Shown here piece after piece: positions 1-64,000 of a stretch of 64,000 nt of DNA. The stretch comes from Escherichia coli. GTDB lineage: Bacteria; Pseudomonadota; Gammaproteobacteria; Enterobacterales; Enterobacteriaceae. Made by a program: the position numbers and the translations under genes. Every line of letters begins with the position of its first letter. Positions within the stretch are counted from its first letter, which is position 1. The stretch lies in assembly GCF_002854065.1 (NCBI RefSeq), contig NZ_CP024147.1; one strand, 5' to 3'. The notes beneath the pieces are model-generated. The model was not told the origin of the DNA, searched no databases, and worked only from the letters and a program-made list of their open reading frames with translations.

Positions 1-409
1 AGCGCCCATCAGTGCCGAAATTCGCAAGGTACATCAGTATCTGACCTTTTCGGTAAATACCCCGGCACAGCTGGCAATTGCGGATATGCTACGTGCAGAA
101 CCTGAGCATTATCTTGCGTTACCGGACTTTTATCGCCAGAAGCGCGATATTCTGGTGAACGCCTTAAGTGAGAGTCGGCTGGAGATTTTACCGTGCGAAG
201 GCACATACTTTTTGCTGGTGGATTACAGCGCCGTATCTACCCTGGATGATGTTGAGTTTTGCCAGTGGCTGACGCAGGAGCACGGCGTAGCGGCGATTCC
301 GCTATCGGTGTTTTGCGCCGATCCCTTCCCACATAAACTGATTCGTCTCTGTTTTGCCAAGAAGGAATCGACGTTGCTGGCAGCAGCTGAACGCCTGCGC
401 CAGCTTTAG
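1..409 (+). CDS. ybdL: PLP-dependent aminotransferase, C-terminal part only (5' end lies outside the window)
   Basis: Frame is open from the window start to the stop at 407-409; the translated C-terminus matches E. coli YbdL from memory. Confidence 0.85.
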   Translation, partial: APISAEIRKVHQYLTFSVNTPAQLAIADMLRAEPEHYLALPDFYRQKRDILVNALSESRLEILPCEGTYFLLVDYSAVSTLDDVEFCQWLTQEHGVAAIPLSVFCADPFPHKLIRLCFAKKESTLLAAAERLRQL

Positions 410-1039
410 CTATTTAACCGTCCAGGCGCGGGAATATTGACGGTCGGCAAACAACTCTTGCAGGCCGTTAATTTGCTTCAGGCGCAGCACTTCGTCGCTG
501 TCCATTCCCAGCTCTTTGCCAATTTTATTATCGTCCCATCCCAACTGGCTAAGTTCACGGACGATTTCCGACATGGCGGTGATTTGATGGCGTCCACGAG
601 CGCGATTATGACGAATAGTCGCGGCGATGCGTTGATTACGCGTACCTTCCAGACAGGTCACCGGCAAATAACCTTTTAAGCGTAATTGTAATGATGATGA
701 GCCTTTACCAATTTCATGGCGGTGAAAACCATCCACGATTTCCAGAGCATTTTTATCCGTATGCGTGACCACAATGGGTTGGGTAAAACCATCTATTTCA
801 ATGGATTTTTGCAGCAGTTTCTTCTCTGGCGGTGCCACATTATTGGGATTGTAATCATTTGGCACGAGCTGGCTATTTTTCACCCACAGAACGCAATCCA
901 CTGGCTCTTCACGAAAGGGGCTAACCTGATGGATCGCCATGCGGATTTCATTAATCGCTTTGATGCGATCATCTTCCGGCAAGCTGGCGAGAAATTGCGT
1001 TAAATCCTGCGTTAATCGTTGTTGCATAGTATCCCCCAT
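410..1039 (-). CDS. ybdM: ParB/Srx-like nuclease-domain protein (IbrB-like)
   Basis: 209-aa ORF containing the motif EIVDGFHRHEIGK (DGQHR/ParB-Srx-like); its start overlaps the ybdN stop by 28 nt. Confidence 0.9.
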   Translation of the reverse strand: MGDTMQQRLTQDLTQFLASLPEDDRIKAINEIRMAIHQVSPFREEPVDCVLWVKNSQLVPNDYNPNNVAPPEKKLLQKSIEIDGFTQPIVVTHTDKNALEIVDGFHRHEIGKGSSSLQLRLKGYLPVTCLEGTRNQRIAATIRHNRARGRHQITAMSEIVRELSQLGWDDNKIGKELGMDSDEVLRLKQINGLQELFADRQYSRAWTVK

Positions 1040-2232
1040 TCCTGACGTTTTCCTTTTATCCGTTCGTTATAACGCTGATAGTTCTTCGCTTTCGTAGGAC
1101 TAAATGATAATGCCCGACACCAGTAATCGTTATTGAGTAAAACTTTGCATATCCGCCGCCAGGAGGGGATATCTTTCGCGCCAATGTCCCCTTGCTGGGT
1201 TTGTGGAACCTCGATGCCTTTTTTCTGATACCAGTGCAAATAAATGGCGATTTTATTGCGGTAATGCTCAGCTGTTTTTTCCGGCATGCTATTGAGCAGC
1301 AATAATGCATATTCTTGCCAGTCTAAATGTTCTGGCTTGAGGATTTTCCGATGCCCATAGAAATGATTGTCATGTCCGGCGTAAATGCCGCCACTTTTTA
1401 CCCCGCTGACTCGTGCGCACATAGCAGCCCAGCGATCCGGTTCGATAACGTGATAGAGCCATAATCCTTGTCGTTGCTCCGGGCCAAAAGGTTCGCAAAT
1501 TCGCATATGACGCAGAGGAACGCCTGCCTGATACATCAGGTTATACAGTGGGTTGCAGAGACTTTGATGATTTGCATACCAGGTCCAGATATCAGCCACT
1601 TTCCAGTCGTAAATGGGATAAATGTACCAGCTATGACCGCCTGGTGCGGCCGTAGTCCAGGGTTTATCGTCGGCAAAACGTTGTTTATTTAAACTGGCGA
1701 TGGCGACAAAACGGTTGTAGGACTCATCCGCACGGATGCCGATCATCATCGCCGCCGGACGTTTTTGTGAAAACCATTCGGCAAACTCACGTACAAATTG
1801 TTCGAAGGTCATGCCTGGCTGGTAAAAGGAGAAAAAGTCAGGATCGGTTATCGCATCTTGCGGGGGCTGACGCACCCATTCGACATCAGGTTCCCAGCAC
1901 TGCCATTCGGGTTGGTATTGTGAAAGGGAATTTTGCGTCGTAAGCGGGAGCGCAACCCAGTAAAACTCTTCGATGACATCGGTGTACAACTCGTGCAGGG
2001 ACTGAACATAATTAATGGTGCAAGAGAATTGCGCCTCCCAGTCGATAAACAAAACGCAGATTTTTTTGCCCATTTGTCGGGCAAGTTCGGCTGTCAGATG
2101 CAGCATTAAACCAGAGTCTTTGCCGCCAGAAAATGAGACACAAACGCGGGGTAGGGTGTTGAGTGTCCAGGTAATACGCTCTCGTGCAGCTTCCAGAATA
2201 TTGAGCGGAAGAGGAATTTTATAAATAGACAT
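1012..2232 (-). CDS. ybdN: PAPS-reductase-like PP-loop ATP pyrophosphatase family protein (IbrA-like)
   Basis: 406-aa ORF with the PP-loop motif SFSGGKDS near the N-terminus; length matches K-12 YbdN. Confidence 0.9.
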   Translation of the reverse strand: MSIYKIPLPLNILEAARERITWTLNTLPRVCVSFSGGKDSGLMLHLTAELARQMGKKICVLFIDWEAQFSCTINYVQSLHELYTDVIEEFYWVALPLTTQNSLSQYQPEWQCWEPDVEWVRQPPQDAITDPDFFSFYQPGMTFEQFVREFAEWFSQKRPAAMMIGIRADESYNRFVAIASLNKQRFADDKPWTTAAPGGHSWYIYPIYDWKVADIWTWYANHQSLCNPLYNLMYQAGVPLRHMRICEPFGPEQRQGLWLYHVIEPDRWAAMCARVSGVKSGGIYAGHDNHFYGHRKILKPEHLDWQEYALLLLNSMPEKTAEHYRNKIAIYLHWYQKKGIEVPQTQQGDIGAKDIPSWRRICKVLLNNDYWCRALSFSPTKAKNYQRYNERIKGKRQEWGILCNND

Positions 2233-2710
2233 CTGAAGACGCTCTCTGAACGTTACAGGGTGATCAGTGAGATAAGACTGTTAATTATAAAGTAAACACT
2301 GAAAAGCAGAGTGTTTTATTTTTCATTCGCGCTGTGAATAAATAGGTGAAAGTTATAGTAGCTGTCTGAGGTTATATATCAAAAACACTCATTTAGACGG
2401 TCAATGAATCGTGAGAACACCAGATTGTTTAAAGAAGATTTATTATAGGAAATGTAAAGCTTTATTGAAGGTAACGGATGTTCTAGTTTTATCTCTTTTA
2501 AATTAAGAAAGTCACGGTGGGAGTTATAAAGTTCATAGGGGACTATTCCCAGTAAATCTGTAACTGCAATGCTATTAATGATTGTCAGCAAAGAGGAACC
2601 ACGAAATGAAATTTTGCGATTCATAAATCTCTCGTCTATTTCCATTTGAATATCATCAACCCCTGCTGATTTAGATATTAATTGGGTGAACTCTTCTGCC
2701 ATAATTTGTT

Positions 2711-2719
2711 CATAAGTGC
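2711..2719. repeat. IS1 target-site duplication, left copy (CATAAGTGC)
   Basis: The same 9-mer occurs immediately outside both IS1 ends. Confidence 0.9.
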
Positions 2720-2774
2720 GGTGATGCTGCCAACTTACTGATTTAGTGTATGATGGTGTTTTTGAGGTGCTCCA

Positions 2775-3050
2775 GTGGCTTCTGTTTCTATCAGCTGTCC
2801 CTCCTGTTCAGCTACTGACGGGGTGGTGCGTAACGGCAAAAGCACTGCCGGACATCAGCGCTATCTCTGCTCTCACTGCCGTAAAACATGGCAACTGCAG
2901 TTCACTTACACCGCTTCTCAACCCGGTACGCACCAGAAAATCATTGATATGGCCATGAATGGCGTTGGATGCCGGGCAACCGCCCGCATTATGGGCGTTG
3001 GCCTCAACACGATTTTCCGCCATTTAAAAAACTCAGGCCGCAGTCGGTAA
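2775..3050 (+). CDS. insA: IS1 InsA (transposition inhibitor / N-terminal part of the transposase)
   Basis: 91-aa ORF beginning [30 protein letters not shown], recognised as IS1 InsA. Confidence 0.95.
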
Positions 3051-3472
3051 CCTCGCGCATACAGCCGGGCAGTGACGTCATCGTCTGCGCGGAAATGGAC
3101 GAACAGTGGGGATACGTCGGGGCTAAATCGCGCCAGCGCTGGCTGTTTTACGCGTATGACAGGCTCCGGAAGACGGTTGTTGCGCACGTATTCGGTGAAC
3201 GCACTATGGCGACGCTGGGGCGTCTTATGAGCCTGCTGTCACCCTTTGACGTGGTGATATGGATGACGGATGGCTGGCCGCTGTATGAATCCCGCCTGAA
3301 GGGAAAGCTGCACGTAATCAGCAAGCGATATACGCAGCGAATTGAGCGGCATAACCTGAATCTGAGGCAGCACCTGGCACGGCTGGGACGGAAGTCGCTG
3401 TCGTTCTCAAAATCGGTGGAGCTGCATGACAAAGTCATCGGGCATTATCTGAACATAAAACACTATCAATAA
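2969..3472 (+). CDS. insB: IS1 InsB reading frame (expressed as an InsAB' fusion by -1 frameshift)
   Basis: 167-aa ORF in the -1 frame relative to insA, recognised as IS1 InsB. Confidence 0.9.
3026..3032 (+). promoter_or_regulatory. IS1 A6C slippery site for programmed -1 ribosomal frameshifting
   Basis: AAAAAAC heptamer within the insA/insB overlap. Confidence 0.7.
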
Positions 3473-3487
3473 GTTGGAGTCATTACC

Positions 3488-3496
3488 CATAAGTGC
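3488..3496. repeat. IS1 target-site duplication, right copy (CATAAGTGC)
   Basis: The same 9-mer occurs immediately outside both IS1 ends. Confidence 0.9.
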
Positions 3497-4268
3497 TATT
3501 GTCAGTAATTCGTGGATGCCTATTACTACAAATTAGAGTATTGCGAATCGTATGCAATGGCATGCAAATGACGGAACGGCTGATCACTGGCATTTGGGTG
3601 ATCACCAGATCGGCTTTGCGGTGAACCAACAGTTCTTCAGCATTCTCTGCTGACATGAGGATATCATGGCACTCAATCTCGACAGAGGAATCTTGTCGTA
3701 GGCAGCGGATCAGCATACTATTATTAGAGCAAGAAATGAGCTGAGGGCCGTGAATAATAAAGTTTTTCTTTAGTTCGGACTTATTGACTATATTAATTGT
3801 TTGTTCAAGGCCTCTGAGATTTTTCTCAAGATGGTGATGCAGATTTAACCCTGTTGTCGTCGGCGCGATACCTTTTCCTGAGCGAATGAATAAAGGGTCA
3901 TTAAATTGCGCACGTAAGCGTTGTAACGACTGGCTCACGGCTGATGGGGTGATATATAGTGATTCAGCAGCTTTGCTAATGCTTAAATGCTGGTAAATAC
4001 ACTCAAATATGACAAGAAGATTTAAGTCGAACTTTTTCAAGTCGTAGAGATTGGTCATACACTACTCCGGTTATATTTTTCTTCCATGATATATTCACTT
4101 AATCAATGTTTTTTTTGCGTATATATTTTTATTGGTTATGTTTTTTTGCTTAACTCAGGATTAAGTTTTTCTAAAATAGCACAGCCACTTAGGGCAGAGC
4201 GAGCAATTCATGCTTTTTTAGGATGGTTGAAAAGCAGGGATATAGTTCAACCATCCATGAATTACCTT

Positions 4269-5015
4269 TTATTTATTTCCCATAATGATATTAAGCGTTT
4301 TCTGATCGGGCAACCCCACGGCCTGTTGCAGCGTATTTTCCTTACTCATGTAATAGATAGCCGGAGTGACATTTGCCCCCAGATCGTCCATCAGTTTCTC
4401 ATTGTCACTTAACACTTTCATTTGCTCTGTACTTACGTTTGCAGGCACGTTTAGCTTAAGCTTGCCACCAGAGGCTTCATATTGTTGCCAGGTTTTTGCG
4501 GGATCTTTGGAGGCAAGAATTGCCGCGGCTGTCGCCGGACTTTCTGGTTTGATAACCCCAACCAACAATGTTCTCAACTGTACTTTGCCAGAATCTACCC
4601 ACGGGCGCGCCTGCTGCCAGAACTGTTTACAATATGGGCAGAACGGATCGGCGAAGACGTAGACAATGACCGGCGCATCTTTTTTACCGTCGAGGAGCCA
4701 GTGGGATTGTTCCATCCGTTGCCACATTTCGCGTCCGGCTGGTGCGTAAATTTCTTTTTCGATAAGTGTGTTACTCAGGTTTTCACCTTTCTCGTTGTAC
4801 ATGTAACCAGAGATAGCGTGCTTACCATCTGGAGTCAGGTAGATGGTGACGCCCATATCCTGATACTTTCCGAGATAACCTTTCATTCCTCCGGGGGCAT
4901 CGAACGCTTTGATGATCGTAATACCCTGTTTTTCAATCGCTTTTACTGGAGCAGGAAGTTCCTCTGCGAAGGCGATTGCAGGAAGCAGAGCCAGTAAAAG
5001 TATCTTTTTTAACAT
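4269..5015 (-). CDS. dsbG: Periplasmic disulfide isomerase/chaperone DsbG
   Basis: ORF 4269..5075; start placed at the internal ATG at 5015 ([17 protein letters not shown] signal peptide, preceded by AAGGA), giving 248 aa; thioredoxin-like CPYC motif present. Confidence 0.9.
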
Positions 5016-5279
5016 TAATTTGTCCTTTTCAGTCAGTGCAAAAGTCGAGTAAAAGGCATAACCTATCATTGTCATAGGTAAGAGCTTAGATCAGGTGATT
5101 GCCCTTTGTTTATGAGGGTGTTGTAATCCATGTCGTTGTTGCATTTGTAAGGGCAACACCTCAGCCTGCAGGCAGGCGCTGAAGATACCAAAGGGTAGTT
5201 CAGATTACACGGTCACCTGGAAAGGGGGCCATTTTACTTTTTATCGCCGCTGGCGGTGCAAAGTTCACAAAGTTGTCTT

Positions 5280-5386
5280 ACGAAAGTTGTAAGGTAAAAC
5301 TTATCGATTTGATAATGGAAACGCATTAGCCGAATCGGTAAAAATTGGTTACCTTACATCTCATCGAAAACACGGAGGAAGTATAG
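5280..5386 (+). promoter_or_regulatory. ahpC promoter region, expected OxyR-regulated
   Basis: Position immediately upstream of ahpC in the divergent dsbG-ahpC intergenic region; individual -35/-10 and OxyR half-sites were not resolved by eye. Confidence 0.35.
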
Positions 5387-5950
5387 ATGTCCTTGATTAA
5401 CACCAAAATTAAACCTTTTAAAAACCAGGCATTCAAAAACGGCGAATTCATCGAAATCACCGAAAAAGATACCGAAGGCCGCTGGAGCGTCTTCTTCTTC
5501 TACCCGGCTGACTTTACTTTCGTATGCCCGACCGAACTGGGTGACGTTGCTGACCACTACGAAGAACTGCAGAAACTGGGCGTAGACGTATACGCAGTAT
5601 CTACCGATACTCACTTCACCCACAAAGCATGGCACAGCAGCTCTGAAACCATCGCTAAAATCAAATATGCGATGATCGGCGACCCGACTGGCGCCCTGAC
5701 CCGTAACTTCGACAACATGCGTGAAGATGAAGGTCTGGCTGACCGTGCGACCTTCGTTGTTGACCCGCAAGGTATCATCCAGGCAATCGAAGTTACCGCT
5801 GAAGGCATTGGCCGTGACGCGTCTGACCTGCTGCGTAAAATCAAAGCAGCACAGTACGTAGCTTCACACCCAGGTGAAGTTTGCCCGGCTAAATGGAAAG
5901 AAGGTGAAGCAACTCTGGCTCCGTCTCTGGACCTGGTTGGTAAAATCTAA
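5387..5950 (+). CDS. ahpC: Alkyl hydroperoxide reductase, peroxiredoxin subunit C
   Basis: 187-aa ORF with the peroxiredoxin motif [15 protein letters not shown]; strong GGAGG ribosome-binding site upstream. Confidence 0.97.
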
Positions 5951-6078
5951 GTTCCGCAATCGCGTAATTAATCGGGTGCTGCGGCACCCGATTTTCTTCC
6001 CCGCACCATGATGCAAGCTGCATCCAGGTAGCCGCAGAGGCCGCTTGCATGATGATGTTTAAAGCCCAGGAGATAAAC

Positions 6079-7644
6079 ATGCTCGACACAAATATGAAAA
6101 CTCAACTCAAGGCTTACCTTGAGAAATTGACCAAGCCTGTTGAGTTAATTGCCACGCTGGATGACAGCGCTAAATCGGCAGAAATCAAGGAACTGTTGGC
6201 TGAAATCGCAGAACTGTCAGACAAAGTCACCTTTAAAGAAGATAACAGCTTGCCGGTGCGTAAGCCGTCTTTCCTGATCACCAACCCAGGTTCCAACCAG
6301 GGGCCACGTTTTGCAGGCTCCCCGCTGGGCCACGAGTTCACCTCGCTGGTACTGGCGTTACTGTGGACCGGTGGTCATCCGTCGAAAGAAGCGCAGTCCC
6401 TGCTGGAGCAGATTCGCCATATTGACGGTGATTTTGAATTCGAAACCTATTACTCGCTCTCTTGCCATAACTGCCCGGACGTGGTGCAGGCGCTGAACCT
6501 GATGAGCGTATTGAACCCGCGCATCAAGCACACTGCAATTGACGGCGGCACCTTCCAGAACGAAATCACCGATCGCAACGTGATGGGCGTTCCGGCAGTG
6601 TTCGTAAACGGGAAAGAGTTTGGTCAGGGCCGCATGACGTTGACTGAAATCGTTGCCAAAATTGATACTGGCGCGGAAAAACGTGCGGCAGAAGAGCTGA
6701 ACAAGCGTGATGCTTATGACGTATTAATCGTTGGTTCCGGCCCGGCGGGTGCAGCGGCAGCAATTTACTCCGCACGTAAAGGCATCCGTACCGGTCTGAT
6801 GGGCGAACGTTTTGGTGGTCAGATCCTCGATACCGTTGATATCGAAAACTACATTTCTGTACCGAAGACTGAAGGGCAGAAGTTGGCAGGCGCACTGAAA
6901 GTTCACGTTGATGAATACGACGTTGATGTGATCGACAGCCAGAGCGCCAGCAAACTGATCCCAGCAGCAGTTGAAGGTGGTCTGCATCAGATTGAAACAG
7001 CTTCTGGCGCGGTACTGAAAGCACGCAGCATTATCGTGGCGACCGGTGCAAAATGGCGCAACATGAACGTTCCGGGCGAAGATCAGTATCGCACCAAAGG
7101 CGTGACCTACTGCCCGCACTGCGACGGCCCGCTGTTTAAAGGCAAACGCGTAGCGGTTATCGGCGGCGGTAACTCCGGCGTGGAAGCGGCAATCGACCTG
7201 GCGGGTATCGTTGAGCACGTAACTCTGCTGGAATTTGCGCCAGAAATGAAAGCCGACCAGGTGCTGCAGGACAAACTGCGCAGCCTGAAAAACGTCGATA
7301 TTATTCTGAATGCGCAAACCACGGAAGTGAAAGGCGACGGCAGCAAAGTCGTTGGTCTGGAATATCGAGATCGTGTCAGCGGCGATATTCACAACATCGA
7401 ACTGGCCGGTATTTTCGTCCAGATTGGTCTGCTGCCGAACACCAACTGGCTGGAAGGCGCAGTCGAACGTAACCGCATGGGTGAGATTATCATTGATGCG
7501 AAATGCGAAACCAACGTCAAAGGCGTGTTCGCAGCGGGTGACTGTACGACGGTTCCGTACAAGCAGATCATCATCGCCACTGGCGAAGGTGCCAAAGCCT
7601 CTCTGAGTGCTTTTGACTACCTGATTCGCACCAAAACTGCATAA
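6079..7644 (+). CDS. ahpF: Alkyl hydroperoxide reductase, flavoprotein subunit F
   Basis: ORF 6049..7644; start chosen at the ATG at 6079 (MLDTNMKTQ, preceded by AGGAG) for 521 aa; CHNC and CPHC redox motifs plus GSGPAG FAD-binding motif. Confidence 0.95.
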
Positions 7645-7673
7645 GAAGAAGTAAGATTCACCTGCAATCGCTT

Positions 7674-7705
7674 AGCCGCCGGGGTCAAACCTGGCGGCTT
7701 TTTTA
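7674..7705 (+). terminator. Rho-independent terminator downstream of ahpF
   Basis: GC hairpin AGCCGCC-(11-nt loop)-TGGCGGCT followed by a T-run. Confidence 0.6.
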
Positions 7706-7712
7706 TGGCAAT

Positions 7713-7750
7713 AAAAAGCCCCGCCGGGATGGCTCCGGGCAGGGCTGGAG
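7713..7750 (-). terminator. Putative terminator downstream of uspG
   Basis: Imperfect GC-rich hairpin followed by a T-run on the minus strand. Confidence 0.4.
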
Positions 7751-7764
7751 ACTTATTCTGACAA

Positions 7765-8193
7765 TTAACGCACAACCAGCACCGGCAGATTGGCGTGGCG
7801 GATCACGCTCGAGGCGTTAGAACCTAACAGATGGGTCGAAATCGATGGGTTGCGAGAACCGATAACTACAACATCAGCCCCCAGTTCTTCTGCCAACTCA
7901 TTGACTTCATCCCGCACGCTACCAAAACGGACATGTTGTTTAATGCGGGAAGGATCGATGGTGAAGTGGCTGACCATCGTTTGCAGACGTTCTTCTGCTT
8001 CATGTTGCAGATGCTCTTCAAAACGACGCACATCAGCGGCAAAACGGTGCAGGCTTAGGCTGGCTGACCCGGGTAGTACGTGAAGTAGATGAATAACTCC
8101 GTCATCCTGGGCGAGGAATTCAGCGTGGCGAACAGCTTTGTCGCTCAATTCCATTTCAAATACATCAACTGGCATAATGATTGTCTTATACAT
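7765..8193 (-). CDS. uspG: Universal stress protein G
   Basis: 142-aa ORF with a UspA-family fold signature (VVVIGSRNP). Confidence 0.9.
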
Positions 8194-8413
8194 AACCCTT
8201 TCTCCCTGTTAATCATGAACAAATCATTCGCCATGATTATAATATTTATCCCTGATATTTGTCTGGTTCTTTTTCCTTACGAACGGTTTCTGTGATTAAT
8301 ATATTCTCACTGAACACCAGGAATTCTCCCAAAACCTGCGGTACCGCCCGTTTTCCCGCTGTGATAGCTACCCTTAAAGACTGACTTTTTTTTGAACTGT
8401 CTCTGGAGGTTGC

Positions 8414-9652
8414 ATGAAAGCATTGACTTATCACGGCCCACATCACGTTCAGGTAGAAAATGTTCCCGATCCGGGCATTGAACAGGCAGATGATATTATT
8501 CTGCGTATTACGGCAACGGCGATCTGTGGCTCTGACCTCCATCTTTATCGAGGCAAAATACCCCAGGTTAAACATGGCGATATTTTTGGTCATGAATTTA
8601 TGGGGGAAGTAGTTGAAACCGGGAAGGACGTAAAAAATTTGCAAAAAGGCGACCGGGTGGTAATTCCGTTCGTCATTGCTTGTGGCGACTGTTTTTTCTG
8701 TCGAATGCAGCAATATGCCGCCTGCGAAAATACCAATGCGGGTAAAGGCGCTGCGCTCAATAAAAAACAGATACCTGCTCCCGCGGCATTGTTTGGTTAT
8801 AGTCACCTGTATGGTGGCGTTCCTGGCGGGCAGGCGGAATATGTCCGCGTCCCTAAAGGGAATGTGGGGCCGTTTAAAGTACCGCCTTTGCTTTCAGATG
8901 ATAAAGCGCTTTTCCTTTCTGATATTCTGCCAACGGCATGGCAGGCAGCAAAAAATGCGCAGATCCAACAAGGTTCAAGCGTTGCAGTCTATGGTGCCGG
9001 TCCTGTGGGATTGTTGACAATCGCCTGTGCACGGTTGCTCGGTGCGGAACAGATTTTTGTTGTTGATCATCATCCCTACCGCTTGCGTTTCGCCGCCGAC
9101 CGCTACGGCGCGATCCCGATTAATTTTGATGAAGATAGCGATCCGGCACAGTCAATTATTGAACAAACGGCAGGTCACCGTGGCGTGGATGCAGTAATAG
9201 ACGCCGTCGGTTTTGAAGCGAAAGGCAGCACCACGGAAACGGTGCTGACTAACCTGAAACTGGAGGGCAGCAGCGGTAAAGCGTTGCGCCAGTGTATTGC
9301 GGCGGTCAGGCGTGGCGGCATTGTTAGCGTACCGGGCGTCTACGCTGGATTTATTCACGGTTTCCTGTTTGGCGACGCCTTTGATAAAGGGTTGACGTTT
9401 AAAATGGGACAGACCCACGTTCACGCATGGCTGGGAGAATTATTACCGTTAATTGAGAAAGGATTACTGAAACCAGAAGAAATTGTTACCCACTATATGC
9501 CGTTTGAAGAGGCCGCCCGGGGATATGAGATTTTCGAAAAACGTGAAGAGGAGTGCCGTAAGGTGATTCTGGTACCCGGTGCACAAAGCGCAGAGGCGGC
9601 GCAGAAGGCGGTTTCAGGTCTGGTGAATGCGATGCCGGGGGGAACAATATGA
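8414..9652 (+). CDS. ybdR: Zn-dependent alcohol-dehydrogenase-family oxidoreductase
   Basis: 412-aa ORF with the [12 protein letters not shown] zinc-ADH signature and a GAGPVG NAD-binding motif. Confidence 0.9.
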
Positions 9653-9655
9653 TCG

Positions 9656-9745
9656 TCAGGAGTGGTTTTCGAGGTAAAGGACAGCCATGACGATAATCGC
9701 CGCCATAATCAGAAATCCTATCAGGATGTAAAATGCTTCTGCCAT
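9656..9745 (-). CDS. Candidate small single-TM membrane protein (29 aa, MAEAFYILIGFLIMAAIIVMAVLYLENHS)
   Basis: ATG at 9745 to TGA at 9656-9658; almost entirely hydrophobic core of 24 residues; weak GGGA Shine-Dalgarno about 8 nt upstream; no homology check possible here. Confidence 0.3.
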   Translation of the reverse strand: MAEAFYILIGFLIMAAIIVMAVLYLENHS

Positions 9746-9882
9746 GGTTATTCCCACAAACGAAACGGAATAATTTTGCAGCAAAAGTGAACAGTGAGAA
9801 CCAGGAAAAATTGCTGATTTTGCGTAAAGAGGATGCGAGTGCATCCTCTGGGCAAAGCGAGTTATCGCTTGTGCAGATGGGA

Positions 9883-10293
9883 TTAAAGCAGGTAGTCGCC
9901 AGCAGCTTCTGGCTGGTATTCGAGTTCCAGCACTTCAAGGTGGGTTGCAACGCCGCCCGGAAGTTCCCAGTGAATGGAATCGCCAACGCGCAGTCCCAGC
10001 AGTGCGGCACCTACCGGAGCCATAACGGAAAGCTGAGTATTGCTATCGGTCATTTTTGCCGGATACACCAGCGTGCGCACACGCACTTCGCCATCGCTAA
10101 GATTGCGGAATTTAACCCGGCTGTTCATTGTCACCACGTCGTGTGGCATCTCTTCTGGCGAACACATTTGGGCGCGATCCAACTCTGCGTTTAACGCGTC
10201 GGCGATTGGCAAACCAGCATAGGCGGGTTGCTCCAGCAGAATATCGATGCGTTCGGCATCCAGGTCGTTAATGATGATAGTTGGTCTGGACAT
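9883..10293 (-). CDS. rnk: Regulator of nucleoside diphosphate kinase (GreA/GreB-like)
   Basis: 136-aa ORF matching Rnk. Confidence 0.92.
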
Positions 10294-10341
10294 TTTTACT
10301 CCATGTCGTCGGTACTGCGAGTGTCGCAGATAAACATACCC

Positions 10342-10377
10342 AAAAGAAAACCCTCACCGTCAGGCGGCGAGGGTTTA
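10342..10377 (-). terminator. Rho-independent terminator downstream of rna
   Basis: Hairpin AACCCTC...GAGGGTT followed by a T-rich tract on the minus strand. Confidence 0.5.
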
Positions 10378-10522
10378 ACTCACATGATGATACTGACTGT
10401 TGCTCACTCTTTGAAGTGATTTGCGTCACATTCAGGGAATTCCTCAATGCAGCGCATTATGTATAAATCTTAATCGCCTTGGTTTATGGAAGACGAATTA
10501 GCGTGTTTTGTAAATCAGAGGA

Positions 10523-11329
10523 TTAATAACCCGCTTTATCAATCACAAAGGTTTTGCCACAGTTACCTGGGTGTGGTTGTGGCAAGAATGAGTTTGCAGA
10601 AAGCGGAGCGTTGATGGCGTCAGCTTTGATCGAGATCTGAATTTCAGTCAAATACGCAGGGTTACCCTGGCACGTTAGCTTAACTGCTTTCACGTTCTCT
10701 TTTCCCCAGCTTTTGGCAAAGGCGGCGTCAAAGTCACGGCGGCTCACTGTTTTACCGTAATTATCCGCAAGGAATTTTCCGGCTTCGCTCTCTTTAATTT
10801 CTTGATTCAGGCGTACCATCGTACCGAAGTATGCGTCCGGATCAAAACCAAAGCAGGCACCGTGTTTGGCATATTCGTAGCGTTCCAGGCAGGAACGTCC
10901 GCCAGCTCCTGGCATGACTTCACTTAGTTTAGCGGCCGTTTCCAGTGATAATCCGGTTTCCGGCGATGAACACATCCGGCTGGCGCGCGCTTCTGGTAGA
11001 TTCGGGATTGGGCGAGTAGCGCAACCGAAGCGCATCCAGCGGCGTTCATCAACACCACGGGCAGCGACCGATTTAGGCAATCCTGGCCACAGACCATGTA
11101 CGGTCAGAAAATCAGCTTTGTTGGTCGTTTCGGTTTGCAGGCGACATTCATCTCGTTCGTTACGATTTCGATCGTGTTGACTCTGGCAAAATCCGGTTTG
11201 CCAGGAGAGGGCCAGGACATAGCGATCAAAATCGCCATACTGTTTTGCCTGCAACGCTACGGCGTTGGCAGAAGAGAAGGGAAGCAGAGAAACCGCGAGC
11301 AACGCGGCGTTACGCCAGAATGCTTTCAT
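10523..11329 (-). CDS. rna: Periplasmic ribonuclease I (RNase T2 family)
   Basis: ORF 10523..11347; start taken at MKAFWRNAALLAVSLLPFSSANA (signal peptide) for 268 aa. Confidence 0.93.
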   Translation of the reverse strand: MKAFWRNAALLAVSLLPFSSANAVALQAKQYGDFDRYVLALSWQTGFCQSQHDRNRNERDECRLQTETTNKADFLTVHGLWPGLPKSVAARGVDERRWMRFGCATRPIPNLPEARASRMCSSPETGLSLETAAKLSEVMPGAGGRSCLERYEYAKHGACFGFDPDAYFGTMVRLNQEIKESEAGKFLADNYGKTVSRRDFDAAFAKSWGKENVKAVKLTCQGNPAYLTEIQISIKADAINAPLSANSFLPQPHPGNCGKTFVIDKAGY

Positions 11330-11377
11330 AATGGGTGTGGAACTCATACATACACTGAATACTATCTATTAAATCAT

Positions 11378-11411
11378 AAAAAAGCCCGCCAGGTGGGCTT
11401 ACCTGGCGGGC
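11378..11411 (-). terminator. Rho-independent terminator downstream of citT
   Basis: Perfect hairpin GCCCGCCAGGT-(loop)-ACCTGGCGGGC followed by a T6 run on the minus strand. Confidence 0.65.
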
Positions 11412-11442
11412 GTGATGATTTATTCAGCGTTTGGCGAACGTA

Positions 11443-12906
11443 TTAGTTCCACATGGCGAGAATCGGCCAGCCAACCAACAGCAGCATAGAGATGTAAATC
11501 ACCCCGAAGATTGCGCCAAGACGCCAGTAATCTTTTGATTTCACATAGCCACAGCCGTAAATAATCACCCCAGGACCGGTTGCATACGGCGTCAGACAGC
11601 CCATGATACCGATAGACAGCACCAGCAGGATACACAGTTGTTCCATTGGTACGCCCGGGATCCCTTTACCGACGGCCAGAATAACCGGCAGCATGGTTGC
11701 GGTGTGCGCAGACAGGCTGGCAAACAGGTAGTGTGCAAAGTAGAACACCAGAACCAGTACAATCACCGTTGCGTTTGGTGAGAATCCTTCCAGGTGCGTA
11801 CTCATGGTACCGGCGAACCAGTCAATAAAACCAGAACGAGTCAGGCCGTTAGCCATCACAACCAGAGTTGCCAGGTTGACCAGCGTGTTCCATGCGCTGT
11901 TATAGCGGGTAATGTCTTTCCACGGCACAACGTGCAGGGCCAGCATTAGCGAAACTGCCAGCAGACCAACCGCAGTAGCATTAATGACTTCACTGCCAAA
12001 TACCCACAAACCTAAGCTGAGCAATACAAGGCCAATCAGCGTCCACTCTCTGCGTGTCAGCACACCCATGGTTTTTAGTTCATCACCCGCCCAAGTTGCC
12101 ACTTCTTCACTGTGTGTGATTTCCGGTTTGTACAGCACGTAGGAAAGCCACGGCGCAATGATAAGCAAGATAACCCCAACCGGCAGGAAGCAGAGGAACC
12201 ACTGCAACCAGCTAATCTGGATACCGGCAATTTTGCTGACGAACTCCAGACCCAGCACGTTTGGTGCCGCACCGGTGACAAACATGGACGAACTCAGACT
12301 GGTACTAATGACCATCATCCACATCAAATAGCCGCCAATACGACGCGCGGACGGATCGTTCGGGAATGATTTAAACAGCGGCGGCAGGTTTTTAATGACC
12401 GGAAAAACCGTACCCCCGGTACGCGCGGTGTTGGACGGTGTAAACGGTGCCAGCAGAATGTCGATAATGACAATCGCATAACCCAACGTCAGCGTGCGTT
12501 TGCCCATGAATTTCACCAGGAAAAGGGCAATGCGACGACCTAACCCGGAAACTTCATACCCTAATGCAAAAATAAATGCGCCAAATACCAGCCATACCGT
12601 GGTGCTGGAAAAACCAGCCAGACCCCATTTCAGCGCCTGTTTTTGCGCATTAAACGCTGGGTCAGCTAATTCTTTGGCATCAAAGAGCAGGTAATTACTG
12701 CCAATAACGCAAATAGTAACCGCAATAAAACTGATCGCTGTTGCCGGAATTGGCTCGAGGATCATGCCGACAATCATTGCCACAAACACAGCGAAGTAAT
12801 GCCATGCCTGCGGCGGCATACCGTCGGGGACAGGGATAAGAAACATGACGCCCATCACCACCAGTGGGGCCAATAGTTTCCATATATTATCTTTTGCTAA
12901 AGACAT
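11443..12906 (-). CDS. citT: Citrate:succinate antiporter (DASS family)
   Basis: 487-aa polytopic membrane ORF matching CitT. Confidence 0.95.
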   Translation of the reverse strand: MSLAKDNIWKLLAPLVVMGVMFLIPVPDGMPPQAWHYFAVFVAMIVGMILEPIPATAISFIAVTICVIGSNYLLFDAKELADPAFNAQKQALKWGLAGFSSTTVWLVFGAFIFALGYEVSGLGRRIALFLVKFMGKRTLTLGYAIVIIDILLAPFTPSNTARTGGTVFPVIKNLPPLFKSFPNDPSARRIGGYLMWMMVISTSLSSSMFVTGAAPNVLGLEFVSKIAGIQISWLQWFLCFLPVGVILLIIAPWLSYVLYKPEITHSEEVATWAGDELKTMGVLTRREWTLIGLVLLSLGLWVFGSEVINATAVGLLAVSLMLALHVVPWKDITRYNSAWNTLVNLATLVVMANGLTRSGFIDWFAGTMSTHLEGFSPNATVIVLVLVFYFAHYLFASLSAHTATMLPVILAVGKGIPGVPMEQLCILLVLSIGIMGCLTPYATGPGVIIYGCGYVKSKDYWRLGAIFGVIYISMLLLVGWPILAMWN

Positions 12907-12956
12907 ACGGGTTCTCCGAAAATTAATATTTCAAAATTTATCAAGTGCTTAAATAA

Positions 12957-14361
<1,405 letters not shown>

Positions 14362-14364
14362 GGC

Positions 14365-15897
14365 TTATTCCTTCACCTGATGCACAACATCGATCACCGA
14401 GCCATCGCGGTAACGCACAACGGCAACGACGCGGTCGGTGAATTCAATCGGCTGTGGTTCACCGGTCAACAGACGCGCACGTTCGCGCAGCCACTCAATG
14501 GAAACCACTTTAATGCCCGCTTCCTGCAGACGTTCTGCCAGTTCCGGACGTGCCGGGTTAACTGCGATACCGTGGTCTGTGACCAGAATATCGACACTGG
14601 AGCCTGGGGTGATGCAGGTCAGCACGTTATCCACCAGAGTCGGAATACGACCACGTACCAGCGGCGCGACGATGATGGAAAGCGCAGAGGCAATCGCGGT
14701 ATCGCAGTGACCACCGGAAGCACCACGCAGTACGCCGTCAGAGCCGGTCAGCACGTTAACGTTGAACTGGGTGTCAATTTCCAGCGCGCTCAGTACCACC
14801 ACGTCGAGACGATCAACCGATGCGCCTTTCGATCCCCAGTTAGCGTACTGGTTGGCGCTGATTTCGATGTGATTGGGGTTACGGGCCAGCGATTGCGCAG
14901 CATGGCTGTCAAAGCTCTGCACATCCAGCAGTTTGCGGATCAGACCTTTTTCGTGCAGGTCAACCATCGTCGCGGTAATACCGCCAAGGGCGAAGTCGGC
15001 GCGAATATCGCGGCTACGCATTTTGTCTTCCAGGAAACGGGTTACCGCCAGCGATGCGCCGCCGGTGCCGGTTTGCATGGAGAAACCTTCTTTGAAGTAG
15101 CCAGAGTTGACAATCACATCCGCAGCGCTACGGGCAATAAGCAGTTCGCGCGGGTTAGTGGTCATACGGGTCGCGCCAGCGCCGATTTTTGCAGCATCGC
15201 CAACGCGATCAACTTTGACGATCAAATCAACCTGATCTTGCTCAATGCTTGCCGGATTATGCGGATAAGGCAGCAGTTCTTCGGCAAGCATCACAACCTG
15301 TTTTGCGTTGTCGGCATCAACCATTGCATAGCCGAGGGAGCCGCAGCAGGCTTTACCGGTGTAGCCGTTGGCATTACCGAATTCATCACAGGACGGGACG
15401 CCGAGGAAAGCCACGTCGATATTCAGTTCGCCGCTCTGTACCAGATGCACACGATCGCCGTGAGAGTGGATCTGCACCGGTTCTGCCAGCAGACCACGGG
15501 AGATCTCTTCCGCCAGTGGACCACGCAGGCCGGAGGTATAAATGCGGGTAACCACGCCCTGGCGAATGTGTTCTACCAGCGGCGCATGGCAATCACTCAG
15601 GGAGCTGGATGCCAGGGTCAGGTTTTTAAAGCCCATCTTCGCGATGACGTCCATCACCATATTGACGGTCAGGTCACCGCCACGGAAAGCGTGATGGAAG
15701 GAAACCGTCATGCCGTCCTGTAAACCTGAGCGACGAATCGCTTCTTCCAGGTTGGCGCACAGTTTGCGATCGCGCGCTTTTTCAGCCTGGTAGGTTTGCT
15801 TTGGCGAGTTCTGGAAAGCGGCAAGATCGCATTCAGCGCGACGATTCCAGGCCGCTACCCGTTCTTGTCGTTGAGATTGTTCAATTTTCTGCGTCAT
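14365..15897 (-). CDS. citF: Citrate lyase alpha subunit (citrate CoA-transferase)
   Basis: ORF 14365..15939; start set at MTQKIEQSQ for 510 aa. Confidence 0.93.
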   Translation of the reverse strand: MTQKIEQSQRQERVAAWNRRAECDLAAFQNSPKQTYQAEKARDRKLCANLEEAIRRSGLQDGMTVSFHHAFRGGDLTVNMVMDVIAKMGFKNLTLASSSLSDCHAPLVEHIRQGVVTRIYTSGLRGPLAEEISRGLLAEPVQIHSHGDRVHLVQSGELNIDVAFLGVPSCDEFGNANGYTGKACCGSLGYAMVDADNAKQVVMLAEELLPYPHNPASIEQDQVDLIVKVDRVGDAAKIGAGATRMTTNPRELLIARSAADVIVNSGYFKEGFSMQTGTGGASLAVTRFLEDKMRSRDIRADFALGGITATMVDLHEKGLIRKLLDVQSFDSHAAQSLARNPNHIEISANQYANWGSKGASVDRLDVVVLSALEIDTQFNVNVLTGSDGVLRGASGGHCDTAIASALSIIVAPLVRGRIPTLVDNVLTCITPGSSVDILVTDHGIAVNPARPELAERLQEAGIKVVSIEWLRERARLLTGEPQPIEFTDRVVAVVRYRDGSVIDVVHQVKE

Positions 15898-15907
15898 TTT
15901 GATTGCC

Positions 15908-16816
15908 TTATTCTTCGCGAATGCCGGAAAGTTCTGCACGGGAGAGCACCAGACGGGCGCGATCGATAACCGGACCGTCCACCATCTTGCCGTTCAGGGA
16001 AACCACGCCGAGGCCTTCGCGAGCGGCGGCTTCAGCGGCTTCTACGACGCGGCGGGCGTGATCCACTTCTTTCTGGGGCGGTGCGTAGAGGTTGTGCAGC
16101 AGATCAATCTGACGCGGGTTGATCAGCGATTTGCCGTCAAAGCCCAGCTGTTTGATGTGGGCGGCTTCTTGCAGGAATCCGGCTTCGTTGTTAGCGTCGG
16201 AATAGACGGTATCGAACGCCTGAATACCCGCAGAGCGCGCGGCCTGCAAAATGGAACAGCGTGCGAACAGCAGTTCAGTTCCTTCCGGGGAGCGTTCTGT
16301 ACGCAGGTTGCGCACATAGTCTTCTGCACCGAGGGCGATACCGATCAAACGCTCGGAAGCGTGAGCGATTTCCACTGCGCGGGTAATGCCCAGCGGAGAT
16401 TCAATCGCTGCCAGCAGGCCGGTGCTGCCGGGTTCACGACCACAGGCTTTTTCGATGCGCAGGATCTCTTTTTCGATATCCAGAACATCCTGAGCGGTAT
16501 CGGTTTTCGGCAGACGCACAACGTCCGCACCACCGCGAACGACGGCTTCCAGGTCGTTAACACCCCATTCGGAATCCAGCGCGTTGACACGCACAATGGT
16601 TTCAATATCGCGATACAGCGGATGTTGCAGCGCGTGATAAACCATGCGGCGGGCGGTGTCTTTTTCACGTAATGCCACGGAGTCTTCGAGGTCAAACATC
16701 AGGGCATCTGCCGGGTAGATGAAGGAGTTGCTGACCATCGCGGCATTGGCACCAGGCACAAACAACATGCTGCGGCGGGTGCGAGTTTTACGTTGTTGCA
16801 GCGAAGCGGAAATCAT
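15908..16816 (-). CDS. citE: Citrate lyase beta subunit (citryl-CoA lyase)
   Basis: ORF 15908..16831; start set at [10 protein letters not shown] for 302 aa; ATGA overlap with the citD stop. Confidence 0.93.
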
Positions 16817-17109
16817 TGGCAATCCTCCCATGGCAGAGCCGGGATACCGCTGGCGCGTGCCAGCAGGGCTTCCAGTCGTGCACGTAAAATGCAGTCCAGT
16901 GCGCCTTTGTCATCGACATTCAGCTGTACGCCGCGCACGTTGTAGCGGGCGAGAACGTCCAGAATGGTGGTGCGAATTGCATCGCCAAACTGTTTCTCAA
17001 CGCTGCTATTGATTTGCAGGTCGATATCCTGCGTATCGAGTGGGGCGATGCGTATCATCACATCCCCAGACTCAAGGGTGCCTGCAACGGCGGGCTGGTT
17101 TATTTTCAT
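16813..17109 (-). CDS. citD: Citrate lyase acyl carrier protein (gamma subunit)
   Basis: 98-aa ORF. Confidence 0.93.
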
Positions 17110-17123
17110 TTTTCACCTGTTTC

Positions 17124-18182
17124 TCATGCGGGGGTCTTTTGACGAGCTGCCGCGTCCTGGCGGGAGTGCTCAAGCAGGTTCTGCAAATAATGCAGCGTGA
17201 CTGCAGGGACCAGCGGCGCGATAGCCGTGAGATCGTTTTTCGCCAGCAGTTGACGTACCCGGGAAGCGGATATCGGCATCTCCTGGTAACGCAGCCGCTC
17301 AATTTCAACCAGTTCGATGGGCGGTGCGGAGATAGTCGGCGTTTCCAGCCAGTAGCGCATATCCTGGTTGTACTGGGCGGTAACGCGACAAAAGGGTTCA
17401 GTACCGACAAAGCGGTGAGTTACACCCAGCGCGGGAGCGAGGTACTGACGGAAAATCTTCAGATCAATTTCGGTGTAACAATGGTTAATGACGCTCTGTT
17501 CTTTAATGAAGTAGCAAGGGAACGTAGCGCGGGAGATGATGTATTCGGAGCCGCGATGCACAGTCAGGCGTGGAATATCGGCGGTGCCTTTTAACACCAG
17601 ATCCAGCCGGTCTTCATAGGGGAAGCGTGAAGAATCTTCTTTGACTAAAAACAGATGCAACCAGTCGCACTGTGCCGCAGCTTGTTGAATCAGATAACGG
17701 TGACCCTTCGTAAAGGGATTGGCGTTCATCACAATGCAGCCAATCTTGTTCCCGGGATGACGAAATTTTTTCAGCGATTCGGCATAGCGTTTCAATCGCG
17801 TGGCGCTGTTTTCCATCAGCACCATCACGCCTGGTACGCTGGTCAACGTGGAAAAACCGCACTGGCGGAACAGCGCCTCGTATTCGGTTTTGGTATAAAT
17901 AAACAGATGCGTGCTGTGCCGCTCATAGGCGAGGTTTATCAGTTCAGTGGCTAATGTCAGCGCCAGTCCTTCACCGCGAACGGATTCACTGATAGCAACG
18001 CATTTAATAATATTTCCGGCAATTCCACCGCACGCGATAAGCTTTTCATCGCGGGTTACGGTAATAAATACTTCGACTGTGGTGTCAACGCTCAAATCAT
18101 TTTCATGCAGGAATTGGGCGATTTTCGCCATTTTTTTATTTTCTGAACGTTTTACGCGGGTGAAAATATCATTGCCGAACAT
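17124..18182 (-). CDS. citC: [Citrate (pro-3S)-lyase] ligase
   Basis: ORF 17124..18269; start set at the ATG at 18182 (MFGNDIFTRVKRSENKK) for 352 aa. Confidence 0.9.
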   Translation of the reverse strand: MFGNDIFTRVKRSENKKMAKIAQFLHENDLSVDTTVEVFITVTRDEKLIACGGIAGNIIKCVAISESVRGEGLALTLATELINLAYERHSTHLFIYTKTEYEALFRQCGFSTLTSVPGVMVLMENSATRLKRYAESLKKFRHPGNKIGCIVMNANPFTKGHRYLIQQAAAQCDWLHLFLVKEDSSRFPYEDRLDLVLKGTADIPRLTVHRGSEYIISRATFPCYFIKEQSVINHCYTEIDLKIFRQYLAPALGVTHRFVGTEPFCRVTAQYNQDMRYWLETPTISAPPIELVEIERLRYQEMPISASRVRQLLAKNDLTAIAPLVPAVTLHYLQNLLEHSRQDAAARQKTPA

Positions 18183-18269
18183 AATAAATAGTATCCTGAA
18201 GGTGCATGTTGTTATCGATTTGCAACGAATGTTGTTCAATGTTGCAAACTGATAACCTTTTATTTTCAC

Positions 18270-18561
18270 TTGGGAGAAAGGGGGGTGATCGAGGTATATC
18301 TTTTTCTCCTTTCGCTATACATCCTAAGGAGTATTTTGGCGTGAAATTTTGATTTATTTCACATAGAGTTAGTGGTTTTTTATTTATTTAATAGTTTTAA
18401 GTTTTTTAATTAATGTAATTACGAAATGACCCGCAGGTTTAATTGATTTAATTGATTTAATGAATGAAATTTGCCACGATTATAATTAATATCTATGTAT
18501 TTTGATTCAACATTTTAATTACATCCGTCAAAGAGGATCGGGACAACCCGCAAGGAAAACA
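18270..18561. promoter_or_regulatory. Divergent citC / dpiB control region, AT-rich with direct and inverted repeats
   Basis: About 290 bp of very AT-rich intergenic DNA containing three tandem 9-mers (TTAATTGAT, TTAATTGAT, TTAATGAAT at 18439-18465) and an inverted repeat GTGAAAT..ATTTCAC at 18341-18362. Confidence 0.5.
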
Positions 18562-20220
18562 ATGTTGCAGCTTAACGAGAATAAACAGTTTGCATTTTTC
18601 CAAAGACTGGCATTTCCGCTGCGTATCTTTTTGCTGATTCTGGTGTTCTCAATATTTGTCATTGCAGCCCTGGCGCAATATTTTACGGCCAGTTTTGAGG
18701 ACTATTTAACGCTTCATGTACGCGACATGGCAATGAATCAGGCGAAAATTATTGCTTCTAATGACAGTATCATCAGCGCAGTAAAAACGCGTGACTACAA
18801 ACGGCTGGCGACCATCGCTAACAAATTACAAAGAGATACCGATTTTGATTATGTGGTGATTGGCGACCGGCACTCGATCCGCCTTTACCATCCTAATCCG
18901 GAGAAAATTGGTTATCCTATGCAGTTCACCAAACAGGGCGCGCTGGAGAAAGGGGAGAGCTACTTCATTACCGGGAAAGGGTCAATGGGTATGGCGATGC
19001 GCGCCAAAACGCCAATCTTTGATGACGATGGAAAAGTCATCGGCGTGGTGTCGATTGGCTACCTGGTGAGTAAAATCGATAGCTGGCGGGCTGAGTTTTT
19101 ATTACCGATGGCAGGTGTGTTTGTCGTGCTGTTAGGGATTCTGATGTTGCTGTCGTGGTTCCTGGCCGCGCATATCCGTCGGCAGATGATGGGCATGGAG
19201 CCAAAGCAAATCGCACGCGTGGTCCGTCAGCAAGAGGCGCTGTTTAGTTCGGTTTATGAAGGGCTGATTGCGGTGGATCCGCACGGTTACATTACCGCCA
19301 TCAATCGTAACGCAAGAAAGATGCTGGGGCTGAGTTCCCCCGGACGGCAATGGTTGGGTAAACCCATTGCTGAAGTGGTCAGGCCCGCCGATTTCTTTAC
19401 CGAACAGATTGATGAAAAACGTCAGGATGTGGTGGCTAACTTTAACGGTCTGAGCGTTATTGCCAATCGGGAAGCTATTCGTTCAGGTGATGATTTGCTG
19501 GGGGCCATTATCAGCTTTCGTAGTAAAGACGAAATTTCCACCCTCAATGCGCAACTGACGCAAATAAAACAATACGTCGAGAGCCTTCGTACATTGCGAC
19601 ACGAGCATCTCAATTGGATGTCGACGCTCAATGGTCTGTTGCAGATGAAAGAGTATGATCGCGTGCTGGCGATGGTGCAGGGGGAGTCTCAGGCCCAGCA
19701 ACAGCTTATTGACAGTCTGCGCGAGGCGTTTGCCGATCGCCAGGTGGCGGGGCTGCTTTTTGGTAAAGTGCAGCGCGCCCGCGAACTGGGGCTAAAAATG
19801 ATCATCGTCCCCGGTAGCCAGCTTTCGCAACTGCCGCCAGGACTGGATAGCACCGAGTTTGCCGCCATTGTTGGCAATTTACTTGATAACGCCTTCGAAG
19901 CCAGCCTGCGTAGCGATGAAGGAAACAAGATCGTTGAATTATTCCTCAGCGATGAAGGCGATGATGTGGTGATTGAAGTCACCGATCAGGGCTGCGGCGT
20001 TCCAGAGTCTCTACGAGACAAAATATTTGAGCAGGGGGTCAGTACGCGTGCTGACGAGCCCGGTGAACATGGCATTGGGTTGTACTTGATTGCCAGCTAC
20101 GTAACGCGCTGCGGTGGTGTTATCACTCTCGAAGATAATGATCCCTGCGGTACCTTATTTTCAATCTATATTCCGAAAGTGAAACCTAATGACAGCTCCA
20201 TTAACCCTATTGATCGTTGA
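18562..20220 (+). CDS. dpiB: Citrate-sensing histidine kinase
   Basis: ORF 18502..20220; start set at MLQLNENKQF for 552 aa; two TM segments, PAS and HATPase regions. Confidence 0.92.
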   Translation: MLQLNENKQFAFFQRLAFPLRIFLLILVFSIFVIAALAQYFTASFEDYLTLHVRDMAMNQAKIIASNDSIISAVKTRDYKRLATIANKLQRDTDFDYVVIGDRHSIRLYHPNPEKIGYPMQFTKQGALEKGESYFITGKGSMGMAMRAKTPIFDDDGKVIGVVSIGYLVSKIDSWRAEFLLPMAGVFVVLLGILMLLSWFLAAHIRRQMMGMEPKQIARVVRQQEALFSSVYEGLIAVDPHGYITAINRNARKMLGLSSPGRQWLGKPIAEVVRPADFFTEQIDEKRQDVVANFNGLSVIANREAIRSGDDLLGAIISFRSKDEISTLNAQLTQIKQYVESLRTLRHEHLNWMSTLNGLLQMKEYDRVLAMVQGESQAQQQLIDSLREAFADRQVAGLLFGKVQRARELGLKMIIVPGSQLSQLPPGLDSTEFAAIVGNLLDNAFEASLRSDEGNKIVELFLSDEGDDVVIEVTDQGCGVPESLRDKIFEQGVSTRADEPGEHGIGLYLIASYVTRCGGVITLEDNDPCGTLFSIYIPKVKPNDSSINPIDR

Positions 20221-20869
20221 GGACGAAACGCCGCTGGCAGAGATGCATGCGGAATATATTCGTCACATTCCCGGATTCAGTCAGATATTACTGGCGGGAA
20301 ACCTGGCGCAGGCCCGAATGATGATCGAGCGTTTTAAGCCGGGGCTAATCTTGCTCGATAACTATCTTCCTGACGGTAGAGGGATTAATTTATTGCATGA
20401 ACTGGTGCAGGCGCATTATCCCGGCGACGTGGTGTTTACCACTGCAGCCAGCGATATGGAAACGGTGTCTGAAGCCGTACGTTGTGGTGTATTTGATTAT
20501 CTCATTAAGCCAATTGCCTATGAACGGCTGGGGCAAACGCTAACCCGTTTCCGCCAGCGTAAACATATGCTGGAAAGTATTGATAGCGCCAGCCAGAAGC
20601 AAATTGATGAGATGTTTAATGCTTATGCTCGCGGTGAACCTAAGGACGAGCTACCGACCGGCATTGACCCCTTGACGCTAAACGCGGTGCGAAAACTGTT
20701 CAAAGAGCCGGGTGTGCAACATACGGCAGAAACGGTGGCGCAGGCACTGACCATCAGTCGCACCACTGCCAGGCGTTATCTTGAATATTGCGCCAGCCGC
20801 CATCTGATTATTGCTGAAATTGTTCACGGCAAAGTTGGCAGACCGCAACGCATATACCACAGTGGGTGA
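20189..20869 (+). CDS. dpiA: Response regulator of the citrate two-component system
   Basis: 226-aa ORF overlapping the dpiB 3' end, with a receiver domain (LLDNYLPDG). Confidence 0.93.
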   Translation: MTAPLTLLIVEDETPLAEMHAEYIRHIPGFSQILLAGNLAQARMMIERFKPGLILLDNYLPDGRGINLLHELVQAHYPGDVVFTTAASDMETVSEAVRCGVFDYLIKPIAYERLGQTLTRFRQRKHMLESIDSASQKQIDEMFNAYARGEPKDELPTGIDPLTLNAVRKLFKEPGVQHTAETVAQALTISRTTARRYLEYCASRHLIIAEIVHGKVGRPQRIYHSG

Positions 20870-20909
20870 CATGATAAAGCCGGAGGAAACTTGCCTCCGG
20901 CATTACTAT

Positions 20910-22295
20910 TTACTTGCCTGTGACCGCTGCTGCTGTTCCTGGCACCATCAGCTCTGTAGCAACGATAACAATCACCAGCCCAACAAGCACCGGCACCGAG
21001 GTGCGTTTTACGACTTCAAATGGTGAGATTTTCGCCATCCCGGCAACCGCAACGACTACGCCAGAAACGGGCGAAAGGGTACGGCCGAGGTTTGACGCCT
21101 GCAGCATCGGGATAGTCAAATACGCCGGGTTAATGCCGGAAGAGTGCGCCAGTTTCGGGATCATCTCAACAAACGCATAAAACGGCGCATTGCCTGAACC
21201 GGTCGTGACTGCCGCCAGCATTGTCAGAATCACCAATACCAGCATCAGGATGATACTCGCCGAACCAAACGAGGTAGCGATAGAAATCAGACTTTGAATA
21301 AAGCCGATGGTGCTAAGCCCCTGAGCGAATACCCCAGCGGCAACCAGCAGCATCACCACGTTAGCAAACGCATCTGCCATCCCGCGATAAGCCACTTCCA
21401 GACCAGAGAAAACTTTCTGGGTATTAAAGCTGCGGAGGAACTCCAGAATGGAGGCAATCAGCATACAAATCACCAGAATAGTGATGATGTGTAATTGCGG
21501 ACCCCATTTACCGTCAAAAATCAGTACACCGATGATCGGCGTGAACGGCAAAATGGCATAAAACGCAGGAGCAGTGGTGGTGATTTCACTGACATCTAAC
21601 ATTTCATGAGAGATGTGCTCTTTTTTATCCAGATAACGTTGCCAGAAGAAGTGGGCGATCGCCATGCCGATAATTGCAGCAATTGAGATAGGCAGCGTCG
21701 TTTTGAAGGCGAAGTCAATCAGCGACATTTCGGAAGCTTGCGCCGCCAGCACCACATCCCCTGAAGTCGGTGCGAGAATAATCGCCGCCGGGGAGGCACA
21801 AATGGCAGCTGCTGCCCCACGACTGATACCAACGTTTACCATCACCGGAAACAGGGTTGCCATCAGCAAAACACCCAGACCGGTTGCGGAAGAGACGGCC
21901 AGTGACATCAGACAGGCAACAAAATAGGCGGCAATCATCAGCAGGTAGGGGGAGTTAATATACTGCAATGGTTTTGACGCCAGCTTGACCACCATATCAT
22001 TCGCGCCGATATGGGTCATGTAAGCGGCAAAGCCACACAGCATCATAATCATCATGCCGAGGTCGCCGCCGCGGCTCATTAGCAATATTTTAACGTATTC
22101 AACGATATCCGTGGCGCTGTAGCCTGTTGAAGCTTGGCTGGACGGTAACACTTTGTGCCCCATAATGGCACTGATAATCAGCAATAACAGGCCACCGACA
22201 AATAACACACCAGTGGCGGAATACCCTTTAATGATGTAGCGAGCTACACCCACAATAACCACAACCCCAATAAGGAGTTCAATGAATGTCAGCAT
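20910..22295 (-). CDS. dcuC: Anaerobic C4-dicarboxylate transporter
   Basis: 461-aa polytopic membrane ORF. Confidence 0.93.
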   Translation of the reverse strand: MLTFIELLIGVVVIVGVARYIIKGYSATGVLFVGGLLLLIISAIMGHKVLPSSQASTGYSATDIVEYVKILLMSRGGDLGMMIMMLCGFAAYMTHIGANDMVVKLASKPLQYINSPYLLMIAAYFVACLMSLAVSSATGLGVLLMATLFPVMVNVGISRGAAAAICASPAAIILAPTSGDVVLAAQASEMSLIDFAFKTTLPISIAAIIGMAIAHFFWQRYLDKKEHISHEMLDVSEITTTAPAFYAILPFTPIIGVLIFDGKWGPQLHIITILVICMLIASILEFLRSFNTQKVFSGLEVAYRGMADAFANVVMLLVAAGVFAQGLSTIGFIQSLISIATSFGSASIILMLVLVILTMLAAVTTGSGNAPFYAFVEMIPKLAHSSGINPAYLTIPMLQASNLGRTLSPVSGVVVAVAGMAKISPFEVVKRTSVPVLVGLVIVIVATELMVPGTAAAVTGK

Positions 22296-22384
22296 AATTT
22301 TTCCTGTCTCCAGGCCCCAAAGTAAATAATAAAAAATTCCTAAAGCTTAAGGAAAAAATATGCCCAATAAATTGGCGGTGGATG

Positions 22385-22398
22385 CTGATTAAAATCAA
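22385..22398. promoter_or_regulatory. Putative FNR box upstream of dcuC (cTGAT-TAAA-ATCAA)
   Basis: Near-consensus TTGAT-N4-ATCAA palindrome with one mismatch, centred about 96 bp upstream of the dcuC start. Confidence 0.4.
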
Positions 22399-22880
22399 GA
22401 AAAACTGCCATTAAGACATTGAAGTTGCTGTTTTTATACGTAGATAACAAAACGCATATTTAGCGGTTGGCAATTATCACATAATAATGTGTGTAAATTG
22501 ATGGAGGATTGATGCAAATTTGTTAATCGCAATGGTGTTAGCTGCGGTTGCGTGCTCAGAAAATAATCTACCATGAGCATGGGTTGACGATATATATTAT
22601 ATGCTTCGTTAAGATGATTGTTGTATTTCATTGAAAAATAAAGAAATATTTCCTTGATTGCATTTTGTCATCAAAAAAGACTTGGTTTTTTTTTGACTAT
22701 TCCCATCGAAGAAAACGACGCATCATCTTTAATCGATGCGCGGAAATATTTAACTTAAACAAGCGGAAATAAATAGAGCAGCTATTCAGATTATTCTTTA
22801 TGTTGGGGCTATTAAGGTTATGTTAATTGTAGCTTTGCTATGCTAGTAGTAGATTTTTGATAAATGTTTTATGGTCACAA

Positions 22881-23441
22881 ATGAACGTGAGTAAATATGT
22901 CGCTATCTTTTCCTTTGTTTTTATTCAGTTAATCAGCGTTGGTAAAGCTTTTGCTAACGCAGATGAGTGGATGACAACGTTTAGAGAAAATATTGCACAA
23001 ACCTGGCAACAGCCTGAACATTATGATTTATATATTCCTGCCATCACCTGGCATGCACGTTTCGCTTACGACAAAGAAAAAACCGATCGCTATAACGAGC
23101 GACCGTGGGGTGGCGGTTTTGGCCTGTCGCGTTGGGATGAAAAAGGAAACTGGCATGGCCTGTATGCCATGGCATTTAAGGACTCGTGGAACAAATGGGA
23201 ACCGATTGCCGGATACGGATGGGAAAGTACCTGGCGACCGCTGGCGGATGAAAATTTTCATTTAGGTCTGGGATTCACCGCTGGCGTAACGGCACGTGAT
23301 AACTGGAATTACATCCCTCTCCCGGTTCTACTGCCATTGGCCTCCGTGGGTTATGGTCCAGTGACTTTTCAGATGACCTATATTCCGGGTACCTACAACA
23401 ATGGCAATGTGTACTTTGCCTGGATGCGCTTTCAGTTTTGA
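22881..23441 (+). CDS. pagP: Lipid A palmitoyltransferase (outer-membrane beta-barrel)
   Basis: ORF 22857..23441; start set at [14 protein letters not shown] for 186 aa. Confidence 0.93.
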
Positions 23442-23615
23442 GACAAATGAAGTTTTAGTAAATTCTTTAAAATCAATGAGTAAAATAATTAACATCAAAA
23501 ATAACGCGACTTTTATCACTTTTTAGTAAAGTTGCACTGGACAAAGCGTACCACAATTGGTGTACTGGTAACCGACACAGCATTTGTGTCTATTTTTCAT
23601 GTAAAGGTAATTTTG

Positions 23616-23825
23616 ATGTCTAAGATTAAAGGTAACGTTAAGTGGTTTAATGAGTCCAAAGGATTCGGTTTCATTACTCCGGAAGACGGCAGCAAAGACG
23701 TGTTCGTACACTTCTCTGCAATCCAGACTAATGGTTTTAAAACTCTTGCTGAAGGTCAGCGCGTAGAGTTCGAAATCACTAACGGTGCCAAAGGCCCTTC
23801 TGCTGCAAACGTAATCGCTCTGTAA
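23616..23825 (+). CDS. cspE: Cold-shock-domain protein CspE
   Basis: 69-aa protein [22 protein letters not shown] with RNP motifs; ATG at 23616 inside the longer track ORF. Confidence 0.95.
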
Positions 23826-23845
23826 GATACGTCAGCAAGAATTCA

Positions 23846-23874
23846 AAACCCGCTTAATCAGCGGGTTTTTTTTG
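23846..23874 (+). terminator. Rho-independent terminator downstream of cspE
   Basis: Hairpin AACCCGC-TTAATCA-GCGGGTT followed by T8. Confidence 0.75.
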
Positions 23875-23878
23875 GTCT

Positions 23879-24262
23879 TTAGTGTGCGGTTGAGGCCGAA
23901 AACAGCCAGAAAGCCAGTGCGGTCATGGCAAAAGACCCCAGAAGGTTGACGAAAACGTTCAGTAACGCCCAGCCAAAGCGGCCCTCTTGTAACAAAAACA
24001 CCACTTCTGCCGAAAATGTTGAGAAGGTTGTTAGACCGCCACAAAATCCGGTGGTGATTAATACTTTCCACACGGGATCAATGTTCGTCATCCTGCTGAA
24101 CCAGGCGAATCCCATTCCTATGATGAATGCCCCAATCAGGTTTGCTGCCAGCGTCCCCAACGGAATCGCCTGATGCAGCGGGTTAAATCGCATACTTAAC
24201 AGCCATCTCGCCACGCTTCCTGTACCACCGCCAATAAAAACTGCTAAAAGAAGTTGTAACAC
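23879..24262 (-). CDS. crcB: Fluoride ion channel (Fluc/CrcB)
   Basis: 127-aa four-TM ORF. Confidence 0.93.
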
Positions 24263-24354
24263 TGCAAAATCCTGCTATTTGATTTGTATGAGTGATAAGT
24301 GTAACGCCGAATAATCGTCGTTGGCGAATTTTACGACTCTGACAGGAGGTGGCA

Positions 24355-25143
24355 ATGCTGGTTGCTGCAGGACAGTTTGCTGTTACATCTGTGTGGGAAA
24401 AGAACGCTGAGATTTGTGCCTCGTTGATGGCGCAGGCGGCGGAAAACGACGTATCGCTGTTTGTCCTGCCGGAAGCATTGCTGGCACGCGATGATCATGA
24501 TGCAGATCTATCGGTTAAATCAGCACAGCTGCTGGAAGGCGAATTCCTCGGACGTTTACGGCGAGAAAGTAAACGTAACATGATGACGACAATTCTGACG
24601 ATTCATGTTCCTTCAACGCCGGGGCGCGCATGGAATATGCTGGTGGCACTTCAGGCAGGAAACATCGTCGCCCGTTATGCCAAACTGCATCTCTATGATG
24701 CATTTGCCATTCAGGAATCACGCCGTGTTGATGCTGGTAATGAAATCGCTCCGTTACTGGAGGTGGAAGGGATGAAGGTCGGTCTGATGACCTGTTATGA
24801 CTTACGCTTTCCAGAGCTGGCGCTGGCACAGGCATTACAGGGAGCTGAAATCCTGGTACTTCCTGCCGCCTGGGTTCGCGGGCCGCTCAAAGAGCATCAC
24901 TGGTCAACGTTGCTTGCCGCTCGTGCGCTGGATACCACCTGTTATATGGTGGCGGCGGGGGAGTGCGGGAACAAAAATATCGGGCAAAGCCGGATTATAG
25001 ATCCCTTTGGCGTCACCATTGCGGCAGCGTCAGAAATGCCTGCACTCATTATGGCGGAAGTGACGCCCGAACGTGTGCGTCAGGTGCGCGCGCAACTGCC
25101 CGTCTTAAACAACCGTCGCTTTGCGCCGCCGCAATTATTATGA
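24355..25143 (+). CDS. ybeM: Carbon-nitrogen hydrolase (nitrilase-superfamily) protein, intact in this sequence
   Basis: Uninterrupted ORF; start chosen at the ATG at 24355 with AGGAGG 5 nt upstream (the track ORF begins at a GTG at 24349). Confidence 0.85.
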
Positions 25144-25271
25144 TGTTTTTTTACTCGGCGCTTGATTCACCTTGTTACAGATTGCTATTGTGTGCGCGCG
25201 TCGAATGACCGTTAATATTCTCTGGTTTTTAAGGCGCGTTCTGTTGCCGGTTATATGTCAAGAAGGTATCT

Positions 25272-25475
25272 ATGGGTGAGATTAGTATTACCAAACTGCT
25301 GGTAGTTGCGGCGCTGGTCGTTCTGCTGTTTGGGACTAAGAAGTTACGTACGCTGGGCGGAGACCTTGGAGCGGCCATTAAAGGGTTCAAGAAGGCGATG
25401 AATGATGACGATGCTGCGGCGAAAAAAGGCGCAGACGTTGATCTTCAGGCTGAAAAGCTCTCTCATAAAGAGTGA
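25272..25475 (+). CDS. tatE: Twin-arginine translocase subunit TatE
   Basis: 67-aa TatA/E-family ORF ([26 protein letters not shown]). Confidence 0.95.
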
Positions 25476-25516
25476 CGTGGCGAGCAGGACGCTCCCTCAA
25501 TATCTTGTTCGATACA

Positions 25517-25546
25517 AAAAACCCGCTTCAAAAAGCGGGTTTTTTA
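25517..25546. terminator. Bidirectional rho-independent terminator between tatE and lipA
   Basis: Hairpin CCCGCTT-CAAA-AAGCGGG flanked by an A6 run on one side and a T6 run on the other. Confidence 0.7.
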
Positions 25547-25575
25547 TCAGACAGATGTAAGTAATTATTACAGGA

Positions 25576-26541
25576 TTACTTAACTTCCATCCCTTTCGCC
25601 TGCAAATCGGCGTGGTAAGAAGAGCGGACAAACGGACCGCATGCAGCATGGGTAAAGCCCATCGCCAGCGCTTCGGCTTTCATTTCGTCGAACTCATCCG
25701 GGCTAACGTAACGTTGAACCGGCAGGTGATGGCGGCTTGGCTGCAAATATTGCCCCAGCGTTAACATCGTCACACCATGACGGCGCAGGTCGCGCATTAC
25801 CTCAATAATTTCTTCATTGGTTTCACCCAGTCCCACCATCAGACCAGACTTGGTCGGGATTTCCGGATGTGCTTCTTTAAAGCGTTCCAGCAGCTTCAGC
25901 GACCAGTTGTAATCTGCACCAGGCCGTACCTGACGGTAAATACGCGGTACGTTTTCCAGGTTATGGTTGAACACATCTGGTGGCGTTGCAGTCAGAATAT
26001 CCAGAGCACGATCCATACGACCGCGGAAATCCGGCACCAGAGTTTCAATTTTGATTTGCGGGCTTTTTTCCCGAATGGCAGTAATGCAATCCGCAAAGTG
26101 CTGGGCACCGCCATCGCGCAGGTCATCACGGTCAACGGAGGTGATAACCACATAACGCAGCGCCATATCGGCAATGGTCTGCGCCAGTTTCACTGGCTCA
26201 TTGGCATCAGGAGCTACCGGCCGACCGTGGGCAACGTCACAGAACGGACAACGGCGGGTACAAATAGCGCCGAGGATCATAAACGTTGCTGTGCCGTGGT
26301 TGAAGCATTCCGCCAGGTTAGGGCAGGAGGCTTCCTCGCAGACAGAATGCAGGCCATTTTTGCGCATTGCGGCTTTGATGCCCTGGATACGTGTAGAGTC
26401 CGCTGGAAGCTTGATTTTCATCCATTCCGGCTTGCGCAGCAGGGCTTCGCGCTCTGTTGCCACGTTTTTAACCGGGATAAGGGCCATCTTATCGGCATCG
26501 CGGTATTTAACACCGCGTTCCATCACAATGGGTTTACTCAT
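25576..26541 (-). CDS. lipA: Lipoyl synthase (radical SAM)
   Basis: 321-aa ORF with cysteine motifs for two Fe-S clusters. Confidence 0.96.
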
Positions 26542-26749
26542 AGCGTGCGTGTTCCAGTTGCGAATTACGAAGGAAAGCGTTTCAATTCAATAGATTGTTG
26601 TAATTATCAACTATTTTTGAATTAACGACTGGCAGTATATCATTGAAACGGACCTGAAAGCAGCCAAAGCGGTCGCGAAAATGTAAAATTGTTGTTGGAT
26701 TGTGCCATTTTATCGTTCTGCGCTGTGATCTGGCTGTAACAATACTTTT

Positions 26750-27702
26750 TCAAAATGCATTACGGATAACATCTATTACTCCGTGCAGGATGGGATCACG
26801 CAGGCTGAATTTGTTGTAGTGGATAGAGAAATCTATTTGCTCCTCATTTAAGGACGGAAAAGGCAGTTTTTCCAGCGGCCAGCAACGGCTAAACAGGTTA
26901 TAAAAACGGCTGGGAATAATCGCTAACATGTCACTGTTGGCAACCAGTGCAGCGATTGTCAAAATGTTGTAGCTGGTGAAGCTGATCTGCCGGTCCGGAA
27001 ACATCTCTTGAATTCTCTGCCGCAGACCGCTGAAATTTTGTCCTTCCGGTAACAGGAGTACATGTGCAGCGTTGTCGATAGTCTCTCTGTCATCTTCTAA
27101 AGAGAGTAGTGGATTTCCCTCGCGGCAAATTAACACCATATTGTCGGTGAACAGAACATGATGTTGCACCGTACGATTGGTGCAAAACATGTTATCGATG
27201 ATGAGATCGGTTTGAAACTGACTGAGTTGGTTTTCCGCGTCGCTGATGGGAGGGTTGCGCAGTAAAAGCTGCGGATAGTGAGTTTTAATCGCCCGATAAA
27301 TGACAGGAAGGACCAGGGCTCCGACCGAGGGGGTGGTCGCGATAGTTATCGTTCGTTGCTTATCATAGCTTCCTTCGATATCCAGCGCGCCAAGAATGGA
27401 TTCAAGGCCCTGACTGATATACTCATGTAGATGCATCGCAAATGCGGTAGGAGTGACACCCTGGCCTTTGCGAATAAACAATGGGTCAGGGATATAACGC
27501 GCAGTTTCTGTATAGACTGACTGATTGCCGAGGGGGTCAGATTAAGCACTTTCGCTGCATTAACGATCCCTTTATGTACATATACAGCTTCAAAAATAGT
27601 CAGAAGGTTAAGATCAATATTTCGTAAGGTTGTAAATATTTGTGGTTTACCTTCTGACGACTTTCTGCTTAAACAGGGTTCGATTTGATTATTACTATCC
27701 AC
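26750..27702 (-). pseudogene. ybeF: LysR-family transcriptional regulator split by an apparent 1-bp frameshift
   Basis: N-terminal HTH ORF (27346..27702) and C-terminal substrate-binding-domain ORF (26750..27481) are adjacent in different frames and together reconstitute one LysR-type protein; the frame changes near 27489-27496. Confidence 0.7.
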
Positions 27703-27961
27703 GCACTTACTCCAATTTTATTCATGGAAAAATAATATTTAAAAAAATTACAATAATCTTATGTCTAATTGGAACGGAACGCTTTTGCTCACCATAATCA
27801 ACTATTTCAATAAGTTAATCAATGGGGTGAGTTACGGAGCAAGGCGTAGCATCGCATTTCTGCAAGTGATAAAGAAAATATACAAACGCGAAGGAGATGT
27901 AAAGCATTAGCAGGTGTTATGAGTAATGACCCAGTGTAAATTGGGCCATTGAGGTATGAAA

Positions 27962-28603
27962 TTAAGCGGTAATATATTCGAAGTCAGGATTGTTTAGTAG
28001 CGCTAAAATATTTTCCAGTAAACGTGGTGCAATATTATTAGTCGTCGCTTCGGGTTTCCATTGTGATATTTTAGCCATTTCCATTCCGGCATACCCACAA
28101 GGATTAATACGTAAAAATGGTGAAAGATCCATATTGACGTTTAATGCCAGACCGTGGAATGAACAACCGCGTCGAATACGTAAACCCAGTGAGCAAATTT
28201 TCTTTTCCCCAACATAGACACCTGGCGCGTCAGCCCGAGGATGCGCTTCTATACCCAGTTCAGCCAGGGTATTCACCACTGTTTGCTCAAGCAAGGTCAC
28301 CAGTTCACGCACACCGAGTTTACGGCGTTTCAGGTTAAGCAATACATACATCACCTGTTGCCCCGGCCCGTGATAAGTCACCTGCCCACCGCGATCGCTC
28401 TGAATCACCGGAATATCACCCGGCATTAAAATGTGCTCCGCTTTTCCTGCTTGCCCTTGGGTGAATACCGGATAGTGCTCGACCAGCCAGATTTCATCAA
28501 GGGTACTATCATCGCGGGTATCGGTGAATTCATGCATAGCCTGGGAGATTGGCTCGTAAGGCTGAAGACCGAGCTGGCGGACAAGAATTTTATCCTGATA
28601 CAA
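27962..28603 (-). CDS. lipB: Octanoyltransferase (lipoate-protein ligase B)
   Basis: 213-aa ORF. Confidence 0.93.
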
Positions 28604-28703
28604 AACGGCATCTCCGTGGAGAATGAGTAAAAGTGGGGGAAAAGTATATCACAGCGAGGAGAGGGGAGTTACCCGACCAGGGGCCGGGTAACGGAGAAGC
28701 GAG

Positions 28704-28967
28704 TTACAGAACCATGCGGACAATATCGATTTTGCCCAGTTCTTCATACAGTGTTTCAACCTGCTCGATATGAGTGGCGTTGATAGTGATAGATACCGAG
28801 TGGTAGTTGCCTTTGCTGCTTGGTTTTACCGTTGGGGTGTAGTCACCTGGCGCATGGCGCTGTACCACTTCAACCACCTGATCAACCAGCTCAGGTAACG
28901 CCTGCCCCATAACTTTGTAAGTAAAAGGAGTAGGGAATTCAAGCAGTTCGTTAAGTTTGGTTTTCAT
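28704..28967 (-). CDS. ybeD: UPF0250 family protein
   Basis: 87-aa ORF. Confidence 0.9.
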
Positions 28968-29076
28968 GTCAGCTCCGGCGTAACGTAATTAAATAGCAAC
29001 TCCCGCCAGAAGGCGGGAGTTTTTTACTGATGCTTAGTATATGGGGACGAAAATTACACTTTCAAGTGTTCGATTT

Positions 29077-30288
29077 TTAACCAAACCAGTGATGGAACAT
29101 TAATTTAATGTAATCAATGATTTTGCCGAAGAAGTTACCTTCCGGGATTTCTTGCAACACAACCAGCGGGCGTTGTTCGATTGTTTTGCCATCAAGCTGG
29201 AAGTTGATAGTTCCTACGACCTGATTCTTTTGCAGCGGCGCATGCAATTCACTGCTGTTCAGCACATAGCTGGCTTTCAGATCTTTCATGCGACCACGCG
29301 GAATGGTCAGGTACACGTCTTTATCAACCCCTAACGAAGCGCGATCAGAATCACCAAACCAAACCGGTTCAGAGGCGAACTCTTTACCTACTTTCAGTGG
29401 GTTAACGGTTTCGAAGAAACGGAAGCCCCAGGTTAGCAGTTTTTTACTTTCGGCTTCACGGCCTTTAAAAGTACGTCCGCCCATCACCGCAGAGATCAAG
29501 CGCATCTGGCCTTCAGTCGCAGAAGCAACAAGGTTGTAACCTGCTTTGTCAGTGTGTCCGGTTTTGATGCCATCGACATTCAGGCTGTTATCCCATAACA
29601 GGCCGTTACGGTTCAGCTGGCGAATACCGTTAAACGTAAATTCTTTTTCTTTATAGATCGAGTATTCATTCGGTACGTCACGGATCAATGCCTGGCCGAT
29701 CAGCGCCATATCGCGCGCGGAGCTGTACTGACCATCAGCATCCAGACCATGTACCGTCTGGAAGTGGGTATTTTTCAGGCCCAGGGCGTTAACGTAGCTG
29801 TTCATCAAGCCAACAAAAGCGTCCTGGCTACCAGCGGCAAAATCGGCCATGGCGACACAAGCATCGTTACCCGATTGCAGGTTTATACCGCGGATCAGCT
29901 GAGAAACCGGAACCTGCATGCCCGGTTTGAGGAACATCAGCGAAGAACCTTTAAACACCGGGTTACCGGTGGCCCATGCGTCGTTGCCGATAGTGACTAA
30001 ATCAGTTTCTTTAAATTTACCGGCTTTCATTGCCTGGCCGATAACGTAACTGGTCATCATTTTGGTCAGGCTGGCAGGATCGCGGCGGACATCTGCGTTC
30101 TGTTCGGCGAGCACTTTGCCGGAGTTATAGTCAATCAGGATGTAGGACTCCGCGTCGATCTGCGGTACACCCGGGATCATAGTTTTGATATTCAGGTCAT
30201 CGGCATGTGCAGCAGAGATAAAGGCTGTGCAAAGAGCCGTGGTGAGCGCCAGGCGCTTCATGATACGAGCGGAAAAAATGGTATTCAT
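29077..30288 (-). CDS. dacA: D-alanyl-D-alanine carboxypeptidase, penicillin-binding protein 5
   Basis: 403-aa ORF with signal peptide and the active-site motif SLTK. Confidence 0.95.
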
Positions 30289-30427
30289 GGTCTGAACTAC
30301 GACATCCGTGATGGAATTAAAAAAAGTGCCCTACTATAGCAAATGCACTACCGGCAGGCATCTGACTTTCCGCGTGACTTTGTTAACGTCATTTACAGAA
30401 ATTGACACATCAGATGCCTGCTTTACG

Positions 30428-31516
30428 CTACTGCGCGGTGGTAATAAATGACTGTAATTGGGCTTCGGTTTGCAAACGTTGCTGCAAGGTACTGGCTTCG
30501 GCTTTGTTGGCGAATGGGCCAAGCTGGATCCGCCAGACCGCGCCATTTTGAGTTACGCGACCGGGGACGCCGAACTTCTGTCCCAGTTGCTGTTGGTACT
30601 GTTGCGCACGAGCCTGATCGCTTACGGCCCCGACCTGCACCATAAAGTTGCCGCTGGCGCTTTGCGAGGCGGCTTGCGGTGTCACCATTGCAGGCGAGGT
30701 TGCAGGCGTTGTCGACGGAGCTGTAACAACGGGCTGTGGCGCAGGCGTCGGTTCGCTGCCTTCCAGTACACCTGGCGCTAAGGTCGTTGGTGCGCCGAGG
30801 AAACCGCTACTGGTTACCGGCGCGCCGGTCGGATCTTCGCTTTTTAGCGTCGAATTACTGACCGGAAGAATGTCACCCTGCGGGCCAGACACTGAACTTG
30901 TTCCCGCGCCACCGCTTAAATCGGGAGGTGCAGGCAGGGCGTAAGTCTGTTTGGCGACTGTGGTACAAGCCATACCAGGACCAGAAAGCGAACCATCCTG
31001 GGCGACAATAATCGGATCTATACGAACTTTGGTGTTGTTGGACGTGTTAAGACGGTCAGCTGCCGCGCGAGAAAGCGAAATAACGCGGTCGTTGCCGTAA
31101 GGGCCGCGATCATTAATGCGCACCACGATCATTCGCCCGTTAGCCAGGTTAGTGATTCTGGCGTAGCTGGGGATCGGAAGCGTTGGATGGGCCGCCGTCA
31201 GCTGTGTCGGATCGAAAGCTTCGCCAGAGGCCGTCAGGTTACTGCCTGGTTCGGCATCATAGATTGCCGCCAGTCCCGCCTGGCTAAATCGAGACGGATC
31301 CTGCACGATTTTGTAGCTTTTACCGTCGCGCTGGTAATCCTGATTTGCCGTCGCGTTCAGTGGTTCGAAACGCGGGTCCGCCCCGCTAATTTCAACTATG
31401 GGGCCGTTACATACCGCAGGCTGCGGTACACTTACCGTCTGTTGCTGACCATCATCGCTTGTACATGCCGCGAGCATTCCTGCCGCGATGCAGATCCCGA
31501 GCCACTGCTTACGCAT
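30428..31516 (-). CDS. rlpA: Septal lytic transglycosylase / rare lipoprotein A
   Basis: 362-aa ORF with a lipoprotein signal (LAAC) and a C-terminal SPOR domain. Confidence 0.93.
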   Translation of the reverse strand: MRKQWLGICIAAGMLAACTSDDGQQQTVSVPQPAVCNGPIVEISGADPRFEPLNATANQDYQRDGKSYKIVQDPSRFSQAGLAAIYDAEPGSNLTASGEAFDPTQLTAAHPTLPIPSYARITNLANGRMIVVRINDRGPYGNDRVISLSRAAADRLNTSNNTKVRIDPIIVAQDGSLSGPGMACTTVAKQTYALPAPPDLSGGAGTSSVSGPQGDILPVSNSTLKSEDPTGAPVTSSGFLGAPTTLAPGVLEGSEPTPAPQPVVTAPSTTPATSPAMVTPQAASQSASGNFMVQVGAVSDQARAQQYQQQLGQKFGVPGRVTQNGAVWRIQLGPFANKAEASTLQQRLQTEAQLQSFITTAQ

Positions 31517-31526
31517 TGCGCACCTC

Positions 31527-32639
31527 TTACACGCTTTTCGACAACATTTTCCTGTGGGTGTGGATTGACATTACAATCCCGAACCCAGCCATCAGCACAA
31601 TTAGCGCCGATCCTCCATAACTGACCAGTGGGAGCGGAACCCCTACAACCGGCAGAATACCGCTTACCATACCAATATTTACGAAGACATAAACGAATAA
31701 TATCAGCATTAAGCCACCAGCCATGACGCGACCAAAGGTGGTTTGCGCTCTGGCGGCTATCCACAGCCCGCGCATGATCAGCAGAATGTAGAGAGCGAGC
31801 AGAATCAGAATGCCCACTAATCCCAGCTCTTCCGCCAGTACCGCGAAGATAAAGTCAGTATGGCGTTCGGGGAGAAATTCAAGCTGTGACTGAGTGCCGT
31901 GCAGCCAGCCTTTGCCGCGTAATCCGCCGGAGCCAATAGCAATTTTAGACTGAATAATGTGATAGCCCGCGCCGAGTGGGTCTGATTCCGGGTCCAGGAG
32001 CATCATTACGCGCTGGCGCTGGTAATCATGCATCAGGAAGAACCACAGAATCGGAATGAACGCCGCTACCAGCACTACTGCGACGCCAATCAGACGCCAG
32101 CTAAGGCCAGAGAGGAACAGTACAAACAGACCGGAAAGCGCAACGAGGATTGATGTTCCCAGGTCAGGCTGTGCAGCCACCAGCAGCGTGGGCATAAATA
32201 TCAGCACCAGCGCGATGCCAGTGTTCTTCAACGATGGCGGGCAAACGTCGCGGTTGATAAAGCGCGCAACCATCAGTGGTACGGCTATTTTGGCAATTTC
32301 CGACGGCTGAAAACGAACAATACCGAGGTCCAGCCAGCGTTGAGCGCCTTTAGAGATGGCACCGAAAGCATCTACCGCCACCAGCAAAATAATACAGATG
32401 ATATAGAGATAGGGGGCCCAGCCTTCATAAACGCGTGGAGGAATTTGCGCCATCACCACCATGATGACCAGACCCATCGCGATTTGGCCGATTTTACGCT
32501 CCATCATGCCAATATCCTGACCGCTGGCGCTCCAGATAACCAGGGCGCTGTAAACCAGCAATGCCAGTAAAATCAGCAGCATTGTGGGATCGAGATGGAC
32601 TTTATCCCAGAATGTTTTTTTATTCGGATTATCCGTCAT
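31527..32639 (-). CDS. mrdB: Peptidoglycan polymerase RodA (SEDS family)
   Basis: 370-aa polytopic membrane ORF. Confidence 0.95.
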
Positions 32640-32641
32640 GA

Positions 32642-34543
32642 TTAATGGTCCTCCGCTGCGGCAACCGCTGGATTTTCCGCAGGCAGATCGGTGTTGTTAT
32701 CACCCAGCATAATGTGGTCGAGGATCTGGCGCATCAGCGTACCAACCGCCGGACCCGCGCCGCCGTTCTCCAGAATCATGGCGACAGCCACTTGCGGATT
32801 GTTGTATGGCGCAAAGGCGGTCATCAGTTTGTGGTCACGTAAACGCTCGGCAATTTTGTGCGCATTATAGGTTTCGTTCGCTTTCAGACCGAAGACCTGA
32901 GCGGTACCAGATTTCGCCGCAATTTTGTACGGTGCGCTGGCAAAGTATTTATGCGCCGTACCGTTAGGGCGGTTAGCAACACCGTACATACCGTCTTTCG
33001 CCAGCTCCCAGTAACCGGAATGAATATCGCCAACGGGCGGTTCATGCGGTTGTACCCATGGCACCTGTTTGCCGTCTTCGGCGGTGCTCATCAGCAAATG
33101 CGGAACCTTCACGATACCGTCATTAATCAGGATCATCAGTGCCTTACTCATCTGGATTGGGGTCGCTGTCCAGTAACCCTGACCGATACCAACCGGAATG
33201 GTGTCACCCTGATACCACGGTTTTTTAAAGCGTTTCTGTTTCCATTCGCGGGTAGGCATGTTGCCGGAACGTTCTTCCGCCAGGTCGATACCGGTATAAT
33301 GACCATAACCGAATTTACCCATCCATTCGGAGAGGCGATCGATCCCCATATCGTAGGCCACCTGATAGAAGAAGGTATCCGCAGATTCTTCCAGCGATCT
33401 TGTGACATTCAGACGCCCGTGGCCCCATTTTTTCCAGTCACGATAACGTTTTTCCGAACCTGGCAGTTGCCACCAGCCTGGGTCAAACAGCGTCGTATTG
33501 CGCGTGATCACCCCGGCGCTCAATGCCGAAACCGCCACATAGGGTTTAACTGTAGACGCGGGAGGATAAACCCCCTGTGTGGCGCGGTTCACCAGCGGTG
33601 TATTCGGGTCGTTCAACAAGGCGGAATAATCTTTGCTGGAGATACCGTCAACAAACAGGTTTGGGTCATAACTAGGCGTGGAAACCAGCGCCAGCACCCC
33701 ACCTGTACGCGGATCGGTGACTACCACAGCTGCGCGGCTACCCGCCAGCAGCGTTTCAATATATTGCTGGAGTTTGAGATCCAGCGTCAGGTAAATATCG
33801 TGTCCGGCTTGCGGTGGTACTTCTTTTAACTGGCGGATAACACGCCCACGGTTGTTAACTTCAACCTCTTCATAACCAGTCTGACCGTGCAGCACGTCTT
33901 CATAGTAACGCTCAATGCCCAGCTTACCTATATCATGCGTTGCCGCATAGTTGGCCAGTTTGCCGTCATTATTCAGGCGTTCGACGTCTTTATCGTTGAT
34001 TTTCGACACATAGCCGATGACGTGGGTCAACGCCGAACCGTAAGGATAGTAACGACGTTTATAGCCCTTAACTTCAACACCCGGAAAACGGTACTGATTG
34101 ACGGCAAAGCGAGCTACTTGTACTTCGGTCAGGTTAGTTTTCACCGGAATGGAGGTGAAACGGTGTGAACGTGCGCGCTCTTTTCGGAATGCAGCAATAT
34201 CGTCATCGGTCAGATCTACCACGCTGCGCAAAGCGTCCAGCGTTTGCTGCACGTTATCGACTTTCTCCGGCATCATTTCTATCTGGTAGATAGTGCGGTT
34301 GAGAGCCAGAGGGATACCATTACGGTCATAGATAATGCCGCGGCTGGGTGCGATAGGCACCAGCTTAATGCGGTTTTCATTAGAGCGGGTCTGGTAGTCG
34401 GTAAAGCGAACAATTTGCAGATTATACAGGTTGGCGATAAGCACGCCGGTCAGCAGCAAAATCCCCAAAAAGGCGACCAGCGCCCGGCGCACAAACAGCG
34501 CGGACTCTGCCGTATAGTCGCGAAAAGAGTTCTGTAGTTTCAT
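32642..34543 (-). CDS. mrdA: Penicillin-binding protein 2 (elongasome transpeptidase)
   Basis: 633-aa ORF with the motif STVKP. Confidence 0.95.
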
Positions 34544-34573
34544 CCGCTGCGTTTTCTACTCAAAGCTCCCTTA

Positions 34574-35041
34574 TCACTCACGGTGATAAGGATGGTTGGT
34601 GGTGATGCTCCACGCCCGGTACAGACTCTCTGCGACCAGCACGCGAACCAGCGGATGGGGGAGGGTAAGCGCCGACAGCGACCAGCTCTGCTCCGCCGCC
34701 GCTTTACAGGCAGGCGACAACCCTTCAGGCCCGCCAATCAGTAGACTGACGTCGCGACCATCCAGCTTCCAGCGTTCCAGCTCAGCGGCTAACTGCGGCG
34801 TATCCCAGGGCTTGCCTGGAATATCTAGGGTGACAATGCGGTTTTTGCCTGCGGCCGCCAACATCTGCTCACCCTCTTTGTCGAGTATGCGCTTGATGTC
34901 CGCATTCTTGCCGCGTTTTCCGGCCGGAATTTCAATCAGCTCGAAGGGCATATCTTTCGGAAAACGACGCAGGTACTCGGTAAAACCGGTTTGTACCCAG
35001 TCCGGCATTTTCGTTCCCACGGCGACAAGTTGCAGCTTCAC
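34574..35041 (-). CDS. rlmH: 23S rRNA (pseudouridine1915-N3)-methyltransferase
   Basis: 155-aa ORF. Confidence 0.93.
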
Positions 35042-35044
35042 GCA

Positions 35045-35380
<336 letters not shown>

Positions 35381-35621
35381 TCAAATAGATAAAAATGGTC
35401 TGTCAGTATACCTGAACCAGAGGCGATTTCGGGACAATTGTCGCCGAATCGGCTTTCGAAAGTGGGCTATCATCCCACCCCGCGCCGCAGATTGCATCGC
35501 CATTTTTGTAAAACAATTTCTACAAAGTCGTGTCTGGCGGAAAAAGTCTGGCTGCGGAGAATATCAGCCTGCCCGGGGCTGTCAATGGTCGTTGCGGCTT
35601 ACCCGTAAAAAAACAGAAAAG

Positions 35622-36236
35622 TCATGCATTCTCGACCCCGATGGCACGGCTATTGAGGACGCGTAGCGTCGCGAATTTTTGGTTTATATCAATGGCGCTC
35701 CAACACCCCTGGTCAACGCGAAAATGCCACATAGACTCGGCAGGCATGCCAATTAGACGAGCAATTAACAGACTCAGTACGCCCTGATGGCTGACGACTA
35801 AAATATTCTGATAGTGCTGATATTCACTAAACCTTGCGATAAAGCGTTCCACTCGTTGCGAAAATGCCTGAAATCCTTCACCGTTCGTGGGGATAGCATG
35901 CTGCCAGTCATTGCACCACGCGCTATAGTTTTCGGCATCTTCTTGCATGAGGTCGCGATGATGTCGCATCTCCCAGTCGCCAAAAAACATTTCGTTGAGT
36001 TCAGGGATGATATGAACGGGCAGCTGGCGGTCACTGAGAACCAGTCGCGCGGTATGCTGTGCCCGTTCCAGTTCACTGCATAAAACCAGGTCAAAGGAAA
36101 CATCATCTAGCAGTGTATGCAGATTTTGCGCTTGCTCAATACCGCGTGCGGTCAGGGGTGTGGGAGCATGACCGCTGTACAGACCATCGACATTTGCTTG
36201 CGTTTCACCATGACGAATTAACCACAGTCGCATCAT
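35622..36236 (-). CDS. cobC: Histidine-phosphatase-family protein (alpha-ribazole phosphatase)
   Basis: 204-aa ORF with the phosphoglycerate-mutase-like RHGET motif. Confidence 0.9.
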   Translation of the reverse strand: MMRLWLIRHGETQANVDGLYSGHAPTPLTARGIEQAQNLHTLLDDVSFDLVLCSELERAQHTARLVLSDRQLPVHIIPELNEMFFGDWEMRHHRDLMQEDAENYSAWCNDWQHAIPTNGEGFQAFSQRVERFIARFSEYQHYQNILVVSHQGVLSLLIARLIGMPAESMWHFRVDQGCWSAIDINQKFATLRVLNSRAIGVENA

Positions 36237-36256
36237 GCCCTCCGTAACGACAGGTA

Positions 36257-36898
36257 TCAGCGATACAAGCCTTGTTGGTTAATGTAAGTCAGTACCGGTT
36301 CCGGCAATAAATCCTCACACGATTCACCGTTTTGCAAACGTTCGCGGATGATGGTCGCCGAGATGTTAAACCACGGCGTTTCAGCCAGATAAATTTTACC
36401 TGCAGGCTGAAGGTGAAGATCTTCCGGGTTATGTGTCAAATGATCTTCCAGCCATTGCTGGTATTGCGGTTGCGCCATTTCAAGTGGGTAACCTGGACGC
36501 CGACAGACGATCAAATGTGCATTGTCGAGTATCGTTTCGTATTCGTACCAGGTCGGAAAGGTCAGCAATGAATCCTGACCAATAATAAACGCCAGCGGCA
36601 CGTCCGGTCCTTGTTCCTGCCGCCACTCTTTCAGTGTTTGCGCAGTGTAAGAGGGGGCATTGCGCTTTAGCTCGCGTTCATCAAGAGTAAATAATGGCTT
36701 GTCGGCAATCGCCAGTTCAAGCATGTGTTTACGCTGCACGCTGTTCGCTTCCGGCTGGGGACGATGCGGAGGAACATTATTAGGGATTATTGTGACCCGC
36801 GTCAGACCAATCAAATTCGCCAGCGTTTCCACGGGTTTTAGATGACCATAGTGCACCGGATCAAAGGTGCCGCCAAACAGAGCCTGTAAAGATTTCAT
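36257..36898 (-). CDS. nadD: Nicotinate-nucleotide adenylyltransferase
   Basis: 213-aa ORF with the [11 protein letters not shown] motif. Confidence 0.95.
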
Positions 36899-36899
36899 A

Positions 36900-37931
36900 T
36901 CAACCGTCGATAAATACGTCCGCCAGGGGTTTATGGCACAACAGAAGAGATAACCCTTCCAGCTCTGCCCACACTGACTGACCGTAATCTTGTTTGAGGG
37001 TGAGTTCCGTTCGTGTCAGGAGTTGCACGGCCTGACGTAACTGCGGCTGACTTAAGCGATTTAACGCTTCGCCCATCATGCGCCGGCGGTTCTGCCATAC
37101 CCGATGCTTATCAAACAACGCACGCAGTGGCGTATGGGCAGACTGGCGTTTCAGGTTAACCAGTAACAACAGTTCACGTTGTAATGTGCGCAACAAAATA
37201 ACCGGCTCGCTGCCTTCCAGACGCAGTTGCTGAAGAATATGCAACGCGCGCTTACTTTTTCCCATCAACAAAGCATCAACCCAATGAAAAGGGGTGAAAT
37301 GCGCGGCATCATTCACCGCCTGTTCAACGCGCGGTAATGTCAGTTTGCCGTCTGGCCAGAGCAGCGATAAACGCTCCAGTGCCTGAGCCAGCGCCAGCAG
37401 GTTACCTTCATAACAGTAGCAGAGCACCTGATTTGCAGCGTCATCCAGTTCTAAGTTGAGCTGTTTTGCGCGCGCAGCAACCCAGCGGGGAAGCTGAGCC
37501 TGCTCCGGTGTCTGACAGGTCACCTGCACGCTGCGATTCGCAAGAGCAGTAAACCAGGCGGCATTTTCTTGCGCTTTGCTTAATTTATTACCGCGGACGA
37601 TCAACAGCAGGTCGTCATGCAGAAGTCCGGTGAGTGTGAGAAGTTGTTCATTGATCGCCGCATTCGGTCCGTTTTCTGGTAACAACAGCAATAGCGTTTG
37701 TCGACTGGCAAACAGACTCATAGCCTGGCATAACGAAAAGATCGCATTCCAGTCAGTGTTGGGATCAATGGAAAAAGTGTGGTGTTCTTCGAATCCTTGT
37801 GCCGCAGCTACCTGACGAACAGCGTCCTGGCTTTCCTGCAATAACAGAGGATCGTTACCAAGTAAAAGATACGCCGCGCGCAGCCCTTCATTGAGCTGCG
37901 CGCGGAGTTGTTCCGGGTACAACCGAATCAT
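36900..37931 (-). CDS. holA: DNA polymerase III delta subunit
   Basis: 343-aa ORF. Confidence 0.93.
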
Positions 37932-38512
37932 CAGTTACCCAGCGTGGTGGAGACGCGTGCAGGCGTTGCCGGAGTATCCGTTGTGGTCGACGTCTGTTCT
38001 TCGTCGGAACGAATATCCGCAGCACGGATGCTTGGCAGCTTACGAATCAGCTGTTCGGCAGCACGGTCGTACATCTCTTTTACGATCATGTCTTGTTCGT
38101 TATCTTTCGCTAACGCCATTTGCGGGTTATCAAAGAACGAACGGAAGACTTTGGCGCTAATCGGGTAGATATCACGGCCGGGGATCAACACGGTCGCATT
38201 CACCGTCATGATCATCTGATACTCTGCTGTTTGACCGTTACGGAATACCGATGCGGTATCTTTCGCGATGCTCACTTTACCCAAACGCAGGGATGGAACG
38301 TCCTTACGCGTGGTTTCTTTATCAAGCAACTCGACACCATTCAGACGTAACTGGTTACGCACCGCACGGCTTAATGGCCCGTTCGGATCGCCTGAGTCCA
38401 GGATCATGACCTTCATAGTGGAAGGAACCTGCGTGGTGTCACGCAGATGCCAGCCACACCCGGCGGTGATTAACACCGCCAGAGATAACAACAATGTTGC
38501 CAGATATCGCAC
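37931..38512 (-). CDS. lptE: LPS-assembly lipoprotein LptE
   Basis: 193-aa ORF with a lipobox (ITAGCGW). Confidence 0.93.
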
Positions 38513-38526
38513 GCTTCCTCCCGCGC

Positions 38527-41109
38527 TTAGCCAACGACCAGATTGAGGAGTTTACCTGGTACGTAAATCACTTTACGTACAGTAACGCCATCAAGATATT
38601 TTGCTACCAGATGTTCCTGGCCAGCACGTTCGCGAACCTGTTCTTCCGTTGCGTCCACCGGAACGGTGATTTTGGCACGGACTTTACCGTTAACCTGCAC
38701 CACGACCAGCGTGGAGTCTTCCACCATCGCTTTTTCGTCAGCAACCGGCCACGGCGCGTTGTCGATATCGCCTTCGCCTTTCAGTTCCTGCCACAGCGTG
38801 AAGCAAATGTGCGGGGTGAACGGGTTAAGCATACGGACAACGGCCAGCAGTGCTTCCTGCATCAGAGCGCGATCCTGCTCGCCATCGGTCGGTGCTTTCG
38901 CCAGTTTGTTCATCAGCTCCATAATCGCCGCAATTGCGGTGTTGAAGGTCTGACGACGGCCGATATCATCGGTCACTTTAGCGATAGTTTTATGCACATC
39001 GCGACGCAGCGCTTTCTGATCTTCAGTCAGTGCATCAACGTTCAGTGCCGCAACATCACCTTTCGCAGTATGCTCGTACACCAGTTTCCAGACACGTTTC
39101 AGGAAGCGGTTAGCCCCTTCCACGCCGGACTCCTGCCATTCGAGAGTCATATCAGCCGGAGAAGCAAACATCATAAACAGACGAACGGTGTCCGCGCCGT
39201 AACGTTCAACCATCACCTGCGGGTCGATACCGTTGTTCTTCGACTTGGACATTTTGCTCATGCCGGTATAAACCAGTTCATGGCCTGCCGCATCTTTCGC
39301 TTTCACGATACGGCCTTTCTCGTCACGTTCAACGATAGCATCAACCGGGGAAACCCAGTTACGTTCGCCGTTTTCGCCAACATAGTAGAAGGCATCTGCC
39401 AGCACCATACCCTGACACAGCAACTGTTTCGCTGGTTCGTCAGAGTTCACCATGCCTGCATCACGCATCAGTTTGTGGAAGAAGCGGAAGTAGAGCAGGT
39501 GCATAATGGCGTGTTCGATACCACCAATGTAGATATCCACCGGCAGCCAGTAGTTAGCCGCTTCGGAATCCAGCATACCTTCTTTGTACTGCGGGCAAGT
39601 GTAGCGCGCATAGTACCAGGAGGACTCCATAAAGGTGTCGAAAGTGTCGGTTTCACGCAGTGCTGGCATACCGTTAACGGTAGTTTTCGCCCACTCCGGA
39701 TCTGCTTTAATCGGGCTGGTAATGCCGTCCATTACCACATCTTCCGGCAGGATCACCGGCAGCTGGTCGTCCGGGGTCGGCATTACGGTACCGTCTTCCA
39801 GCGTCACCATCGGAATCGGCGCGCCCCAGTAACGCTGACGGGAAACACCCCAGTCGCGCAGGCGGTAGTTCACTTTACGCTCGCCAACGCCCATCGCAGT
39901 CAGTTTATCGGCGATGGCGTTGAAGGCCGCTTCATGGTCAAGACCGTTGAACTCGCCAGAGTTGAACAGCACGCCTTTTTCAGTCAGGGCTTGCTGAGAA
40001 AGATCTGGCTCAGAGCCGTCAGCCGCCAGGATAACCGGTTTGATGTTCAGGCCGTATTTAGAGGCAAACTCGTAGTCGCGTTGGTCGTGCCCCGGAACCG
40101 CCATTACTGCGCCCGTGCCGTACTCCATCAATACGAAGTTTGCTGCCCAAACGGGAATTTCTTCGCCCGTTAATGGGTGAACAGCTTTAAAGCCAGTATT
40201 GACGCCTTTTTTCTCCATCGTCGCCATTTCAGCTTCAGCAACTTTGGTGTTACGGCATTCGTCAATAAAGGCCGCCAGTTCAGGATTATTTTCCGCCGCT
40301 TTCTGCGCCAGCGGATGACCCGCAGCTACCGCCAGGTAGGTACAACCCATAAAGGTGTCCGGGCGGGTAGTGTAAACGGTCAGCGTGTTGTCATAGTCGT
40401 TAACGTTGAAGGTGATTTCCACGCCTTCGGAACGACCGATCCAGTTACGCTGCATGGTTTTAACGGTGTCTGGCCAGTGATCCAGTTTATCCAAATCGTT
40501 GAGCAGCTCGTCAGCGTAAGCAGTGATTTTGATAAACCACTGCGGGATCTCTTTACGTTCAACTTTGGTATCGCAGCGCCAGCAGCAGCCGTCGATAACT
40601 TGTTCGTTCGCCAGTACGGTCTGGTCGTTCGGGCACCAGTTGACCGCAGAAGTCTTCTTATATACCAGGCCTTTTTTATACAGCTCGGTGAAGAATTTCT
40701 GTTCCCAACGGTAGTATTCCGGCGTACAGGTTGCCAGCTCGCGGCTCCAGTCATAACCAAAGCCCAGCATTTTGAGCTGGTTTTTCATATACGCGATGTT
40801 GTCGTACGTCCACGGTGCCGGAGCGGTGTTGTTTTTCACCGCCGCGCCTTCCGCAGGCAGACCAAACGCGTCCCAGCCGATCGGCTGCAGAACGTTTTTG
40901 CCCAGCATGCGCTGGTAACGGGCGATCACGTCACCGATGGTGTAGTTACGTACGTGGCCCATGTGTAGTCGACCAGAAGGATAGGGAAGCATAGACAGGC
41001 AGTAATACTTCTCTTTGCTCTCGTCTTCGGTTACTTCAAATGTGCGCTTCTCATCCCAATGAAGCTGTACTTTGGATTCTATCTCTTCCGGGCGGTATTG
41101 CTCTTGCAT
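38527..41109 (-). CDS. leuS: Leucyl-tRNA synthetase
   Basis: ORF 38527..41133; start set at [11 protein letters not shown] for 860 aa; HMGH and KMSKS class-I motifs. Confidence 0.96.
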
Positions 41110-41344
41110 GGCAGCCAGTGGTCCTGTTTTCATTACGGCTACAAAAGTAGCGTTAGAGGTGGTTTTTCAGATCCGCATAGCATAGCCCAAACGTCCGCGT
41201 CAAAACAGCCTTTCGCGCACTCGACGTTGAAATGATGCCCGGATTATTCATACATTAATTTACAGAGTTTGTGGGCGTATTAGCAAAGCAAGGAACAAAG
41301 AACGTCTATTATTATAGTCAGTTAACGACCCGGGAGATGAAACG

Positions 41345-41827
41345 ATGAACAAGGTTGCTCAATATTACCGTGAACTGGTTGCGTCACTGAGCGAACGCCT
41401 GCGCAATGGCGAACGTGATATCGACGCACTGGTGGAACAGGCGCGCGAGCGCGTAATAAAAACAGGGGAGTTAACGCGAACCGAGGTCGATGAGCTGACG
41501 CGAGCTGTCAGACGTGACCTGGAAGAGTTCGCCATGAGCTATGAAGAGAGCCTGAAAGAAGAATCTGACAGCGTCTTTATGCGGGTGATTAAAGAAAGCT
41601 TGTGGCAGGAGCTGGCAGACATCACCGATAAAACGCAGCTTGAATGGCGCGAAGTTTTCCAGGACCTCAATCATCATGGGGTTTATCACAGCGGAGAAGT
41701 GGTCGGGCTGGGAAATCTGGTCTGCGAGAAATGTCACTTCCATCTCCCGATCTACACACCGGAAGTGCTGACGCTATGCCCGAAATGTGGTCATGACCAG
41801 TTCCAGAGACGCCCGTTTGAGCCGTAA
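41345..41827 (+). CDS. ybeL: Zinc-ribbon-containing protein (DUF1451 family)
   Basis: 160-aa ORF with a C-terminal CxxC...CxxC motif. Confidence 0.9.
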   Translation: MNKVAQYYRELVASLSERLRNGERDIDALVEQARERVIKTGELTRTEVDELTRAVRRDLEEFAMSYEESLKEESDSVFMRVIKESLWQELADITDKTQLEWREVFQDLNHHGVYHSGEVVGLGNLVCEKCHFHLPIYTPEVLTLCPKCGHDQFQRRPFEP

Positions 41828-41896
41828 TAGTCTGATTTCGCACAGCAATAAAGAGAATATGGGCCGAATGAAATTCCCCGGCCCTTGTTTTTATCT

Positions 41897-42874
41897 CTAC
41901 AGTAAATCTTCAGTCTCACGAATTTCCTGACTGACATCTCTGGTTCCGGATGACTGAACTTTACGATACAGGTCGAGAGCCTGTCGGAGATCGACAGGTC
42001 TTCCTTCTCCGTAGTGATACATAATGGCCAGGTTATACCAGGCAGTGGCGTCATTGCATTCAGCGGCTTTCGTAAACCATTCAAAGGCAGCCTGATAATC
42101 TTTCTCAACGCCTTGTCCGTGTTTATACATATAACCGATGTTGACGTAAGCGCCGACGCTCCCCTGAGCGGCAGCCTTCAGATACCAGTACATCGCTTGC
42201 TTATAGTCCTGGTCCACCCCTTCGCCAGCGTTATAATCCCATGCAATTTGAAACTGAGCATGCCGATTACCCTGCTGTGCGCTTTTCAAATACCAGAATG
42301 CGGCGAGTGTCTCGTTTTGAGCAACGCCTTTTCCGTCTTCATAAAGATCGGCCAGATTGTTTTGCGCGTCACTATGGCCTTGTAATGCAGCTTGTTTGTA
42401 CCAGAAAAATGCCAGCGTATAGTCTTGTGCGACTCCGTTGCCATTTCTGTACATCCACCCAAGATTATTTTGCGCATAAGACATTCCGCTCTCCGCGGCT
42501 ATCTGATACCAGGCAACCGCTTCTTTATAGTTGGGGTCTTCTCCACGATCCAGTATCCAGCCAAGGGCGTTGGAAGCGAAAGTATGGCCTTGTAGGGCAG
42601 CTTTTTTCAGCCAGAAGATGGCTTGCTCATTATCTTTATGACGGCTTTTATCCTCGGTATACTTTTGCCCTAAGGAATACTGTGCTTCACAATGACCTTG
42701 CTCAGCGGCCAGCTTCAGCCAGTAAAAGGCCTTTTCGTCGTCCGGAGAGTCAATTGCGCTATCGCGATTATAATAAAACCCAACAATATATTGAGCCTCA
42801 CTATCGCCTTGTTCAGCACGTTCGATAATCTCATCTATTGACAAATTATCGCAGCAACTTGACGTAAAAATCAT
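41897..42874 (-). CDS. ybeQ: Sel1-repeat (TPR-like) protein
   Basis: ORF 41897..42880; start taken at the second ATG (MIFTSSCCD) for 325 aa, though the ATG at 42880 is also possible; multiple Sel1-type repeats. Confidence 0.85.
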   Translation of the reverse strand: MIFTSSCCDNLSIDEIIERAEQGDSEAQYIVGFYYNRDSAIDSPDDEKAFYWLKLAAEQGHCEAQYSLGQKYTEDKSRHKDNEQAIFWLKKAALQGHTFASNALGWILDRGEDPNYKEAVAWYQIAAESGMSYAQNNLGWMYRNGNGVAQDYTLAFFWYKQAALQGHSDAQNNLADLYEDGKGVAQNETLAAFWYLKSAQQGNRHAQFQIAWDYNAGEGVDQDYKQAMYWYLKAAAQGSVGAYVNIGYMYKHGQGVEKDYQAAFEWFTKAAECNDATAWYNLAIMYHYGEGRPVDLRQALDLYRKVQSSGTRDVSQEIRETEDLL

Positions 42875-43037
42875 TATCATTTCCTTATGGTTGCAGATAA
42901 AAGATATTATATTTTTATGTGTTCCGTTTTTGCGTAAGTCTTATTTTATGCGTATTATGTTGTGTCGGAAAAGTATAAATAAATGAGCCTCGTAATGTAG
43001 TTTACATTCATTAAATGAATGTTTAAGGATAAATTAT

Positions 43038-43745
43038 ATGGACATAGAGTCGCAAAAAATATTGTTTGCACTTTCCACTCCGATGGAAATACGCAATGAA
43101 TGCTGTTTACCTTCGCATTCATCCCCCAAAATGTATTTAGGTACATGCTTTTTTGACCTTTCTTCCTCCTGGGGAATTGATGACCGTGATGACCTGCTGC
43201 GCACAATTCACCGAATGATCGATAACGGTCATGCCGCGCGGTTGGCAGGGTTTTATCACCGCTGGTTTCGTTATTCTCCATGTGAATGGCGTGACTATCT
43301 TGCTGAATTAAATGAGCAAGGTCAGGCTTATGCGCAATTTGTCGCCAGCACAGCCGAATGCTGTGGTGAGGGAGGAATTAAAGCATGGGATTATGTCCGG
43401 ATGGGTTTTTTAAGTCGAATGGGCGTACTTAATAACTGGTTGAGTGAAGAAGAAAGTCTATGGATCCAGTCGCGTATTCATCTACGGGCTCTACGTTATT
43501 ATAGTAACTGGCGGCAATACTTTGCCGGTTATACCTTTGGTCGGCAATATTGGCAGTCTCCCGAAGATGATAATCTGCCTTTATTACGTGAATTCTTAGC
43601 GCGTAAAGAATACGACGATTCCGGCAATGATATGTTTTATCAATTATTTGCCAGTGATGATGCGTATTACCCTACCTTGTCCTGGCAACCATTGGCTTAC
43701 TATTCTGCATGCCCGGAAACGCTTAAGGATATGAGCGACCTATGA
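43038..43745 (+). CDS. ybeR: DUF1266-like protein, paralog of YbeU
   Basis: 235-aa ORF sharing long identical blocks with YbeU (for example [20 protein letters not shown]). Confidence 0.9.
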
Positions 43746-45169
43746 AAAATTGCTGGAAGATCCTCGAAATAGAGGAAACGACTGACGTCGATATTATCCG
43801 CCGCGCTTATCTGGCGCTGTTACCGTCCTTTCATCCAGAAACCGATCCGCAGGGTTTTAAACAACTTCGTCAGGCGTATGAGGAGGCGCTACGGATTGCG
43901 CAGTCGCCTGCTAAATCTGTTTGGCAACCAGAAGAATATGAGGTAGCAGAACATGAAATTCTGCTCGCCTTTCGTGCGTTACTTGCCTCTGATAGCGAAC
44001 GTTTTCTGCCCTCCGCCTGGCAGCGATTCATTCAGCAATTAAATTATTGCTCGATGGAAGAGATTGATGAATTACGCTGGTCGCTGTGCACAATCGCCAT
44101 GAACACTGCCCATTTATCCTTCGAGTGCGTGGTGTTATTAGCAGAAAGATTGCGGTGGTTGCAGGAGGAAAACGTCGGGGAAATAGACGAAGAAGAACTG
44201 GAATCCTTTTTATATGCCATTGCGAAGGGGAATGTTTTTAACTTCCAGACCATTCTGCATCTGCCCGTTGCCGTGCAAAATGACACCATCGATTTTTACC
44301 AAATGTTCGCTCGGATTTGGTCATCGCATCCAGAATGGCTGACATTGTATTTAGCGCAACATCGCGCAGTGATTATCCCCGATGATGCAAAACTGCACAG
44401 AAATTTACTCCGCTGGTATAGCGCAGGTCGCCTGGGAATTCCCGAACTCCTGGATTACGCCCGGTCGTGGCGGGAAGCTGAACCTGATAATGAAGATGCG
44501 CGTTATTATGAATACGCGCAACGCGTCTATTGTGGAGAAGGCGAAAGCCTGCTGGCAGAACTTTGTGACTACTGGCACGAGTATCCCTCCACTCAGGCGG
44601 ATGCTTTAATGTTGCAATGGTGCCGTCAGCATCGAGTCGATTATTACCCATTAGTGGTGATGATGATTGAAGCTCGCGAACTGGTTAACGACCAGGGAAA
44701 ACCGCTACTTTATGTCCCCGGCGACAGCGCCCGTACGCGTTTTCATTTATACGAAATACTCAGCGATGAAAAACTCTCTGCGCTGGGGCGTTCACTGGTC
44801 GAGATGGTTTTGCACAAAGGACGTAAGCCGCGGATCTCACTCAAGCGTGATACAGAACATACCTTATGGCCATTATATCTAGTTGCCAAACAATTAGTGC
44901 AGGCCAGCCAACCTACAGAAGAATCATTAATGCCGATTGTAAGCCGTCTTGATGCAGAAGATCGTTGTCCACTGGAAGCATTAATTATTCGTCGATTATT
45001 AATTCAGGCGGCGAATTTTACCGAGAAGCAGACTGTTGAACCGGAGCCGCAACCGCAGCCAATGCCCGTTGCCGATGGTGGGCCAGGCTGTCTGGGCATC
45101 ATTAAAATTATTTTCTATATTTTTATCTTTGCTGGTTTGATAGGGAAAATACTCCATCTGTTCGGGTGA
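43742..45169 (+). CDS. djlB: J-domain-like co-chaperone with C-terminal membrane anchor, paralog of DjlC
   Basis: 475-aa ORF with an N-terminal J-like domain, a Pro/Glu-rich linker and a C-terminal hydrophobic helix; ATGA overlap with the ybeR stop. Confidence 0.9.
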
Positions 45170-45178
45170 CAGTCGACG

Positions 45179-45733
45179 TTAATGTGCGGGAAGCCCGGCA
45201 AGTAATCTTTCCGCATTTTTGTAATGTTGTTTGGCGGCCAGTTTTAACCATTTTTGAGATTCATAATGGTTAACATTAATACCTGAGCCATTTCTGTAGA
45301 TCAAACCTAAAGTATATTGAGCATGAGCATACCCTTGTTCAGCTGCTTCCTTATACCAGAGAATTGCTTTACGGGTGTCGGGTTTGACCCCCAGACCTTT
45401 GAGGTAGATCCACCCCAGTTTACTTTGCGCGCGTGGATTTTCCTGTTCCGCTGATTGCTCATACCAGTATCTCGCCTGTGTATAATCCAGTGGTTTACCG
45501 TCGCTACCATGAAGATAAAATTCTCCAAGGCGATATTGCGACGTTGAGTGACCATGAATCGCGGAAAGCTCCGTGGCTGCCGTGGTGAATGGAAGACTGC
45601 CCGGTGAGCTTAAATAATCAAAGGCATAATTCACCATGGCTTTATCACGCAACGTCGTTTTCTTGGGTTGGCTAATACAGGTAATTGCTGCAACTATAAA
45701 AATTGCGAATATATACATTAATTTTTTATTCAT
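45179..45733 (-). CDS. ybeT: Sel1-repeat protein with signal peptide
   Basis: 184-aa ORF with an N-terminal hydrophobic segment and Sel1-type repeats. Confidence 0.9.
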
Positions 45734-45834
45734 GTGTGAATGCTTCGATTTTCTTTTTATTTTGAAAGCGTCAAGTTTATACTCATCAATAATAAAAAAG
45801 TAGTCAGTTAATGCACTTAAGGGATTATTAACAA

Positions 45835-46542
45835 ATGAATAAGGAAGAACAATATTTTCTTTTTGCGCTTTCTGCGCCCATGGAAATACTTAATCAGGGT
45901 TGCAAACCCGCGCATGACTCGCCAAAAATGTATACCGGGATAAAAGAATTCGATCTCTCATCATCCTGGGGAATAAATAATCGTGATGATTTAATTCAGA
46001 CTATTTATCAGATGACTGATGATGGTCATGCTAATGATTTAGCTGGCTTATATCTGACATGGCATCGCTCTTCCCCTGAAGAGTGGAAAGCATTAATTGC
46101 TGGTGGCTCGGAGAGAGGGTTGATTTATACCCAATTCGTTGCCCAAACCGCTATGTGCTGTGGAGAAGGGGGAATCAAAGCTTGGGATTATGTTCGAATG
46201 GGGTTTCTGTCACGGGTCGGTGTGCTCAACAAGTGGCTGACGGAAGACGAGAGTTTATGGCTGCAATCGCGCGTCTATGTACGAGCTCACCATTACTATC
46301 ACAGCTGGATGCACTATTTTTCTGCCTATTCACTAGGGCGTCTCTACTGGCAATCTTCTCAGTGCGAAGACAACACTTCGCTACGCGAGGCGCTAACCCT
46401 GTACAAATACGATAGCGCCGGGAGTCGTATGTTCGAAGAACTGGCAGCGGGAAGCGATCGTTTCTATGCCACGCTTCCCTGGCAGCCATTAACTGTCCAG
46501 CCTGAATGCCCGGTAACGCTTAAGGATGTGAGCGACCTATGA
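45835..46542 (+). CDS. ybeU: DUF1266-like protein, paralog of YbeR
   Basis: 235-aa ORF. Confidence 0.9.
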
Positions 46543-47990
46543 AAACATGTTGGCAAATCCTCGAAATTGAAAGCACGACGCAAATAGACATTATCCGCCA
46601 GGCTTATCTTGCTCGCTTACCGTTATGTCATCCCGAAACCGATCCGCAGGGGTTTAAAGCATTACGCCAGGCCTATGAAGAGGCCCTGCGACTGGCGGTA
46701 AATCCTGTCGAGGAAGCAGATGATGAAGAAAAAGATGCCGCCGCTGAACATGAAATACTACGTGCATTCAGGACATTACTGGATTCAGAAAGTGATCGTT
46801 TTCAGCCTTCCGCCTGGCAGAAATTTATTCAGCAATTAAATACCTGGAACATGGAGGATGTCGATCAATTACGCTGGCCGCTGTGTGCAATCGCTATAGA
46901 AGCGCGATATCTTTCATTAAATTGTGCTTCTTTGCTGGCAGAGCGTTTGAACTGGCATTCGTTTAATGACAGCGAAGGAATAGATGAGGAAGAAAGGGAG
47001 GCTTTTCTTGAGGCCATTCAGGCTGGTGATTGTTTCGATTTCCTTAGCCTTCTGGAATATCCCATTGCGTTGCAGAACCAGACTGTTGAATATTACTTCG
47101 CGCTGGAACGTTGCTGTCGTTACCATCCTGACTATGTCACTGCGTTTTTGGCGATGGCAGGTCCGTGGTTAATTCCTGATGATGCGAAGTTGCATCGCAA
47201 ACTGTTGCGCTGGTACTGCTCGGTGCAAACAGGTATGGCGGAACTCATTCCTGTTGCCCAACAGTGGCAAACGGAAGAACCAGAAAGCGAAGATGCCCGG
47301 TATTACCAGTGTGCACAACGTTTGTACTGCGGCGAGGGGGAAAGCCTGCTTGCCGATCTCTGCGCGTACTGGGGAAGTTACCCATCTACACAAGCCGATA
47401 ATTTGTTGTTGCAGTGGAGCGCACAACATTGCCCGGATTATTTCGCGTTATTAGTGATGGTTATCGAAGCGCGGAGCATGGTAGATGCGCAAGGTAAACC
47501 GTTGAAATATGTTCCTGGTGAGAGCGCCCGGACGCGTCTGTTATGGGCGGAAATTTTACATAGCGGAAAACTATCGCCGTTAGGTCAATCGTTTATTGAG
47601 TCGCTATTCTTCAAACGCAAAGCATGGGCGTGGTGGAAATCGAGAGTCGGTAGCGAGACAGAAGAAGATTCACCGTTACTGGATTTGTATCGGGTAGCGG
47701 AACAGGTAGTACTTGAAGCGTTTCCGAAACAAGAGATGCTGGCCCGTCTTAATACAAGGCTGGAAGGCGGAGATGCTCATCCATTAGAGGCCATTATCAC
47801 CCGGATGCTGTTGACGAAAGTAAAACTCGAGCCGGAGGATGAAGATGTCGATGAGCCAACACCTGAAAACCATGAAGAAAAAAATGATGAGGATGAAAAA
47901 CCACAGAGCATTACCAGCATTATCAAAATCAGCTTAACGGTGCTGGTGATAGGTTATGCTCTCGGCAAAATCGCGATGTTGTTTAGTTGA
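46539..47990 (+). CDS. djlC: J-domain-like co-chaperone of HscC with C-terminal membrane anchor
   Basis: 483-aa ORF; ATGA overlap with the ybeU stop; acidic linker and C-terminal hydrophobic helix. Confidence 0.9.
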
Positions 47991-48010
47991 CGATGTGTTT
48001 TTTGCGCCGA

Positions 48011-48041
48011 TGCCGGATGCAGCATTTACGCCGCATCCGGC
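48011..48041. repeat. REP-like palindromic element between djlC and hscC
   Basis: TGCCGGATGC...GCATCCGGCA inverted repeat. Confidence 0.55.
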
Positions 48042-48049
48042 AGCCGTGA

Positions 48050-49720
48050 TTATGGGATCTCAATGGCTAAATAAACGCTCGCCCGCCGCCTGACCTCATC
48101 GACGCGGGCCATATCGTTTGACTGCAGCGCCGCATCAAAATCGGTGATCACCCGGCCAATCTCTTCTCGCTCGTCACCCAGCGCCCGCGCCCACAACTCT
48201 TCCAGTTTGGCTTTAAAGGTACGATTGATGAGCATATCGCGCGGATAAATTTTCAATGCGGATAACCGCGTCCGACTCTCTTCAATCTGCTGCGCGCTCA
48301 ATGTTACCGGGCTGTGGTTAATCACTCTGGACTTAACGCTGCCGTCTTCCAGAAGCACGTCAACTTCAAGCAAGCCGTTGATATCATAACTAAAGCGAAT
48401 ATCAATCGACTGATAAGCTCCGGTTTTCTTCAACGGCACATCGAAGGATTCCACCAGAATGTTATTTTTAACTTTGTGGTTTTCTCCCTGATAGACGTTA
48501 ACCGTAATAGAATCCTGTTCCGGGTGCATGGTCGAGTAAGTTTCTACACGCGACACCGGTACTGTGGTGTTTCGTTCAATAATCGGCGAGAAAATGCCGG
48601 AAACGCCCTGGCGGTTAACTTCAACGCCCAACGAGTAAGGGCAAATATCAGTGAGGATCACTTCTTCAATATCTTCACTGCGTAAGCGGCAGGCGGCCTG
48701 GATTGCTGCGCCCAGCGCGACAATGGTGCTCGGATCGTAACTTTGATACGGTAATTTGCCAAACAGACGCACGGCGATTCGCTGCACCAGCGGCATTTGT
48801 GACGCGCCGCCAACCAGCACCAGACTGTCGATCTGACTCGGCTTCAGACGCGCATCGCGCAATGCCTGTTCAATCGGCACTCGCAAGCGGTTAAGCAGAG
48901 GCAACCACAAATCTTCCAGTTCGTTCTCGTAAAATTCGCACTCCAGCGTTTCTTCCTGGTACTGCCAGCGAATGTGCATTGGCAATTGATTGCTACATTT
49001 TGCCGCTTCCACACAGGCGTACAGGGCAGCCAGTTCGCTCTCGTTAAGGGCTGTTTTGGCGACTTCCGCGCGTTTTAAAACTTCATCGACCAGCATATGA
49101 GTAAAATCTTCGCCACCGAGGAAGTTATCGCCCGCTGAGGCGTGAACTTCAATCACCGGCGTGGCGTACTCAAGCACCGTAACGTCAAACGTGCCGCCAC
49201 CGAGATCAAATACCAGCGAGCGGGTGTTTTGTTGGGTATGCAGGCCATACGCCATCGCAGCTGCCGTTGGCTCATTAATCAGGCGAACTGCATTTAAACC
49301 GGCTAACTCCGCTGCTAAACGGGTATGCTTGCGTTGTTCATCGCTGAAATAAGCCGGAACAGAGATCACCACATCTTTAATCGGACGTTGCAGAAATTCT
49401 TCGGCATCTTCTTTTAATGAACGTAATACCAAAGAGGACAGTTCTGGCGCGTTAAATGTGTCGCTGCCTAACCGCCAGTTGGTATTACTGCCCATTGCAC
49501 GTTTAAATAACGCTGCCGTTTTATCCGGATGCGAAGTACGCCGTGATACAGCCGGTTTTCCGACTAAAATATGATTATTTTCATCCATGCTAATTATGGA
49601 TGGTGTTAAATATTCACCGAACTTATTTGGAATTAATTGCGCGGCACCGTCTTTCCAGACGGCAATTAAACTATTGGTAGTACCGAGATCGATACCAATG
49701 GCGAGTTCTGCATTATCCAT
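48050..49720 (-). CDS. hscC: Hsp70-family chaperone HscC (Hsc62)
   Basis: 556-aa ORF with the Hsp70 N-terminal ATPase signature IGIDLGTTNS. Confidence 0.95.
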   Translation of the reverse strand: MDNAELAIGIDLGTTNSLIAVWKDGAAQLIPNKFGEYLTPSIISMDENNHILVGKPAVSRRTSHPDKTAALFKRAMGSNTNWRLGSDTFNAPELSSLVLRSLKEDAEEFLQRPIKDVVISVPAYFSDEQRKHTRLAAELAGLNAVRLINEPTAAAMAYGLHTQQNTRSLVFDLGGGTFDVTVLEYATPVIEVHASAGDNFLGGEDFTHMLVDEVLKRAEVAKTALNESELAALYACVEAAKCSNQLPMHIRWQYQEETLECEFYENELEDLWLPLLNRLRVPIEQALRDARLKPSQIDSLVLVGGASQMPLVQRIAVRLFGKLPYQSYDPSTIVALGAAIQAACRLRSEDIEEVILTDICPYSLGVEVNRQGVSGIFSPIIERNTTVPVSRVETYSTMHPEQDSITVNVYQGENHKVKNNILVESFDVPLKKTGAYQSIDIRFSYDINGLLEVDVLLEDGSVKSRVINHSPVTLSAQQIEESRTRLSALKIYPRDMLINRTFKAKLEELWARALGDEREEIGRVITDFDAALQSNDMARVDEVRRRASVYLAIEIP

Positions 49721-49803
49721 TGCATTTATATCTTGAAAGAAAAAGAGATAAACAGATTAAGACCACCCAGGTAACGCGTGGTGATCTTAATCAATGACGT
49801 GTG

Positions 49804-50739
49804 TTAAGCGTAAAATTTCAGACGATCGGCCAGTAAATCAACAAAGCTCTGACGATCAACATCGACCATTACAGTGGCATTCGGTTTATTGCCAGTCAGA
49901 TAATAATAATCAACAACCGTCATCCCCTGGGTATATTTCCCCTGTGTTTCCACGCCAACCCAGCGCTCAACAGTGGTAAACAACTCGGGTTTCAACAGCC
50001 AGGCGATGGTGCATGGGTCATGCAGCGGTGCGCCGACAAAGCCCCATTTTTCGTCTTTATGATATTCGAGGAAGAAATCCAGCAGTTCGGCAACAATGGT
50101 TGAAACAGGGTTGCCAATCGCGCGGAAACGCTCGGTGTCCTCACCGTGAATTTGTGCTTTGTGAGTAACATCCAGACCGGCCATCACCACCGGGATCCCT
50201 GACTGGAAGACAATTTCTGCCGCTTCCGGGTCAACGTAAATATTAAATTCAGCCGCAGGCGTCCAGTTACCCAGCCCCATAGCGCCACCCATAATCACGA
50301 TACGGGCAATTTTGCTATGCAGTTCCGGATGGCTATTGAGCAGCAAGGCAACGTTAGTTTGCGGTCCGGTAGAAACAATGGTGACAGGTTCCGCACTTTC
50401 ACGCAGCGTTTTCGCCATTAGCTCTACCGCCGTACAGTTTTGCGGTGCGAACGCCGGTTCCGGTAATGCCGGGCCGTCGAGACCGCTTTCGCCGTGCACA
50501 TTGTCCGCGATAATCAACTCACGCATTAACGGTTTTACCGCGCCGCCTGCTACCGGAATATCGGTGCGATTAAGCAAGGTCAGCATACGCAGAACATTGC
50601 GTAAGGTTTTTTCTGGTGTCTGGTTTCCGGCGGAAGACGTAATTGCTTTGACATCAAGCTCTGGTGAGGCGAGGGCGAGAACTATTGCGATAGCGTCGTC
50701 ATGACCTGGGTCGCAATCTAACAGAATTGGCAGTGCCAT
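49804..50739 (-). CDS. rihA: Pyrimidine-specific ribonucleoside hydrolase
   Basis: ORF 49804..50772; start set at [18 protein letters not shown] (nucleoside-hydrolase DxDxxxDD motif) for 311 aa. Confidence 0.92.
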
Positions 50740-50856
50740 TGTTGCTCCTTGTTGTGTGCTTCTTTGCGACAAGGGTAACGCCAGGATGTAACAGATACGA
50801 GGGGCGAAACGATAAAGCGTGAGATGGCGCGCAATTGGGTATGCGCGCCAGAGTGA

Positions 50857-51582
50857 TTAATGCAGGATTTTCGCGAGGAAGTCTTTTGCGCGGTCCGATT
50901 TCGGATCATCGAAGAACGCATCTTTCGGCGAGTCTTCAACAATTTTACCCTCATCCATAAAGATCACCCGATTCGCCACTTTACGGGCAAAGCCCATTTC
51001 GTGGGTCACCACCATCATGGTCATCCCCTCGTTCGCCAGTTCCACCATCACGTCCAGCACTTCGTTGATCATCTCCGGGTCTAGTGCCGATGTGGGTTCG
51101 TCGAACAGCATCGCAATAGGATCCATACACAATGCGCGAGCAATTGCCACACGCTGCTGCTGGCCGCCGGAAAGCTGCGCCGGAAATTTATTGGCATGTG
51201 CGGAAAGTCCCACGCGCTCCAGCAATTTCAATGCTTTTTCACGAGCCGGTGCTTTATCGCGTTTAAGCACTTTCACCTGCGCTAGGGTCAGGTTTTCGAT
51301 AATCGACAGATGAGGGAACAGCTCGAAATGTTGGAATACCATCCCGACGCGAGAACGCAGCTTTGCCAGATCGGTTTTCTTGTCGTTAACCACGATACCA
51401 TCGACGGTGATTTCACCTTGCTGCACTGGTTCGAGGCCGTTGACGGTTTTAATCAGCGTTGATTTGCCGGAACCAGACGGGCCGCAAACCACCACCACTT
51501 CGCCTTTTTTCACTTCGGTTGAGCAGTCGGTCAGCACCTGAAAGTGACCATACCATTTTGAAACATTTTTCAGGGTAATCAT
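50857..51582 (-). CDS. gltL: Glutamate/aspartate ABC transporter ATP-binding protein
   Basis: 241-aa ORF with Walker A (GPSGSGKST) and the ABC signature LSGGQQQR. Confidence 0.95.
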
Positions 51583-52256
51583 TATGCTGTCCTTCTTTTC
51601 AAGTAGCTGACCAACAACGACGCGCTAAGGCTAATAACGAAATAAACAAATCCGGCAAACAGGATCATCTCAACCTGCGTACCATCACGCTCACCAATGG
51701 TTGAGGCGGTACGGAAGAAATCGGCCAGAGATAACACATACACCAGCGAGGTATCCTGGAACAGTACGATGCCCTGAGTGAGCAGCAGCGGCACCATCGC
51801 GCGGAACGCCTGCGGCAGAATAATCAGTTTCATCGACTGCCAGTGAGTCATTCCCAACGCCAGCGCGGCGCTAGACTGACCACGAGAAATACTTTGAATA
51901 CCAGCACGGATAATCTCTGAATAGTAGGCCGCTTCAAACATCGAAAACGCCACCATCGCCGAAATTAAACGGATATCATTTTTTGGCGATAATCCCAGCA
52001 CGTTTTGCAGAAAACCCGGCACGATCAGGTAAAACCACAGCAAAACCATAACTAAAGGAATCGAGCGGAATACGTTAACGTAGGCTTTGGCAAACCACGC
52101 TACGGGCGCAAAGCTGGACAAGCGCATCACCGCCAGCATGGTGCCCCACAAAATACCAATCACGACTGCCGTGACGGTGATTTTCAGCGTGATCACTAGC
52201 CCGTCGAGCAGATATGGCAGGGAAGGGACAATGGAACTCCAGTCAAACTCGTACAT
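51582..52256 (-). CDS. gltK: Glutamate/aspartate ABC transporter permease
   Basis: 224-aa membrane ORF. Confidence 0.93.
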
Positions 52257-52996
52257 TATTTGCCCCCCATGTTGCCAGGCAGGCGAACTTTACGTTCAAC
52301 CAGCGTCATCACCAGCATGATAACCGCGTTAATCAACACATACGCTAGCGTAATGGCGGTAAACGACTCCCAGGCGTGAGCCGAGTAGTCGAGCAATTTA
52401 CCCGCCTGCGCTGCCATATCTACCAGACCGATGGTCGAGGCGATGGCGGAGTTTTTCACCAGGTTCATCATCTCTGAGGTCATCGGCGGGACGATAACGC
52501 GATAAGCATTAGGCAGCAGTACGTAGCGGTAAGCCTGCGGCAGCGTCAGACCCATCGCCAGCGCGGCATTCTTCTGCCCGCGCGGCAGCGACTGAATCGC
52601 GGCGCGTACCTGTTCGCAAACGCGAGCCGCAGTAAACAGCCCCAGGCAGAGCATGGAGGAGAGGAAAAACTGAATATTTGGGTCCAGTTCCGCCTTAAAC
52701 CACATGCCGATTTTTTCCGGCAGCAGCTCCGGGATCACCAGATACCAGGTAAAGAACTGCACAATCAACGGCACGTTGCGGAACAGTTCGACATACAACG
52801 TACCCAGACCGGAGAGAAAACGGTTTGGAACGGTACGTAAAATGCCGAAAAATGAACCGACGAGGAAAGCGATAATCCAGGCGCAGATCGACAAAGCGAT
52901 CGTCACCTGAAAACCACTCCAGATCCAACCAAGATAGGTGGTGTTGCCGAACGGAGCTTGTTGTAAAAAAATACCCCAGTTCCAGTCTATAGACAT
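52256..52996 (-). CDS. gltJ: Glutamate/aspartate ABC transporter permease
   Basis: 246-aa membrane ORF. Confidence 0.93.
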
Positions 52997-53008
52997 AAAT
53001 CTACTCCA

Positions 53009-53043
53009 GAAAAAAGAGGGTAGCAGCGTTAACTGCTACCCTC
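53009..53043 (-). terminator. Intrinsic terminator/attenuator between gltI and gltJ (3' end of SroC)
   Basis: 11-bp perfect stem, 6-nt loop and a 6-U tail on the minus strand. Confidence 0.65.
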
Positions 53044-53165
53044 GAAGATTGTTACCCAGCGTATTGCGGTTTTCAGGCCCGATGGGGAACGACCATCAGG
53101 CGTATAGTCTGTCCGTGCTACGTAACAATTGAGAGGGCTGGAATTTCCGCCCCTGGTTCTTGTAA
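53009..53165 (-). ncRNA. sroC: SroC small RNA region (gltI-gltJ intercistronic, ending at an intrinsic terminator)
   Basis: Perfect 11-bp hairpin GAGGGTAGCAG-CGTTAA-CTGCTACCCTC followed by a U-run on the minus strand; the position matches the known SroC locus. The 5' end is not determinable from sequence. Confidence 0.5.
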
Positions 53166-54074
53166 TTAGTTCAGTGCCTTGTCATTCGGTTCTTTGAACA
53201 GTGCTTTCATTTCGTCTGACAGTTCGAAATTCATGTTCAGGTTTTTCGGCGGAATTGGATTTTTGAACCATTTATCAAACCATTTTTCCGCTTCACCGGA
53301 GGTCTGCACCTGAGCGATGGTGTCATCCATCAGCTTTTTGAACTGCGGATCGTCTTTACGCAACATGCAACCGTAGGCTTCCTGAGACTGCGGCTTGCCG
53401 ACGATATCCCAGTTGTCTGGTTTCTTCGCTTTCGCACGTTCACCGGCCAGCAGGGCATCATCCATCATAAAGGCAACGGCACGACCGCTTTCCAGGGTGC
53501 GGAAAGAGTCACCGTGATCTTTGGCGCTGATGATGCGCATATTCATTTTTTGCTCTTCATTCAGTTTGTTGAGCAAAACTTCAGAGGTAGTGCCGGAAGT
53601 GACGACTACGGCTTTGCCTTTCAGGTCGGCAAAATCTTTGATATCGCCGCCCTTTTTGGTCAACAGGCGCGTACCGACCACGAAAATAGTGTCAGAGAAA
53701 GCCGCCTGTTTTTGGCGTTCGACGTTGTTGGTGGTAGAACCACATTCAAAATCGAAAGTGCCGTTTTGCAGAAGAGGAATACGGTTTTGTGAGGTGATCG
53801 GAATCAGTTTCACCTGCAAGTCCGGTTTGTTGAGTTTCTTTTTCACTGCTTCAACAATGGCGTTGGAGTAATCCTGCGAATAACCCACCACTTTTTGCTG
53901 ATTGTCGTAATAAGAGAAAGGTACTGAAGATTCACGGTGACCGACGACAATCACGCCGTTTTTGGCGATTTTGTCCAGCGTACTGCCCGCTGCCGGGGCG
54001 GCGTCATCTGCCTGTGCCAGTCCTGCGGAAAGCGCAAGGGCCAGGATTGCTGTGGCAGGTTTACGTAATTGCAT
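53166..54074 (-). CDS. gltI: Glutamate/aspartate periplasmic binding protein
   Basis: ORF 53166..54149; start set at the ATG at 54074 (MQLRKPATAILALALSAGLAQA signal peptide) for 302 aa. Confidence 0.93.
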   Translation of the reverse strand: MQLRKPATAILALALSAGLAQADDAAPAAGSTLDKIAKNGVIVVGHRESSVPFSYYDNQQKVVGYSQDYSNAIVEAVKKKLNKPDLQVKLIPITSQNRIPLLQNGTFDFECGSTTNNVERQKQAAFSDTIFVVGTRLLTKKGGDIKDFADLKGKAVVVTSGTTSEVLLNKLNEEQKMNMRIISAKDHGDSFRTLESGRAVAFMMDDALLAGERAKAKKPDNWDIVGKPQSQEAYGCMLRKDDPQFKKLMDDTIAQVQTSGEAEKWFDKWFKNPIPPKNLNMNFELSDEMKALFKEPNDKALN

Positions 54075-54470
54075 ATCCAACTCCTTTATCTTCTGCGTTA
54101 AGAACGCATGGATACCCGTTGTGAGTGTTTGTGTTGTTATCGTCTGCAACTTTATTGTGCAGTGTTGTGACTGTTAGGTAACATTTAGTTTGGGTAAATG
54201 TAAAGATATTGATGTTTTATTGTTTGTTTTTGCGAGGTGCACCGCACCATTCCGAAGCAAAATTCTTAAAATGCACTCTTTTGGTGCTACCGGTGGATTG
54301 CTGTGGTGCAACCGGGTTGTACTGATGCTGGTTAAAGCTTTGCCTGGTATAACAAAGCAATAGATGTGCCAAAGTTGGATAGGAGAATATTGTTATCCGG
54401 ATAATGCACTGATGCCGCATCCGGTGAGCGTGCCGAAATATGGGATGTATTCCGGCACGATAAGAAGGGA

Positions 54471-56009
54471 TTATTTACGTCGCTGACGCAGACTCATCAA
54501 CACAGCAGCAAAACCAAACAGTGCCGTCAGCACCCACAGCGGCCAGTTGCCGGTACGTGCGTATGGTGTGAGTCCGGTGGTCGGCGTCACGTTAGTGGTT
54601 AACACCTCGCGGGTGAATTGCGGGATCATCGCCTGAATCTCACCCTGCGGGCCAATCACCGCCGTAATGCCGTTGTTGGTGCTGCGCAACAGTGGGCGCG
54701 CCAGCTCCAGCGCACGCATTCGCGCCATCTGGAAGTGCTGCCATGGACCAATAGACTTACCAAACCACGCATCGTTGGAGATAGTCAGCAGATAGTCGGT
54801 ATCCGGGCGGAAGTTATCGCGCACTTGCTCGCCGAGAATGATCTCGTAGCAAATAGCCGCAGTAAGCTCAATACCATTTGCCGACAGCGGCGGCTGGATA
54901 TATGGCCCACGGCTGAACGACGACATCGGCAGATCAAAGAACGGTGCTAACGGACGCAGAATCGACTCCAGCGGGACAAACTCGCCAAACGGCACCAGAT
55001 GGTTTTTGTTATAACGATCGGCTGATTCGTAGCTGTACGGTGCACCTTTACCCAGCGTGATGATGGTGTTGTAGGTATCGTAACGGTTCTGCTTATTAAG
55101 ACGCGCGTCAACAATCCCGGTCACCAGCGTACTCCCTTTATCACGCAACTCACCGTCCAGTGCTTTGAGGAACGGTTGCTGATTAATTTCCAGATCGGTT
55201 ATCGCCGACTCCGGCCAGATAATCAACGATGATTTGCCCATCAGTGGTGCCGTTGCGTTGTAGTAAATCTTCAGCGTATTAAGAAGCTGGCCTTCGTCCC
55301 ATTTCAGCGATTGCGGAATATCGCCCTGAACCATCGAAACCTGAATGGTTTTCTCCGGTTGTGGGGTAAACCACTGGATGTAACGCAGCGGGAAGGGAAG
55401 GGCAAACAGCACGACGGCCACCACCAGCGGACGCCAGTTGCGTTTGACTAACGCCAGTGCCAGCAGGCCGCTAACCATCATCAGCAGGAAGTTAATGGCT
55501 TCCACGCCCATTAGCGGTGCCAGCCCTTTTAACGGGCCATCAATCTGGCTATAGCCGAACTGTAACCACGGGAAGCCTGTCAGTACCCAACCGCGCAGAA
55601 ACTCGGTCACTTGCCAGAGAGCAGGGGCGGCAATCGCCACGCGCAGCCAGGTGGTTTTCGGCCACAGGCGCGACAGCACGCCAGCAAACAGTCCGGTATA
55701 CAGCGACAAATACGCTGCCAGCAGCACCACCAGGAAGATGTTAACCGGGCCAGGCATTCCGCCAAAGGTCGCGATGCTGACATAGACCCAGTTAATACCG
55801 CTGCCAAAGAGGCCAAATCCCCAGCAAAAGCCAATAGCGGCAGACTGGAGTGGACGGCGGTTAAAGGTCAACGCCTGAAGCCCCATCAGCGAAATAATCG
55901 CCGCAGGCCAGACGTCGTAAGGAGAGAAGGCCAGCGTTCCGCAGGCACCGCATAATAACGCCAGCAGCAGGCGAATGCGCTGGCGTTCAATTAATGAGGC
56001 AAAAGCCAT
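54471..56009 (-). CDS. lnt: Apolipoprotein N-acyltransferase
   Basis: 512-aa ORF with N-terminal TM helices and a CN-hydrolase domain. Confidence 0.95.
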
Positions 56010-56033
56010 GTAGTTATCTATCCAGTTTCGGTT

Positions 56034-56912
56034 TTATTCATCCAGCTTTGGCTGGGGTGAGTCATCCGGGATTTTGACATGAACCTGAATAATACGCCGA
56101 CTATCGGCCATCGCCACTTTGAACTGGTAACCGTCGATGTCGATGGTTTCGCCACGCGCCGGAAGATGCCCAAATGCCTGCATCACCAGACCACCGATAG
56201 TGTCGACTTCTTCATCGCTAAAGTGGGTGCCGAACGCTTCGTTGAAGTCTTCAATGGAAGCCAGCGCGCGCACGGTCCAGGTATGACGACTCAGCTGACG
56301 GAAGTCGATATCATCTTCTTCGTCATATTCGTCTTCAATCTCACCAACAATCAGTTCCAGGATGTCTTCAATGGTCACCAGACCGGAAACCCCACCGAAT
56401 TCGTCAATGACGATCGCCATGTGGTAACGCTGAGAGCGAAACTCTTTCAGCATCCGGTCTACGCGCTTACTTTCAGGAACGACAACCGCCTGACGTAACA
56501 CTTTGTCCATGCTGAAGGCTTCAGCATCGCTGCGCATAAACGGCAGCAAGTCTTTCGCCATCAGAATCCCTTCAATGTGATCTTTGTCTTCGCTAATCAC
56601 CGGGAAACGTGAGTGGGCGGACTCGATGATGACATCAAGGCATTCGTCCAGCGTCTGGTTGCGTTTCAGGGTAATCATCTGGGAGCGAGGGATCATGATG
56701 TCGCGGACGCGTTGGTCTGCGATGTCCATCACCCCTTCGAGCATATCGCGCGTATCTTCGTCGATAAGGTCGTTCTGCCCGGAATCACGGATCAGCGCCA
56801 GCAGTTCGTCACGGTTTTTCGGTTCACCGTGGAAAAGTTGGCTGAGTAACAGGGAGAAAAATCCCTTCTTGTTGCTTATCGTGTCACTACTGTGTGAATT
56901 GTCGTCGCTCAT
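56034..56912 (-). CDS. corC: CorC/HlyC-family Mg/Co efflux-associated protein (CBS domains)
   Basis: 292-aa ORF. Confidence 0.93.
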
Positions 56913-57001
56913 GGCGTCGTATGGGTTCTCATGTTAGTTAATCAAAACGCCGTCGTTAATCACCAACGGCGGGGACGTCTGCCAGTCAAATGCCTGGCAA
57001 A

Positions 57002-57469
57002 TTATTCTTTCTCGGCAATGTACGGATCCTCATAGCCCAGAGCAAGCATAATCTCTGTTTCGAGGGCTTCCATTTCTTCTGCTTCGTCATCTTCGATGTG
57101 ATCGTAACCTAACAAATGCAGACTGCCGTGCACCACCATATGCGCCCAGTGCGCCTCCAGTGGTTTGCCTTGCTCCTGTGCTTCCTTCTCAACCACCTGA
57201 CGGCAGATAACCAGATCGCCCAGTAGCGACATCTCCATGCCGGGCGGCACTTCAAACGGGAAGGAGAGCACGTTGGTCGGCTTATCCTTACCGCGATAGG
57301 TCAGATTGAGACTGTGGCTTTCGGCGGTATCGACCACGCGAATCGTCACTTCCGACTCTTCCTGAAACTGCGGGATCACCGCATTCAGCCATGTCTGAAA
57401 CTGGCTCTCTTCCGGTAACCCGGAATTATCTTCACATGCCAGTTGTAAATCGAGGATCACCTGACTCAT
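57002..57469 (-). CDS. ybeY: Endoribonuclease YbeY (16S rRNA maturation)
   Basis: 155-aa ORF with the metal-binding motif [11 protein letters not shown]. Confidence 0.95.
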
Positions 57470-58545
57470 TTTTGTTCCTGTTCTTCGCGCTTGCGTTCTG
57501 CCGCCAGCGCCGCTTTTCGTTTTTGTTCTGCTTCTTCCCAGGCTTCATAAGCGTTAACGATACGCGCCACCACCGGGTGACGAACCACGTCTTCGCTGTG
57601 GAAGAAGTTAAAGCTGATCTCTTCGACATCAGCCAGCACTTCGATGGCATGACGTAAGCCTGATTTAGTATTACGCGGCAGGTCGATCTGCGTGACGTCA
57701 CCGGTGATAACCGCTTTTGAGTTAAAACCGATACGGGTCAGGAACATCTTCATCTGTTCGATGGTAGTGTTCTGGCTCTCATCGAGAATGATAAATGCGT
57801 CATTCAGCGTACGACCACGCATATAGGCCAGCGGTGCGACTTCAATAACGTTGCGCTCAATCAGTTTCTCGACTTTCTCAAAGCCCAGCATTTCAAACAG
57901 CGCGTCGTACAGCGGGCGCAGATACGGGTCTACTTTCTGGCTTAAATCGCCAGGCAGGAAGCCCAGTTTCTCACCGGCTTCGACCGCCGGACGAGTCAGC
58001 AGAATACGACGAATTTCCTGACGCTCCAGGGCATCAACTGCTGCAGCCACTGCCAGGTAGGTTTTACCCGTACCCGCCGGGCCAACGCCGAAGGTAATGT
58101 CATGGTCGAGAATATTGGCGATGTACTGCGCCTGGTTTGGCGTGCGCGGCTTAATTACGCCGCGTTTGGTTTTGATATTGACCGCTTTGCCGTACTCCGG
58201 CACGCTCTCCGCGCTTTGCTCCAGTACCCTTGCTTCTTTAATCGCAAGGTGGATCTGTTCCGGTTCGATATCCTGAATCTGACCGCGCATCGGGGCAGTA
58301 TCGACATACAGGCTACGCAGAATGTCTGCCGCAGCGGTGACGCAAATCGGACGGCCGGTCAGTTTAAAGTGGTTATCGCGGCGATTGATCTCGATGCCGA
58401 GACGGCGTTCGAGCTGCTTGATGTTGTCATCAAACGGGCCGCACAGGCTCAACAGACGCGCATTGTCTGCTGGCTCCAGGGTGATTTCGCGAGTGTCTAT
58501 GTTCAAACCGTTCCTCTTATCTGTATGCCGCCGGAAGCTGAACAT
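57466..58545 (-). CDS. ybeZ: PhoH-like ATPase
   Basis: 359-aa ORF from the ATG at 58545 with Walker A GPAGTGKT; the true start may be slightly internal. Confidence 0.88.
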
Positions 58546-58658
58546 TCACCGGCCTATAAGGAAATTATTCACGCCACAGGAAAAAGGCGCAAGCATTGCG
58601 ATAAAGATGGGGATAAAGAGAGAAAAAACAAGGCCCACCGGAACGGCAGGCCTGAGAA

Positions 58659-60083
58659 TTACGGCTGATAATAACCCACACCAAGGTCGTTTTCTTTGCG
58701 AGTACGGGCAATCACCGATTCCGGTGTTTCTGCCACGCGCAGACCCATTTCATCTTCAGTTCGCACCACTTTACCGCGCAGAGAGTTCGGGTAGACGTCG
58801 GTAATTTCTACATCGACGAATTTACCGATCATATCCGGTGTGCCCTCGAAGTTGACCACACGATTATTTTCGGTACGTCCGGAAAGCTCCATGATGCTCT
58901 TACGTGAAGTCCCTTCTACCAGAATACGCTGGGTGGTGCCGAGCATCCGACGGCTCCATGCCATCGCTTGCTGATTAATGCGCTCTTGCAGAATATACAG
59001 ACGCTGCTTCTTCTCTTCTTCCGGAACATCATCAACCATATCGGCGGCTGGTGTACCCGGACGTGCAGAGAAGATAAAGCTGTAGCTCATGTCGAAATTG
59101 ACGTCGGCAATCAGCTTCATCGTTTTCTCGAAGTCTTCGGTGGTTTCGCCAGGGAAGCCAACGATGAAATCAGAACTGATCTGAATATCCGGACGCGCCG
59201 CACGCAGTTTACGGATGATCGCTTTGTACTCCAGCGCCGTATGGGTACGTCCCATCAGGTTCAGAATACGATCGGAACCGCTCTGTACCGGCAGATGCAG
59301 GAAGCTCACCAGCTCCGGCGTGTCGCGGTACACTTCGATGATATCGTCGGTGAATTCGATCGGATGGCTGGTGGTAAAGCGAATACGATCGATCCCGTCG
59401 ATCGCTGCAACCAGACGCAGCAGATCGGCAAACGATCCGGTGGTGCCGTCGTAGTTTTCACCACGCCAGGCGTTCACGTTCTGACCGAGCAGGTTGACTT
59501 CACGCACGCCCTGAGCCGCAAGCTGGGCAATCTCAAACAGAATATCGTCGGACGGACGGCTTACCTCTTCACCACGGGTGTAAGGCACCACGCAGTAGGT
59601 GCAATATTTATTGCAGCCTTCCATGATGGAGACAAACGCGGTCGGCCCTTCGGCGCGCGGTTCCGGCAGACGGTCAAACTTCTCGATTTCCGGGAAGCTG
59701 ATATCTACCACCGGGCTGCGGTCGCCGCGCACGGAGTTGATCATCTCCGGCAGACGATGCAGCGTTTGCGGCCCAAAAATAATATCGACATAGTGGGCGC
59801 GCTGGCGAATGTGCTCGCCTTCTTGCGATGCCACGCAGCCGCCGACGCCGATAATCAGGTCTGGATTCTTCTCTTTTAACAGTTTCCAGCGGCCTAACTG
59901 ATGGAAGACTTTTTCCTGAGCCTTCTCGCGGATTGAGCAGGTGTTCAGCAGCAGCACATCCGCTTCTTCCGCCACGTCGGTCAGTTGATAGCCGTGGGTG
60001 GCATCCAGCAGATCGGCCATCTTCGATGAATCGTACTCGTTCATCTGACAGCCCCAGGTTTTAATATGGAGTTTTTTGGTCAT
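58659..60083 (-). CDS. miaB: tRNA-i6A37 methylthiotransferase (radical SAM)
   Basis: 474-aa ORF with a CxxxCxxC radical-SAM motif. Confidence 0.95.
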
Positions 60084-60228
60084 CGACTTGCTCTTGCGAA
60101 ATAGTAGCCAGGAATGCAGGGCGCATAGTGTAATGCTTTGCTGCCGTTGTGACCAGTATGAGCGTTATCAGCCCTTGGGGGTAAAAATCCTGTAAACTTA
60201 AAGCATATTGCTAACAGGATGATTGACC

Positions 60229-61404
60229 ATGACAAATCAACCAACGGAAATTGCCATTGTCGGCGGAGGAATGGTCGGCGGCGCACTGGCGCTGGGGCTG
60301 GCACAGCACGGATTTTCGGTAACGGTGATCGAGCACGCAGAACCTGCACCGTTTGTCGCTGATAGCCAACCGGACGTGCGGATCTCGGCGATCAGCGCGG
60401 CTTCGGTATCATTGCTTAAAGGGTTAGGGGTCTGGGATGCAGTACAGGCTATGCGTTGCCATCCTTACCGCAGACTGGAAACGTGGGAGTGGGAAACGGC
60501 GCATGTGGTATTTGACGCAGCCGAATTAAAGTTGCCGTTGCTTGGCTATATGGTAGAAAACACTGTCCTGCAACAGGCATTGTGGCAGGCGCTGGAAGCG
60601 CATCCGAAAGTAACGTTACGTGTGCCAACCTCGCTGATTGCGCTGCATCGCCATGATGATCTTCAGGAGCTGGAGCTGAAAGGCGGTGAAGTGATTCGCG
60701 CGAAGCTGGTGATTGGTGCCGACGGCGCAAATTCGCAGGTGCGGCAGATGGCGGGAATTGGCGTTCATGCATGGCAGTATGCGCAGTCGTGCATGTTGAT
60801 TAGCGTCCAGTGCGAGAACGATCCCGGCGATAGCACCTGGCAGCAATTTACTCCGGACGGACCGCGTGCGTTTCTGCCGTTGTTTGATAACTGGGCATCG
60901 CTGGTGTGGTATGACTCTCCGGCGCGTATTCGCCAGTTGCAGAATATGAATATGGCACAGCTCCAGGCGGAAATCGCGAAGCATTTCCCGTCGCGTCTGG
61001 GTTACGTTACACCGCTTGCCGCTGGTGCATTTCCGCTGACGCGTCGCCATGCGTTGCAGTATGTGCAGCCAGGGCTTGCGCTGGTGGGCGATGCTGCGCA
61101 TACCATCCATCCGCTGGCGGGGCAGGGGGTGAATCTTGGTTATCGTGATGTCGATGCCCTGATTGATGTTCTGGTGAATGCCCGCAGCTACGGCGAAGCG
61201 TGGGCCAGTTATCCTGTCCTCAAGCGTTACCAGATGCGGCGCATGGCGGATAACTTCATTATGCAGAGCGGTATGGATCTGTTTTATGCCGGATTCAGTA
61301 ATAATCTGCCGCCACTGCGTTTTGTGCGTAATCTTGGTTTGATGGCGGCGGAGCGTGCTGGCGTGTTGAAACGTCAGGCGCTGAAATATGCGTTAGGGTT
61401 GTAG
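60229..61404 (+). CDS. ubiF: Ubiquinone biosynthesis flavin-dependent hydroxylase
   Basis: ORF 60223..61404; start set at MTNQPTEIAIVGGGMVGG (FAD-binding motif) for 391 aa. Confidence 0.93.
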   Translation: MTNQPTEIAIVGGGMVGGALALGLAQHGFSVTVIEHAEPAPFVADSQPDVRISAISAASVSLLKGLGVWDAVQAMRCHPYRRLETWEWETAHVVFDAAELKLPLLGYMVENTVLQQALWQALEAHPKVTLRVPTSLIALHRHDDLQELELKGGEVIRAKLVIGADGANSQVRQMAGIGVHAWQYAQSCMLISVQCENDPGDSTWQQFTPDGPRAFLPLFDNWASLVWYDSPARIRQLQNMNMAQLQAEIAKHFPSRLGYVTPLAAGAFPLTRRHALQYVQPGLALVGDAAHTIHPLAGQGVNLGYRDVDALIDVLVNARSYGEAWASYPVLKRYQMRRMADNFIMQSGMDLFYAGFSNNLPPLRFVRNLGLMAAERAGVLKRQALKYALGL

Positions 61405-61510
61405 CCTTACAACATTGCCGGATGCGTGCCAACCGTAGGTCGGATAAGACGCGGCAGCGTCGCATCCGACATTGAAGGATAAGACGTGTCAACATCGCAT
61501 TCGACATTGA
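61405..61510. repeat. REP elements, two adjacent related units
   Basis: GTAGGTCGGATAAGACGCGGCAGCGTCGCATCCGAC resembles the REP consensus, followed by a degenerate second copy (GGATAAGACGTGTCAACATCGCATTCGAC). Confidence 0.6.
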
Positions 61511-61520
61511 ATGAACGCAG

Positions 61521-61555
61521 AAAAGCAAAAAGCTCGCCGAAGCGAGCTTTTTTAA
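61521..61555. terminator. Bidirectional rho-independent terminator (ubiF and the tRNA operon)
   Basis: Hairpin AGCTCGC-CGAA-GCGAGCT flanked by A-rich and T-rich runs. Confidence 0.65.
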
Positions 61556-61557
61556 TG

Positions 61558-61632
61558 TGGCTGGGGTACGAGGATTCGAACCTCGGAATGCCGGAATCAG
61601 AATCCGGTGCCTTACCGCTTGGCGATACCCCA
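61558..61632 (-). tRNA. glnX: tRNA-Gln (anticodon CUG)
   Basis: 75-nt reverse complement of the tRNA-Gln sequence, including the CCA end; anticodon loop ATTCTGATT. Confidence 0.95.
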
Positions 61633-61669
61633 ACTGGGTGCACTTACAAGGTAAGCGTCTTGAATAAAT

Positions 61670-61744
61670 TGGCTGGGGTACGAGGATTCGAACCTCGGAA
61701 TGCCGGAATCAGAATCCGGTGCCTTACCGCTTGGCGATACCCCA
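61670..61744 (-). tRNA. glnV: tRNA-Gln (anticodon CUG)
   Basis: Identical copy of the 61558-61632 sequence. Confidence 0.95.
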
Positions 61745-61791
61745 ACAAATTGGTTTTGAATTTGCCGAACATATTCGACACATTCAGAATT

Positions 61792-61868
61792 TGGTGGCTA
61801 CGACGGGATTCGAACCTGTGACCCCATCATTATGAGTGATGTGCTCTAACCAACTGAGCTACGTAGCC
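61792..61868 (-). tRNA. metU: tRNA-Met (elongator, anticodon CAU)
   Basis: 77-nt reverse complement of elongator tRNA-Met, with CCA. Confidence 0.95.
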
Positions 61869-61883
61869 AGATTGTTTCTTCGA

Positions 61884-61958
61884 TGGCTGGGGTACCTGGA
61901 TTCGAACCAGGGAATGCCGGTATCAAAAACCGGTGCCTTACCGCTTGGCGATACCCCA
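61884..61958 (-). tRNA. glnW: tRNA-Gln (anticodon UUG)
   Basis: 75-nt tRNA-Gln with anticodon loop TTTTTGATA. Confidence 0.95.
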
Positions 61959-61992
61959 ATAACCGGGCGGTGAACCGCTTACTCGAAGAAGA

Positions 61993-62067
61993 TGGCTGGG
62001 GTACCTGGATTCGAACCAGGGAATGCCGGTATCAAAAACCGGTGCCTTACCGCTTGGCGATACCCCA
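61993..62067 (-). tRNA. glnU: tRNA-Gln (anticodon UUG)
   Basis: Identical copy of the 61884-61958 sequence. Confidence 0.95.
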
Positions 62068-62090
62068 TCCGTACAACGCTTTCTGGTGAA

Positions 62091-62175
62091 TGGTGCGGGA
62101 GGCGAGACTTGAACTCGCACACCTTGCGGCGCCAGAACCTAAATCTGGTGCGTCTACCAATTTCGCCACTCCCGC
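62091..62175 (-). tRNA. leuW: tRNA-Leu (anticodon UAG)
   Basis: 85-nt type-II tRNA with a long variable arm, with CCA. Confidence 0.93.
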
Positions 62176-62183
62176 AAAAAAGA

Positions 62184-62260
62184 TGGTGGCTACGACGGGA
62201 TTCGAACCTGTGACCCCATCATTATGAGTGATGTGCTCTAACCAACTGAGCTACGTAGCC
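62184..62260 (-). tRNA. metT: tRNA-Met (elongator, anticodon CAU)
   Basis: Identical to the metU copy. Confidence 0.95.
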
Positions 62261-62292
62261 ATCTTTTTTTCGCGATACCTTATCGGCGTTGC

Positions 62293-62350
62293 GGGGCGCA
62301 TTATGCGTATAGAGCCTTGCAGCGTCAACCTCTTTTTCAAGGAAAATTGC
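62293..62350 (-). promoter_or_regulatory. Stable-RNA promoter of the metT-leuW-glnUW-metU-glnVX tRNA operon
   Basis: On the minus strand: -35 TTGACG (62328-62323), 17-bp spacer, -10 CATAAT (62305-62300), then the GC-rich discriminator GCGCCCCGC and an AT-rich tract upstream. Confidence 0.6.
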
Positions 62351-62600
62351 TCGAAAGTGACTGTTTGGTTAGGTTGCGAACAGCGTGGCGCTATATTCGT
62401 CAATTATTGTTTACTTTGTGTTTTTTCCCCACCCTACAGCCATTCTTTTGTCATACAGGATGAAATTCGGAATTTAACAATAGTGGTGGGAAATTAATCT
62501 ATGAAATACTGGCCTACAGTAATGAGTTGTCAAACAGTGATGTGGCAAACCCGGAACATTTCCTTACTGCATATCAGAATCAACAAGCACCTCAATAACT

Positions 62601-62632
62601 GAAACAGCCCCGGATTTCACCGGGGCTGTTTC
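62601..62632 (-). terminator. Putative terminator downstream of asnB
   Basis: Hairpin AAACAGCCCCGG-(loop)-CCGGGGCTGTTT; the U-tract is weak. Confidence 0.45.
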
Positions 62633-62639
62633 GCATTTC

Positions 62640-64000
62640 TTACTTATACGCCGACTGGTGAACACCAACCGCGCGACCAGACGGATCGTCCATTTTCTTG
62701 AACGCTTCATCCCATTCGATCGCTTTAGCGGAAGAACACGCGACGGAAGGACCGCCCGGCACGCACTCAGCGGCGCTCGGAAGCGGGAATAGTTCTTCAA
62801 AGATCTCCCGGTACAGATACGCTTCTTTTGAGGTCGGTGTGTTGTACGGGAAGCGGAAGCGGGCAGTTTCCAGCTGTTGATCAGAAACCTGCTGCGCCGC
62901 CACTTCTTTCAGGGTGTCGATCCAACTGTAACCGACGCCATCGGAGAACTGCTCTTTCTGCCGCCAGGCCACGCTTGCGGGCAGGTATGACTCAAAACAT
63001 TCACGCAGGATGTGTTTTTCCATCTTGCCGTTACCGCACATTTTATCCTGCGGGTTAATGCGCATCGCCACGTCGAGGAATTTCTTGTCGAGGAACGGAA
63101 CGCGTGCTTCCACGCCCCAGGCTGACATCGCTTTGTTGGCACGCGCGCAGTCATACATATGGAGGGCCAGCAGTTTACGCACCGTCTCTTCATGCAGTTC
63201 TTTGGCATTCGGTGCTTTGTGGAAGTAAAGATAACCGCCGAACACTTCATCAGAACCTTCACCGGACAGCACCATTTTAATGCCCATCGCTTTGATCTTA
63301 CGCGACATTAAATACATCGGTGTTGAAGCGCGAATAGTGGTCACATCATAGGTTTCGATGTGGTAAATCACGTCGCGGATGGCGTCCAGACCTTCCTGTA
63401 CAGTGAAGTGAATTTCATGATGCACAGTGCCCAGATGGTTTGCCACTTCCTGGGCTGCTTTCAGATCCGGTGAACCCGGCAGACCTACAGCAAAGGAGTG
63501 TAACTGCGGCCACCAGGCTTCAGAGCGTTCCTGATCTTCCACGCGACGGGCTGCGTATTTCTTGGTGATAGCGGAAATAATTGAGGAATCCAGACCACCA
63601 GAAAGCAGCACACCGTAAGGCACATCAGACATCAGATGGCTTTTAACGGAATCTTCCAGAGCCTGACGCAGCTCGTTTTTGTCGGTGACATTATCTTTCA
63701 CCGCATCGTAGTCGAACCAGTCGCGATGATAATAAGAACGGATTTCGCCGTCCTGACTCCACAAATAGCTCCCCGCCGGGAACTCTTTAATCGTGCGGCA
63801 TACCGGCACGAGGGCTTTCATTTCTGAGGCCACATACAGCTGACCATGTTCGTCATAGCCCATATACAGTGGGATGATCCCCAGATGGTCGCGACCAATC
63901 AGGTAGGCATCTTTTTCGCTGTCGTACAGGGCAAAGGCAAACATGCCCTGCAAGTCGTCGAGAAATTCCGGCCCTTTTTCCTGATACAGCGCGAGGATCA
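62640..64000 (-). CDS. asnB: Asparagine synthetase B (glutamine-hydrolysing), 3' portion; start lies outside the window
   Basis: Minus-strand frame open to the window end; the translated portion includes the PP-loop motif SGGLDSS and matches the AsnB C-terminal domain. Confidence 0.9.
   Translation of the reverse strand, partial: ILALYQEKGPEFLDDLQGMFAFALYDSEKDAYLIGRDHLGIIPLYMGYDEHGQLYVASEMKALVPVCRTIKEFPAGSYLWSQDGEIRSYYHRDWFDYDAVKDNVTDKNELRQALEDSVKSHLMSDVPYGVLLSGGLDSSIISAITKKYAARRVEDQERSEAWWPQLHSFAVGLPGSPDLKAAQEVANHLGTVHHEIHFTVQEGLDAIRDVIYHIETYDVTTIRASTPMYLMSRKIKAMGIKMVLSGEGSDEVFGGYLYFHKAPNAKELHEETVRKLLALHMYDCARANKAMSAWGVEARVPFLDKKFLDVAMRINPQDKMCGNGKMEKHILRECFESYLPASVAWRQKEQFSDGVGYSWIDTLKEVAAQQVSDQQLETARFRFPYNTPTSKEAYLYREIFEELFPLPSAAECVPGGPSVACSSAKAIEWDEAFKKMDDPSGRAVGVHQSAYK

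Follow-up and report, generated by a model that had tools for sequence, protein, structure and literature searches.

What do two overlapping genes, one encoding a PP-loop ATP pyrophosphatase and the other a ParB-like protein, do in the chromosome of Escherichia coli? The question is raised by positions 410 to 2232 of a 64,000-nucleotide stretch of E. coli DNA (contig NZ_CP024147.1; the whole stretch is referred to here as the window), which a first-pass annotation had read as a minimal DndB/DndC-type candidate system. The locus corresponds to the known E. coli and Shigella genes ybdN and ybdM, with a 100% DNA match to the annotated genes, and RefSeq gives the same coordinates for both in a strain that is 100% identical across the stretch. 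Both ORFs are intact and lie on the minus strand: ybdN (1012..2232) codes for an IbrA-type protein of 406 aa, in which a PP-loop ATP pyrophosphatase domain of the PAPS-reductase clade is joined to DUF3440, and ybdM (410..1039) for a 209-aa protein of the IbrB type, whose N-terminal ParB/Srx domain is followed by a helix-turn-helix (HTH) region. The pair is already known as a core E. coli operon that is repressed by CitR and annotated as IbrB-like (the RefSeq product names are 'phosphoadenosine phosphosulfate reductase' for YbdN and 'IbrB-like domain-containing protein' for YbdM). What is new here is the obligate adjacency of the two genes and their co-occurrence in phages, the invariant active site, the accessory genes, and the placement of accessory copies at virulence loci.

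The ORF coordinates place the ybdN stop downstream of the ybdM start by 28 nt (overlap 1012..1039, minus strand), as reported at first pass. An alternative ybdM start, the ATG at Met5 (1027–1025), has a better-spaced GGGGA upstream and would give an overlap of 16 nt, like that of the IbrAB-type pairs, and the genes overlap with either start. Eleven Enterobacteriaceae loci, strain 100416 and the 10 of the genome scan, have a spacing of −28 nt; the values elsewhere are −16, −4 or −8 nt. Overlap or tight abutment of this type is kept across phyla, which supports the suggestion that the genes are co-transcribed and translationally coupled. The description of the surrounding DNA as AT-rich is correct for the ybdO and intergenic stretch, where GC falls to 34–39%, but not for ybdN and ybdM themselves (45–50%). 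The neighbours in the window are ybdL, ybdO with an IS1, dsbG, and ahpCF. A sulfiredoxin/peroxiredoxin link via ahpCF/dsbG was considered and rejected, as these neighbours are syntenic only within Enterobacteriaceae and the Srx cysteine is missing from YbdM.

The AT-rich region between ybdO and ybdN (2233..2378, minus strand) carries the likely ybdN promoter and operator, and contains the hairpin AAACACT-N9-AGTGTTT. A conserved operator or parS-like site was rejected for this region, as the intergenic DNA diverges between genera, and no conserved palindrome or parS-like site is present in the upstream DNA of 10 Enterobacteriaceae. The adjoining ybdO gene, annotated as citR and encoding the LysR-type repressor of ybdNM, is in two pieces, a C-terminal fragment (2379..2719, minus strand) and an N-terminal fragment (3488..4058, minus strand; a 191-aa ORF with the LysR HTH). 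They are separated by an IS1 (2720..3487, plus strand) identified by its inverted repeats and InsA/InsB ORFs and flanked by a 9-bp target-site duplication, CATAAGTGC (2711–2719 and 3488–3496), so that the LysR-type neighbour is indeed interrupted by an IS element. CitR represses ybdNM, with ybdN up 5.5 log2 in a citR deletion that also raised the whole cys regulon, and citR is reported to be H-NS-regulated (PMC9068703). Because IS1 breaks citR in the window, ybdNM is probably de-repressed here.

The PP-loop of YbdN, SFSGGKDS (residues 33–40; 2113..2136, minus strand), is evident in the translation, and Pfam assigns PAPS_reduct to residues 30–234 (E 1.7e-13) and DUF3440 to residues 237–383 (E 5e-23). 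YbdN is thus, as the first-pass annotation had it, a PAPS-reductase-like PP-loop ATPase (PF01507 clade), with a Rossmann-like alpha/beta fold and an N-terminal SGGxDS PP-loop. DUF3440 forms a family-specific helical C-terminal domain (residues 237–406; 1015..1524, minus strand) and has no recognisable DNA-binding fold. Matches to homologues are as strong as E 1e-290, and in 159 homologues from phages, bacteria and one archaeon residues D64, E66, R167, E170, S171, D209, D214, and R244 are invariant; SGGKDS is kept in 151 of 158, and dN/dS is ~0.05–0.15. The nearest folds are FAD synthase, CysD, and the APS/PAPS reductases, all of which make or break an AMP-phosphate or AMP-sulfate anhydride, and from these folds, the invariant residues and the dN/dS values we propose that YbdN is an active enzyme. 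It differs from all of these (including the PAPS domain of FAD synthase) in that only ~170 residues align, and in having a full SGGKDS loop, the extra DUF3440, and no reductase cysteine.

No cysteine column is invariant in the YbdN family, either in a 59-sequence alignment or in the larger homologue set. The sole well-conserved cysteine is C94, which is kept at 85% in the 59-sequence alignment and in 121 of the 158 homologues, but all enterobacterial copies, E. coli YbdN and the IbrAB-type proteins included, have Ala there, so the chemistry may differ between clades; C246, C362, and C372 are each present at 53–58% with no consistent pattern. Assignment to CysH (PAPS/APS reductase) was rejected, with 34.6 bits to TIGR02057 against a cut-off of 254 and 33.3 bits to NF002537 against 154, and the family has no conserved C-terminal catalytic cysteine of the CysH ECGLH type. 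The literature searched yielded no biochemical study of YbdN, YbdM, IbrA or IbrB, and a 2022 paper terms YbdM 'completely uncharacterized', in keeping with the description of the pair as biochemically uncharacterised.

YbdM carries a DGFHR motif (residues 103–107; 719..733, minus strand) at the position of the ParB box II 'GERR', and its first-pass assignment to the ParB/Srx type is borne out by an N-terminal ParB fold with box I and a G-x-x-R at the box II position. The single sequence matches Pfam ParB_N over residues 54–109 (E 3.2e-4), and its sole NCBIfam match is nucleoid_noc (E 1.8e-4). A profile of the IbrB family matches Noc/ParB/Spo0J N-domains at E 2e-6 to 1e-3, with DGFHR aligned on GERR, and finds Noc and ParB as its best solved-structure matches, followed by weak matches to SbnI (E 7.5e-3) and free serine kinase (E 0.2). 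Residues D103, G104, and R107 are invariant in the family alignment, and the most conserved stretch of the family is TIRHNRARGRH (residues 141–151; 587..619, minus strand), which is at least 90% conserved in 112 homologues. YbdM therefore shares with ParB, Spo0J, Noc, KorB, and VirB an N-terminal ParB fold with box I/II equivalents followed by an HTH, and VirB and KorB are ParB-family proteins able to regulate transcription. In contrast to the ParB-family CTP switches, YbdM has DGFHR in place of GERRxR, its own invariant TIRHNRARG.H motif, and an obligatory enzyme partner; it also ends ~20 residues past the HTH, such that the C-terminal dimerisation domain of these proteins is not evident.

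The two genes travel together. In each of the 80 genome loci surveyed, the IbrA-type gene has an IbrB-type gene as its immediate neighbour on one strand; the IbrB-type gene lies downstream in 78 of them and upstream in the other two (L025 and L031). The genes also have the same phage host distribution (224 versus 226 records). YbdN matches fall into ~1684 50%-identity clusters (E ≤ 0.001), and viral contigs are the source of many of the nearest relatives outside the enterobacteria; the family is present in phages of at least six bacterial phyla and an archaeal virus, and 855 plasmids carry it, Klebsiella hypervirulence plasmids and Shigella pINV among them. In E. coli the pair is found in 5399 of 5426 complete genomes, and ybdNM is a species-core operon, vertically inherited across Enterobacteriaceae under purifying selection, and not a defence-island gene. 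The pair is common in phages and on virulence plasmids, and YbdN and YbdM give only weak partial matches (E 2e-5 or weaker) to the 5027 models of PADLOC 2.0. We regard the identity of the genes and their domains, the obligate pairing, and the strict conservation of the active site as established, together with, from the literature, the control of ybdNM by CitR and the activation of eib by IbrAB.

In 71% of loci outside the enterobacteria, the pair is accompanied by further genes, for an SNF2-type ATPase, a GNAT acyltransferase, or small uncharacterised proteins; the SNF2-like ATPases and GNAT domains adjoin the pair and are in places fused to each other. The SNF2 ATPase weakly resembles the ZorD, DpdE, and DrmD helicase domains, and Pfam, PHROG and PADLOC gave nothing informative for the accessory 'X' protein, c21, c6, and c10. 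One long homologue, P0177, appears, by eye alone, to fuse an accessory domain to IbrA; a natural IbrA-IbrB fusion was sought among the long homologues and rejected, as P0123, P0177, P0191, P0256, and P0235 bear extensions other than ParB. These extended versions bring together the same three kinds of protein as the Dpd 7-deazaguanine DNA modification system: a PP-loop enzyme (QueC in Dpd), a ParB-like NTPase (the ATPase DpdB) and an SNF2-type helicase (DpdE). In viral genomes the neighbours include exonucleases, helicases, a primase, terminases, and, in 8 loci, C5-methyltransferases. Virulent Streptococcus and Lactobacillus phages carry the pair between lysis genes and early genes, and actinophages carry it upstream of the terminase, by a methyltransferase and extra ParB-like genes. 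A role as small terminase was rejected, as Arthrobacter phage Laroye encodes its own small terminase beside the pair and other phages have the pair in early regions or in those for replication. Across other phyla, small islands in varied chromosomal contexts hold the module.

Judged by sequence, ybdN and ybdM are the chromosomal paralogues of IbrA and IbrB. YbdN is 57–60% identical to its counterparts in accessory pairs annotated as such, consistent with the homology noted at first pass, and its AFDB50 neighbours are named immunoglobulin-binding regulator or IbrA. The two sets share the family arrangement of a PAPS_reduct + DUF3440 gene followed on the same strand by an overlapping ParB-like gene, as well as Ala at position 94 and the lack of accessory genes. 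They differ in that ybdNM is species-core, chromosomal and CitR-controlled, whereas the IbrAB-type pairs are accessory, located on islands and virulence plasmids and flanked by IS elements. On the plasmids and islands of Klebsiella, Shigella, and E. coli these copies adjoin virulence loci, with neighbours that include a PerC-family regulator, the iro and fec loci, fae fimbriae with an AraC regulator, and T3SS effectors. IbrAB of ECOR-9 enhances Eib expression (Sandt 2002, as cited in PMC7649339), and activation of eib is known for this IbrAB only.

We tentatively favour a reading, which we place somewhat short of an even chance, in which silenced foreign genes are switched on by the products of ybdNM, acting as a nucleotide-driven pair of enzymes bound to DNA. 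YbdN and YbdM would act as one complex, YbdM contacting DNA via its HTH region and holding a nucleotide in its ParB/Srx pocket (DGFHR, TIRHNRARG), and YbdN, the obligatory catalytic partner, drawing on ATP through its PP-loop as the source of AMP for a target. That target would be DNA, modified at a backbone phosphate or a base oxygen, or else a DNA-bound molecule. In enterobacteria the output would be the switching on of silenced, horizontally acquired genes, with the activation of prophage eib genes by IbrAB, for which the evidence is genetic, as an instance. Elsewhere, in other bacteria and in phages, this core sits in the DNA-metabolism module and often has an SNF2-type translocase and a GNAT acyltransferase added to it, and in E. 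coli CitR (YbdO) keeps the operon off. Complex formation, DNA as the substrate, the adenylylation chemistry, and the mechanism of de-silencing are all things that we infer. Neither the present analysis nor the literature searched yielded direct evidence of DNA as substrate of the pair, or of any modification.

Several observations bear on this model. A DNA context is suggested by the ParB N-domain and HTH of YbdM, the SNF2/GNAT accessories and the viral DNA-metabolism neighbours, and gene activation by the enhancement of eib and the placement of accessory copies beside regulators and virulence loci. Counting against it are DUF3440, with no recognisable DNA-binding fold, the C-terminal dimerisation domain that ParB clamps require and YbdM lacks, and intergenic DNA with no parS-like site conserved across genera. 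The eib phenotype, moreover, comes from a paralogue only 57–60% identical to YbdN and not from ybdNM, and the rise of the cys regulon in the citR deletion could indicate a metabolic role.

The same evidence can be read in other ways. The pair may be purely a set of transcription factors, with YbdM/IbrB a VirB-like switch of the ParB family that would bind at a site, spread from it and counter H-NS, and YbdN a scaffold or a nucleotide sensor or supplier, leaving the DNA covalently unchanged. VirB, a CTP-dependent anti-silencer, is a precedent for this, and eib activation by IbrAB, accessory copies beside regulators and virulence loci, the domains of YbdM, and the control of the operon by CitR, with citR reported to be H-NS-regulated, all fit. 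We think it unlikely nonetheless, as a catalytic set that is invariant in 159 sequences is hard to square with a non-catalytic YbdN, many hosts of the pair have no H-NS, accessories of the SNF2 and GNAT types point to a polymer as the object of enzymatic work, and YbdM has no dimerisation domain. Distinctly unlikely, in our estimate, is a phage-derived DNA hypermodification or anti-restriction module that marks its own DNA against restriction or CRISPR, of which the E. coli copy would be a domesticated or idle remnant. Self-marking would require constitutive expression, and ybdNM is silenced, as well as core, vertically inherited and under purifying selection; no modified base is reported for carrier phages in the literature found. 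These points have to be set against the position of the pair between lysis and early genes in virulent phages, the methyltransferase and extra ParB-like genes beside it upstream of actinophage terminases, the C5-methyltransferases of the 8 viral loci, the ~1684 clusters matched by YbdN, the viral origin of many of its closest relatives outside the enterobacteria, and a GNAT partner that recalls Mom-type base acylation. An anti-phage defence system is highly improbable: the pair has no consistent link to a nuclease or any other effector, neither protein has a convincing PADLOC match, the pair is core in E. coli, and it is abundant in virulent phages themselves, even though accessory copies lie between IS elements on islands and plasmids, the SNF2 ATPase weakly recalls ZorD, DpdE, and DrmD, and the module forms small islands in other phyla.

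A minimal DndB/DndC-type phosphorothioation system that borrows IscS and dispenses with DndD/E, the form in which the first-pass idea can be kept, is very unlikely. It holds at the superfamily level only, in that ybdNM, like DndB/DndC and SspE/SspD, places a PAPS-reductase-clade PP-loop ATPase gene next to a ParB/Srx-superfamily DGxHR protein; in addition, YbdN gives weak partial matches to DndC (E 5e-5, NCBIfam; E 1.9e-5, PADLOC), and Cys94 is kept in most non-enterobacterial members. It fails on model scores, cysteines, and the missing DndD/E. YbdN scores 22.4 bits against TIGR03183 (DndC), over residues 145–223 only, with a cut-off of 290.4; there is no DndC in its AFDB50 top 50 matches, and YbdM, with DGFHR and not DGQHR, matches no DndB model in NCBIfam. 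DndC has a 4Fe-4S centre on three cysteines and a distinct cysteine dyad, and DndD-DndE is the obligatory Dnd core (PMC10853773). A cysteine census finds neither the three-cysteine site nor the dyad in the YbdN family, E. coli YbdN lacks even Cys94, and DUF3440 stands in place of the DndC C-terminal region. The first-pass annotation had itself noted the lack of DndA/D/E partners, and none is present at the locus; DndD, DndE, SspB/SspC, and a cysteine desulfurase are absent both from the locus and from the recurrent neighbours of 165 loci. BREX type 4, in which the BrxP PAPS reductase has DUF4007 and a Cys-rich region and occurs with PglZ, BrxC, and BrxL (PMC12839542), was also rejected, as the PADLOC match of YbdN to BrxP (E 2.9e-4) spans 74 residues and no BREX genes are at the locus. 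We hold it just as improbable as the phosphorothioation reading that the pair serves small-molecule or sulfur metabolism, with YbdN a PAPS/APS reductase or a nucleotidyl-transferase acting on a metabolite and YbdM a ParB/Srx-fold kinase (cf. SbnI, free serine kinase) or sulfiredoxin-like protein that is also a regulator. The CysH models score only 33–35 bits against cut-offs of 154–254, a C-terminal catalytic cysteine is not conserved, and YbdM has Phe at the position of the sulfiredoxin catalytic Cys (Srx GGCHR motif). The phage, SNF2, and HTH context likewise favours a nucleic-acid target, and the thiol-redox neighbours dsbG-ahpCF, which would suit metabolism, are linked only within Enterobacteriaceae synteny. 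In its favour are the RefSeq name of YbdN, the nearest folds, the weak IbrB profile matches to SbnI and free serine kinase, and induction of the cys regulon under ybdNM de-repression (PMC9068703).

Returning to a DNA-bound enzyme pair, we consider a broader version possible, if doubtful: a system for DNA-directed modification or chromatin remodelling, widespread yet so far unrecognised, that would have the IbrAB-type pairs, ybdNM included, as its catalytic core. The PP-loop protein would be its adenylyl-transferase and the ParB/Srx protein its nucleotide switch, with an SNF2 translocase and a GNAT or small Cys/His protein as optional parts. Such a system would mark DNA or a nucleoid protein covalently in a new way, and phages, virulence plasmids, and the chromosomes of enterobacteria would use it to have foreign DNA transcribed, or hidden from silencing and restriction by the host.

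ybdN and ybdM are among a shrinking set of conserved E. coli genes with clear enzymatic domains and no known reaction, and the sole clue to function comes from genetics: prophage genes for surface proteins are turned on by a paralogous pair. Should YbdN and YbdM amount to no more than a regulator whose enzyme fold is vestigial, there is nothing out of the ordinary in the finding. Should the pair instead be an ATP-driven enzyme whose action on DNA or nucleoid proteins frees foreign genes from silencing, it would represent a new mechanism in virulence-gene control and phage-host conflict, and would account for a recurrent but ignored passenger on virulence plasmids.

The end of ybdL (86-409, + strand) is the first feature of the window; ybdM (410-1039, 209 aa) and ybdN (1012-2232, 406 aa) follow on the - strand, and these two open reading frames share the 28 nt overlap (1012-1039) described in the first-pass annotation. 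Translation also bears out the two motifs read there, SFSGGKDS in YbdN (2113-2136, - strand) and DGFHR in YbdM (719-733, - strand). Over 410-2400 the sequence agrees at 100% identity with a complete E. coli genome in which ybdM and ybdN are annotated at the same coordinates, with the RefSeq product names 'IbrB-like domain-containing protein' for YbdM and 'phosphoadenosine phosphosulfate reductase' for YbdN; both genes, like the family they belong to, have been described and annotated before. There are two candidate ATG starts for ybdM, Met1 and Met5 (1025-1039), and a GGGGA Shine-Dalgarno sequence is better spaced upstream of Met5 than of Met1. A start at Met5 would cut the overlap to 16 nt, as in the accessory, paralogous pairs of the IbrAB type.

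The LysR-type gene previously seen to be hit by an insertion sequence is ybdO (citR), which is split near codon 192 by a 768 bp IS1 (2720-3487) with inverted repeats and a perfect 9-bp target duplication (CATAAGTGC), the element and its duplication spanning 2711-3496; dsbG, ahpC, ahpF and uspG lie farther along, past citR. YbdO (CitR) binds DNA upstream of citR-ybdNM and represses the operon, and citR is itself noted to be under H-NS regulation (PMC9068703). Because CitR represses ybdNM, as the citR deletion phenotype indicates (ybdN +5.5 log2 and ybdM +2.5 log2; PMC9068703), the IS1 insertion probably de-represses the pair in the window strain and leads to its constitutive expression. The AT-rich setting attributed to the pair applies to the intergenic and ybdO stretch (34-39% GC) but not to ybdN and ybdM themselves (45-50% GC). 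No complete E. coli genome matches at full length with more than 98.7% identity, a level suggestive of a Shigella-like or unusual lineage.

The ybdNM pair is carried by 5399 of 5426 complete E. coli genomes, and orthologues with 70-84% identity are present in Citrobacter, Salmonella, Enterobacter, Klebsiella and others, with the gene order ahpF-ahpC-dsbG-ybdO-ybdN-ybdM-ybdL kept; dN/dS is ~0.05-0.15 against Citrobacter and Enterobacter, where dS is saturated. Relative to the 5426 E. coli genomes, the alleles at 410-2400 diverge unusually strongly for those of a core locus, and 1784 genomes match there at only 90-95% identity and lose the upstream intergenic region. The dS of ybdM between E. 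coli and E. albertii is ~1.2, and the divergence of the locus may reflect recombination or allele replacement.

A species-genome scan of 100,044 genomes yielded 80 loci in many phyla and a Heimdallarchaeota MAG. An IbrB-type (YbdM-like) gene directly adjoins an IbrA-type (YbdN-like) gene on the same strand in all 80, which together with the IbrB-like annotation of YbdM upholds the IbrA/IbrB relationship named in the first-pass annotation; it is downstream in 78 loci and upstream in two (L025, L031), and the genes mostly overlap or abut. The two genes form an obligate, translationally coupled pair. In a phage collection the two proteins match 224 and 226 records with an identical host profile (Flavobacterium 90, Mycobacterium 60, Streptococcus 21, Arthrobacter 12, and further hosts), PHROG families phrog_2302, phrog_15645 and phrog_2159 are matched at E 1e-69 to 1e-86, and a representative library gives 1684 clusters at E up to 0.001.

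Pfam profile searches recover both of the domain types proposed from the sequence. YbdN matches PAPS_reduct over residues 30-234 (E 1.7e-13) and DUF3440 over residues 237-383 (E 5e-23), and YbdM has a weak match to ParB_N (E 3.2e-4). A confident AlphaFold2 model of YbdN (59 diverse homologues as input; pLDDT 91.3, pTM 0.89) has as its nearest folds the PAPS domain of human FAD synthase (score 15.8), APS/PAPS reductases (about 14-15.5), CysD (14.7), TilS (12.2), TtuA (11.4) and QueC (8.9), the alignable part being only about 170 residues. Among 159 homologues D64, E66, R167, E170, S171, D209, D214 and R244 are invariant, the PP-loop is SGGKDS in 151/158, and the family alignment contains no universal cysteine. 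The best-conserved cysteine, C94, is present in 121/158 homologues and is replaced by Ala in all enterobacterial copies (ybdNM and IbrAB types) and 13 viral ones; the residue (1951-1953) is at the end of strand beta-3 beside the PP-loop, and the change points to a clade-specific shift in chemistry or sulfur dependence. C246, C362 and C372 are conserved at 53-58% in an inconsistent pattern. Judged from the alignment, an invariant active site lacking a universal cysteine makes it very likely that the shared chemistry acts on a nucleotide (the ATP alpha-phosphate) and needs neither cysteine nor an Fe-S cluster.

With a YbdM family profile built from 17 homologues, matches are obtained to Noc, ParB and Spo0J in their N-domains (E 2e-6 to 1e-3) and also to SbnI (E 7.5e-3), with DGFHR aligned to GERR of ParB. 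The family is unusually rigid across 112 sequences, with conserved blocks NDYNPN..APPE, DGFHR, GYLPV, the almost invariant TIRHNRARG.H, and a helix-turn-helix, LGMD.DEVLRLKQI.GL. YbdM ends ~20 residues past the helix-turn-helix, so no ParB-type dimerisation domain is evident. A Shigella flexneri protein of 505 aa (AFDB A0A6N3R9C3), which bears the annotation 'ParB-like nuclease domain protein', shares 96% identity with YbdN across 334 columns and may be a frameshift-generated YbdN-YbdM fusion.

Outside the Enterobacteriaceae at least one accessory gene lies within three genes of the pair in 100 of 141 loci. An SNF2-type ATPase of ~415 aa (Pfam SNF2-rel_dom and Helicase_C, with a match to phrog_62) immediately precedes IbrA-IbrB at some 40 loci and is GNAT-fused in some of them; SNF2 examples are ORFs L128_9 (L128) and L133_11 (L133), and loci L003, L005, L028, L029, L048 and others, and Lactobacillus phage AQ113 and Flavobacterium phage FCL-2 are among the carriers. 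A GNAT-fold acyltransferase occurs alone or C-terminal on the SNF2 protein (Acetyltransf_1, E 5.9e-9) and, judged by eye, apparently C-terminal on the IbrA homologue P0177. A Cys/His-rich protein of ~130 aa, 'X' (...WPISCEHNL...AWIGHAACC...), lies between IbrB and IbrA (free in L099_3, L110, L111 and L134) or on the C-terminus of a long IbrB in 47 proteins (e.g. L108, L113-L115, L120, L122, L025), with no match in Pfam, PHROG or PADLOC. Another accessory, c21 (~130 aa), is by eye apparently also N-terminal on IbrA in P0123. SNF2, GNAT, X and c21 are absent from all 22 enterobacterial loci, so ybdNM is the minimal form. The literature searched describes no activity of YbdN, YbdM, IbrA or IbrB, no SNF2/GNAT association, and no four-component SNF2/GNAT/IbrA/IbrB combination; phage papers give IbrA and IbrB as unknown-function proteins.

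Many E. coli strains carry extra IbrAB-type pairs, 118 of them on plasmids, since a DNA search at distant similarity gives 8088 locations in 5420 E. coli genomes, and a plasmid collection contains 855 carriers (Klebsiella 323, Escherichia 204, Ralstonia 129, Shigella 123). In enterobacteria these accessory copies are found in the company of virulence loci gained by horizontal transfer and of the regulators of such loci: a PerC-family regulator is immediately downstream in an O157:H7 island (L167), an IS-flanked copy adjoins cdt genes on E. coli plasmid pSCU-111-1 (L168), fecIA and iroBCD flank the pair on the K. pneumoniae IncFIB/HI1B virulence plasmid p53357-227.9 (L169), and on S. boydii pINV (L170) its neighbours are fae fimbrial genes, osp effectors and an AraC regulator. 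Several Shigella pINV records contain only fragments. Host-cell contact induces ibrB and the adjacent perC (PMC7649339). YbdM, termed 'completely uncharacterized', is 29-fold up at the protein level in E. coli with pUUH239.2 carrying blaCTX-M-15, and its overexpression lowers growth rate by 10% (PMC8764527).

The observation behind the first-pass annotation is confirmed and its interpretation partly supported: the likeness to a DndB/DndC-type system lies in the pairing of the same two superfamilies but does not extend to membership. The defining features of DndC are a PP-loop, a 4Fe-4S centre on three cysteines, and a cysteine dyad, and DndD and DndE form the obligatory core (PMC10853773). YbdN scores 22 bits against DndC (cut-off 290) over a short segment only, the Fe-S and dyad cysteines are absent from its family, DndB models do not match YbdM, and DndA, DndD and DndE are found neither in the window, as first reported, nor among recurrent neighbours; we reject Dnd membership, and Dnd-type sulfur modification is very improbable. 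When citR is deleted, the sulfate-assimilation (cys) regulon as a whole goes up by 2-2.8 log2, and flagellar genes rise too (PMC9068703 Table 1). The RefSeq name 'PAPS reductase' is not supported either, with CysH models at 33-35 bits (cut-offs 154-254) and no catalytic cysteine, and a role as a metabolite or sulfur enzyme is highly unlikely. BrxP and other PADLOC models match only marginally, and an anti-phage defence system is the least probable reading.

Neighbours on viral contigs include YqaJ-like exonucleases, helicases, a C5-methyltransferase and primases, and seven downstream large viral ORFs tested include three large terminases and one portal-like protein. In annotated phages the pair is either just upstream of packaging genes (Laroye, Gadjet, XCL1123) or between lysis and early genes (Streptococcus CHPC1230, Lactobacillus AQ113); a module for hypermodification of the phage's own DNA is unlikely. 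The sole recorded phenotype of the family is gene activation, Eib expression being enhanced by IbrAB according to the account of Sandt 2002 in PMC7649339, and a catalysis-independent, VirB-like regulator is a somewhat less doubtful alternative. The mechanism is constrained by obligate pairing and translational coupling, by an invariant PP-loop site whose closest structural relatives all act on AMP-phosphate or AMP-sulfate anhydrides, and by a partner with a predicted nucleotide-binding ParB/Srx domain and helix-turn-helix, with a dsDNA translocase and an acyltransferase as frequent accessories. We tentatively favour a model in which YbdN-YbdM-type proteins would act as one DNA-bound two-enzyme complex, spending ATP/NTP through adenylyl transfer to change DNA or the proteins bound to it, such that silenced foreign genes would be expressed. 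The question of which reaction the family performs is sharpened by its universal pairing, invariant active site, SNF2/GNAT/X accessories and association with virulence plasmids.

Follow-up and report, generated by a model that had tools for sequence, protein, structure and literature searches.

A simple and apparently recent IS1B insertion splits the regulator gene ybdO/citR of Escherichia coli in a cluster that IS1 has struck repeatedly

What kind of event broke the regulator gene ybdO in this E. coli strain, and what would its loss mean for the neighboring genes ybdN and ybdM? We addressed these questions in a 64-kb window, by which we mean the whole stretch of DNA that was analyzed. Its gene order, the 3' end of ybdL followed by ybdM, ybdN, the split ybdO, dsbG and ahpCF, is the normal one for E. 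coli. The minus strand carries all three genes of interest, ybdO (citR under its current RefSeq name), ybdN and ybdM, consistent with the co-orientation described in the initial annotation of this DNA. The interruption of ybdO comprises the following features:

2711..2719: left target duplication CATAAGTGC, equal to ybdO nt 563-571 (minus strand)
2720..3487, plus strand: complete IS1 of the IS1B type, exactly 768 bp
2720..2742, plus strand: left inverted repeat (IRL), GGTGATGCTGCCAACTTACTGAT, a canonical end
2727-2754: promoter-like CTGCCA-16-TATGAT, overlapping IRL and positioned to drive insA
2775..3050, plus strand: insA, 91 aa, GTG start
2969..3472, plus strand: insB frame, the C-terminal part of the InsAB' transposase
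3026..3032, plus strand: A6C programmed -1 frameshift site, in the context TTTAAAAAAC
3465..3487, minus strand: right inverted repeat (IRR), GGTAATGACTCCAACTTATTGAT, source of the Gly codon and the TAA that close the YbdO fragment
3488..3496: right target duplication CATAAGTGC

The element agrees with the general description of the IS1 family (PMC12428005), and the initial annotation is borne out: the coordinates of a complete 768-bp IS1 with a perfect 9-bp duplication all hold, and the canonical ends, the insA and insB frames and the A6C site were each located. When both strands of the window were scanned, CATAAGTGC was found in two copies, both abutting the IS1. IRL and IRR showed 0 mismatches to the canonical sequences and occurred once each, with 0 occurrences expected in shuffles, and the two arms agreed with each other at 18/23 of the first positions. 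Translation through a -1 shift yields an InsAB' of 232 aa that contains no internal stops and ends at 3472. Compared with annotated copies, the element is identical to the RefSeq-annotated IS1B of strain 100416 (0/768 mismatches), differs at a single position from the IS1B copy of TUM12357, and has 7-9 mismatches to IS1A copies. With its coding and terminal features all intact, it would be expected to be transposition-competent. Its direction of transcription is opposite to that of ybdO, and its IRL end faces the C-terminal fragment of ybdO and ybdN.

The insertion leaves the remainder of the locus arranged as follows:

410..1039, minus strand: ybdM, 209 aa, ParB/IbrB-like; intact, identical to that of strain CUWW06, with a 28-bp overlap with ybdN
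1012..2232, minus strand: ybdN, 406 aa, PAPS-reductase-like/DUF3440, IbrA-like; intact, identical to that of CUWW06
2233..2378, minus strand: ybdO-ybdN intergenic region, untouched by the insertion
2379..2719, minus strand: ybdO/citR 3' fragment, native codons 188-300, in which the only start is an internal ATG at 2702
3483..4058, minus strand: ybdO/citR 5' fragment, an ORF of 191 aa made up of 190 native residues and a Gly, followed by a TAA supplied by IS1
4059..4268, minus strand: dsbG-ybdO intergenic region with the H-NS-repressed ybdO promoter; GC 0.35

Excision in silico of IS1 together with one copy of the repeat brought back a 300-aa YbdO ORF on the minus strand, identical to the citR product of CUWW06 and scoring 458.7 bits against the NCBIfam CitR equivalog NF047710 (cut-off 400). 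Pfam matched HTH_1 to residues 12-70 of this protein and LysR_substrate to residues 135-298. The latter match opens at position 42 of the 209 in the model, which places the start of the domain at about residue 95; the ORF, cut after residue 190, is therefore broken midway through the effector domain. Thus, the disruption of the regulator ORF reported in the initial annotation is confirmed, but it is the LysR substrate-binding domain itself that is split and not, as had been proposed, the boundary between the HTH and effector domains, and the "191 codons" ascribed to the N-terminal part consist of 190 native ones plus a Gly codon that comes, like the TAA, from the IS1 end. In the window allele, HTH_1 and a complete LysR substrate-binding domain do not occur together in one ORF. 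The truncated CitR would lack the C-terminal 110 residues, roughly half of the substrate-binding and oligomerization domain, and because of this domain loss the allele is most likely null or severely crippled, although a 190-residue LysR fragment that keeps the HTH and the linker helix could have some DNA binding left. RefSeq labels the comparable IS1-split ybdO alleles that we retrieved as pseudogenes, and the two ybdO fragments here are best annotated as one pseudogene.

The interrupted gene ybdO has been described as an H-NS-bound, horizontally acquired gene (PMC4720273, PMC9141747), and its GC content is 0.39, compared with 0.48 for ybdN and 0.50 for the window. Its transcription start was mapped 107 nt 5' of the ATG (Higashi 2016, PMC4720273), corresponding to about window position 4165, and the only CitR ChIP-exo peak was reported upstream of citR itself, that is, in the dsbG-ybdO intergenic region (Rodionova 2022, PMC9068703).

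An empty site is available in a close relative. E. coli CUWW06 (NZ_CP182139.1) carries an intact citR of 300 aa with a single CATAAGTGC at the corresponding position, and, once the IS1 and the duplicated 9 bp are set aside, the sequence flanking the site matches the window at all but 1 of 6,019 bp (the mismatch is at window position 4907, in dsbG). Identity is 100% across window positions 4100-29000, and over the first 50 kb of the window the IS1 with its duplication is the sole structural difference, the remaining differences amounting to 8 mismatches and 1 gap in 47 kb. The comparison with a related genome that had been suggested for this locus was thus carried out and produced the single copy of the target, and the perfect 9-bp duplication together with this near-isogenic empty site indicates, as far as the sequences can tell, that the insertion is a recent, simple transposition. 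The same evidence, combined with the full length of the element, upholds the earlier view of a simple transposition event rather than a rearrangement.

The allele itself is rare. With a 400-bp junction query, the ybdO-IS1 junction of the window was absent from 5,426 RefSeq complete E. coli genomes; the one match at 100% identity was made up of two pieces spanning 1,040 bp and was not a one-piece match, and a 100-bp junction query, for which 5 matches were listed, added no resolution because non-adjacent pieces get joined. The exact 191-aa product was found on 2 NCBI contigs only, one a 4.64-Mb chromosome and the other a 58-kb draft contig. This draft contig (GCA_035821435.1) has the same ybdO-IRR junction and ends 75 bp into IS1; a 1-nt difference from the window in 3,646 shows that it is a separate sequence record. 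Together, the source strain and CUWW06 offer a near-isogenic pair of natural origin, one with ybdO::IS1 and one lacking it, usable to test both CitR repression of ybdNM and read-through transcription into ybdNM.

Although this particular allele is rare, insertion of IS1 into ybdO is not. We searched the 5,426 complete E. coli genomes with a chimeric query joining 200 bp of ybdO to 200 bp of the IS1 IRL end and with a second query carrying the opposite IS1 end. IS1 was present in or beside ybdO in the window orientation in 198 genomes and in the opposite orientation in 14 more. At least 11 further independent IS1 events, in both orientations, were mapped in ybdO or its leader among the complete genomes. 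The first seven IS1 matches were all oriented as in the window, and the apparent orientation bias was rejected as an artefact of the chimeric query once the reversed-end query had returned the 14 opposite cases. The alleles, with their target duplications and positions in ybdO, are:

window: CATAAGTGC, nt 563-571, IS1B
042 lineage (042/ST38-type): GTAATTCG, nt 547-554, an IS1 variant different at 69/768 positions; most of the ~200 genomes
EC596: GTAATTCG, nt 547-554, IS1B in the opposite orientation
W21 type: GCCTATTAC, nt 533-541
TUM12357: TGCGAATCG, nt 509-517
2018-05-5CC: GGCATTTG, nt 463-470
1218KP: AGCTTTATT, nt 816-824
GF4: TTTTTTGCG, nt -58 to -52, in the ybdO leader
LR-21-1 and MB51: without duplication, left junctions at nt 509 and 514, IS1-adjacent deletions to ~nt 200
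100416: without duplication, right flank from nt 834, ybdNM replaced between two IS1B copies

The EC596 insertion uses the same 8 bp as that of the 042 lineage, but in reversed orientation, and is therefore an independent event. At least 8 of the IS1 events cluster at ybdO nt 463-571. A cluster of the truncated protein at 90% identity held 230 distinct N-terminal YbdO fragments, with lengths of 159-191 aa among the 15 listed. The stretch around nt 460-571 has the look of a regional hotspot, but a control with the ybdN flank revealed IS1 in or adjoining ybdN in 65 genomes, with the two orientations represented 9 and 56 times; the strains listed from the E. coli B lineage, BL21(DE3), REL606 and C41/C43, are among them. 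A ybdO-specific hotspot was therefore discarded, and given that IS1 recurs in ybdN too, the claim reduces to the ybdO-ybdN cluster being a frequent IS1 target. The reconstructed empty site matched 3,536 genomes, so that ybdO is uninterrupted in most of the matching genomes.

Considering all these observations, we regard it as very probable that a recent, simple IS1B transposition into the AT-rich, H-NS-silenced ybdO/citR turned the gene into a pseudogene, and that this is one case of a recurrent disruption of the cluster. The simplest cause of the recurrence would be that IS1 favors AT-rich DNA and that purifying selection is weak, ybdO-ybdN being, in this scheme, a non-essential, horizontally acquired cluster that is struck repeatedly. 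IS1 reportedly prefers AT-rich targets (Zerbib et al. 1985), and H-NS is reported to be involved in IS1 transposition (Shiga et al. 2001, cited in PMC12428005).

The alternative that survives best, though it appears improbable, is that inactivation of ybdO/citR has been positively selected in some niches, with IS1 as the commonest mutational route and the derepression of CitR targets (ybdNM, citrate lyase, flagella and oxidative-stress genes) as the payoff. The events at nt 463-571 and the large 042-type clade could reflect selection for gene loss and not target preference: many independent IS1 events have accumulated in a 0.9-kb gene, in both orientations and with one 8-bp target used twice, and a single insertion allele is present in roughly 200 complete genomes, including that of strain 042. 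Deletion of ybdO in avian pathogenic E. coli (APEC) reportedly raised both virulence and H2O2 resistance (PMC11681634), and ybdN and flagellar genes rise in a citR deletion (PMC9068703). Conversely, YbdO promotes virulence in K1 strains (PMC9141747), the allele of the window is itself very rare, and the gene stays uninterrupted in most genomes that match the empty site. Furthermore, the neighboring structural gene ybdN is likewise struck by IS1 in the 65 genomes noted above, and ybdN/ybdM are deleted or truncated in some genomes; such damage to ybdN and ybdM themselves is what a decaying cluster would show, and does not suit selection for ybdNM activation. That nt ~460-571 is a true IS1 hotspot and that, in addition, CitR loss is recurrently selected in E. 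coli is likewise doubtful; if it were true, IS1 would act as an evolutionary off-switch of an H-NS-silenced regulator, with derepressed IbrA/IbrB-like ybdNM, oxidative-stress genes or flagella as the payoff.

Decay of the cluster under IS1 insertion is our preferred reading. The ybdO::IS1 allele in the window is a real instance of an already-known type of event with many parallels, and, being one of many independent IS1 insertions at the locus, it has little special significance. Taken alone, it is a minor observation, another IS1 pseudogenization of a dispensable, H-NS-silenced, horizontally acquired regulator gene; taken together, the IS1 events in ybdO and ybdN across E. coli offer a handy case in which to separate IS1 target preference from selection.

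What, then, would become of ybdNM? RefSeq names YbdN a "phosphoadenosine phosphosulfate reductase" with DUF3440 and YbdM an "IbrB-like domain-containing protein". In NCBIfam, YbdN gave sub-threshold matches to PAPS reductase and DndC, and YbdM a weak ParB/Noc-like match. PADLOC returned marginal, partial matches to DndC (E=1.9e-5, 21.8 bits) and BrxP (E=2.9e-4), and, for YbdM, to MTase_II (E=6e-4). Because these PADLOC and NCBIfam matches are only marginal, ybdN and ybdM are not assignable to a known defense system, and we rejected their identification as a known anti-phage system such as Dnd or BREX.

The region between ybdO and ybdN is a gap of 146 bp. A scan of positions 2100-4350, which include this gap and the IS1, found 0 terminator-like hairpins, and an intrinsic terminator parting ybdO from ybdN or lying within IS1 was accordingly dismissed. 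Two promoter-like features lie in the gap:

2382..2355, minus strand: promoter-like TTGATA-16-TACTAT, 3' of IS1 in the direction of transcription
2289..2284, minus strand: perfect TATAAT

An FNR box 5' of ybdN, judged by eye, matched at only ~6/10 positions. The literature disagrees on whether ybdO and ybdNM share a transcript: ybdO "seems to be a single cistron" (Higashi 2016, PMC4720273), while another study, which also speaks of "citR-ybdNM" autoregulation, gives ybdNM an operon of its own and cites an FNR promoter predicted for it in EcoCyc (Rodionova 2022, PMC9068703). In the latter work, citR deletion changed ybdN expression by a log2 fold change of +5.5, as seen in one RNA-seq comparison of a K-12 BW25113 deletion mutant, and CitR was named a ybdNM repressor on this evidence; flagellar genes were raised as well. 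The searched text of PMC9068703 contained no description of how the mutant was made, and should a resistance cassette be present in it, the rise in ybdN could stem from transcription running out of that cassette.

Two opposing effects on ybdNM might be anticipated. On the one hand, translation of ybdO would stop at the edge of IS1 and be followed by ~1.1 kb of untranslated RNA (the 768 bp of IS1 and the 3' ybdO remnant); given this long untranslated stretch, Rho would be expected to end transcripts from the ybdO promoter before they reach ybdN, by analogy with classical IS1 polarity. On the other hand, ybdN and ybdM are intact and would keep their own intergenic promoter region, and the published repression of ybdNM by CitR makes derepression a main candidate outcome. 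The two effects, derepression and a polar block of read-through, seem about equally plausible. As to the net result, that ybdNM expression stays low, through the block of read-through combined with H-NS silencing, has a probability that we would put just short of even; that expression rises, with the CitR repressor lost and a separate ybdN promoter active, is a substantial possibility that we would place somewhat below the even mark; and that a new IS1-derived promoter drives ybdNM seems very unlikely. The initial annotation had emphasized that IS1 lies between the ybdO promoter and ybdNM. This is physically true, but its importance is uncertain, as ybdNM may have a promoter of its own: given the promoter-like sites in the gap and the single-cistron report, disconnection would matter only where most ybdNM mRNA arises by read-through.

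The second possibility raised there, re-wiring of ybdNM, lacks sequence support. Such re-wiring would have an outward or hybrid IS1 promoter, or lost H-NS silencing, turn on ybdNM independently of the ybdO promoter, in the manner of bgl activation by IS1 or IS5. IS1 ends are known to form fusion promoters by donating a -35 element (Prentki 1986, cited in PMC9330008); TTGGCA, a candidate -35, is present in the IRL end that faces ybdN, and the locus is H-NS-bound (PMC4720273, PMC9141747). However, the -10 candidates in the flank, AACAAA, ACAAAT and CAAATT, each match at only 3/6 positions, no promoter on the minus strand emerged at the junction from a consensus scan, and the junction is ~490 bp upstream of the ybdN ATG. 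A search for a hybrid promoter at the IRL junction with a relaxed threshold yielded only 8/12 matches, with a -10 element again at 3/6, and this candidate was rejected. Moreover, no specific geometry is favored, as IS1 insertions in ybdO are found in either orientation and at a wide range of positions. We therefore give re-wiring no better than a slim chance, and return to a disrupted ybdO/citR next to intact ybdN and ybdM.

The weakest alternative is an assembly artefact, in which IS1 was wrongly put into ybdO during repeat resolution: IS1 is multicopy, each E. coli genome having a median of ~10 places that match it, and assemblies classically go wrong at repeats, but misassembly makes no target-site duplications, whereas here a perfect 9-bp duplication exactly bounds a full-length IS1, and the separate draft assembly GCA_035821435.1 shares the ybdO-IRR junction, so that an artefact is very unlikely.

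Comparison with known systems places the insertion in a familiar setting. The IS1B of E. coli K-12 is alike in its length, its inverted repeats, its A6C-joined insA and insB, its 232-aa InsAB' and its 8-9 bp duplication; the element in the window shows no differences of its own, and only the insertion site is particular to the strain. The H-NS-silenced bgl operon, activated by IS1 or IS5, offers a partial parallel, in that there, too, the IS inserts into AT-rich, H-NS-bound DNA beside silent genes (PMC9678765, PMC8836124), but the IS in the window lies within a coding sequence, ~490 bp from the next gene, with no sign of activation. The closest counterparts are the other natural ybdO/citR::IS1 alleles, which involve the same gene and the same IS family, four of them within 62 bp of the site in the window. 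Those with intact junctions are, like the insertion described here, simple insertions with 8-9 bp duplications and with ybdN and ybdM in place, but their targets are 16-108 bp away or more, and the isoform and orientation sometimes differ. Finally, the ybdN::IS1 alleles of the E. coli B lineage (BL21(DE3), REL606) carry IS1 in the same three-gene cluster, where the structural gene ybdN, and not the regulator, was struck, which again points to a dispensable cluster that is a frequent target of IS1.

The ybdO gene contains a target that IS1 has used more than once. The 8-bp sequence GTAATTCG, at nt 547-554 of the ybdO coding sequence, is occupied by IS1 in both strain EC596 and the E. coli 042 lineage, with the two elements lying in opposite orientations (coordinates here and below are internal to each fetched locus unless assigned to the window):

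EC596 locus, 1717-2484: IS1B at ybdO nt 547-554, orientation opposite to that of the 042-lineage IS1
E. coli 042 locus, 3217-3984: divergent IS1 at ybdO nt 547-554, orientation opposite to that of the EC596 IS1B

The 042-lineage element differs from the IS1 copy of the window at 69 of 768 positions. The EC596 and 042-lineage insertions at GTAATTCG are two independent events at a single site.

Two further strains carry IS1 in ybdO without a target duplication:

LR-21-1 locus, 1755-2522: IS1 in ybdO, no target duplication
MB51 locus, 1750-2517: IS1 in ybdO, no target duplication

In both, the element bridges ybdO nt ~509/514 to nt ~200-203; with the duplication missing as well, both are therefore IS1-adjacent deletions that have removed ~300 bp from this gene. 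In LR-21-1, the junction on the left falls at the IS1 target position of strain TUM12357, in which, in addition to the ybdO::IS1B insertion, ybdN is truncated by IS26 (locus positions 1-2713); the present neighbors of the truncated gene, bioA, ybhB and pinE, indicate a larger IS26-associated rearrangement. In strain 100416 (locus positions 607-3768), ybdN/ybdM are replaced by a 1,452-bp gene annotated as encoding a hypothetical protein, located between two IS1B copies in inverted orientation, and the 3' end of citR (the current RefSeq name of ybdO) is altered. The IS1 adjoining citR lacks a target duplication, which marks the event as an IS1-mediated replacement or deletion.

The window itself is nearly identical to the empty-site strain CUWW06: across 6,019 bp compared around the insertion, the sole nucleotide difference is at window position 4907, in dsbG. 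The ybdO paralogue ybeF, whose NCBIfam model ranks second-best for YbdO (164 bits), adjoins lipA, beyond the cit/dpiAB/dcuC cluster as seen from ybdO, and its window copy appears intact. It is listed here with the Rfam matches of the window, which are routine, with none unusual:

~26750-27703, minus strand: ybeF, LysR-type paralogue of ybdO (position mapped from the CUWW06 annotation)
5149-5242, plus strand: STnc70, upstream of ahpC (44 bits, barely over the gathering score)
10339-10447, minus strand: rnk leader
23431-23873, plus strand: cspA-type thermoregulator at cspE
53008-53170, minus strand: sroC
61561-62260, minus strand: seven clustered tRNA genes

In other genomes IS1 is also found at ybdN; the window's ybdN, at 1012-2232, is the counterpart of the gene affected in the E. 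coli B lineage. The B lineage strains listed (BL21(DE3), REL606, C41/C43 and derivatives) carry IS1A in or adjoining this gene; IS1 near ybdN lies in the orientation of the B lineage copy in 56 genomes and in the opposite one in 9.

Follow-up and report, generated by a model that had tools for sequence, protein, structure and literature searches.

The 29-codon frame between rnk and ybdR of Escherichia coli is the known gene yldA, whose product is a homolog of the small membrane protein YoaI

Background

Between the genes rnk and ybdR in a 64-kb stretch of Escherichia coli DNA (hereafter, the window) lies a frame of 29 codons that would specify a very hydrophobic peptide, and the question that it raises is whether it is a gene and, if so, what its product does. 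An earlier note, made from the sequence alone, had described the frame as unannotated and of a kind missed by annotation, had likened its product to small membrane proteins and to type I toxins, and had added that it could equally be a chance ORF.

YoaI, to which the analysis below leads, resides in the inner membrane, where it binds the sensor kinase EnvZ and increases EnvZ-OmpR output (Vellappan et al., bioRxiv 10.1101/2024.09.13.612970; Sci Signal 2025). Three of its residues, Ser26, Val27 and Glu31, do not vary across 57 orthologs. Glu31 is part of the cytoplasmic tail, and the substitutions E31A and E31Q abolish EnvZ binding and activation and leave membrane localisation unaffected. Overexpression of YoaI delays growth (bioRxiv 10.1101/2024.09.13.612970).

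Methods

All coordinates refer to the window. The region was compared by megablast with a database of 5,426 complete E. coli genomes, and 20 full-length matches were sampled from the top to the bottom of the ranking. The rnk loci of 80 Enterobacteriaceae species and two E. coli reference loci, 82 in all, were searched for yldA in six-frame translation. Substitutions among orthologs were estimated pairwise by the Nei-Gojobori method. The peptide was compared with NCBIfam, Pfam, PADLOC and PHROGs families, and a YldA profile was searched against 1.84 billion representative proteins. Comparisons with the YoaI model were accompanied by ten control sequences, namely three full shuffles, six transmembrane-core shuffles in which the termini were kept, and one reversal; scores of an HMM of the YldA orthologs were set against those of 5000 core shuffles. 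A plasmid collection was searched by tblastn. Promoter, terminator and Rfam scans were run on the locus, which was also folded (MFE and centroid structures).

Results

The frame is the annotated gene yldA

The 29-codon ORF is a known gene, yldA (b4734), and not a new one. It begins with the ATG at 9745-9743 and ends with the TGA at 9658-9656 on the minus strand, its product being MAEAFYILIGFLIMAAIIVMAVLYLENHS (Table 1). The coordinates and peptide given in the earlier note are thereby confirmed, as is its placement of the frame downstream of rnk in the same orientation, 137 nt past the rnk stop, and with a gap of 3 nt (9653-9655) to the end of the convergent ybdR CDS. The ORF matches the annotated YldA of K-12 exactly, in its sequence as in its length and genomic position, and is in effect the type member. 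The reference entries are YP_009518757.1 and WP_000796528.1 ('small membrane protein YldA'), and the gene is annotated at 643330-643419 of NC_000913.3. Among the 20 full-length matches sampled, 19 are annotated yldA and one is a 'hypothetical protein'. The product matches NCBIfam NF041476 over residues 1-29 of 29 at 57.9 bits (cut-off, 45) and Pfam PF23689 ('YldA-like') at 73.6 bits (cut-off, 27). The description of the frame as unannotated, or as missed by annotation, was therefore mistaken: it has been the named gene yldA/b4734 since 2018, is annotated in NC_000913.3 and in RefSeq E. coli genomes generally, and has Pfam and NCBIfam models of its own.

Table 1. Features of the yldA locus in the window
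Feature	Position	Strand	Remarks
yldA CDS, 29 codons + TGA	9656..9745	-	small membrane protein YldA
Shine-Dalgarno-like GGGAA	9751..9755	-	5 nt before the yldA ATG; putative role
yldA upstream region, K-12-type haplotype	9746..9821	-	B2-type identity ends at 9822
Hairpin, 9-bp stem, AGAGGATGC-ACTC-GCATCCTCT then TT	9828..9849	-	between rnk and yldA; in MFE and centroid folds
rnk, nucleoside diphosphate kinase regulator	9883..10293	-	upstream same-strand neighbour of yldA
ybdR, zinc-dependent alcohol dehydrogenase	8414..9652	+	convergent neighbour, 3' end abuts yldA

The protein itself has been detected. Table 1 of VanOrsdel et al. 2018, 'SPs detected in this study', gives YldA with the identical peptide, MG1655 coordinates and ybdR/rnk flanks (PMC6001520). 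Detection was by a chromosomal SPA tag and immunoblotting in LB, in exponential and stationary phase (PMC6001520). The epitope tagging that the earlier note had proposed was thus already in print, with a positive outcome, and this published immunoblot shows that YldA is produced from its chromosomal locus in rich medium. Thirteen of the small proteins of that study were also seen in a tetracycline ribosome-profiling screen, and YldA is not listed among them (PMC6001520). Published protein detection and our comparative analysis (below) agree with the earlier reading of the frame as a genuine small single-pass membrane protein.

The hydrophobicity of YldA is extreme. Its best 19-residue Kyte-Doolittle window reaches 2.97, and none of the 256 other ATG-initiated ORFs of 25-50 aa in the window attains 2.6. 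The K-12 allele carries Asn27 and Ser29 where Arg and Trp are usual, and has no Lys or Arg anywhere. The frame is open upstream as far as an ATG at 9844, which would give 62 aa and which lies inside the terminator-like hairpin. This longer start was rejected, the extension not being conserved and the start of the 29-codon frame being ATG in 35 of 35 orthologs. The ribosome-binding site had been called weak in the earlier note, which is roughly right for K-12 (GGGAA), but most of the 35 orthologs have a purine-rich GGGGA, GGGA or GGA element 5-10 nt ahead of the ATG.

The reading frame is under purifying selection

A yldA homolog is present in 35 of the 82 rnk loci, and was found only downstream of rnk in loci that had been fetched around rnk. 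The 35 orthologs come from Escherichia, E. albertii, several Citrobacter, many Enterobacter, Lelliottia, Leclercia, Phytobacter, one Kosakonia, Pseudenterobacter and some MAGs. All of them start with ATG, have exactly 29 codons and lie on the rnk strand, at 126-147 nt past the rnk stop save for two exceptions (230 and 310 nt).

Across these orthologs pS is 0.61 and pN 0.23 in the yldA frame, a pN/pS of 0.37, and the ratios in the other five frames are 1.22, 1.33, 1.11, 0.55 and 1.62. Entropy at codon positions 1, 2 and 3 is 0.66, 0.48 and 1.18, respectively. Stops interrupt the +1 frame in 32 and the +2 frame in 26 of the 35 orthologs. Six residues are invariant (M1, E3, A21, V22, L25 and E26) and five nearly so (I7, A16, V19, L23 and Y24), the consensus being MsEiLaITLxFLIxxAIIVxAVLYLERHW. 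These data show that the yldA frame is under purifying selection in Enterobacteriaceae. The earlier note had looked to the fate of the frame in related genomes to settle its status; the frame is kept there, which favours a gene and refutes the suggestion that it could equally be a chance ORF.

yldA is dispensable and occurs as two deep alleles in E. coli

Four states of the rnk-uspG interval were distinguished. It is empty in Kluyvera, most Kosakonia, the C. freundii group and Trabulsiella. It may hold yldA only, or yldA with the convergent ybdR, as in the window. It holds ybdR only in Salmonella arizonae and diarizonae, E. hormaechei, E. cloacae and Silvania. The yldA-less species within the E. 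cloacae complex reflect independent deletions. In E. hormaechei hoffmannii the upstream region is retained up to the Shine-Dalgarno sequence and precisely the yldA CDS is missing, and in E. cloacae DSM 26481 only the last ~10 codons of yldA are left. Several Enterobacter lineages have lost yldA independently of one another, and the rnk loci of Salmonella (arizonae and diarizonae), Kluyvera and most Kosakonia lack it; its role is therefore a dispensable one, though the gene is under purifying selection where it is present.

The YldA profile gave 44 matches at E<=1e-3 among 1.84 billion representative proteins. Of these, 37 were retrieved, and all are YldA-like peptides, many of them extended N- or C-terminally or truncated, save a Cedecea YoaI ortholog that is described below. 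E. coli-type YoaI is not among the 44 matches at this threshold. In the plasmid collection tblastn found one yldA match, on a 517-kb Enterobacter record, and this single record is not evidence of mobility.

In E. coli, yldA is a single-copy gene (median, one place per genome), and one or other allele of it is found in ~5,418 of the 5,426 complete genomes. The K-12-type arrangement, with ybdR and the K-12 yldA allele, accounts for 3,600 of them. Another haplotype, without ybdR, is found in 1,816-1,818 genomes, with Nissle 1917 and Seattle 1946/ATCC 25922-type strains among them. The product of this B2-type allele, MSEALGITAFYIFIAAIIVAAVLYLEQRW (annotated yldA, WP_001287361.1), is identical to the K-12 product at 15 of 29 positions (52%). 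It scores 22.9 bits against PF23689, under the cut-off of 27 bits, and is accepted by NF041476 at 59 bits; the Pfam model is narrow. The divergence between the haplotypes spans the window from 9821 down to 8211, a tract of 1,611 bp in K-12-type genomes and of 277 bp in the others, between an rnk flank that is 99% identical and a uspG flank that is 92.6% identical. Both allele types are present in Citrobacter too, so that the split is either old or has moved by recombination. A 67-aa protein in which codons 1-19 of the B2 type are fused to a K-12-type gene (P0001) was considered as a recombination intermediate; it comes from a single 4-kb metagenome scaffold and is likely a two-strain assembly chimera.

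Profile comparisons relate YldA to YoaI

Beyond its own model, YldA matches a single family, NCBIfam NF041475 ('small membrane protein YoaI'), with E-values of 8.7e-5 (K-12 allele) and 4e-7 (B2 allele), residues 3-29 being colinear with positions 8-34 of the 34 in the model. All 34 distinct YldA sequences match NF041475 at E<=0.01 (best, 1.2e-8), with alignments colinear to both C-termini, and none of the ten controls matches the YoaI model even at E<=10. In the opposite direction, E. coli YoaI obtains 18.9 bits from the HMM of YldA orthologs, a score that was equalled by 1 of 5000 core shuffles. The HMM scores a protein of Cedecea davisae (…MNDPAFFDTLCITAVFLVIASALVMSVLYLERRW) at 41.1 bits, and none of the 5000 core shuffles did as well.

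This Cedecea protein, P0033 in the search of 1.84 billion proteins (E 2.3e-5), has 45 aa and bears the UniRef name YoaI. Its gene is flanked on one side by a DUF441 (yeaL-like) gene and on the other by a tRNA_edit (yeaK-like) gene, which is convergent and abuts it, with yeaH- and yeaG-like genes adjacent. The locus is the counterpart of the E. coli yoaI locus, and the protein is a positional YoaI ortholog. It ends ...SVLYLERRW, like YldA. A positional YoaI ortholog with a YldA-like C-terminus forms a bridge between the two families.

YoaI of E. coli (b1788, 34 aa) shares with YldA a single transmembrane helix whose N-terminal flank is acidic, and a tail of the form L/I-E-R. Each of the two genes abuts the stop of a convergent gene, at 0 nt for yoaI/yeaK and 3 nt for yldA/ybdR. 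An ungapped alignment places YldA 3-27 on YoaI 8-32, with E3, A21-V22 and E26 of YldA opposite E8, S26-V27 and E31 of YoaI. Of the three residues that are conserved throughout YoaI, Val and Glu are thus invariant at YldA 22 and 26, and Ser is replaced by the invariant Ala21. YoaI differs in having five N-terminal residues (MNDQM) that YldA lacks, and in its yeaK-yeaL locus, as against rnk-uspG for YldA; yldA lies between rnk and ybdR/uspG. Against the YoaI model, moreover, the K-12 allele scores 22.5 bits, the B2 allele 30 bits and the YldA set as a whole 22-30 bits, all short of the equivalog cut-off of 45 bits. By these comparisons YldA and YoaI are homologous, as paralogs, and YldA is not itself a YoaI, because it scores below the equivalog cut-off and occupies a different locus. 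YldA is not named in the main text of Vellappan et al. or in one supplement, and in the literature searched YldA and YoaI are named together only in a gene list.

Transcription of the locus and a possible role at the RNA level

The core of the hairpin stem between rnk and yldA (GAGGATGC/GCATCCTC) is invariant in 55 of the 82 loci. It is present at loci without yldA, which are 21 of these 55, so that the hairpin belongs to rnk and not to yldA; it is probably the rnk terminator or a 3'-end stabiliser. The terminator scan did not call it (fewer than five T), and its short U-tract suggests that transcription could leak into yldA. The region between the hairpin and the gene (Table 1) presumably holds the yldA promoter and 5' UTR. 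The promoter scan found no sigma-70-like site upstream of yldA; its one sense-strand site is inside the CDS (9732-9705) and is probably due to chance. Upstream conservation is confined to short patches (TTAATC/TTATTC...GTTT) ~25-45 nt before the ATG. Several candidate elements were considered and dropped. By eye, TTCTCA-17-TGcAAAATT and the TTAATC/TTATTC patch were unconvincing as -10 candidates, as were similarities to Pho and PhoP boxes, and the sequestering of the K-12 GGGAA in a stem of the MFE fold involves a pairing that is not conserved in Enterobacter. yldA would be transcribed from a weak promoter of its own or by read-through of a leaky rnk terminator. It is in the list of genes upregulated in NaF-treated anaerobic cells, in a study that reported envelope- and osmotic-stress genes as upregulated (PMC10100675).

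With stops only 3 nt apart, the yldA and ybdR transcripts must overlap, yldA running antisense into the ybdR 3' end, and ExcludonFinder places ybdR-yldA among 165 convergent excludons on the basis of RNA-seq overlap (PMC12288877). It could therefore be argued that what matters is the transcription or translation of yldA and not the peptide, the gene regulating ybdR in excludon or antisense fashion or forming an element of the rnk 3' UTR. The constant position of yldA, always ~130-150 nt (up to 310 nt) past rnk and behind a hairpin with a short U-tract, would fit such a role. We consider it very unlikely, as it is the amino acids that are conserved: pS of 0.61 is near saturation, yet six residues are invariant. 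Moreover, the paralog YoaI acts as a protein (bioRxiv 10.1101/2024.09.13.612970). yldA occurs with and without ybdR across species, as does ybdR with and without yldA, and yldA does not depend functionally on ybdR. Many genomes that lack ybdR carry an intact yldA, so that the overlap cannot be the reason why yldA exists. In K-12-type strains, yldA may nevertheless have a secondary regulatory effect on ybdR in addition to the role of the peptide itself.

A type I toxin is an unsupported reading of YldA

Short, very hydrophobic, single-helix peptides are also found among the type I toxins (Ibs, Ldr, ShoB, TisB and Hok), and YldA might accordingly depolarise the membrane and be silenced by an antisense RNA, perhaps the ybdR 3' end. 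The resemblance in size and hydrophobicity to peptides of the Ibs, Ldr, ShoB and TisB type, the convergent overlapping transcript in K-12 (PMC12288877) and the growth delay caused by the overexpressed paralog YoaI (bioRxiv 10.1101/2024.09.13.612970) are in keeping with this. The first objection concerns the antitoxin. Rfam gave no match in 9300-10500 except the rnk leader, and no sRNA opposite yldA; the promoter scan gave no plus-strand promoter-like site opposite the gene. That would leave the ybdR 3' end as the sole antisense transcript, and many yldA-bearing genomes lack ybdR: it is missing, with yldA intact, in 19 of the 36 loci with yldA that were compared (82 loci, including the two E. 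coli references) and in a third of E. coli genomes. The second objection concerns the gene and its product. YldA has no match to a toxin, defence or phage family in NCBIfam, Pfam, PADLOC or PHROGs, and in contrast to those toxins it has neither an antisense sRNA nor gene repeats. yldA is a syntenic chromosomal gene with one copy per genome (median, one place) and is not on plasmids or mobile elements, its only match there being the 517-kb record. YldA is also detectable in unstressed cells, in ordinary rich-medium cultures, unlike silenced toxins, going by the detection data in PMC6001520. A toxin is therefore a highly improbable reading, and the likeness drawn in the earlier note is not borne out by a single-copy gene with no toxin-family match (NCBIfam, PHROGs, PADLOC) and no opposing sRNA or promoter, whose sole detectable relative, YoaI, is a signalling modulator.

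Least credible of all is that the hydrophobic frame arose incidentally from the composition of intergenic or antisense sequence and specifies no functional protein, for although the frame is short, its K-12 Shine-Dalgarno sequence is weak, no sigma-70 promoter was called upstream and yldA is absent at the rnk loci of 45 of the 80 species fetched, the tagged protein has been detected by immunoblot, the 35 orthologs share an identical 29-codon length and ATG start, pN/pS is 0.37 in frame and 0.55-1.6 in the five alternatives, stops break the +1 and +2 frames (in 32 and 26 of 35), the peptide is conserved with or without ybdR opposite, and there is no sign of an overlapping RNA element that might explain the conservation.

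Discussion

The explanation that best fits the locus as a whole is that the frame is the known gene yldA, that its product is a single-pass inner-membrane protein and a homolog of YoaI, and that it would have a YoaI-like mode of action; we regard this combination as very probable. Our best guess for its function is that YldA modulates a sensor kinase or another membrane protein from within the inner membrane. The sole ground for a kinase-modulator mechanism is the paralogy to YoaI. PhoB control, Mg2+-dependent accumulation and EnvZ binding have been demonstrated for YoaI only. Paralogous small membrane proteins can differ in partner, an observation that counts against the kinase reading.

As proposed for YoaI, the YldA helix would insert with its acidic N-terminus (M-x-E) in the periplasm and its C-terminal tail in the cytoplasm (N-out/C-in). 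The tail is L-E-R-H-W in most species and L-E-N-H-S in K-12. Most orthologs thus have a basic Arg27/His28 tail, and the positive-inside argument for this topology is weak in K-12, because Asn27 replaces the usual Arg and the peptide has no Lys or Arg. Once inserted, the helix would most likely pack against a larger inner-membrane protein, present Glu26 at the cytoplasmic interface and thereby tune the activity of its partner. The most plausible partner would be a sensor histidine kinase, whether EnvZ or a different one.

MgrB, SafA and MzrA have no sequence similarity to YldA and are longer, MgrB having 47 residues. A PhoQ activator of 65 aa and MzrA of 127 aa are the lengths on record (bioRxiv 10.1101/2024.09.13.612970). 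In the pairs MgrB-PhoQ, SafA-PhoQ and MzrA-EnvZ, the small inner-membrane protein is thought to bind the larger membrane protein, and the likeness of YldA to them is one of analogy only (bioRxiv 10.1101/2024.09.13.612970; PMC12648545). No related solved structure was found for YldA.

The modulator reading can be narrowed further, at a considerable cost in probability. YldA might be a second YoaI-type connector that acts through Glu26 on a sensor kinase (EnvZ or another), its K-12-type (...LENHS) and B2-type (...LEQRW) alleles differing in affinity or specificity for the partner between commensal-type and B2/ExPEC-type strains. We offer this version tentatively and think it rather unlikely to hold in full.

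Conclusions

As a discovery the frame has no value, yldA having been named, annotated and detected since 2018. The analysis leaves modest leads: the YoaI paralogy with its conserved functional glutamate, the two deep alleles in E. coli, and the repeated clean deletions. The paralogy provides a concrete and cheaply testable hypothesis for the function of YldA. The two deeply diverged alleles, at ~2:1 in E. coli, amount to a natural experiment on the diversification of a small-protein regulator within a species. Should YldA prove to be a second connector of the YoaI type, it would represent an additional, uncharacterised input into two-component signalling.

Results

The rnk-uspG interval occurs in complete E. 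coli genomes as two haplotypes at a ratio of roughly 2:1. The K-12-type haplotype, found in ~3,600 genomes, spans 1,611 bp (window 8211-9821) and carries ybdR together with the K-12-type yldA. The other, found in ~1,817 genomes that include Nissle 1917 and Seattle 1946, spans only 277 bp (4080-4356 of L002, the E. coli locus with the B2-type haplotype) and has its own yldA allele. The proteins encoded by the two alleles are only 52% identical, and identity between the haplotypes in the flanks is 99% on the rnk side and only 92.6% on the uspG side. A metagenome scaffold (ERZ28624427) contains a 67-aa ORF that joins codons 1-19 of the B2-type yldA to the yldA gene of the K-12 type with its upstream region. 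Since this ORF was found on a single 4-kb scaffold, it probably results from chimeric assembly of two E. coli strains that occurred together, and a true recombinant is disfavoured.

The Pfam model PF23689 ('YldA-like') scored the B2-type YldA at 22.9 bits, under the cut-off of 27, and thus missed the second E. coli allele. A match to the same model is on record for the Cedecea positional ortholog of YoaI, the E. coli YoaI being without any Pfam family. The YldA/YoaI family boundaries in Pfam disagree with orthology.

In the Enterobacter cloacae complex, yldA has been lost through independent clean deletions (loci L033 3409-3530, L040 3409-3562, L034 and L046). Exactly the yldA CDS is gone in E. 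hormaechei hoffmannii, where the upstream region is retained through the Shine-Dalgarno sequence, and E. cloacae DSM 26481 keeps as a remnant only the last ~10 codons (…AAVLSLKRHR).

Features of the yldA and yoaI loci
Feature	Coordinates	Strand	Remarks
Hairpin after rnk	window 9828-9849	-	stem core GAGGATGC/GCATCCTC
Second hairpin	near window 9866-9851	-	
rnk_leader (RF01771)	window 10339-10447	-	Rfam match, 124.9 bits, upstream of rnk
Terminator-like stem of rnk_leader	window 10376-10348		
Promoter-like site	window 9705-9732	-	TTTACA-16-GATTAT; within yldA CDS, sense direction
Terminator-like hairpin	window 9708-9685		within yldA coding frame
B2-type yldA	L002 4161-4250		E. coli
67-aa fusion ORF	L086 2703-2906		metagenome scaffold
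yoaI	L083 8079-8183		E. coli
yeaK	L083 7575-8078		E. coli
yoaI counterpart	L085 4001-4138		Cedecea
yeaK counterpart	L085 4139-4642		Cedecea

The hairpin at window 9828-9849 was present in 55 of the 82 rnk loci, both with and without yldA, and its stem core is invariant across genera while the loop varies. It is an unusually conserved, probable terminator or RNA 3'-end element, and likely a leaky one given a T tail of only 2-3. Upstream of rnk, the already known cis-regulatory leader, rnk_leader, was identified, and its terminator-like stem was also flagged by the terminator scan. The promoter-like site and the hairpin that lie within the yldA frame are probably chance matches.

Discussion

In E. 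coli and Cedecea alike, yoaI, the paralog of yldA, and the convergent yeaK are arranged tail-to-tail with their stops 0 nt apart, resembling the convergent yldA/ybdR junction (3 nt). This likeness may be coincidental or may reflect a common way of terminating transcription. As both yldA allele types are also present in Citrobacter, the E. coli haplotype polymorphism is either ancient or has been spread through recombination.

Follow-up and report, generated by a model that had tools for sequence, protein, structure and literature searches.

Two arrays of 9-bp TTTAAT units in the divergent citC/dpiB control region of Escherichia coli

Introduction

The system closest to the one described here is the same locus as it stands in EcoCyc and RegulonDB, where the divergent E. 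coli genes citC and dpiBA are curated with a transcription start at 652172 and with listed sites for DpiA, DcuR, NarL, ArcA, FNR and CRP. The curation gives two DcuR sites and one NarL site for the dpiBA start at 652172, and a second validated dpiBA start with three DpiA sites and sites for ArcA, NarL, FNR and CRP, with NarL at the dpiBA region graded as "low evidence" (PMC7567609, Supplementary file 1). The preprint version of the Reg-Seq study treats the dpiBA region as a "gold standard" promoter, and under the conditions of Reg-Seq itself no transcription factor site was curated for dpiBA (PMC7567609). In Citrobacter rodentium, a truncation of the citC promoter named DTR305, which was designed from the EcoCyc DpiA sites, abolishes induction by citrate (PMC12405535). 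A preliminary description of the sequence analysed here, made from the letters alone, had seen in it a divergent citC/dpiB region under the control of a response regulator; that general reading is right, and it was already documented by the curation (PMC7567609) and by the truncation (PMC12405535).

A related arrangement is the citS-citC spacer of Klebsiella pneumoniae, which is likewise a divergent citrate-fermentation region where the CitB-family regulator binds A+T-rich targets and CRP binds as well (Meyer 1997 and 2001, as cited in PMC2735749), but it belongs to a paralogous cluster (citS-oadGAB-citAB) and has another gene partner. Genomic SELEX of CitB has also been reported (Yamamoto 2008/2009).

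More broadly, the citC/dpiB region shares with the direct-repeat operators of the CitB family the presence of short AT-rich direct repeats upstream of operons for carboxylate metabolism. Examples of such operators are that of DcuR at dcuB and the TTATT(A/T)AA repeats of MaeR in Lactobacillus. The region upstream of E. coli dcuB, unlike citC/dpiB, has no 9-bp-phased TTTAA array, and the unit sequence and spacing described below may be specific to the DpiA/CitB branch.

The locus and the extent of its control region

All coordinates refer to the window, that is, the whole stretch of 64,000 nucleotides of E. coli DNA (contig NZ_CP024147.1) that was analysed. Of 5426 complete E. coli genomes, 5419 have a match to a 451-nt query around the site, which in every case lies between citC and dpiB. 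The sequence at issue is the control region from which citC and dpiB (citA) of E. coli diverge. On the minus strand citC (17124–18182; RefSeq; Pfam Citrate_ly_lig) encodes the [citrate (pro-3S)-lyase] ligase of 352 aa, and on the plus strand dpiB (citA; 18562–20220) encodes the sensor kinase; the RefSeq annotation mapped to the window puts the two starts at 18182 and 18562, respectively.

The control region had been given as roughly 290 bp, from 18270 to 18561. Position 18270 is the GTG of the longest citC open reading frame (381 aa), a form that belongs to older EHEC annotation and was used in PMC4683798. Across 60 loci from Escherichia to Yersinia and Providencia, homology among CitC proteins begins at or near the methionine of the 352-aa form (at residue 1 in most loci and at residues 2–6 in the Yersinia loci), and in the spacer alignment the indels between genera within 18183–18290 are not multiples of three. 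RefSeq and these two observations place the non-coding region at 18183–18561 (379 bp, 31% GC), and the shorter extent is thus wrong. The region was also called strikingly AT-rich, and so it is: GC content is 0.22–0.27 per 100-nt window over 18300–18500, against about 0.5 in the flanking genes. Throughout Enterobacterales the divergent citC/dpiB spacers measure about 320–560 bp, most of them 330–440 bp, with a GC content of 21–42%.

Little else is encoded in the spacer. An Rfam scan of 18000–18800 gave only a meaningless tmRNA fragment (E 0.91) and no known RNA element, and the small open reading frames are nog1 and chance ORFs only. The overlapping ORF nog1 (17947–18252, plus strand, 101 aa, GTG start), which has been described for EHEC (PMC4683798), runs antisense to citC and ends inside the intergenic region. 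At 18211–18256 there is an inverted repeat with 16-nt arms (repeat pair I1) followed by a T-run on the plus strand; the hairpin has a predicted energy of −16.4 kcal/mol with z-scores of −3.2 on the plus strand and −4.3 on the minus strand, and outside Escherichia its conservation is limited to the right arm. It looks like a terminator of nog1, and it would also lie within the presumed citC leader.

The tandem 9-mers of module D

The three tandem 9-mers that were noted at 18439–18465 are present: TTAATTGAT stands at 18439–18447 and again at 18448–18456, and TTAATGAAT at 18457–18465. Tandem Repeats Finder reports 18438–18461 with period 9, 2.7 copies and 100% matches. Among 5000 dinucleotide-preserving shuffles of the intergenic region two gave such a perfectly periodic tract of 24 nt, among 5000 shuffles of the AT-rich core of that region one did, and the 64-kb window holds no other perfectly periodic tract of this length; the tandem 9-mers are real and non-random. 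We refer to the element as module D (TTTAATTGA twice, followed by TTTAATGAA; 18438–18465, plus strand). Relative to the proximal dpiB start it occupies −61 to −34, and it is a putative site for a CitB-family regulator, namely DpiA~P and/or DcuR~P.

The allele in the window is about 98% identical to that of K-12 but is a non-K-12 allele. Its first unit is the perfect 9-mer whereas K-12 has TTAAGTGAT at this place, and it reads TATAAT where K-12 reads CATAAT, with a GATC site lost in the window allele.

Conservation was followed in an alignment of Escherichia species, E. albertii, two Salmonella subspecies and ten Citrobacter, in which 38% of the columns are invariant overall and the invariant columns are concentrated in blocks. 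The second unit (18448–18456) is invariant at 9 of 9 columns in Escherichia, Salmonella and Citrobacter, the first (18439–18447) at 3 of 9 and the third (18457–18465) at 4 of 9. The ancestral form of module D, GGTTTTwAT followed by TTGTTTAAT and TGATTTAAT, is kept in Salmonella, Citrobacter, Hafnia, Buttiauxella and Atlantibacter, and in Providencia the first two units are kept and the third has diverged. The middle unit became TGATTTAAT in Escherichia; two neighbouring units are identical in this genus, and hence a perfect tandem repeat was seen in the preliminary description. A literature search with the repeat sequence itself returned no match.

Module C and the 9-bp unit grammar

The tandem 9-mers are the dpiB-proximal one of two 9-bp-phased TTTAAT arrays. 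A single array had been described; the second and more deeply conserved one, module C (18378–18418, plus strand), was missed. It is composed of four to five head-to-tail units of 9 bp, GTTTTTTAT TTATTTAAT AGTTTTAAG TTTTTTAAT TAATGTAAT, and it occupies −121 to −81 relative to the dpiB start at 18499; it is a putative operator array for DpiA~P. The repeat finder reports a direct repeat of 34 nt (D1) between 18387–18420 and 18438–18471 with 79% identity. The pattern TTTAA-N4-TTTAA-N4-TTTAA with at most one mismatch occurs four times in 64 kb, where 0.01 is expected, all four within 18378–18460, and the signal is limited to period 9 and to the plus strand.

By its sequence, module D is a paralogue of module C that has the same orientation and lies about 43 bp further downstream; the 43-bp register was read off the aligned 9-mer rows of E. 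coli and Salmonella and was not computed. The spacer between the modules (18419–18437) has 2 of 19 columns invariant; its sequence varies and its length is kept. The core of module C, GGTTTTAAGTTTTTTAATTA (18391–18413), has 19 of 23 columns invariant, and GGTTTTwAnnTTnTTAATTA is found in every Enterobacterales genus examined, about 166–270 nt (mostly about 185–235 nt) from the citC ATG. Written as 9-mers, module C reads across genera xxxxTTAAT, GGTTTTAAk, TTnnTTAAT and TAnTnTAAT. The units were compared from aligned 9-mer rows; an automatic position matrix was discarded because its anchor mis-registered Salmonella and Citrobacter.

Outside the locus, the regions upstream of mdh, exuT and exuR, which we take to be DpiA SELEX targets, and of dcuB, presumably a DcuR target, have no strict 9-bp array (best 9–12 of 15 positions). 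A putative DcuR motif at dcuB (−359 to −400) brought no corroboration, as that region has GTTAATTAAC and no 9-bp array. More distantly, CP049331.1 (40% GC) carries a DpiA/CitB homologue with 46% identity within a citC / citX / oadGAB-citAB-citDEFXG cluster, and in 16.7 kb of it the 9-bp TTTAA x3 pattern is matched at six positions with a score of at least 13 of 15. Four of the six lie in the spacers preceding the oad and citD operons (citX/oadG and citB-citD), where one array includes TTAATGGTTTTTAG, which closely resembles module C; the remaining two are a single site at the oadG-oadA junction that matches on either strand, and other periods give 0–1 matches there. A second distant cit locus (L095/L096, 60% GC) has no 9-bp arrays. 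The 9-bp unit grammar is a minor new point and a modest one.

The inverted repeat and the citC promoter

The preliminary description had also pointed to an inverted repeat, GTGAAAT-N8-ATTTCAC, at 18341–18362. The repeat is there (pair I6; arms at 18341–18347 and 18356–18362), but it does not stand as a functional unit. About 0.9–1.2 pairs of 7-nt inverted repeats are expected at this composition and 49% of the shuffles of the AT-rich core equal it, while 3 of 7 columns are invariant in the left arm and 7 of 7 in the right; a functional palindromic operator was therefore rejected, as the symmetry is not beyond chance and one arm alone is conserved. The inverted repeat is an Escherichia-specific by-product that overlaps a CRP/FNR-type site.

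The conserved block beneath it is TTTTGATTTATTTCACA, a CRP/FNR-type TTGA-N6-TCACA element. This block B covers 18344–18365 with its core at 18349–18363 (centre 18355.5), and within it AAATTTTGATTTATTTCACA (18344–18363) has 18 of 20 columns invariant and is kept in Hafnia, Buttiauxella, Edwardsiella and Yersinia. TTTGA-tttatt-TCACA (18348–18363) agrees with the CRP core TGTGA-N6-TCACA at 9 of 10 positions and with the FNR consensus TTGAT-N4-ATCAA at 8 of 10, the left half being FNR-like (TTGA) and the right half CRP-like (TCACA). The CRP/FNR-type pattern has a single match in the window where 0.79 is expected by chance, and is not rare alone.

Closer to citC lies block A, TACATCCTAAGGAGTA (18318–18333), which is NarL 7-2-7-like and contains TAGGAT on the minus strand (18326 to 18321). 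TACATC[C/G]TAAGGAGTATT (18318–18336) has 16 of 19 columns invariant. The element TACATCC-TA-AGGAGTA agrees at 12 of 14 positions with the NarL 7-2-7 site (inverted TACYYMT with a 2-bp gap), a pattern that is itself not rare, as 2.76 such matches are expected per window; Escherichia, Salmonella, Citrobacter and Hafnia all keep it. TA[G/C][G/C]AT is found at a fixed offset of 26 nt from block B as far as Yersinia. We retained the NarL and CRP/FNR patterns because of their conservation and the curated literature, and not for their rarity.

From this arrangement, TAGGAT (18326 to 18321) is the putative citC −10 element with a transcription start near 18314. A scan for consensus sigma-70 promoters returned none, which is expected for activator-dependent promoters and so is uninformative. 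A start at about 18314 would put TTGA-N6-TCACA at −41.5, and class II CRP/FNR promoters, with their site at −41.5, have the same centre as block B if the conserved TAnnAT hexamer is the citC −10. The NarL 7-2-7-like element would then lie over the citC −10, which would explain repression by nitrate, and module C would lie at about −64 to −104 from the citC start, from where it could mediate the activation of citC by citrate.

The dpiB promoter and leader

The proximal dpiBA transcription start is experimentally validated (MG1655 652172; PMC7567609, Supplementary file 1, citing Mandin & Gottesman 2009) and by coordinate mapping corresponds to 18499 of the window, plus strand. Its −10 region, as predicted from the sequence, is TATAAT at 18481–18486 (CATAAT in K-12) followed by TAATAT at 18487–18492. 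Module D adjoins the weak −35 of this start, and a regulator bound there would directly recruit RNA polymerase. The automatic calls of Reg-Seq at −37 to −14 are activator-type, meaning that mutations lower expression, in LB, zinc and xylose/arabinose, and repressor-type in heat shock and anaerobic growth (PMC7567609). We read this signal, which is not labelled RNA polymerase in the table, as promoter-like; an assignment of transcription factor sites from these per-condition calls for dpiBA was rejected, as they are too weak and unlabelled.

Downstream of the start, block F, AACATTTTAATTACA (18510–18524), occupies +12 to +26 of the dpiB leader, and its pattern AACATTTT[A/T]ATTACA has 12 of 15 columns invariant. 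As an ArcA site it was rejected, since on the minus strand the direct repeat resembling an ArcA site occurs about as often as chance predicts (50 found, 45.8 expected). The next segment of the 5' UTR, CCGTCAAAGAGGA (18525–18537, plus strand), is a predicted pairing site for the small RNA ChiX (RybC), with perfect complementarity over 13 nt to nucleotides 45–57 of ChiX and a duplex energy of −30.4 kcal/mol. Regulation of dpiB by ChiX was reportedly demonstrated by Mandin and Gottesman in 2009.

Variation in the number of units

Module D has three units in more than 99.6% of about 5370 E. coli genomes, and variants make up about 0.3%. Four units occur in about 15–16 genomes, among them 12 of serogroup O145 together with L26, 23CRST011 and RMDEC465. 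Other O145:H28 genomes have three units, so the number varies within the lineage, and the four-unit allele of RMDEC465 is an independent event because it has the K-12-type first unit. Two units were found once among the roughly 5370 genomes, in strain 2-331.

The tract is able to slip, but too seldom for a high-frequency switch. Like contingency-type promoter repeats it is a perfect 9-bp tandem repeat that varies in copy number between strains, whereas compared with the classical contingency loci the tract is far shorter, only 2–4 units are found and the variants are rare. A phase-variable (contingency) locus was accordingly rejected, as changes in repeat number are too rare, and no evidence of phase-variable expression of the 9-mer tract was found.

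Regulators of the two arrays

Overall, the best explanation is that both arrays probably serve as operators to which phosphorylated CitB-family response regulators bind. The genes depend on the regulator according to the literature, the units are AT-rich and share one orientation, they are conserved in orthologous loci, and they recur in CP049331.1. DpiA itself has a Response_reg domain and a DpiA-like HTH_64 domain. The published truncation can also be placed on this map, since its primer DTR305_Fwd reads as TTTGATTTATTTCACAAAGAGTTAGATG in reverse complement and stops precisely at the left-hand end of the module C array. Blocks A and B are retained in the construct, and everything dpiB-ward of about 18376 in window coordinates is removed; the deletion thus covers both modules and all that follows up to dpiB, is not specific to module D, and concerns the C. 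rodentium orthologue and not E. coli.

Mechanistically, DpiB would sense citrate under anaerobic conditions and give rise to DpiA~P, which would bind the arrays, and regulators of the CitB family, with their HTH_64 domain, would bind head-to-tail on successive 9-bp units. Array-bound DpiA~P would activate the citC promoter leftward and dpiBA rightward, the latter as autoregulation, and DcuR~P would use one or more sites in the same stretch to set the level of DpiAB. Which protein contacts which unit we infer from this arrangement.

It is possible, if doubtful, that the labour is divided, with module D serving as the DcuR~P site or sites before dpiBA in a cascade from DcuSR to DpiAB, and DpiA~P binding module C and its immediate surroundings alone, in which case the repeats first noticed at this locus are not DpiA sites. 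A DcuR site is said to precede the citAB operon in an abstract by Scheu from 2012, which we count for this division. It also agrees with the curation, which assigns two DcuR sites to the proximal start, both within the Reg-Seq span of −115 to +45 (18384–18544) that contains module D, and which attributes the three DpiA sites to the other dpiBA start (PMC7567609). Modules C and D, on the other hand, are plainly paralogous and share one unit grammar, so that the same or closely related binding proteins are expected for both. The lack of such an array at the dcuB promoter, presumably a target of DcuR, also speaks against DcuR at module D.

Quite improbable, in our judgement, is an action of the AT-rich arrays mainly through DNA structure or nucleoid proteins (silencing by H-NS/StpA, Fis/IHF, or UP-element-like contacts of the alpha subunit) in place of binding by a sequence-specific regulator. 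A GC content of 22–27% over about 200 bp is in its favour, as is the finding that the citC/dpiB spacer is bound in vitro by sigma-S RNA polymerase with no other factor present (PMC5493296). The conservation of the arrays, however, is base-specific and block-wise with variable AT-rich spacers, unlike a constraint on composition only; a period of 9 bp does not phase A-tracts with the helical repeat; deletion of the arrays abolishes an induction that is specific to citrate (PMC12405535); and no paper on H-NS binding at citC/dpiB was identified at the level of titles and abstracts.

It is very improbable that the perfect tandem duplication is functionless in itself, a neutral microsatellite produced by replication slippage: the poor conservation of units 1 and 3 outside Escherichia (3/9 and 4/9), the range from two to four copies among E. 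coli and the perfect identity of units 1 and 2, specific to Escherichia, would agree with it, but it has against it the exact number of three units in more than 99.6% of 5370 genomes, the invariance of unit 2 across three genera, and a three-unit 9-bp TTTAAT phasing that is older than Escherichia.

Significance

The citC/dpiB region is a curated and experimentally studied one, and its interpretation is already established knowledge. The transcription factors acting on the region and the loss of induction upon deletion of the arrays come from the literature; the identity of the locus, the repeat statistics, the conservation, the copy-number variation and the geometry relative to the published start come from the present analysis. 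Beyond bookkeeping the significance is small and the additions are modest. The boundary of the non-coding region is corrected, and the inverted repeat turns out not to be a functional unit. The model of two 9-bp TTTAAT arrays could help in choosing mutations for the DpiA and DcuR operators and in designing citrate biosensors, and the rare natural allelic series of two, three and four units is ready-made test material.

A reading that goes further, and that we consider rather unlikely, is that the array of TTTAAT units represents a previously undescribed recognition grammar of the DpiA/CitB type (HTH_64) with slippage-prone alleles that retune the level of DpiBA. Under this reading the grammar would be conserved from Providencia to Escherichia, possibly into Vibrionaceae-like genomes, and a point change in Escherichia would have made two adjacent units identical and so created a slippage-prone tract. 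If it is true, the alleles with two and four units would change how many operator units there are and in which 9-bp register the dpiB and citC promoters stand to each other, and such heritable retuning of DpiBA could extend to citrate fermentation and to the responses to beta-lactam stress that are reported to depend on DpiBA.

The dpiB promoter and leader

The 5' untranslated region of dpiB carries CCGTCAAAGAGGA at 18525-18537, which is perfectly complementary to nucleotides 45-57 of the ChiX sRNA (duplex -30.4 kcal/mol), and the predicted pairing extends over 13 nt in the window allele, with A at 18537, versus 12 nt in K-12, which has C there. The leader also contains block F (18510-18524; +12 to +26 from the published dpiBA transcription start at 18499), which reads AACATTTT[A/T]ATTACA and is conserved in 12 of its 15 columns. 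Its minus strand is ArcA-like, yet this pattern occurs at chance frequency and an ArcA site was rejected; alternatively, block F may be an AU-rich element related to Hfq or to an sRNA. At 18476-18486 the window allele is ACGATTATAAT, with a perfect TATAAT and without GATC. ACGATC is kept in K-12, E. albertii, Salmonella, and Citrobacter as a conserved Dam site adjoining the dpiB -10 region, and GATC is also missing in some other Escherichia lineages (E. whittamii and MOD1-EC7003). This Dam site is possibly a methylation-sensitive element.

The dimer site and the citC side

The curated regulators of the citC/dpiB region include FNR as well as CRP. The conserved dimer site at 18349-18363 is asymmetric in all genera examined: its left half, TTGA, is of the FNR type, and its right half, TCACA, of the CRP type. 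This asymmetry itself appears to be under selection.

Toward citC, nog1, a 101-aa overlapping ORF antisense to this gene (PMC4683798), is intact in the window on the plus strand (17947-18252), its 3' end lying within the spacer. At 18211-18256 a hairpin (-16.4 kcal/mol) precedes a T-run, in a stretch to 18266, and the arrangement resembles a terminator for nog1. The left arm of this hairpin is restricted to Escherichia, the same restriction as reported for nog1. Separately, TTGATAAC-N-TTTT-N-TTTTC (18249-18268) is common to Escherichia, Salmonella, and Citrobacter, and would fall in the presumed citC leader.

Related arrays and disrupted spacers

In a distant cit/oad cluster (CP049331.1), 9-bp-phased TTTAA(T) arrays are found in the citX/oadG and citB-citD spacers (2715-2765 and 8760-8800). 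The latter array is preceded by an intrinsic-terminator-like hairpin and includes TTAATGGTTTTTAG, which is nearly the core of E. coli repeat module C (18378-18418).

In E. coli LB19b (NZ_CM196076, 2233-3000), IS1A stands in place of 232 bp of spacer, equivalent to 18253-18484, a replacement that takes out blocks A (18318-18333) and B (18344-18365) together with repeat modules C and D (18438-18465). Coverage of the spacer query falls below 80% in approximately 48 of 5419 genomes, and these may carry disruptions like that of LB19b.

Follow-up and report, generated by a model that had tools for sequence, protein, structure and literature searches.

A conserved FNR box centred at -41.5 probably serves a class II, FNR-dependent promoter of dcuC in Escherichia coli

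The dcuC-pagP locus

The stretch of DNA analysed here (the window, 64,000 nucleotides) is from E. coli and carries the gene order dpiB-dpiA, dcuC on the opposite strand, and pagP-cspE, as found in the RefSeq annotation of strains CUWW06 and MG1655. DcuC is a C4-dicarboxylate carrier for succinate and fumarate that acts in succinate efflux during glucose fermentation, and the protein (WP_000955063.1) is the same in CUWW06 and K-12. The start codon of pagP is an ATG at 22881 on the plus strand, which leaves an intergenic region of 585 bp (22296..22880) between the two genes. The preliminary description of this DNA gave its length as about 560 bp, a value that is replaced by the measured one.

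Of 5426 complete E. coli genomes, 5381 contain the interval between dcuC and pagP. Over 22296..22880 the window matches strain CUWW06 at 100% identity and K-12 derivatives at ~95.6%, and the spacer has a G+C content of 32.5%, compared with 50.2% for the window. It is unusually variable in the species: identities range from 91 to 100%, and an identity of 99% or more with the window is reached by only two genomes of the 5381. Despite this variability, the DcuC proteins of the window strain, K-12 and O157:H7 are identical. The features of the dcuC promoter region are collected in Table 1; positions with a sign are relative to the transcription start of dcuC.

Table 1. Features of the dcuC gene and its promoter region in the window
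Feature	Coordinates	Strand	Remarks
dcuC coding sequence, regulated gene	20910..22295	-	461 aa; open reading frame list and RefSeq annotation
dcuC 5' untranslated leader	22296..22349	-	~55 nt counting the start base; length from the published start
Shine-Dalgarno sequence AGGA	22302..22305	-	6 nt before the ATG; inside GACAGG, conserved across genera as GACAGG(A/G)
dcuC transcription start (+1)	22350	-	transferred from K-12; uncertain by ~1 nt
Weak -10 hexamer CATATT	22357..22362	-	at -12..-7; 7 nt upstream of the published start
FNR binding site	22385..22398	-	TTGATTTTAATCAG on the dcuC strand; identical in K-12; ChIP-bound in Table S6 of Myers et al., 2013
A/T elements upstream of the box	22400..22434	-	TTT at -52..-50, TTAAT at -64..-60, AAAA at -84..-81

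A near-consensus FNR box upstream of dcuC

The plus-strand letters of the box are CTGATTAAAATCAA. Their reverse complement on the dcuC strand, TTGATTTTAATCAG, fits the FNR consensus TTGAT-N4-ATCAA at nine of the ten specified positions, as the preliminary description had read it, and the centre of the box (22391.5) lies upstream of the dcuC ATG, 96.5 bp from its A, in agreement with the distance of about 96 bp given there. The sole departure from the consensus, at 22385 (-35), is the last letter of the promoter-proximal half-site, G where the consensus has A (ATCAG).

Taken alone, such a match is weak evidence and says little beyond chance. Boxes with at most one mismatch are frequent: the window holds eight, against 2.87 expected, a count reached by 1 of 100 shuffles. 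One of these eight, GTGATCTTAATCAA near hscC (49781..49794), has a higher score than the dcuC box when rated with the published FNR matrix (PatSer 14.56 compared with 12.38), yet this site (682,677) is unbound in vivo and overlaps H-NS enrichment (Myers et al., 2013, Table S6; PMC3688515). Match quality alone is thus no predictor of FNR occupancy, and both observations speak for the possibility that the dcuC box is a chance near-consensus sequence with no regulatory role. The dcuC box rises above chance because of its occupancy by FNR in vivo in K-12, a mapped transcription start and its conservation in 80 of 80 loci, each of which is described below. It is also the only one of the eight one-mismatch boxes of the window to be found among the ChIP-bound sites of Table S6.

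FNR occupancy and FNR-dependent expression at the K-12 site

The 230 bp nearest to the dcuC promoter are 98% identical between the window and K-12, the box itself is identical, and there are no indels from the box to the ATG. Relative to the K-12 MG1655 site (Myers et al., 2013, Tables 1 and S6), the window therefore has the same 14-mer at the same distance from the ATG, in the same flanking promoter apart from two substitutions, with no functional difference; the two E. coli strains share one and the same site. The two substitutions fall in the non-conserved spacer between the box and the -10 hexamer, which reads CATCCACCG in the window and CATTCATCG in K-12. They are rare, with an identity of at least 99% over 91 bp in 21 genomes.

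In K-12, an FNR ChIP-seq summit at 655,298 (U00096.2) with one FNR motif was assigned to dcuC (Myers et al., 2013, PLoS Genet, Table 1; PMC3688515). The predicted site at this peak is listed as CTGATTAAAATCAA at 655281, between dcuC and pagP, with a PatSer score of 12.38 (ln p -10.96), which exceeds the genome-wide threshold of that study, and with no overlap with Fis, H-NS or IHF (Table S6). The summit lies ~11 bp from the centre of the box, and the peak was detected by three ChIP-seq callers as well as by ChIP-chip (Table S5). RNA-seq marks dcuC as FNR-activated (Table S8). The gene is placed in Category 1 ('directly activated by FNR'), and both its sigma-70 occupancy and its expression rise under anaerobiosis. 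The fold change of 0.0498 given for dcuC (Table S12) is a ~20-fold higher anaerobic expression, a direction judged from the values of sdh and acnB in the same table. FNR-dependent expression of dcuC is credited to Zientz et al. (1999) in PMC3688515 and PMC5293742.

The preliminary description had proposed that the FNR box gives anaerobic activation of dcuC. A K-12 ChIP peak on an identical 14-mer, the Category 1 assignment and FNR-dependent expression all support this proposal. A search of the accessible literature returned no report of point mutation, footprinting or in vitro transcription of the dcuC box, nor any experiment on AR1/AR3 dependence or on loss of activation when the box is mutated.

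Transcription start and promoter elements

The ChIP study gave dcuC the label 'TSS not in peak region', and hence no site class (Myers et al., 2013; PMC3688515). The site went unplaced there because transcription starts were taken from EcoCyc and from an aerobic data set. The operon table of a SMRT-Cappable-seq study lists b0621 with a start at 656023 on the reverse strand, mapped neither in an fnr mutant nor under defined anaerobiosis (Yan et al., 2018, Supplementary Data 2; PMC6131387). These coordinates are those of NC_000913.3, the only version that agrees with the entry for the neighbouring cspE (657,249, forward). On it, the K-12 box occupies 656,058..656,071, and its centre (656,064.5) is 41.5 bp upstream of 656,023, or at -40.5 if the table is 0-based. 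In EcoCyc the start of thrL is at 148. The start table has it at 147 (PMC6131387), and because of this question of coordinate convention the dcuC start is doubtful by ~1 nt. The available parts of the supplements of Kim (2012) and Ettwiller (2016) contain no dcuC start.

The preliminary description had made its reading depend on a start at a functional distance from the box; the published start puts the centre of the box at -41.5, the canonical activating position. FNR sites lie at -41.5 ±4 in 19 of 23 activated promoters with a known start (Myers et al., 2013, Table 1; PMC3688515). The box could nonetheless be a real FNR site that does not act from the class II position, with the FNR-dependent start elsewhere, in a class I arrangement or further upstream (as at dcuB, -132.5). 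The label in the ChIP study and the growth conditions of the Cappable-seq study favour such an arrangement. We consider it very unlikely, because the published start is exactly 41.5 bp from the centre of the box, because the spacing between the box and a conserved -10-like hexamer is the same in all 81 sequences, whose downstream lengths vary, and because the phylogenetic footprint described below had predicted a start at ~22350 before the start-site data turned up. We assume that the mapped start is the FNR-dependent start of a class II promoter.

Downstream of the box, the -10 hexamer is weak (Table 1). No -35 hexamer is present at -35..-30, where the window has GCATCC, which matches TTGACA at one of six positions. 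A scan of 22200..22950 for consensus sigma-70 promoters returned none, a result that is to be expected of an activator-dependent promoter with no -35 hexamer and is uninformative here. Upstream of the box, the columns of the A/T elements carry 0.8-1.4 bits in the box-anchored alignment, compared with ~0.1 in adjacent columns. These elements may be UP-like contact DNA for the C-terminal domain of the RNA polymerase alpha subunit, or they may bend the DNA.

A conserved GGCAC beside the -10 hexamer prompted us to consider a sigma-54 promoter (TGGCAC-N5-TTGC(A/T), with GG at -24 and GC at -12). We discarded this candidate for want of a conserved -12 element: GGCAC is not followed at 5 nt by a conserved TTGC, columns -6 to +1 carry 0.3-0.7 bits, and E. 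coli reads GGCATATTTTTTCC.

Conservation of the promoter across Enterobacteriaceae

For the footprint, a scan with the DcuC protein, limited to one genome per species, yielded 80 loci from Escherichia, Citrobacter, Salmonella, Enterobacter, Klebsiella, Raoultella, Lelliottia, Leclercia, Buttiauxella, Pluralibacter and other genera. A box of the form TTGAT-N4-(A/G)TCA(G/T) is kept upstream of dcuC in 80 of 80. At most one mismatch to the FNR consensus is found in 61 of the 80 loci, compared with 2.7% of shuffled upstream regions, and at most two in all 80, compared with 28.7%; the loci share ancestry, so that these counts are not independent events. Chance as an explanation of the dcuC box is effectively refuted by this conservation, together with the ChIP-seq and ChIP-chip occupancy, the FNR-dependent expression and the canonical distance to the start.

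When 81 sequences, all of which have the box, were aligned without gaps, with the box as anchor, ~2 bits were found at TTGAT and TCAG of the box and at T-17, G-14, G-13, C-12, A-11, A-9, T-8 and T-7, and T is conserved at both -17 and -16. The spacer at -31..-25 carries ~0 bits, and its saturated divergence shows the conserved blocks to be under constraint. The hexamer CAnATT is present at -12..-7 in 78 of the 81 sequences (CACATT in 62, CAGATT in 8 and CATATT, the Escherichia form, in 7). Its spacing from the box is constant in all 81, whereas the distance from the box to the ATG varies from 61.5 to 334.5 bp. The promoter-proximal G (ATCAG) is kept in 94% of the 81 sequences, which span many genera, although change has reached saturation in spacer columns close by. 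This G at -35 may be selected, for a tuned affinity or for its position at -35.

Among E. coli strains, K-12, O157:H7, SFAD3 and X14-3 also have both box and hexamer; X14-3 keeps them although an IS1 element lies directly upstream of the box, at about -57. IS5 insertions in the dcuC-pagP spacer have been described under kanamycin selection. In Citrobacter amalonaticus S646 (locus L048, ~866-1200), an ERIC-like repeat of ~235 bp lies in the dcuC leader just past the predicted start. The box had seemed absent from this locus; it is present, and the insertion pushes it to 334.5 bp from the ATG. One contig titled 'Chryseobacterium sp. 18061' (CACSKA010000002.1) contains an enterobacterial dcuC locus, with 90% protein identity and the same FNR box and -10 hexamer, and its assembly is probably mislabelled or contaminated.

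The alignment also bears on which protein, and which gene, the box serves. It might be used mainly by another member of the CRP/FNR family, such as CRP, as CRP and FNR sites have the core TGA-N6-TCA in common, the half-site nearer to the promoter reads CTGAT outward and lacks both the T typical of FNR and the G typical of CRP, and the distal half of the Salmonella arizonae locus is GTGAT. The distal half is nonetheless of the FNR type, TTGAT, in 80 of the 81 sequences, and FNR occupancy by ChIP and dependence on fnr have been published for the K-12 gene. Equally, the box might serve the divergent pagP and not dcuC; pagP (crcA) is itself ~3.4-fold higher anaerobically (0.29 in Table S12; PMC3688515). 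Against this stands the distance of 483 bp from the box to the pagP ATG, and we rejected a role for the box at pagP because box and -10 hexamer persist in many loci where the upstream neighbour of dcuC is not pagP. A principal use by CRP or at pagP is, on this evidence, highly improbable, still less credible than an FNR site acting at dcuC from outside the class II position.

The remainder of the dcuC-pagP spacer

The preliminary description had left the rest of the intergenic region unexplained. This does not hold for the ~95 bp next to pagP, where the promoter region is conserved. In an alignment of eight sequences, conservation across genera is confined to these ~95 bp and to ~150 bp beside dcuC. 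The ~300 bp in the middle are AT-rich; they can be aligned within E. coli and with its nearest relative (the Escherichia sp. MOD1 locus) but no further, are largely absent in Salmonella and Citrobacter, and look like spacer.

Within the region next to pagP, cross-genus conservation is strongest at 22810..22844 on the plus strand, upstream of the gene, where a direct repeat, TATTAAggttaTGTTAA (22810..22826), is followed by TATGCT (22839..22844). The repeat resembles a PhoP box, (T/G)GTTTA-N5-(T/G)GTTTA, and TATGCT a -10 element. The same stretch coincides with a published sigma-70 ChIP peak at 655,742 (U00096.2; ~22844 in the window), ~37 bp before the pagP ATG, where the signal is 37 aerobically and 366 anaerobically (Myers et al., 2013; PMC3688515). 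This peak is the only oxygen-responsive one reported in the spacer; it lies ~500 bp from the dcuC start, yet was used as the sigma-70 evidence for dcuC. Its position may be the midpoint of a region, or it may reflect a separate anaerobic effect on pagP.

Several further elements have been placed in or near the spacer. An RpoN gSELEX peak lies near its pagP end, ~480 bp from the GGCAC of dcuC; a predicted ArcA site maps to it; and YeiE binding has been described downstream of the dcuC promoter. Ssr31, an sRNA candidate of 295 nt with RT-PCR as its sole support, was predicted in the dcuC-pagP interval of Shigella flexneri, on the same strand as pagP. The reading of the dcuC box is unchanged by the ArcA, YeiE, Ssr31, IS5, sigma-70 and RpoN items.

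On the dcuC strand, a terminator-like hairpin, GCGCATCGATTAAAGATGATGCGT followed by CGTTTTCTTC, lies in the middle of the spacer (22718..22741), where it adjoins a long A/T run; in the eight-sequence alignment it is present only in E. coli and the nearest relative. An Rfam scan of the intergenic region found no known RNA, the only match being to a plant snoRNA (E = 0.54). An open reading frame of 65 aa (22434..22631, minus strand) almost certainly does not represent a gene: K-12 lacks its ATG, 6 of its 65 residues are changed at ~95% DNA identity, and the region carries indels in other Escherichia.

Discussion

We propose, with a probability of about 0.93, that dcuC has a class II, FNR-dependent sigma-70 promoter with the box as its FNR operator. 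In the absence of oxygen, dimeric [4Fe-4S]-FNR would bind TTGATTTTAATCAG, centred at -41.5, overlapping the position that a -35 hexamer would take and where none exists. Bound FNR would then recruit and activate RNA polymerase at the weak -10 hexamer CATATT, through class II activating contacts, which we infer. Transcription would begin at ~22350 on the minus strand and yield a leader of ~55 nt ahead of the dcuC ATG. We give little weight to any of the four alternatives considered above (an arrangement other than class II, a chance match, use by CRP and a role at pagP).

In its design, the dcuC promoter resembles the class II promoters of dmsA, narG, nirB, nrfA, yfiD and ydfZ, whose sites lie at -41.5: the box is at -41.5 (or -40.5), there is no usable -35 hexamer, the -10 hexamer is weak, and induction is anaerobic and FNR-dependent. 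Unlike these canonical promoters, dcuC has a conserved non-consensus G in its box (ATCAG, 94%), and its PatSer score is modest, at 12.38 compared with 17 for narK, nirB and yfiD. The dcuB-fumB and frdABCD systems share with dcuC both the regulator, FNR, and the context of fumarate respiration and succinate efflux; their FNR sites, unlike that of dcuC, are at -132.5 (dcuB) and -45.5 (frdA) (Myers et al., 2013, Table 1; PMC3688515). dcuB additionally needs DcuS-DcuR and is repressed by nitrate. dcuC, in the 1999 work of Zientz, is reportedly free of both the need for DcuS-DcuR and nitrate repression.

The conserved departures from a minimal class II design admit more than one account. The G at the end of the box, the block T-17/T-16/G-14/G-13 and the A/T elements might represent selected tuning, or a docking site for a second, uncharacterised factor or for the alpha C-terminal domain, an account we hold only tentatively and think unlikely. 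Alternatively, they are simply inherited.

The FNR site of dcuC was already published, and nothing in its finding is novel; its confirmation in another E. coli strain brings no new biology. What is gained is the combination of the FNR ChIP-seq data of 2013 with the SMRT-Cappable-seq data of 2018 and the 80-locus footprint, which points to a class II site at -41.5, a placement that the ChIP paper had left open. It is also shown that a call made from sequence alone proved accurate.

Control by the oxygen-sensing regulator FNR ties the expression of dcuC to oxygen, a link that dates from 1999 and whose site was mapped genome-wide in 2013. If the conserved departures are indeed selected tuning, a sub-optimal affinity for FNR could set the oxygen threshold for succinate efflux.

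Follow-up and report, generated by a model that had tools for sequence, protein, structure and literature searches.

The segment at 24355-25143 (+) of the 64,000-nucleotide stretch of Escherichia coli DNA analysed here (the window, from contig NZ_CP024147.1) is very probably the intact, ancestral allele of ybeM, encoding a 262-residue cytoplasmic amidase of the Nit1 type, and the pseudogene of K-12 is a derived form with a one-base deletion that belongs to a minority clade. That the gene is intact in the window had been predicted from the sequence alone. The observation is correct, and the allele it describes is a common one, already known, of a gene that has been named.

Direct reading together with the list of open reading frames gives a frame of 789 bp, with an ATG start, 262 sense codons in total and a TGA stop. 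The Shine-Dalgarno sequence AGGAGG can be read at 24344-24349 (+), with a spacer of five nucleotides (TGGCA) to the ATG, so that the uninterrupted frame and the ribosome-binding site are both confirmed. The start in the open reading frame list is a GTG at 24349, six nucleotides before the ATG and overlapping the Shine-Dalgarno sequence. RefSeq uses the ATG in identical DNA, giving a CDS of 789 bp (CUWW06, ET350, and BL21(DE3)), and in ET350 and CUWW06 the identical DNA is the annotated CDS for WP_000959109.1. The feature at 24355-25143 (+) is thus assigned as the CDS of a deaminated glutathione amidase (a CN hydrolase of the Nit1 type) from the reading frame, the PF00795 and NF033621 matches and the identical annotated CDS.

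The encoded protein is identical over its whole length to RefSeq WP_000959109.1, found also in BL21(DE3) (ECD_RS03005) and in an O157-type strain. The exact sequence occurs on at least 1,000 contigs, and its UniRef representative, YBEM_ECO57, is named 'Deaminated glutathione amidase'. The position next to crcB and tatE is also shared, leaving no difference between the gene in the window and E. coli YbeM as annotated. The order crcB, ybeM, tatE, lipA is identical in K-12, BL21, E. fergusonii, and Salmonella, as is expected of an orthologous position in Enterobacteriaceae. Residues 3-245 align with positions 2-255 of the 256 in the Pfam CN_hydrolase profile (PF00795; 140.4 bits, gathering score 23.2, E = 8e-41). 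The NCBIfam model for deaminated glutathione amidases (NF033621, de_GSH_amidase) is matched from position 2 to 260 of 260 with 452 bits, above its curated cut-off of 355. The Yersinia-type model for the same activity (NF043013) gives a partial match of 82.5 bits with a cut-off of 500, which places YbeM outside that group. The original description as a nitrilase-superfamily amidase can accordingly be narrowed, since the protein is annotated as a deaminated glutathione amidase of the Nit1 type, a name that the profile scores favor.

The catalytic residues of the superfamily are in place. The triad consists of Glu40 (GAA, 24472-24474, +), Lys110 (AAA, 24682-24684, +) and Cys147, the nucleophile (TGT, 24793-24795, +), which align with E54, K127, and C169, respectively, of Caenorhabditis elegans NitFhit (1ems). 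The position of Cys147 is also that of the cysteine in yeast Nit2 (4h5u), which is a serine in the C169S mutant structure (4hgd). Glu121 (GAA, 24715-24717, +), within an invariant Q-E-S motif and matched by a conserved glutamate in 1ems and yeast Nit2, is a probable second active-site glutamate, a role suggested by what is known of the nitrilase superfamily. The three triad residues and Glu121 are invariant across 14-15 enterobacterial orthologues (from E. fergusonii, Citrobacter, Salmonella, Leclercia, Kosakonia, Enterobacter, and others), which are 72-84% identical and all 262 residues long. The Glu-Lys-Cys triad whose presence the original prediction had proposed as a check is therefore found.

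The AlphaFold2 model of YbeM (pLDDT 79, pTM 0.83), a prediction and not a solved structure, has two low-confidence loops near the active site, at residues 113-126 and 174-181. When it was compared with the PDB by Foldseek, all 50 of the matches listed belonged to the nitrilase superfamily (TM 0.70-0.81), so that the predicted structure has the alpha-beta-beta-alpha sandwich fold by which the superfamily is defined. The top matches among those listed are the yeast Nit2 structures (TM ~0.78, E ~2e-19), and by sequence the closest solved relatives are NitFhit (1ems, E = 3e-29) and yeast Nit2 (4h5u, E = 1e-26). With yeast Nit2 (4h5u, 4hgd) and the Nit domain of the mammalian Nit1/NitFhit group (1ems), the predicted YbeM fold superposes at a TM of ~0.78-0.81 with the triad aligned. 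However, identity to these proteins is only 26-28%, and YbeM is shorter (262 versus ~300 residues). It carries neither a Fhit fusion nor an N-terminal extension.

YbeM shares its superfamily and its triad with the omega-amidases, and good matches in sequence and fold include mouse Nit2 (2w1v, E = 3e-22) as well as yeast Nit3 (1f89). Nit1-type enzymes also keep a weak omega-amidase activity, a fact that counts in the same direction. YbeM could then be an omega-amidase of the Nit2/YafV type, acting on 2-oxoglutaramate or 2-oxosuccinamate, or some other small amide or nitrile hydrolase. This is quite improbable. E. coli YafV shares the superfamily and the catalytic chemistry, but YbeM falls outside the YafV-type model (NF007757; 58.4 bits, well under the curated cut-off of 249), whereas it exceeds that of NF033621 (452 versus 355). 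Moreover, the nearest folds among the matches listed are those of yeast Nit2, which is the Nit1 orthologue, and not those of yeast Nit3 or mouse Nit2.

For a deaminated glutathione amidase, the substrate and chemistry of YbeM would be those of the characterized members of the family. In the probable mechanism, transaminases now and then act on glutathione at its gamma-glutamyl amino group and yield deaminated glutathione (2-oxoglutaryl-Cys-Gly). Cys147 would attack the amide carbonyl of this compound, with Glu40 as the likely general base and with Lys110, together with Glu121, stabilizing the tetrahedral intermediate or oxyanion. Departure of Cys-Gly would leave a thioester acyl-enzyme, and hydrolysis of the thioester by water would free 2-oxoglutarate. 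The E. coli enzyme itself was reportedly assayed by Peracchi and colleagues in 2017, in keeping with its database names. Among the characterized members, mammalian Nit1 and yeast NIT2 are described as deaminated glutathione amidases (PMC5714238, citing Peracchi et al., 2017).

The state of the gene in K-12 is different. MG1655 lists ybeM (b4581, earlier divided into ybeH and ybeM) as a 788-bp pseudogene, as the original prediction had it, and K-12 work routinely takes it as a pseudogene and a neutral insertion site (PMC7242477; PMC6207328). At this shared locus, pairwise alignment with the window gives 5 substitutions and 1 gap (99.3% DNA identity), so the K-12 gene is neither intact nor identical to the gene in the window. 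The gap falls in codon 67 (CGT, Arg; 24553-24555, +), whose second base, the G at 24554, is absent from MG1655, J53, and NDM3, shifting the frame. Translation of the K-12 gene gives 66 correct residues and 9 out-of-frame residues before a stop, 75 in all, and Lys110, Glu121, and Cys147 are therefore lost. J53, a K-12 derivative, and NDM3, a urine isolate, carry the same deletion, annotated as 'frameshifted'. With the G restored, K-12 YbeM would still differ from the window protein by V33A and V37A, the latter at a residue that is invariant in the family. NDM3 has the deletion without either substitution when its allele (L008, 356-1143) is compared with that of MG1655 (L002, 5032-5819). The frameshift is thus the older event, and V33A and V37A were added later in the K-12 line, which fits a relaxation of selection once the frame was broken.

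How common each allele is can be judged from complete genomes. The ybeM DNA is found in 5,424 of 5,426 complete E. coli genomes. With a 70-mer that has the K-12 deletion at its center, 860 of these 5,424 (~16%) give a match of at least 99%, and all such matches in an evenly spaced sample of the ranking were exact. The corresponding 71-mer of the intact allele, taken from the window, matches at the same threshold in 3,552 of the 5,424. Genomes with neither match carry other SNPs, and the matches sampled among them are 71 bases long, exceeding the K-12 query by one. Apart from these counts, one genome, UTME-9, was disregarded in comparing ybeM loci because all genes around its ybeM are annotated as frameshifted, which points to a low-quality assembly. 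The intact gene is thus the ordinary condition, ancestral and in the majority, from which the K-12 frameshift allele derives. The earlier suggestion that this strain retains a functional amidase holds in that an intact Nit1-type member of the family with its triad appears to be encoded, with the qualification that nothing rare has been retained.

The deleted G lies outside any repeat (GGAC[G]TTTA), and a single origin is therefore the simplest reading: the K-12 frameshift probably arose once. The sampled exact carriers of the K-12 allele extend beyond laboratory strains to human, faecal, river-water, and farm isolates. One might go further and regard the frameshift as a stable natural polymorphism and not a laboratory accident of K-12, loss of the gene being tolerated or even favored in the clade. 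We hold this extended reading to be unlikely, and nothing in it is specific to the window, whose allele is an ordinary one.

Besides the intact ybeM, the original prediction had pointed to decay of two neighboring regulators, ybdO and ybeF, and both lesions are real. Over 48.9 kb the closest complete genome, CUWW06, differs from the window by 8 mismatches and a single gap (99.98% identity), and the window has in addition a 768-bp insertion at 2720-3487. The insertion is an IS1, 99% identical to IS1A of BL21 and flanked by a 9-bp target duplication (CATAAGTGC). It splits citR (ybdO), the gene of a repressor adjoining the citrate-lyase region, into fragments at 2379-2719 and 3488-4058 (-). IS1 is present at other sites in citR in some complete E. 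coli genomes; a contiguous match across the IS1/citR junction of the window was found in none of the 5,426. The LysR-type regulator gene ybeF (26750-27702, -) lacks one T, between + strand positions 27492 and 27493, which accounts for the one gap to CUWW06, and this allele too was found in none of the 5,426 complete genomes. Both the citR junction and the ybeF deletion recur in a draft assembly (GCA_035821435.1, contig JAPQBK010000029.1; 100% identical over 8,687 bp), which may be the strain of the window itself or a very close relative and so gives no independent confirmation of the ybeF lesion. As a check for sequencing error in ybeF, exact look-ups were made of its 118- and 243-residue fragments, which had no match, and of the 228-residue fragment with an ATG start, which did, the latter ORF being called on 23 contigs.

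Lesions of ybeF are also seen elsewhere. The gene is inactivated in at least four ways within ~80 bp in separate lineages, all of which leave the same 228-residue C-terminal ORF. Those outside the window (at ~3715-4030) are a CAG to TAG change (L017) and a run of five C shortened to four (L018) or lengthened to six (L019). Recurrent loss of ybeF is suggested by these sequences, and the two homopolymer lesions could be assembly errors. Overall, the window is ~98.5% identical to MG1655 634338-698873, and the IS5D copy present in MG1655 between gltI and lnt (687851-689045 there) is missing from the corresponding site of the window, at ~54174-54178. A Shigella origin, an idea raised by the IS1 and the pseudogenes, is unnecessary given one IS in 64 kb, 99.98% identity to E. 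coli CUWW06 and full identity over 8.7 kb to GCA_035821435.1.

The mosaic of decay had been offered as a means of placing the lineage of the strain. Two rare lesions serve that end and are the lineage-informative markers of the window, namely the IS1 that splits citR and the single-base loss in ybeF, but the intact ybeM adds almost nothing. Being the majority and ancestral state, it excludes a K-12-like clade only and is therefore a poor marker.

An open frame could still be without functional meaning, the gene being silent or already decaying in this strain. The two decayed genes just described would fit such a state, as would the fact that ~16% of E. coli genomes manage without ybeM. The upstream region is also in keeping with silence: the spacer between crcB and ybeM is only 92 bp, and a consensus scan found no convincing sigma-70-like promoter on its + strand. 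When the region was scanned for promoters and terminators, neither rose above the level of shuffled sequence. A ybeM promoter would accordingly lie within the crcB leader or beyond it.

Selection and expression speak against silence. The Nei-Gojobori dN/dS of the window ybeM is 0.05-0.07 versus alleles of the phylogroup B2 type (ATCC 25922, BEN2908), 0.06 versus E. fergusonii and 0.11 versus Salmonella. Ratios as low as these, both within E. coli and across genera, indicate that ybeM is kept by strong purifying selection; taken with the Pfam and NCBIfam matches, they argue that the frame is no chance ORF. The DNA is, moreover, identical to alleles of many unrelated strains. In the CFT073 strain, ybeM is reported to be a ChIP target of NsrR with a transcript that falls (0.30-fold) under NO stress (PMC5320621), and the gene is therefore transcribed there. 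Silence or decay of ybeM in the strain of the window is thus extremely unlikely, and the gene is best regarded as an intact and selected one. In UTI89, over-expression of short out-of-frame fragments of ybeM causes filamentation, and that of the full ORF does not (PMC6206680).

Little space separates the divergent genes crcB and ybeM. In their spacer the strongest sigma-70-like match, by consensus only, is on the other strand and directed towards crcB (24328-24355, -; TTGCCA, 16 nucleotides, TAAAAT; 10 of 12 positions), its -35 hexamer overlapping the ATG of ybeM and the bases between that codon and the Shine-Dalgarno sequence. A fluoride riboswitch in the spacer was considered as a constraint on the 5' end of ybeM and discarded, there being no Rfam match to it at the gathering score. 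The sole Rfam match in 23400-25700 is a cspA-type thermoregulator over cspE (RF01766; 23431-23873, +), covering leader and coding sequence with 127.6 bits (gathering score 78).

The significance of finding ybeM intact in the window is small in itself. It lies mostly in what it says of K-12, which serves poorly as the reference for ybeM. In most E. coli, ybeM encodes a protein that looks to be working, and annotation pipelines that copy K-12 would wrongly label an intact ybeM as a pseudogene. Should the frameshift prove to be a stable polymorphism after all, E. coli would supply naturally occurring knock-outs of a metabolite-repair enzyme alongside wild-type clades, and ybeM, reported as NsrR-bound and NO-responsive (PMC5320621), could connect nitrosative stress with the repair of damaged glutathione.
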